DNA from: a virus
Taxonomy: Duplodnaviria; Heunggongvirae; Uroviricota; Caudoviricetes; Crassvirales
DNA: 11,763 nucleotides
Reading direction: 5' to 3' (one strand)
Virus record (IMG/VR): IMGVR_UViG_3300033120_000148
Span: 1 to 11,763 of that record
Every line of letters begins with the position of its first letter. Position 1 is the first letter of the stretch. The translations under genes were made by a program, and so were the position numbers. The notes below the pieces were generated by a model. That model ran no database searches, was not told the origin of the DNA, and saw only the letters and a program-made list of their open reading frames with translations. Of this stretch, positions 1 to 11,763 are shown piece by piece.

Positions 1-357
1 ATTAAAGAGGATGGAACAACAAGAACAGCATATGTAACAACACATACATCTAAGTATAGTGATAGTTCTTATGATGGTTATGAAAACAGAGGTAGTATAT
101 CTCATTCAGAAGGTTGGACTACTAGAATGTTATTGGGTGCGTTTGGAGACCTTATGCCTACAAATGTTGGTGGAAGTTCAAGCACCTTCTGGTGTGACTA
201 TTATTTGCTAAATACCTCTCCAAACCTTTATGGGGCTTTGCTCTGCGGTGGTGCGCTTGACAGTGTGCGTGTCGGTTTCGGTTGCGTGAATGCGAATAGC
301 GTTCCTGCGTATAATTATGCGTTAGGCTCTCGTCTTTGCTTTGTTAAGCAAGCATAA
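1..357 (+). CDS. 5'-truncated tail/adhesin protein; C-terminus resembles DGR target proteins (C-type-lectin-like) of Bacteroidetes phages
   Basis: Frame 1 is open from base 1 to TAA 355-357 (IKEDGTTRTAY...GWTTRMLLGAFGDLMPTNVGGSSSTFWCDYY...ALLCGGALDSVRVGFGCVNANSVPAYNYALGSRLCFVKQA). The GGSSST(F/Y)WCDYY...GG...GF...GSRLCF pattern is one I recognise from DGR target C-termini. The track ORF 127-357 starts at an internal Met. Confidence 0.7.
   Translation: MKEDGTTRTAYVTTHTSKYSDSSYDGYENRGSISHSEGWTTRMLLGAFGDLMPTNVGGSSSTFWCDYYLLNTSPNLYGALLCGGALDSVRVGFGCVNANSVPAYNYALGSRLCFVKQA
241..345 (+). other. Putative DGR variable region (VR)
   Basis: 53 G+C in bases 241-340 against a strongly AT-rich background. 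11 CpG between 246 and 332. GCG/GTG codons alternate with NNY codons and end in GGC TCT CGT CTT TGC at the extreme 3' end of the CDS. No template repeat or RT in the window. Confidence 0.55.
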
Positions 358-405
358 CATAACAGCATGTAGAATTTTTATATAATACAATTAAAAATAA
401 AGATT

Positions 406-777
406 ATGAAATTAACATACAGTAAAGATAAGCCACAAATATGGTCGGCTGTTGGAAATGGAAGTTACTTCTACCATTTCAACATAAATGAAATTGAAAT
501 ACCTGCACAAACAGAAGGTGCAGAAGCTACAAAGGCATGGCAGTATAACGAAGTCATAGTATGGGGTCCAGTTACCTCTGATGAAGTAACAAAAGAAGTC
601 ATGAATGCAATGTGGTCTAAAGACGCAGAACAGAAAATGCTGAATGACTACAATGCTGCACAACTTGGTATCCTTGGAGAGGAATATATTGCTAATTACA
701 AAGATTTCCTAAATTCTCGCAAGACTATTAAGGCACAGATTGACACTGATTTTCTAACATTTAATTATGGCGGATGA
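406..777 (+). CDS. Hypothetical protein (123 aa), possibly a tail-fibre-associated or assembly protein
   Basis: Clean ORF with an A-rich leader, ending in TGA. It lies between two tail-type genes. It has 6 Gln codons, all CAA/CAG, and no TAG. Function is inferred only from position. Confidence 0.75.
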   Translation: MKLTYSKDKPQIWSAVGNGSYFYHFNINEIEIPAQTEGAEATKAWQYNEVIVWGPVTSDEVTKEVMNAMWSKDAEQKMLNDYNAAQLGILGEEYIANYKDFLNSRKTIKAQIDTDFLTFNYGG

Positions 778-851
778 AGCAATCTATTAATGCACCTTAT
801 ACCTCAGATCATGCTTTACAAGAGGTACAAAAAGATATAAAGTTTATTTAA
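774..851 (+). CDS. Possible 25-aa small ORF or gene remnant (MKQSINAPYTSDHALQEVQKDIKFI)
   Basis: ATG 774 overlaps the TGA of the upstream gene (ATGA). It ends at TAA 849-851 and fills the gap to the next gene. Too short to be sure. Confidence 0.25.
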   Translation: MKQSINAPYTSDHALQEVQKDIKFI

Positions 852-872
852 TAACAAATAAAATAATATATA

Positions 873-3761
873 ATGATTGATTTAAGATAGATAATTTATA
901 GTTAGAGTGAACCTGAATCTAATGAAGTAGGATGGTTGCATAAAATAAATGATGTATTAGTATTAAGTTTCTATGACAATGGAGAATGGAAATGTATTTC
1001 TAGTGATATAACTGAAGAATTAATAAATGCTGAAACTACTAATAGAACATAGGCAGATACAGCACTTGATATTAGAATAGGTGCAGAAGCTAATACTAGA
1101 AATTCTGCTGATATTGCTTTATCTAGTGCACTTAACATTGAGTCCTCTTATAGAGCTAATGCAGATGCTTAGTTAAATTCTGATATAGTAGCAGAAAAAA
1201 CTAGAGCAACTACAGTAGAAAATACCATTGGTACTTCAGTAGGTTTAGATCCTGAGACAAAAATATATACTAACACTGGTTAGTATATTGGTAAATTAGT
1301 AGTTAATACTGTTACATCAGATATTAAAGCATTAGATACTTAGGCTAAGAATCTCTTAGCAATTATAAATAATAAAGTAACTGTAGATCCTAATAAATCT
1401 CTTGTAGATAATACAGAAATTGAAAAATTATAGGCTTTACCTACTTGGGATGATACATTAGCAGTTATAAAAAATAATGCTCCTATAGCACATTATAATT
1501 ATAACATAAAGAAAACTTATGACAGTGTTTCTAGTATGAATGCTGATAAAGCAGCTCCTATAGGAACCGATGAATTACCTATTAAAATTGGAGATATTGT
1601 TACAGTTGTTAATTTAACAACTCCTTCTGAAAATGGTATTTATAGTTATCAAGGTTCTACTTCAGACTTTAAATTTCAATCTAGTTTTAATTTTCAAATT
1701 GAACAATCAAGAAGCCAGAATGCTGATACTTCACCTAGTAGCAAGTTATTTAATTATGAACTTGAGAAAATAAGCAATGGAATAGTTGAATGTTACAGCA
1801 ATTATCAAGGTGATTTGTATCTATATTCTTTACTTAATATATCAGATAACCCAATAAAACTACAAATAGTTAATTCAGATAGGACTATTTTATTTACTCT
1901 TAGTGGCTCTAATGTTTTATCAGGAGTAGAACAGTATGAATTATACGCTGGTAATTATGTATTAAACATTATTATTAATTGGGATATTGTAGTCACTACT
2001 ATTCATAATGACAGTAATTTTAATCTGTATAAACTAGAAACAAAATCACTATTATTATCCCCATCTATACTATTTAATAAATCTAAATTATCGGATAGCA
2101 TTATTTTCAATGATTCCGTATTAGAATGTTATACAAATTATCAAAATAATTTATTTGTAGCAAGAATATTTAACAATAATTCAAGAAGATATATAGCAAT
2201 AGTAAACGAAGATAATTCTTTTAATTTTGTTTATGATGATGTATCACAAACATCAATTAAAACTAGTATAGAATATTTGCAGATAAAATCAGGAATATAC
2301 TCTATATACCTTTATATTGATTGGAGCAAAGTTCCTGAAGCTGATAGTTATTCATTAACACATGAAACTTGGATATTGAGGAAGCTTAATTATAAATGTT
2401 ATGATATAGCTTTTTCACCATACATAAAAGAATTTGTTGAAAACAATCATATATATCGTGATTCACTTATTTTTTTGGCTAAAAATACCTATATTTCAAC
2501 AGACGGAAGTTTTATACAAAACCCTGATTATATTACAAATATTTTTAGTGTAAACCCACTTGAAGAAGTATTGGTAAAAAGTGGACTAAGAGGAGCACCA
2601 TCATCAATGGTATATGTCGCATTTTATAGCGAAACTCCATCTATTAATACTTATTTATCATCAAAAAGTATTAGCACTAATACATCAACTACTGCAATCA
2701 TAAAAGAAAAAATAATTGTTCCTTATAATTGTAAGTATATAGCAGTGTGTGGAATTGCTGAATCAGGATGGGCCTCAACGGAAGAGTACATAAATCCTTA
2801 CTTAGGAGTTGAAATCACAACTTATGACTATTCACAAATAGTTAATAATAATTTTAAAAAATTATTACCTAATAAAAAAATAAATTGCATTGGAGATAGC
2901 TTAACTATGGGTGCAGGAACCATGATTAATGGCTATCACGATATACATCCATATTCTGCAAAATTACAAGAATTATTAGGATATGAATACGATGTTAAAA
3001 ATCAAGGAATAGGAGGTGAGAGAACACTAACAATAGCTGCCAGAACAAATTCTATCAATGCTTTATTAGCTTCTGATATAACATTGCCATATAACAAGGC
3101 TTAGGTTACAATATCAATGATTTCTTCTTTTGATTCTTTGGAGACTGTAACACCATTATTACAAGGAGGTACAACACAAGGAATACCAGAAACAACAGAT
3201 ATAGCACCTAACTATAAGGTATATGTTAAAGGAATACCATGCACTTTAGCTTATTATGGTGAAGCATATCATTTAGTTAGGTTGGTAGCATCAACTGATG
3301 TAAATGATAATATTCCATTATCCGCAGGTACTCCTATTATATTTAATAGAATGTTAAATGACAGAGATACATTGTGCGATATATTGTGGTGCGGAACTAA
3401 TGATTCTGATAAATCAATTTTAATTGATAAAATAAAAAGGATATTATCTTATAGTAATAATTCTAGGCAAATAATAATTGGGCTCCACAATCCATCATCA
3501 ACAAATAGAATATTTACAGATGCAATGAGATTGGAATATAGAAAAGAATTTGGAAATAAATTTTTTGATATTGACTTATACACTCGTACATCTGCACTAT
3601 CTGACATGAATTTAACACCTACAACAGAAGATACAGATGCTATAAATAATGGATTATGTCCACCACAAATTTTGAGTGATGGTTTTCATTTTATCAATGA
3701 GTTCTACGATGCTCTCGCATCTGAATTAATTAATAAAATGAAAGAAAACGGTATTATTTAA
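873..3761 (+). CDS. Tail spike / receptor-binding protein with C-terminal SGNH (GDSL) esterase, 962 aa with TAG=Gln
   Basis: One frame from ATG 873 to TAA 3759-3761, interrupted only by TAG at 888, 903, 1050, 1170, 1281, 1341, 1431 and 3102. This joins track ORFs 1536-3104 and 3117-3761. It has an N-terminal coiled-coil repeat stalk. SGNH blocks: GDSL (Ser 2898), NQGIGG (3000), GTND (3393), DGFH (3678-3689). Confidence 0.8.
1029..1244 (+). repeat. Four tandem 18-aa (54-nt) coiled-coil repeats in the tail spike stalk
   Basis: AETTNRTQADTALDIRIG / AEANTRNSADIALSSALN / IESSYRANADAQLNSDIV / AEKTRATTVENTIGTSVG, starting at 1029, 1083, 1137 and 1191. The fourth copy is degenerate. Confidence 0.7.
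1788..2324 (+). repeat. Diverged internal duplication of a ~112-114-aa domain in the tail spike
   Basis: ECYSNYQGDL (1788) vs ECYTNYQNNL (2124). IVNSDRT vs IVNEDNS. GNYVLNIIINW (W 1980) vs GIYSIYLYIDW (W 2322). Offsets are 336-342 nt. Confidence 0.7.
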
Positions 3762-3975
3762 AATATTGATAAATGGATAAATTAATAAAACATGATAAAA
3801 TAATGATAGATTATAAAAATACAAAAAAAAAAAGTAATGGGAATTAATGGCATTAGATTTATATAATTTCTATATTTTAAATAGTATTAATCTAAACAAA
3901 GTTATCATCTATGTATGAAAGTTTTAACAATTAATACATAGGTATTAATACTAATATAATATTAAATTACATAAT

Positions 3976-4596
3976 ATGAAATTAAAACTAATAACATCTT
4001 TATCAATACTATTACTTATAGTTTGTGGACTATTTATAAAGTAGTGTAGTTCTTATAATAAATTACAAGACTAGTATAAAATATCTATAGCTAATAATAA
4101 AGCTTATCAAAGTTAGTTAGATACTGCTACAAATAAAAGTAATGTATTTCAATTTAAAGTTGGTCAATTGAGCTATCTAAATGATAGTATTATATCTAAG
4201 TTGAAGTCTGTATAGCAGGAACTAAAAATAAAAGATAAGAATCTTTAGGAATTACAGTATATAGCATCAAAAGCTTCTAGAGTAGATACTATTACATTTA
4301 ATAAAAGAGATACATTATTTAAAGATAAGTATTTAAATATTGATACTGTAATAGGTGATAAATGGTATAATTTAAAGGTAGGTTTATATTACCCTTCTAC
4401 TATAGTTGTATCTCCAACTTTTAATAGTGAGAGATATGTTATATCATCATACAAAAAGGACTATGTAAATACTCCTTCAAAGTGGTGGTTTAAGAGAATA
4501 TTTCAAAAGAAATAGAAACTTATAGTAGTAGATATTGTTGAAAAGAATCCTTATATAGTAACATAGTAGAAAAGATTTATATAGATAATTAAATGA
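3976..4596 (+). CDS. Putative spanin-like membrane-anchored lysis protein (206 aa, 9 TAG)
   Basis: ATG 3976 to TGA 4594-4596 is open if TAG is read through. N-terminal hydrophobic helix (LITSLSILLLIVCGLFI) is followed by a coiled-coil-like segment. It is the first gene of a cluster with the holin and endolysin. The spanin call is inferred from architecture and position. Confidence 0.6.
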
Positions 4597-4904
4597 CACC
4601 AAATACAAAAGAATGGATTCAATATGGATCTGCTATAATAATGATAGCTAGTGGAATTATACTAGCTTTCCTCTCTTTCTTTTTTAATCATTTCTCAATA
4701 TCTGACAGTGTTTTATGGTATATAGCATAGGCACTTATGTATGCAGGTGGTATTTTTGGAATAGCTATATATTTTAAAAGTAAATCCACAGAGACTGAAA
4801 ACAGAGGGATACAGTTTACTGAGAAATTAATAAATATTGTTATTGAAGAAATAAACAATAGAGTAAATAATATTAAAACAAATAGTAATGAAAATAAGTG
4901 TTGA
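4593..4904 (+). CDS. Putative holin (103 aa, 2 TM helices, 1 TAG)
   Basis: ATGA overlap with the upstream stop. Two hydrophobic segments (GSAIIMIASGIILAFLSFFF; VLWYIAQALMYAGGIFGIAIYF, with Q = TAG 4728) and a hydrophilic C-terminal tail. It overlaps the endolysin start by 17 nt. Confidence 0.75.
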
Positions 4905-5349
4905 TAGGGCTTATAAATAGTATTCTTATACTATAGGTAAATTATACATAGATGGTAAATTTTTCTGTAATACTTTAGAGGACAAAGATAGAGGTTTAAC
5001 TCAATCTACTCCTCTAGAGGAAATAGCTAAAATAAAAATACCTTCTTAGACAGCAATACCTGCTGGTATATACAGAGTTATACTTAACCAAGTATCACCT
5101 AGATTTTCAAAGAGTGATAAATATAAATCTATTGGTGGAAAACTTCCAAGACTATTAGATGTTCCTGGTTCTGAGGGGGTACTAATACATATAGGTAATA
5201 CAGAGAAAGATACAGCAGGATGTATATTAGTAGGATAGAATAAAGTTAAAGGTTAGGTAGTTAATAGTACTGAGACTTTCTTTAAATTGTACCCTATATT
5301 AAAAGAAGCTTCTAATAGAGGAGAAATAATTACTATTGATATAAAGTAA
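4888..5349 (+). CDS. Putative endolysin, DUF5675-like (His/Cys, L,D-transpeptidase-like motif), 153 aa, 4 TAG
   Basis: [37 protein letters not shown]...TAIPAGIY...[30 protein letters not shown]. Family motifs recognised from memory. His at 5188, Cys at 5221. Adjacent to the holin. Ends TAA 5347-5349. Confidence 0.75.
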
Positions 5350-5397
5350 TAATATTAGTAATATTATACTACATTAATAATAATTTTACAAATAGCA

Positions 5398-5428
5398 TTG
5401 TGCAAGTCAGGAAAGTTACCTAACTTTG
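5398..5428 (+). promoter_or_regulatory. Bacteroidetes sigma-A-type promoter (-33 TTG, -7 TAACTTTG)
   Basis: TTG 5398-5400, a 20-nt spacer, then TAACTTTG 5421-5428, matching the TTTG-N19-21-TAnnTTTG consensus. It is intergenic, 35 nt upstream of the scaffold ATG. Confidence 0.7.
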
Positions 5429-5450
5429 CACATGCTTTTATATAATAATT

Positions 5451-5456
5451 AAGGAG
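5451..5456 (+). promoter_or_regulatory. Shine-Dalgarno-like AAGGAG
   Basis: AAGGAG ends 7 nt before ATG 5464. Confidence 0.55.
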
Positions 5457-5463
5457 AATAATT

Positions 5464-6636
5464 ATGGAAATTGGATTGAATGATACAAGCATTTTGTCAC
5501 CTGAAGAAATAGATAATCTATTTGTAGAACCATCTAGTGAAGGGTAGGCAAATGAAGATGGCTCAGCACCTGAAAATAATGCTGGAGAAAGTGAAAAAAC
5601 AGAAGAAAATAAAACTACTGAGGTTATTAATCCAGACAATTTGTTTGATGAAAAACCAGAGAGCGTAGGTAGTGAAGATAATACAAATCATTAGGAAGAG
5701 GGAGATACTGAACTTAAAAGTGATAGTAATTCTCCAACTTTCTATTCTTCCATAGCTAAAGCTTTTAAGGAAGAAGGTATCTTCCCTGACCTAAATGATG
5801 AAGATTTTAATAAAGTAAAGACTCCAGATGATCTAAGAAATCTTATCAACAAGAGGATTTCTGATAGTCTTGATGAAAGACAAAAGAGAATTGATGAGGC
5901 ATTAAATAGTGGTGTTGAACCTACAGCAGTTAAACAGTATGAAAATACTATTAATTACTTAGAATCAATACAAGAAGATACTATTACTGATGAAGGAGAA
6001 GATGGAGAAAATCTTAGAAAGCAACTTATATTTCAAGACTTTATAAATAGAGGTTTTAGTGAAGAAAGGGCTAATAGAGAAGTAACTAAGTCCTTCAATT
6101 CTGGTAATGATATTGAGGATGCTAAGGAAGCTCTTGCAGGCAATAAAGAGTTCTTTAAATCACAGTATGATGGTATGCTTAATGATGCTAAAGAGAACTC
6201 AAAGCAACTAGAGGAAGCTAGGAAATAGGATGCCAAGGAACTAGAAAAATCAATTTTAGAAGATCAAAAACTATTTGGTGGTATAGATATGACTAAACAA
6301 ACCAGACAAAAGATCTATGATAATATAGCTAAACCTATATATAAAGATCCAGAGACTGGTAATTACTATACTGCTCTTCAAAAGTATCAGAAAGAAAATA
6401 ATAATGACTTCATAAAGAATATGGGCATTGTTTATACTTTAACTGATGGATTTAAGAATATGGATGGTCTAATTAAAGGAAAACTAAATAAAGAAATGAA
6501 GAAGGGTTTTAAAGAATTGGAATAGACTTTAAGTGGTGCTACAATTCATACTGATGGTAGTATTAATTTAATGGGTAGTTCTAGAGATTCTGATCCTGAA
6601 TCATTCTTGGGTAAAGGAATAAACATAGATATTTAA
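5464..6636 (+). CDS. Putative capsid scaffolding protein (conserved crAss-like gene upstream of MCP), 390 aa, 4 TAG
   Basis: ATG 5464 to TAA 6634-6636 with TAG at 5545, 5692, 6226 and 6523. Acidic low-complexity N-terminus and a helical, charged body. Directly upstream of the MCP. The scaffold role is inferred. Confidence 0.7.
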
Positions 6637-6660
6637 TATAATTTTTAATAAGAAAAAAAT

Positions 6661-8172
6661 ATGGCTGGAAAATTAGGTAGATTTTAGACAGTAAGTATGA
6701 CTTCTTGGAAGGGACTTACTAAGGAAAATCATTTAGGCTCTATATTTTAGCAGATGCCACAAAAGGCTACAAACTTTATGGTATAGCTACTTGCATTTTA
6801 TAGAGGTAAAACTCTTGATACATTCTTGAGTCAATTCCCTATAAAGGAGTTTGAAGATGATTCAGAGTATACATGGGATGTAGTTGGATCAAGTAGAAGA
6901 AATATACCTTTGCTAGAAGCAAGGGATGAAAATTACACTGTAGTAACACCAGGTTCTGCAAATGTAGGTGTTGGTACAACTCCATTCTATTTGGTATTCC
7001 CTGAAGATTGGTTTGCTAGGGGTGAATATATTGTTGGTAATTTAAATGAAATTTACCAATTTAGAATCCTAGAAGATGCAAAAATTGAGGGAACTAATGC
7101 AGTATATAAGGTAGAACTTGCTGGTGCAAATACAACAGGTTGTCCTTCAGATAGATTACTTGCAGGTGAGAGATTCTCTGTTGAGGCAGCATTTGTTGAG
7201 AAGGAACTCTCTAGATCAGTAGGTGATGTAAGATTTACATCTTCAACTGCTATGAGAAATGAGTTCTCTACAGTTAGAATCAAGCATAAGGTTACTGGTA
7301 ACATGCTTAATAAGAAACTTGCAGTAGGTTTGCCTATTACTAAGGAAACTCCTAAAGGGTATGTGAGAGATACTATGAATACTTGGATGCACTATGTTGA
7401 GTGGTAGGTAGAGCAGTAGTTCTCTGAATATAAGAATAATGCAATGGCATTTGGTAGAAGCAACAGAAATATCAATGGTGAGTACATGAACATTGGTGAG
7501 TCTGGTGGTGTTATTAAGACTGGTGCTGGTCTATTTGAGCAAATGGAAGTTTCTAATACTATGTACTATAATGTATTTAGTTTGAAGTTACTTGAGGATG
7601 CTATTTATGAATTGTCTGCTTCTAAGTTAGATTTCAATGATAGATATTTTGTTATCAAGACTGGTGAAAGAGGAGCAATCCAATTCCATAAGGAAGTACT
7701 TAAAACAGTATCTGGTTGGACTCAATTCATGCTTGATAATAACTCTATTGGAGTAGTTCAAAAGACCCAATCAAATTTACATACCAACTCATTAAGTGCT
7801 GGTTTCCAATTTGTAGAGTTTAAAGCTCCTAATGGTGTAAGAGTTAAGATTGATGTAGATCCATATTATGATGATCCTGTAAGAAATAAGATTCTGCATC
7901 CAAATGGTGGTGTTGCAATGTCTTATAGATATGACATTATGTATATAGGTTCTGCTGAGCAAGCTAATATATTTAAGTGTGCTATTAAGGGTCAACCAGA
8001 GCTTAGAGGCTATCAATGGGGACTTAGAAATCCATTTACTGGACAGTTAAACAATAACAATATGTCTTATGATGAGGACTCTGCTTCAATTCATAGAATG
8101 GCTACATTTGGTGTTTGTGTCTTAGACCCAACAAGAACTATGTCATTGATTCCTGCTAGCTTGCAGGGTTAA
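6661..8172 (+). CDS. Major capsid protein, crAss-like (503 aa, 5 TAG)
   Basis: MAGKLGRFQ...WKGLTKENHLGSIFQQMPQKATNFMVQLLAFYRGKTLDTFL...GSSRRNIPL...LDPTRTMSLIPASLQG. From memory this closely follows the crAss001-type MCP. TAG at 6685, 6748, 6784, 7405 and 7417 joins track ORFs 6826-7407 and 7444-8172. Confidence 0.93.
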
Positions 8173-8179
8173 TATAATT

Positions 8180-8230
8180 AATTAGGGGGAAGGAAATTAG
8201 TTCCTTCTCTCTAATTTAAATAATTTTTTA
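8180..8230 (+). terminator. Long stem-loop after MCP; probable intrinsic terminator or transcript-stabilising hairpin
   Basis: AATTAGGGGGAAGGAA (8180-8195), loop ATTAG, TTCCTTCTCTCTAATT (8201-8216). This is a 16-bp stem with two G-U pairs, followed by an A/T-rich tract with T6 at 8224-8229. Confidence 0.7.
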
Positions 8231-8248
8231 AAGTTTTAAAATCATATT

Positions 8249-8254
8249 AAGGAG
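8249..8254 (+). promoter_or_regulatory. Shine-Dalgarno-like AAGGAG
   Basis: AAGGAG ends 6 nt before ATG 8261. It sits in the same TTAAGGAGAA decamer as at 5449. Confidence 0.55.
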
Positions 8255-8260
8255 AAGAAT

Positions 8261-9295
8261 ATGGCTAAAAATAATATGGAAGAGTTAATAATTGATGATG
8301 AGTCTATAGATTCTACACCAATGATTGAAGTACCAAAATAGAAAACAAAGGTTACTACAGCAACTAAGAAAGTAGATACTATTAGTAAAGGTAATTCTAC
8401 AGGTTTAATTAACTGTCTTAGAAATGAAAGAGTAATTGTAAGACATATAAATAGACCAGTAGGTCTAGTACAAAATCCAAAACATATATTATATGGTGGA
8501 ATGGCAGAGAATGCTGTTAAAGTGTTTGTAACACCTATGCTTTCATCAGGTAATTTTGTTAATGTATTGACAGACTCTGAGAAAGAGTATCTAGAATATA
8601 TAATGGGTTTAGAGTATAATGCTTTAAGTGTATATAAGAGACCTCTTCAAGATAATTACTGGAGTGACTGCAATGAATCTGGAGTCTCAAAAGTAAGATT
8701 AACTAAGCAAGATAATATTTTGGATTTATCAAGTCCAGAAGACTATATAAGATATAAGATACTATTAGCTAATAAAGATTTAATTTGTCCTTCACTAAAG
8801 GACTTAGAGGACCATCCAAAGGCTTCTTACCAATTTGTTATTGTAATAGAAAATGAGGAAGTTAAGATGGAAAGAGCTGATATGACTTATACAATGCAGT
8901 GTTACTTTGAATTAGGAAAAATTCAAGATGATATTGATACACTAAGAACTCTCACAGAGTTACTAACAGGTAGACCTACATCACCTTCTAGTAAGATAGA
9001 GTTTTTACAAAATAACCTTAATAATATTATTAAGAGTAATGCAAAGACATTCCTTAGAGCAGCTACAGATGAATTGCTTCCTTATAAGGTTATTCTTAAT
9101 AGAGGTATTGCAGCTAAGTGTATCATTAAGAATGGTAATTACTATATTCTAAGAGATGGTCAAAATAAGACAAATCTTTGTGAAGATGGTCAAGAACCTA
9201 CATTAAATAATGCTGCTAAATTCATATCAATGCCACAGCATCAAGACTTTAAATTCTTGATTGAGGCAAAGATAAATGAAATAAATAATAAATAA
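8261..9295 (+). CDS. Conserved crAss-like protein downstream of MCP, function unknown (344 aa, 1 TAG)
   Basis: ATG 8261 with an SD. A single TAG at 8339 extends track ORF 8501-9295. The position matches the conserved gene following the MCP in crAss-like phages. Confidence 0.8.
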
Positions 9296-9299
9296 TATT

Positions 9300-10049
9300 A
9301 TGACAATCTAGGAATTTTCTAATGAATTTGATATACTCTATAATAATATTATGAGTAATGCTGCTCCAGGAGTAGATGAGTATGAAAAATCAGTATTCTT
9401 AACTAAAGCCTAGCTTGAAATAATAAGAAACTATTTTAATCCTGAAAGTAATAAAAATAAGTAGGGATTTGATGATAGTCCAAAGAGGTAGATAGACTTT
9501 TCTTCTATTATTAAAACTACTACTCCTTCAACATATACAGGAATATATACTAAGTTTGATGATAAGAGTAAAGTTTACTCTTTACCTTCTGATTTATTAT
9601 ATATAATTAATGAATCTGCAACTGTAACACTTAATAATGTATCTAAAAATATATCTATAATACCACTTACTTTTAGTTAGTATTTGCAATAGATTAATAA
9701 GCCTTATAAATATCCTCTGAAGAATTAGGGTTGGAGATTAATTCTAAATGCTTAGAATGGTCCAATTCTAGGCTAGAGAGGTACAATAGCTAATGTTGCA
9801 GAAGTAATAATCAATCCTAATTATATATTATCTTAGTATAAAATAAGATATATTTTTAAACCTAACCCTATTATATTAATAGATTTAACGAGTAGTGGAT
9901 TATCTATAGCAGGTATGACTACGTCATCTTAGTGTCAATTAGATTCTTCTATTCACTAGGAAATATTATAGAGAGCAGTAGAACTAGCTAAATCTGCTTA
10001 TATGGGAGATTTAAATACTAATGTAGAATTAGGACAAAGAATTGAATAA
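9300..10049 (+). CDS. Tail ring/tubular protein paralogue 1 (249 aa, 13 TAG)
   Basis: Absent from the ORF track but open from ATG 9300 to TAA 10047-10049 with TAG read through. MTIQEFSNEFDILYNN...DEYEKSVFLTKAQ...KPNPIILIDL...IHQEILQRAVELA. Clearly paralogous to the next gene. The ring role is inferred from crAss-like synteny. Confidence 0.75.
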
Positions 10050-10747
10050 TGACTACAGAAGAATTTTCAAATGAATTTGAAGTATTACTTAATAGTTATG
10101 CTTTAAAATAGCCTAATACAGTATTAGATCTACAATTTGATGAGTATGAAAAGTCAATTTTTCTCACTAAGGCTTAGGAGGATCTAGTAATATCTATTTA
10201 TGATGGTAAAAATCCTTATAATGACTCCTTTGAGAAGACTGAAGAAGTAAGAAGAGGCTTAAGTGCATTAATTGAAACATATACTATATCATAGGAAAAG
10301 TCTATATCTACTAGTGGTTTAACACCTACTTCTAAGTTTTATGCTATACCTAATGATTTATGGTTTATAACTTATGAATCTGCTACTATTTCAGATAATT
10401 CTCTAGGTCCTAATCCTATAGAGGCTATGATATATCCTATCACATAGGATGATTTTTATAGAGTTAATAGGAATCCTTTTAGGAATAGTAATGAGAAAAG
10501 AGTACTCAGATTAGATGTAGATTCTACTACTATTGAGTTAATTTCAAAATATAGTATCTCTAGGTATCTAGTCAGGTATTTAAGAAAACCTTCTCCTATT
10601 ATAATTGAACCTTTAACAGATGGGTTAACTATAAATGGAGTAAGTGTAAAAACAGAATGTGAATTAAATCCTGTTATTCATAGAGCAATCTTAGATAAAG
10701 CAGTAAAGTATGCTTATAATAGTAGACTATAGAATACAGGTAAATAA
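10049..10747 (+). CDS. Tail ring/tubular protein paralogue 2 (232 aa, 5 TAG)
   Basis: TAATG overlap with the upstream stop. MTTEEFSNEFEVLLNS...DEYEKSIFLTKAQ...KPSPIIIEPL...IHRAILDKAVKYA. Ends TAA 10745-10747. Confidence 0.75.
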
Positions 10748-10777
10748 AAAATATTATATAACTAAATTTTTATAAAA

Positions 10778-11758
10778 ATGGCAGCATTTAGTACAAATCA
10801 AGTAAGACATTTATATGTAGCTAATGGTACAGGCGCAGTTACAGCAGCATCTGCTGCAGGCACTATTGCAGTAAAGTCTAATACTGTAGATTCTTCAATC
10901 TATTTTTAGTATAAGGGAGCAACAGATCTAATGAGATCTGATATTATTAATATTAAGAATATTAATAGTGCAAAGCTTACACTAGCATCAGCTTTAGCTA
11001 CTAAACTTAAATAGGTTACAGTAACTTTAAAGAGTGATGTAAATACAGGTAATCCAATTACTGGTCAAGATTATATTCTTAGAATTAATTTTAGACAGTA
11101 TCTAGCAACAGGTGATGATAATCAACATATTAAATTTGGTGCAGTTCATGCTTATCAAGGTATGACTCCTTCAGATTTCTATAAGACTTTAGCTCTGTCT
11201 CTTGCAGGTAACTTTAAGAAGGAAGTAGTTCCTCTTTTAACTTTTCAACTAGCTACTTCTACTACTCCAGTTGATGTAACATCATTTACAAAAGCTGCAG
11301 ATTTGACAGGTACTTATACAGGTGTAATTATAACAGAAGCTGTTCAACCTTGGACAAGAGGTCTTTTCCAATAGGTATCAGTTGCTTTTGGGGTTAACCC
11401 TACTACTGTTTTATTTGGCGGTGATGAAGTAATTTGGGGTACTACTGCTATAGCTACAGGAGCTTCTGTTCCTGATGGAAAGAAGATTGCTGACTTAGAG
11501 TACTTCTGCATGGGTGAAAGAGGTGATATTTATAGAAATATGGGATTCCCTAATGTTATTCCTACTACTTATCTAGTAGATCCAACTAAGGAATATCATG
11601 TTCTAGATATTAGTTATTACTTTGCAGGACCTGGAGAGGATGTACAAAAGTCTCAAAGATCACTATCAATAGTTTGTGCTGATAAGGCAACTATGAATGC
11701 TCTTATTACAGCCTTTAATACAGCCACAGGCTTGGCAGTAGCTGTAATACCTGACTAA
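10778..11758 (+). CDS. Virion structural protein, probable auxiliary capsid protein (326 aa, 3 TAG)
   Basis: MAAFSTNQVRHLYVAN...GERGDIYRNMGFPNVIPTTYLVDP. TAG at 10907, 11012 and 11372 joins track ORFs 11162-11374 and 11510-11758. The Ala/Thr/Val-rich composition and position after the two ring genes fit crAss-like synteny. Confidence 0.7.
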
Positions 11759-11763
11759 TATAA

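Follow-up and report, generated by a model that had tools for sequence, protein, structure and literature searches.

The window analysed here, a stretch of 11,763 nucleotides, opens a 75.8-kb IMG/VR contig rated 75% complete by CheckV. From 873 to 11758 on its plus strand lie ten consecutive genes that hold 53 in-frame TAG codons and no in-frame TAA or TGA, matching the figure of about 53 in the original prediction, and that form ten tiled open reading frames when TAG is read as sense. Upstream of these, the contig begins inside a tail protein gene, of which it retains the 3' end (1..357, plus strand; phrog_5302, profile positions 432-545 of 548, E 2e-23), with no TAG among the 118 remaining codons. 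This is followed by a small late gene of unknown function (367..777, plus strand; phrog_11557), which has one TAG at codon 2 if it starts at ATG 367, the table-11 start being ATG 406.

The first of the ten genes (873-3761, 962 codons) is a tail spike/fibre gene with 8 TAG, at 888, 903, 1050, 1170, 1281, 1341, 1431 and 3102, the first seven of which fall, as had been claimed, within its first 220 codons, a stretch that contains no CAA or CAG. It matches phrog_28673 at residues 667-961 (E 1.7e-26), and its C-terminal part is both tail-protein-like and SGNH/GDSL-like, with a weak match to Lipase_GDSL_2 that lies under the curated cut-off. A lysis cassette of three genes comes next. Its first member (3976-4596, 206 codons, 9 TAG versus 7 CAA/CAG) is 40% identical to the ‘lysis regulatory protein’ of cr85_1 and carries a hydrophobic anchor at its N terminus, where hydropathy peaks over residues 3-21, features on which it is probably a spanin-like protein or a lysis regulator. 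The second (4593-4904, 103 codons, 1 TAG; phrog_8278, E 3e-15) encodes a small membrane protein with one strong hydrophobic stretch at about 13-31 and a second, judged by eye, at about 40-60; it sits between the other two lysis genes, as it does in cr85_1, and its topology and position suggest a holin-like function. The third (4888-5349, 153 codons, 4 TAG versus 2 CAA) belongs to DUF5675 (PF18925, 104 bits), shares 54% identity with the L,D-carboxypeptidase of cr85_1 and has relatives annotated as L,D-carboxypeptidase/transpeptidase, homologies that make it the probable endolysin.

The remaining six genes belong to the virion module. A conserved gene of unknown function (5464-6636, 390 codons, 4 TAG), which has homologues in all 80 loci compared and is 56% identical to the cr85_1 gene lying upstream of the major capsid protein (MCP) there, precedes the MCP gene itself (6661-8172, 503 codons, 5 TAG), which matches PF23898 Crass_capsid at 708 bits and aligns end to end with crAss001 gp32 (PDB 7QOF; 880 bits). 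Downstream of it, a conserved gene of 344 codons with 1 TAG (8261-9295) is 55% identical to a cr85_1 gene annotated as a dsDNA-binding-domain protein. Two tail ring genes follow. The first (9300-10049, 249 codons; PF25710, 212 bits) has 13 TAG, 3 CAA and no CAG, exactly the counts given in the original prediction; its label of ring protein 1 does not hold, as the gene is a homologue of crAss001 gp34 (ring 4/5; 7QOJ chain E, 245 bits), and the ring 1 homologue is found beyond the window, at 13145-13852 of the contig. The second (10049-10747, 232 codons, 5 TAG versus 1 CAA) is of the ring 3/4 family (PF25710, 294 bits) and is likely, by homology, the counterpart of gp35 (ring 3). The auxiliary capsid protein gene (10778-11758, 326 codons, 3 TAG; PF25650 crAss_AuxCP, 426 bits) completes the series. 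Matches to Crass_capsid, to CrAss_Ring_3_4 (twice) and to crAss_AuxCP place the phage within the Crassvirales (Steigviridae-like, Beta group), and among named records the closest are Kahnovirus oralis cr85_1, IAS virus and Kolpuevirus.

TAG as a sense codon in the late genes

The conserved genes of the window are broken by TAG only and become full length once TAG is read as sense, their read-through products being full-length Crassvirales proteins (MCP, two ring proteins, AuxCP and DUF5675). All ten genes start at ATG and all end, as had been claimed, in TAA (eight genes) or TGA (two), and the tight tiling with ATGA and TAATG overlaps was likewise recovered, at 4593-4596 and 10047-10051. The other two frames of the same ten genes contain 426 TAA, 241 TGA and 234 TAG. 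Read with table 11, 0.602 of the window lies in stretches of 100 or more codons free of stops; with TAG as sense the fraction rises to 0.965, as against a mean of 0.085 and a maximum of 0.222 in 200 shuffled sequences read with TAG as sense. TGA and TAA were also tried as the reassigned codon and rejected, since they raise coverage only to 0.646 and 0.779, respectively. The first TAG occurs by codon 46 in every one of the ten genes, and a bias of TAG toward the 5' parts of genes is marginal (KS p = 0.053). The use of in-frame TAG as sense in ten late genes is thus confirmed.

Recoding across 873-11758 had been proposed and is borne out; it does, however, extend past the window, in a block that reaches 29.5 kb. 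The 19 plus-strand genes from 367 to 29480, which downstream of the window include Ring 2, Ring 1, the muzzle and cargo 1, contain 198 in-frame TAG versus 207 CAA and CAG together, with 61 TAG in a single gene of 2167 codons. The standard code applies to the 52 minus-strand genes between 29641 and 75752, which contain essentially no in-frame TAG and of which 5 have TAG as their stop. Recoding is therefore confined to one gene block, limited to late genes, with early and replication genes left in the standard code. Within the late genes the share of TAG among Gln codons is uneven (chi-square p = 2e-5), being high in the spanin-like gene (9/16), the DUF5675 gene (4/6) and the two ring genes (13/16 and 5/6). 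A strict correspondence between TAG state and strand was considered and rejected as a rule, as the 1350-residue homologue in locus L194 contains 36 TAG and its same-strand neighbour none. The three giant injected RNAP/cargo genes differ in code state between lineages: this phage and loci L166 and L167 have one of them recoded, L194 has two, and G001, a complete TAG-recoded relative in which they all lie on the late strand, has all three.

A metagenome assembly that is incomplete, and in which the code state shifts abruptly at 29.5 kb, invites the suspicion that the TAGs reflect a decaying phage, sequencing or assembly errors, or a chimera of a recoded and a standard-code phage. We regard this as having a negligible probability. 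Frames are interrupted only by TAG and never by TAA or TGA, there are no frameshifts, only one strand block is affected, and the TAG columns coincide with Gln columns in homologues. Contigs from run X1, which is possibly the source sample, show no differences to the sequence, and variants that differ at about 1-3% of letters across approximately 4.0-11.7 kb are present in runs from three further studies. Assembly error as the source of the TAGs is excluded, and neither CAG or CAA in raw reads at the TAG sites nor a break in coverage at 29.5 kb is seen. A chimeric join at the 29.5-kb code boundary was also considered and rejected, the convergent layout there being common to standard-code cr85_1 and to recoded L166 and L167. 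The genome was found in wastewater, bioreactor and aquatic runs. Public contigs show 434 differences to the window, with identical and near-identical strains present; their cover is thin over 873-3900, which is by itself evidence of nothing.

Residue encoded by TAG

To assign a residue we used 85 TAG columns, 44 of them in the window, aligned to mostly standard-code relatives. Log-likelihoods were -208.9 for Gln, -284.1 for Lys and -292.3 for Glu, and in a control this method named the correct residue for 20 of 20 amino acids. Homologue alignment thus yielded a dominant residue, with Gln ahead by 75 log-likelihood units and winning 2000 of 2000 bootstraps over all 85 columns and 1998 of 2000 over the window columns alone. 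TAG aligns with Gln in standard-code homologues, and among TAG columns conserved at 80% or more, Gln is the residue in 24 of 35. In the MCP, TAG occupies codons 9, 30, 42, 249 and 253; codons 9, 30, 42 and 253 are Gln in 74-77 of 80 loci and, as stated for four of the five sites in the original prediction, also in crAss001 gp32 (7QOF), and the fifth, codon 249, corresponds to an invariant Glu (80 of 80 loci, and crAss001 as well).

That last position belongs to the case for TAG being sense but encoding another residue, for which Glu and Lys are the best alternatives. Among homologues, Glu is in the majority at 16 of the 85 TAG columns, about a fifth, and Lys at 4, and the isotype of the tRNA(CUA) carried by the relative G001 is ambiguous by sequence similarity. 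The likelihood margin and the bootstraps run against this reading, as does the finding that Gln, Glu and Lys are spread among homologue residues at TAG columns as they are at the CAA/CAG columns of the phage itself (chi-square p = 0.22). Since GAG and AAG are one step from TAG, changes from Glu to Gln and from Lys to Gln are to be expected. Metaproteomics gave Gln in crAss-like phages (PMC9523058), and we consider a residue other than Gln very improbable here. With TAG as Gln, the late proteins contain 4.4% Gln versus 3.3% in standard-code homologues. The comparative evidence (likelihood, bootstraps, conserved columns and the CAA/CAG comparison) favours the proposed assignment and supports TAG as a sense codon in these genes that is best read as Gln.

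Decoding agent

The original prediction called for a CUA-anticodon tRNA and/or RF1 antagonism encoded outside the window. ARAGORN and Rfam RF00005 found no tRNA genes on the window or on the whole 75.8-kb contig, which is 75% complete. G001 (97,972 bp; MCP 77% identical) has a tRNA(CUA) that adjoins a tRNA-Met, in a region without counterpart on this contig; it is a distant relative, its non-capsid proteins being 25-49% identical. The complete relatives all have tRNA genes in the region missing here, those with the standard code carrying 13-30, none of which reads TAG among those examined. Global alignment of the G001 tRNA(CUA) to 90 phage tRNAs gave no clear winner (Lys 19, Gln 18, Arg 17). 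On visual inspection, 7 of the first 8 bases in its 5' acceptor strand agree with a phage tRNA-Gln(UUG), an observation that carries little weight. A related-locus scan with the first ORF, seeking the missing part of the genome, returned no relatives, and looking up the exact protein of a gene close to the end of the contig returned no record. A phage tRNA(CUA) encoded outside the window is plausible.

Readthrough could instead proceed with no dedicated phage tRNA, through a suppressor from the host or a co-infecting element, or through RF1 inhibition combined with near-cognate tRNA-Gln at UAG. A contig that is three-quarters complete and carries no tRNA at all is in keeping with this, as is the imperfect match between evidence of recoding and presence of a suppressor tRNA reported by Yutin et al. 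(PMC7886860). It remains, in our estimation, very unlikely. The late block contains 198 TAG, 61 of them in one gene, so decoding must be very efficient, and both the tRNA(CUA) of G001 and the tRNA genes of the other complete relatives lie in the very region that is missing here. Furthermore, no release-factor-like gene was found: the release-factor domain PF00472 has no match in the incomplete contig (G000) or in complete G001, leaving RF1 antagonism without support, and no class I release factor of the kind seen in RF-based code-change modules was found on this incomplete contig.

Discussion

We propose that the window covers the upstream portion of the late module (virion and lysis genes) of a Steigviridae-like crAss-like phage and that TAG encodes Gln in this module, probably under the control of a phage tRNA(CUA) switch that delays late-gene expression; we consider this explanation as a whole very probable. 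In this model, an unmodified host could translate the early and middle genes, which lie on the opposite strand and use the standard code. Before suppression of TAG, the window genes would give only short N-terminal peptides, because the first TAG lies within the first 46 codons of each. The likely switch would be an amber-suppressor tRNA(CUA) encoded by the phage and aminoacylated with Gln, and its gene is probably located in the approximately 25 kb missing from the contig. As this tRNA accumulated, capsid, tail and lysis proteins would be made, and recoding would thereby delay and couple the translation of late genes. The suppressor tRNA in this phage, its charging with Gln and the role of recoding in timing are what we infer.

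It is possible, if rather doubtful, that TAG is under positive selection as a translational gate and is more than a neutral synonym of CAG. This is suggested by three observations: an excess of Gln at positions where homologues have Glu, Lys or some other residue, MCP codon 249 with its invariant Glu among them; the early first TAG in every window gene; and the variation in code state of the giant RNAP/cargo genes among lineages.

For annotation, the consequences are direct. Gene calling with table 11 breaks or misses most genes in the window, and in the contig as far as 29.5 kb, in line with the expectation that standard annotation would miss or fragment much of this region, and capsid, tail and lysis genes are lost unless code 15 is used.

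The phenomenon is, as had been stated, known in Crassvirales. Yutin et al. (2021, Nat Commun 12:1044) described TAG-to-Gln recoding of late genes in Beta-group crAss-like phages (PMC7886860), Borges et al. reported a TAG bias in lysis and tail genes of recoded crAss-like phages (10.1101/2021.08.26.457843), and Peters et al. (2022, Nat Commun 13:5710) confirmed TAG as Gln by metaproteomics in two crAss-like phages (PMC9523058).

The Beta-group phages resemble the present one in having in-frame TAG in the MCP and signature genes, an assignment to Gln and a concentration in mostly late genes. Their code state flips at short phylogenetic distances, and here an MCP tree of 81 rows needs at least three changes. 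Suppressor tRNAs occur in many, not all, of those genomes, whereas this contig has none; and the Yutin set comes from the human gut, whereas this genome was found in wastewater, bioreactor and aquatic runs, which is no difference of kind. In the TAG-recoded phages of Borges et al. (~105 kb), as here, structural and lysis genes form one recoded unit with replication genes in the standard code, and the preference of their spanin, lysis-enzyme and tail genes for TAG over CAA/CAG has its counterpart in the high TAG shares given above. The lysis enzymes differ, that of the present phage being of the DUF5675 L,D-carboxypeptidase type where theirs is a lysozyme-type amidase. The preprint describing these phages reportedly appeared later in Nat Microbiol (2022). 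In PMC9523058, codon, residue and phage order are the same as here, with peptide evidence there and comparative sequence evidence in our case.

Gene content is shared with cr85_1 (MT774390) and crAss001, in largely the same order (lysis cassette, MCP, ring proteins, AuxCP, muzzle, cargo and giant RNAP-type genes), and the MCP is 79% identical to that of cr85_1; unlike this phage, however, both use the standard code throughout. RF-based code-change modules are of another kind, comprising RF2 in the TAG-recoded Lak and Agate phages and tRNA, aaRS and RF1 in the Jade phages. Earlier publications on this phage group already cover recoding, its restriction to late genes and the assignment to Gln, and the present case opens no new question. 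It adds one more phage, from wastewater/bioreactor-type samples, in which TAG is Gln in late genes and a stop in some early genes.

TAG as a sense codon in the window

Gene calling in the window with translation table 11 produced only scattered open reading frames; when TAG was read as sense, ten tiled genes were obtained on the plus strand between 873 and 11758. Taken in order, these genes contain 8, 9, 1, 4, 4, 5, 1, 13, 5 and 3 in-frame TAG codons (53 in total) and no in-frame TAA or TGA, as the original prediction of ten consecutive genes interrupted by TAG alone had stated. By contrast with this, 426 TAA, 241 TGA and 234 TAG occur in the other two frames of these genes. Every gene starts with ATG and ends in TAA or TGA, and both types of gene overlap described in that prediction, ATGA and TAATG, are present in the window. 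Coding density also changed as proposed: the share of the window lying in stop-free runs of 100 codons or more rose from 0.602 with table 11 to 0.965 once TAG was read as sense, against a mean of 0.085 and a maximum of 0.222 in shuffled sequences. TGA and TAA were rejected as the reassigned codon, with coverage reaching just 0.646 and 0.779, respectively. The tiling of frames, their interruption by TAG only and their coverage relative to the shuffles therefore show that the TAG observation is real and far beyond chance. We consider the observation of TAG recoding confirmed, and its interpretation supported.

Contigs from one public run, possibly the source sample, match the window with 0 differences, and variants differing at around 1–3% of letters across window positions of approximately 4.0–11.7 kb occur in aquatic, wastewater and bioreactor runs of three other studies. 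In three metagenome runs from other studies, the summed contig depth over window positions 1–786 is approximately 400–1200, compared with 20–60 over most of the remaining window, and numerous contigs match this segment at 90–95% likeness. The segment, in which a tail protein (phrog_5302) ends and a phrog_11557 gene lies, looks like one common to many abundant related phages. Contigs from the same runs cover 873–3900 thinly, which is not evidence by itself.

Identity of the residue at TAG

To assign the residue, late proteins were aligned, with X at every TAG, to 80 IMG/VR loci surrounding major capsid protein (MCP) homologues of 75–82% identity, 70 of which use the standard code as judged by coding density. 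Of the 85 TAG columns that could be used, 33 had Gln and 16 had Glu as the majority residue of the homologues, with the remainder scattered; Gln occupied 24 of the 35 TAG columns conserved at 80% or above. A model of homologue residue given query residue, trained on 4114 non-TAG columns, likewise favored Gln (log-likelihood −208.9) over Lys (−284.1) and Glu (−292.3). Gln won 2000 of 2000 column bootstraps with all 85 columns and 1998 of 2000 with the 44 window columns alone; as a control, the procedure identified each of the 20 amino acids correctly. TAG columns and the CAA/CAG columns of the phage itself showed no difference in their spread of residues (p = 0.22). Glu and Lys are expected at some TAG columns, since a single-base change turns GAG or AAG into TAG and since Gln, Glu and Lys readily replace one another.

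The MCP bears out the original prediction that four of its five TAGs fall at Gln positions: codons 9, 30, 42 and 253 lie opposite Gln in the solved MCP of crAss001, gp32, and codon 249 (7405–7407) lies opposite Glu, the residue also found in all 80 related loci. Late proteins contain 4.4% Gln when TAG is included, compared with 3.3% in standard-code homologues. Together with the Glu at codon 249, this indicates that many TAGs are non-synonymous gains rather than CAG-to-TAG changes.

Code use along the contig

The IMG/VR record is linear, 75,763 bp long and 75% complete according to CheckV, with the window forming its first 11.8 kb. The 19 plus-strand genes at 367–29480 contain 198 in-frame TAG, 155 CAA and 52 CAG, and thus TAG makes up around half of the inferred Gln codons in this block, whereas the minus-strand genes at 29641–75752 are essentially free of TAG. 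In 5-kb bins, coverage over the first 30 kb was 0.06–0.52 with table 11 and 0.86–1.00 with TAG as sense; past 30 kb it hardly altered. A chimera joined at the 29.5-kb code change was rejected, as Kahnovirus oralis (cr85_1), which uses the standard code, has the same convergent layout of giant RNAP-type genes. Two related recoded loci, L166 and L167, also share the TAG pattern of the contig.

Under table 11, five of the 52 minus-strand genes end in TAG, all of them early/replication genes outside the window (44152–44862, 60081–60779, 67362–67868, 72293–72571 and 73702–73935). TAG therefore appears to act as a stop in some early genes and as a Gln codon in late ones. Each of the five has an in-frame TAA or TGA 0–9 codons further on, and one ends in TAG-TAG; by a rough geometric estimate, the chance of all five lying that near is about 0.03. 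Second stops of this kind would curb readthrough after suppression of TAG sets in.

Lineages differ in how the three giant RNAP/cargo genes (22977–40916 in the contig) are coded. In the contig, as in L166 and L167, recoding is limited to the gp47-like gene on the late strand, which has 61 TAG in the contig; the other two giant genes, on the opposite strand, have 0 TAG. In L194, a further recoded locus, the 1350-residue homologue is recoded as well, with 36 TAG, and in G001, a complete recoded relative, the late strand carries all three genes, which contain 39, 51 and 47 TAG. After the giant genes, beside a thymidylate-synthase-like gene, lies a gap of approximately 1.2 kb (41854–43060) with no convincing ORF. 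Its sole open frame (42351–42824, plus strand) requires five TAG, among them two TAG-TAG pairs, and matches no family.

All ten window genes have their first TAG somewhere in codons 4–46, and the first fifth of late-block genes contains 56 of 198 TAG compared with 39 of 207 CAA/CAG, a mild enrichment (KS p = 0.053). The tail gene at 873–3761 is sharply divided: 7 TAG and no CAA or CAG occur in codons 1–220, as originally predicted, against 1 TAG and 19 CAA/CAG in the other 742 (Fisher p = 9e-6). No homologue of this gene was found among the 80 related loci. A native, recoded N-terminal anchor joined to a receptor-binding part recently swapped in from a standard-code source would fit this pattern.

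Decoding of TAG

Neither a tRNA (ARAGORN and Rfam) nor a release-factor domain was found on the 75% complete contig. G001 (97,972 bp), whose MCP is 77% identical to that of the phage, has only two tRNA genes, one with anticodon CUA and one tRNA-Met. By tblastx synteny this pair falls in a segment with no counterpart on the contig, approximately 15 kb upstream of where the contig begins. It is therefore reasonable, though unproven, to place a putative tRNA(CUA) of the phage outside the window, as originally proposed, and the suppressor-tRNA step is a matter of contig completeness. Sequence similarity did not fix the isotype of the G001 tRNA(CUA). Five complete standard-code relatives carry 13–30 tRNA genes each in the same general region, compared with the two of G001, and no TAG-reading tRNA was present among those fetched from these five.

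Identities of the window genes

Searches of the read-through products against Pfam and PHROGs identified, all on the plus strand, a Crassvirus-type MCP (708 bits), two ring proteins (ring 3/4 family), a crAss001-type auxiliary capsid protein (426 bits), a tail protein and a DUF5675 protein annotated in relatives as an L,D-carboxypeptidase. The gene with 13 TAG, originally labeled ring protein 1, is instead a homologue of crAss001 gp34, ring protein 4/5; the ring protein 1 homologue lies outside the window at 13145–13852. The three genes at 3976–5349 partly match the annotated lysis cassette of cr85_1. The first (40% identity to its counterpart) is predicted to encode an anchored protein, either spanin-like or a regulator, the third is the DUF5675 enzyme (54% identity), and the topology and position of the middle gene suggest a small, hydrophobic, holin-like protein.

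Comparison with published recoding

In an MCP tree of 81 rows the phage clusters with other recoded contigs, with modest support, and the code state requires at least three changes. As the original prediction acknowledged, TAG recoding in Crassvirales is already documented, and our finding is a further example of it. Yutin et al. (PMC7886860) described recoding chiefly in late genes, suppressor tRNAs that often but not always accompany it, and changes of code over short phylogenetic distances. Borges et al. (10.1101/2021.08.26.457843) reported that recoded crAss-like phages have a late-gene unit and that their spanin, lysis-enzyme and tail genes favor TAG, proposing a control of lysis timing. 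The window agrees with each of these points, and with the part of Peters et al. (PMC9523058) in which metaproteomics places Gln at TAG in two crAss-like phages.

Follow-up and report, generated by a model that had tools for sequence, protein, structure and literature searches.

The tail-fibre gene of a crAss-like phage that has recoded TAG as glutamine leaves this recoding behind partway along its length, so that a TAG-poor, CpG-bearing distal segment forms a compositional discontinuity against the resident genome. We propose, with a probability of roughly three in four, that the fibre is modular and joins a resident, recoded anchor to distal modules from a pool that spans phage types and genetic codes. 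The gene lies in the window (the whole 11,763-nt stretch of DNA analysed here), and from the N to the C terminus its product is laid out as a lineage-specific anchor, a junction module (module B), orphan β-rich domains, a β-sandwich and a putative SGNH O-acetyl-esterase tip (Table 1).

The recoded phage and its fibre locus

The phage, whose source habitat is gut/wastewater, is a Steigviridae-like member of the Crassvirales that is TAG-to-Gln recoded and purged of CpG. The Crassvirus major capsid protein and ring proteins are present in conserved order (PF23898, 7e-213; PF25710, twice), with capsid identities of 79.5% to cr85_1 (Kahnovirus) and 75.6% to Kehishuvirus isolates. In-frame TAG is confined to late/structural genes, early genes being without it: the plus-strand late genes hold 207 TAG and 186 CAR codons, with a per-gene TAG fraction of 0.08 to 0.83, and minus-strand genes have essentially none. 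Compared with standard-code homologues, TAG columns correspond to Q at 23 of 60 aligned positions, followed by E (12) and K (7), and in the capsid protein four of the five TAG positions align with Gln. ARAGORN found no tRNA, suppressor anticodon CUA included, in the 75.8-kb contig, which is without terminal repeats and ~22 kb shorter than relatives. Late-gene TAG-to-Gln recoding (code 15) is known in crAss-like phages (Yutin et al. 2021, PMC7886860; Peters et al. 2022, PMC9523058) and also appears in the preprint by Borges et al. (10.1101/2021.08.26.457843), in which a term search for recombination, horizontal transfer, tail fibres and CpG found nothing. The phage resembles these in that TAG is found in the late arm alone and aligns with Gln of standard-code homologues, but differs from them in that the recoding ends partway inside one gene.

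CpG loss is lineage-wide and includes standard-code kin, with an observed/expected ratio (o/e) of 0.01 in crAss001-type relatives. CpG is therefore uninformative on the genetic code, and CpG and TAG mark different histories rather than one event. A literature search for CpG depletion in crAss phages yielded nothing relevant.

Synteny with cr85_1 and PhiCrAssBcn1 places the gene in the fibre position immediately 5′ of the lysis cassette, and its 962-residue product matches tail protein phrog_28673 (1.7e-26). The end of the upstream tail protein is TAG-free and contains 12 CpG (o/e 0.81). Scanning 700-4100 for sigma-70 promoters and terminators gave matches at chance level, Bacteroidota promoters being outside the models of that scan.

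Table 1. Features of the fibre gene and its flanks, numbered by position in the window.
Feature	Position	Strand	Details
Context: upstream tail protein, C-terminal end	1..357	+	phrog_5302 tail protein 3e-23, profile positions 432-545 of 548; cr85_1 gp076 C terminus
Tail-fibre gene	873..3761	+	962 aa with TAG = Gln; stop = TAA
Native N-terminal anchor, aa 1-157	873..1343	+	6 TAG, 0 CAA/CAG, 0 CpG; homology to L001 and P0003
In-frame 195-nt stalk segment, missing in natural variants	1031..1227	+	Joint skipping 1031-1227 in runs X2 and X3
Linker with last N-terminal TAG (codon 187, nt 1431-1433)	1344..1491	+	Codon counts, homology ends
Junction module B, aa ~207-298	1492..1764	+	0 TAG, 5 CAA/CAG, 1 CpG; common to many fibres
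Orphan β-rich middle, aa ~299-532, internal repeat	1765..2470	+	0 TAG, 6 CAA/CAG, 5 CpG (o/e 0.47)
β-sandwich domain before esterase, aa ~533-666	2471..2870	+	4 CpG; model m0d55d4793aad; homology to P0008, P0024, P0026
Predicted SGNH/GDSL carbohydrate O-acetyl-esterase domain, aa ~667-962	2871..3761	+	9 CpG; Ser/Gly/Asn/His blocks intact
Sole distal TAG, codon 744	3102..3104	+	Between SGNH blocks II and III, variable column
Context: lysis regulator gene, native downstream flank	3976..4596	+	TAG at 9/16 Gln codons; 0 CpG

A seam in codon usage and CpG within one gene

All seven Gln codons among codons 1-187 are TAG and this part has no CpG, whereas the remainder of the gene has one TAG against 19 CAA/CAG (16 + 3) and holds 19 CpG; a recount reproduced exactly the figures that the initial annotation had given for both parts. 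TAG occupies codons 6, 11, 60, 100, 137, 157, 187 and 744, the first CAA/CAG not occurring before codon 260, and CpG is absent from 778-1567, with all 19 occurrences within 1568-3749. The difference in TAG versus CAR usage either side of the split is significant (Fisher test, p = 9e-6). Given the TAG fraction pooled over the other late genes (0.527), the probability of at most one TAG in the 20 distal Gln codons is 7e-6, and all 178 windows of 20 successive Gln codons in those genes have four or more. For CpG, o/e rises from a genome background of 0.038 to 0.46 in the distal part: 19 are observed in 1492-3761 where 1.7 are expected (P = 5e-14), and none in 873-1491 where 5.4 would be expected at the distal o/e (P = 0.004).

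Some native late genes are TAG-poor as well (fraction 0.08-0.25), and TAG paucity alone is therefore a weak sign in segments as short as module B. A genome-wide habit of 5′-biased TAG was considered as an explanation and ruled out, since the large late genes bear TAG evenly (14/11/8 and 25/15/21 by thirds) with no comparable TAG-free run. The same genes speak against the idea that no transfer took place, that is, that a few early TAGs suffice for gating and that distal CpG was kept by selection or chance. Upstream TAGs would gate the entire protein, and with all genes pooled, their first fifth has slightly more TAG than the others (64 versus 33-52 per fifth), as this idea would have it. Yet the other large late genes carry TAG to their ends, the seam coincides with homology breakpoints (see below), a CpG step occurs in standard-code relatives that have no TAG at all, and all 19 CpG could be removed synonymously (15 of the form NNC followed by G, 2 NCG, 2 CGT), as CpG has been elsewhere in the genome. 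We consider an origin without transfer very improbable.

The initial annotation had both signals switching in one zone at about 1435-1560. This agrees with the TAG-to-CAR switch, which is bracketed by 1434-1649, but not with the CpG likelihood change-point, which is moderately supported (permutation p = 0.027) and poorly placed at nt 1935, downstream of that zone. Before 1946 there is a single CpG, at 1568 (P = 0.08 for at most one CpG in 1492-1945). CpG may thus rise downstream of the TAG switch, as two separate boundaries, which fits as well as one shared boundary. The code boundary itself most likely falls at 1434-1491, within the linker.

The assembly graph branches nearby, at ~739-768, with depth changing eight-fold. 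This branch and the metagenomic origin of the contig might suggest an in silico chimera of two unrelated phage fragments near 1500, which was named at the outset as a result that would overturn the case. Such an artefact is very improbable: a 4,940-nt contig from a second assembler covers 739-4000 with zero differences, contigs of independent wastewater studies bridge the joint (1011-1654 and 1281-1751), the open reading frame runs uninterrupted through it, and two other assemblies have a matching architecture. In these independent samples, X1 and X2, anchor and module B are linked at 94-97% identity.

Modules of the fibre

As the initial annotation had anticipated, searches with the N-terminal part matched solely TAG-recoded relatives with differing C termini. 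Identity to P0002 is ~93% over residues 1-157, with no relationship thereafter, and P0003 has residues 1-53 and 122-159 in common, is without an equivalent of the stalk segment (residues 54-121) and continues as a β-helix/pectate lyase. Three TAG-recoded genes with this anchor thus carry three unrelated C termini (SGNH, unknown, β-helix/pectate lyase), and each has TAG at its front and CpG at its rear, Q6 and Q11 being TAG in all three. An N terminus conserved among relatives with unrelated C termini is the mark of a modular fibre. No further carriers of the anchor were found in IMG/VR and JGI metagenomes by back-translated peptide and direct TAG-containing DNA pattern scans, of which one peptide pattern took Gln as CAR and could not match the TAG-encoded Q6 and Q11. 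Among deposited phages there was no match to the gene by megablast or to its N-terminal part by tblastn. The first ~40 residues contain a motif common to the N termini of other fibre proteins, including bajarodcaudo virus ORFs; similarity to crAss001-type fibre N termini was not detected. From its gene position and by analogy with the crAss001 fibre gp22, whose residues 1-26 dock into the THA2-THB hub (PMC10172136), the anchor would fix the fibre to the virion.

The seam and the homology breakpoints coincide: the match to L001 (94.9% nucleotide identity over the anchor) ends at 1343, and module B begins at ~1492. Module B is found in many fibre proteins with differing N and C termini, at 54-67% amino acid identity to P0013, P0014, P0016, P0017, P0038, P0039 and P0049 and ~75% nucleotide identity to L008, L009 and L011. 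Its carriers include standard-code myovirus-like phages (baseplate neighbours) and crAss-like phages (THA/THB neighbours), and it has already adopted the CpG status of each carrier genome, being CpG-poor here and in L009 and CpG-normal in the myovirus carriers. In the X1 and X2 relatives similarity is lost from 1654-1751 onward, which is a hint of different tips rather than proof of absence, as runs X1-X3 are mostly without cover beyond ~1751. The middle region that follows has almost no homologues in an exhaustive search, and further breakpoints, two at least, make the distal passenger a mosaic in its own right.

The distal part was modelled with a pLDDT of 80, and the predicted model has the α/β/α fold of SGNH enzymes. 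In alignments A1 and A5 the D, S, G, N and H residues of SGNH blocks I (GDS), II (G), III (GxND) and V (DxxH) are invariant or nearly so. The Pfam profile Lipase_GDSL_2 scored 22.8 bits, below its gathering cut-off of 32.9, and matched block I alone; among solved structures there was no sequence match to the gene product. Foldseek matched the β-sandwich and SGNH domains together to CE2, Ape1 and other SGNH esterases (probability 1.00, E 1e-5 to 1e-4). The two-domain architecture is that of the carbohydrate esterases of family CE2 (2WAA, 2WAO), Ape1 (4K3U, 8GLD) and Est2A (4DEV), but with identities of 9-14% and a global TM of 0.26-0.31, low because the orientation of the domains differs, the resemblance is one of fold class and not of family membership. 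Ape1 is a peptidoglycan O-acetylesterase and Est2A an acetyl-xylan esterase, and among phage proteins gp63.1 of Escherichia coli phage G7C is a receptor-modifying SGNH esterase. SGNH domains are also described in the epsilon15 tailspike, as an esterase (bioRxiv 10.64898/2026.07.31.742079), and in receptor-binding enzymes of Klebsiella temperate phages (PMC13123978). Like such phage fibres and spikes, the protein ends in an SGNH domain whose catalytic blocks are intact, and it matches PHROG tail-protein families. The tip is probably an O-acetyl-esterase that deacetylates a polysaccharide on the host surface, and a receptor-binding role for the distal passenger is plausible alongside this putative activity. 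At codon 744, homologues have Q (CAG in P0008), W (in four), M or A. TAG is one transition away from CAG or from TGG, and this lone distal TAG most likely arose after arrival.

Probable origin of the distal modules and a proposed traffic of fibre tips

The distal domains are homologous to tail proteins of Arthrobacter, Bacillus, Gordonia and Stenotrophomonas phages, and the nearest distal relatives lie, as had been expected, on standard-code contigs with normal CpG and without in-frame TAG. Several of the matching contigs have a GC content of 46-50%, against 28% for the segment here. The best relatives are only 42-54% identical in amino acids, and no close donor was found among phages, IMG/VR, GTDB genomes or protein collections. 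The proposal that the host-range domains were recently recombined in from a standard-code donor is thus borne out in that the distal end is foreign and the front native; at such identities neither "recently" nor a particular donor finds support.

A single recent recombination at about 1435-1560, placing the whole distal 2.2 kb from one standard-code, non-crAss donor onto the anchor, would account for the proximity of the last TAG (1431) to the first CpG (1568) and for the standard-code setting of the distal relatives, and a one-boundary model is statistically tolerated (P = 0.08). We nevertheless regard it as unlikely, because breakpoints lie inside the distal part, where anchor and module B are kept at 94-97% and similarity then disappears, and because the CpG change-point sits at 1935. 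The varying CpG status of module B, the want of a close donor and an intermediate zone in L001 that is free of both TAG and CpG (0 CpG in 912 nt, P = 9e-4) also count against it. Furthermore, such a compositional split is also present in five related fibre genes, a pattern that speaks for ongoing replacement from a common pool and against one event. Significant CpG change-points were found in the standard-code fibre genes of cr85_1 (codon 545, p = 0.003) and L009 (codon 332, p = 0.003), and the standard-code bajarodcaudo virus fibre gene has no CpG in its first 219 codons; the change-point test was non-significant for L002, bajarodcaudo virus, L008 and L011. CpG o/e in fibre genes is ~0.44-0.67 in CpG-poor and CpG-normal genomes alike.

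In the modular fibre that we favour, the first ~190 codons would be a long-resident anchor with the habits of the genome (about half or more of Gln as TAG, no CpG), and module B, the orphan β domains and the esterase tip would be drawn from a circulating pool of fibre modules. Since TAG-free coding sequence reads under both codes, standard-code modules can enter a recoded genome unchanged. Swapping would take place by homologous recombination at conserved parts, the anchor and module B among them, and the distal part would have been resident for too short a time to gain TAG or to lose its removable CpG. It would follow logically that the N-terminal TAGs gate expression of the whole protein, imported modules included. 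The direction and relative timing of transfer are what we infer from these patterns.

Fibre mosaicism is well known, and host-recognition modules are common to unrelated Alteromonas phage families (PMC10579305). Like known modular fibres and tailspikes, the fibre described here combines a conserved N terminus with unrelated C termini and has distal modules common to unrelated phages. Unlike in those, exchange here spans differences in genetic code and CpG purge, so that composition by itself reveals the seam together with its polarity; the gain is one of resolution and polarity, not of mechanism. We speculate, tentatively, that TAG gain and CpG loss are independent marks of residence that sort every segment of recoded crAss-like genomes into three states: native recoded (TAG present, CpG absent), derived from standard-code crAss-like kin (both absent) and derived from outside the purged clade (TAG absent, CpG present). 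Fibre tips would then be perpetual immigrants and recoded phages one-way sinks, able to import any TAG-free tip and carrying TAG-laden anchors that are not exportable. If this were true, and with calibration against closely related pairs, module swaps could be put in order and given approximate dates from the two marks.

Composition offers a cheap, sequence-only means of spotting, in gut phages of an abundant group, host-range parts that were exchanged recently, and the pace at which an imported gene adapts to a new genetic code and dinucleotide purge becomes testable. Our results suggest that these phages still have access, after the code switch, to the host-recognition modules that phages share: modules of standard-code phages can apparently still be imported because TAG-free genes read alike in both codes, and export of native, TAG-bearing parts should fail.

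Codon usage and CpG within the tail fiber gene

Once TAG is translated as a sense codon, the 11.8-kb window shows an orderly series of plus-strand genes. The window opens a 75,763-nt contig (G000:C1) and encodes, among others, two ring 3/4 proteins and a Crassvirus major capsid protein (PF23898, 7e-213). Capsid identity is 79.5% to cr85_1 (Steigviridae, Kahnovirus) and 75.6% to crAss001-type Bacteroides phages. The genome is probably incomplete, because the contig has no terminal repeats and is about 22 kb shorter than its relatives (~98 kb). Across the whole contig, TAG makes up 53% of glutamine codons in plus-strand late genes (207 TAG versus 186 CAA/CAG), while minus-strand early genes use essentially no TAG for glutamine. 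In alignments to standard-code homologs, glutamine lies opposite TAG at 23 of 60 positions overall and at 4 of 5 in the capsid protein. Such TAG-to-Gln recoding of late genes is already known from crAss-like phages; no tRNA gene, hence no suppressor tRNA, was found in this probably incomplete contig.

The 962-codon fiber gene (873-3761) immediately precedes the lysis cassette and occupies the position of crAss001-type tail fiber genes. Counts in the initial annotation (TAG at all seven glutamine codons and no CpG in 873-1560; 19 CAA/CAG, one TAG and 19 CpG in 1561-3761) were reproduced exactly. TAG occupies codons 6, 11, 60, 100, 137, 157 and 187, and afterwards only codon 744; all 19 CAA/CAG codons lie at codon 260 or later; and CpG is absent between 778 and 1567 but occurs 19 times between 1568 and 3749. 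A general 5' bias of TAG is ruled out by its even spread along large late genes (14/11/8, 11/9/8 and 25/15/21 by thirds) and by windows of 20 glutamine codons in other late genes, 0 of 178 of which held fewer than four TAG. The distal CpG signal is stronger than could be known from the window, given that CpG is almost missing from the contig as a whole: the background observed/expected (o/e) is 0.038 (58 CpG in 71 kb, about 0-2 per kb versus about 20 expected), with normal GpC (3762-11763 included), and the distal part holds 19 CpG versus 1.7 expected from that background (P=5e-14). All 19 could be removed synonymously (15 NNC|G junctions, 2 NCG codons and 2 CGT Arg codons); they reflect missing amelioration, not protein constraint.

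The lone distal TAG, which under the standard code would split the esterase catalytic blocks, fits an origin after the distal part arrived, because codon 744 falls in a variable column where homologs carry Q (CAG in P0008, a distal relative) or W, either codon being one transition from TAG. It can soundly be inferred that synthesis of the entire protein would depend on read-through of the seven upstream TAGs.

Domain architecture and position of the seam

The N-terminal ~190 aa are common to fiber genes of two other TAG-recoded phages, as had been predicted, with different C-termini. P0002 (1131 aa) has about 93% identity across aa 1-157 and is unrelated from there on, and P0003 (1125 aa) has aa 1-53 and 122-159 in common, followed by a beta-helix/pectate-lyase domain. 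A motif in the first ~40 residues recurs at the N-termini of two bajarodcaudo virus open reading frames (ORFs). In crAss001, the N-terminal 26 residues of the trimeric fiber gp22 dock into the tail hub and other fiber proteins attach to gp22 (PMC10172136); by this analogy, it is reasonable that the anchor would attach the fiber. Stalk length is polymorphic: an in-frame 195-nt deletion variant (1031-1227) occurs in two independent wastewater runs (X2 and X3), and P0003 has no equivalent of aa 54-121. In bajarodcaudo virus 1 (L013:5666-5900, PQ006092.1), a big SGNH fiber gene is annotated as three ORFs; its anchor-like N-terminus (37 aa) ends at a T homopolymer, beyond which the +1 frame takes over; programmed frameshifting and sequencing error are both possible causes.

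Beyond the anchor lies module B (aa ~207-298), with matches of 54-67% identity in many proteins of 750-1440 aa, where it invariably separates an N-terminal domain from a variable tip. Among the phages that carry it are myovirus-like ones that use the standard code and have baseplate genes alongside, and one standard-code crAss-like phage with THA/THB adjoining. The module has one CpG in the two crAss-like carriers and 4-5 in the myovirus-like carriers; it has therefore adapted to the genome of each carrier and has been resident longer than the tips. The middle region (aa ~299-532) is nearly orphan. The tip (aa 533-962) is modeled (pLDDT 80) as a beta-sandwich plus an SGNH domain resembling CE2 esterases and the peptidoglycan O-acetylesterase Ape1; SGNH blocks I, II, III and V are conserved, the tip matches PHROG tail-protein families, and it is best read as a putative polysaccharide O-acetyl-esterase fiber tip.

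The seam falls in the same zone by homology as by composition. Over gene nt 1-471, the DNA is 94.9% identical to the recoded P0002 locus (L001), and this match ends at window position 1343; the last N-terminal TAG is at 1431-1433; module B starts near 1492, with about 75% nucleotide identity to standard-code carriers; and the earliest CpG and CAA are at 1568 and 1650. The proposal that TAG and CpG switch in one zone holds for the last TAG and first CpG but less well for CpG density, whose real rise begins only at 1946, with a likelihood change-point at nt 1935 (permutation p=0.027). At the distal o/e, one CpG or fewer in 1492-1945 has a probability of 0.08, and with present counts one boundary for both signals is indistinguishable from two.

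An assembly chimera at about 1500, named in the initial annotation as a possible artifact, is ruled out: a second assembler's 4,940-nt contig covers 739-4000 with 0 differences, and contigs from independent wastewater studies bridge the joint at 1011-1654 (22 differences) and 1281-1751 (30 differences). Similarity to these wastewater relatives is gone after 1654-1751, marking a second breakpoint where module B ends.

Distal relatives and CpG islands

As predicted for the C-terminal part, its closest relatives (P0007, P0008 and P0009; 42-54% amino acid identity over aa ~535-962) are not confined to recoded phages but come from contigs that lack in-frame TAG and have a CpG o/e of 0.6-1.3. The phage encoding P0010, another distal relative, uses the standard code (GC 29%, CpG o/e 0.43). 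No close donor was found in any collection searched. The suggested recency of the import can be taken only to mean that less time has passed than TAG gain and CpG loss require.

Both recoded relatives have TAG only at the front of their fiber genes (codons 6-259 in L001 and 6-139 in L002, the P0003 locus) and CpG only at the rear. Codons 260-563 of L001 (912 nt) are in a third compositional state, with TAG at 0 of 7 glutamine codons and no CpG (P=9e-4). Standard-code crAss-like relatives are CpG-purged too (o/e 0.01 in PhiCrAssBcn1, 0.09 in cr85_1 and 0.08 in the bajarodcaudo virus), and the same CpG step occurs in standard-code crAss-like fiber genes of cr85_1 (codon 545, p=0.003) and L009, a module B carrier (codon 332, p=0.003). 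Fiber-gene CpG o/e is near 0.44-0.67 in CpG-poor and CpG-normal (o/e 1.1) genomes alike. The module B fiber genes of two standard-code myovirus-like phages (L008:10001-14332 and L011:7423-10485) are CpG-poor (o/e 0.44-0.67, flanks 1.1) and lower in GC, and look compositionally foreign too, in the opposite direction.

Intragenic TAG patchiness is not limited to fiber tips, because the gene upstream of the P0003 fiber (L002:2-739) shows it with opposite polarity (7/7 TAG in codons 149-206, 22 CAA/CAG mostly before). The gene after the P0002 fiber (L001:3459-3902) is TAG-free with 5 CpG in 444 nt, and the imported cassette there may extend past the fiber gene.

Besides the distal part of the fiber, the contig has only two CpG islands, 1-777 and thyX; the latter may be another recent import. 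In X24, a source-like wastewater run, the assembly graph branches at ~739-768, and contigs over 600-766, at about eight times the depth, continue into other sequence.

CpG islands of contig G000:C1 outside the fiber gene
Feature	Position	Strand	Details
CpG island, distal end of upstream tail protein and small neighbor	1-777		phrog_5302 C-terminal end: 12 CpG, o/e 0.81, GC 41%
Small gene in that island	367-777		phrog_11557, CpG o/e 0.42
thyX, flavin-dependent thymidylate synthase ThyX	G000:C1:41021-41854 (L015:222-1052)	minus	PF02511, 6e-38; 6 CpG, o/e 0.33

Proposed module turnover and two compositional marks

Tail fiber mosaicism, late-gene TAG recoding and SGNH fiber tips are all known; what is new is a seam inside one gene, across a genetic-code difference, marked by two independent signals and recurring in relatives. 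In the main recoding preprint (10.1101/2021.08.26.457843), a term search returned no mention of recombination, tail fibers or CpG, and a literature search on CpG depletion in crAss phages returned nothing relevant, both being weak evidence of absence. We propose that the anchor is native to the genome and that the distal modules would be drawn from a pool circulating among phages of differing architecture and code, with the conserved pieces (anchor and module B) serving as putative recombination handles and module turnover outpacing amelioration. TAG and CpG are best read as separate marks, with TAG recording how long a segment has been in recoded genomes and CpG how long it has been in the CpG-purging clade, standard-code members included.
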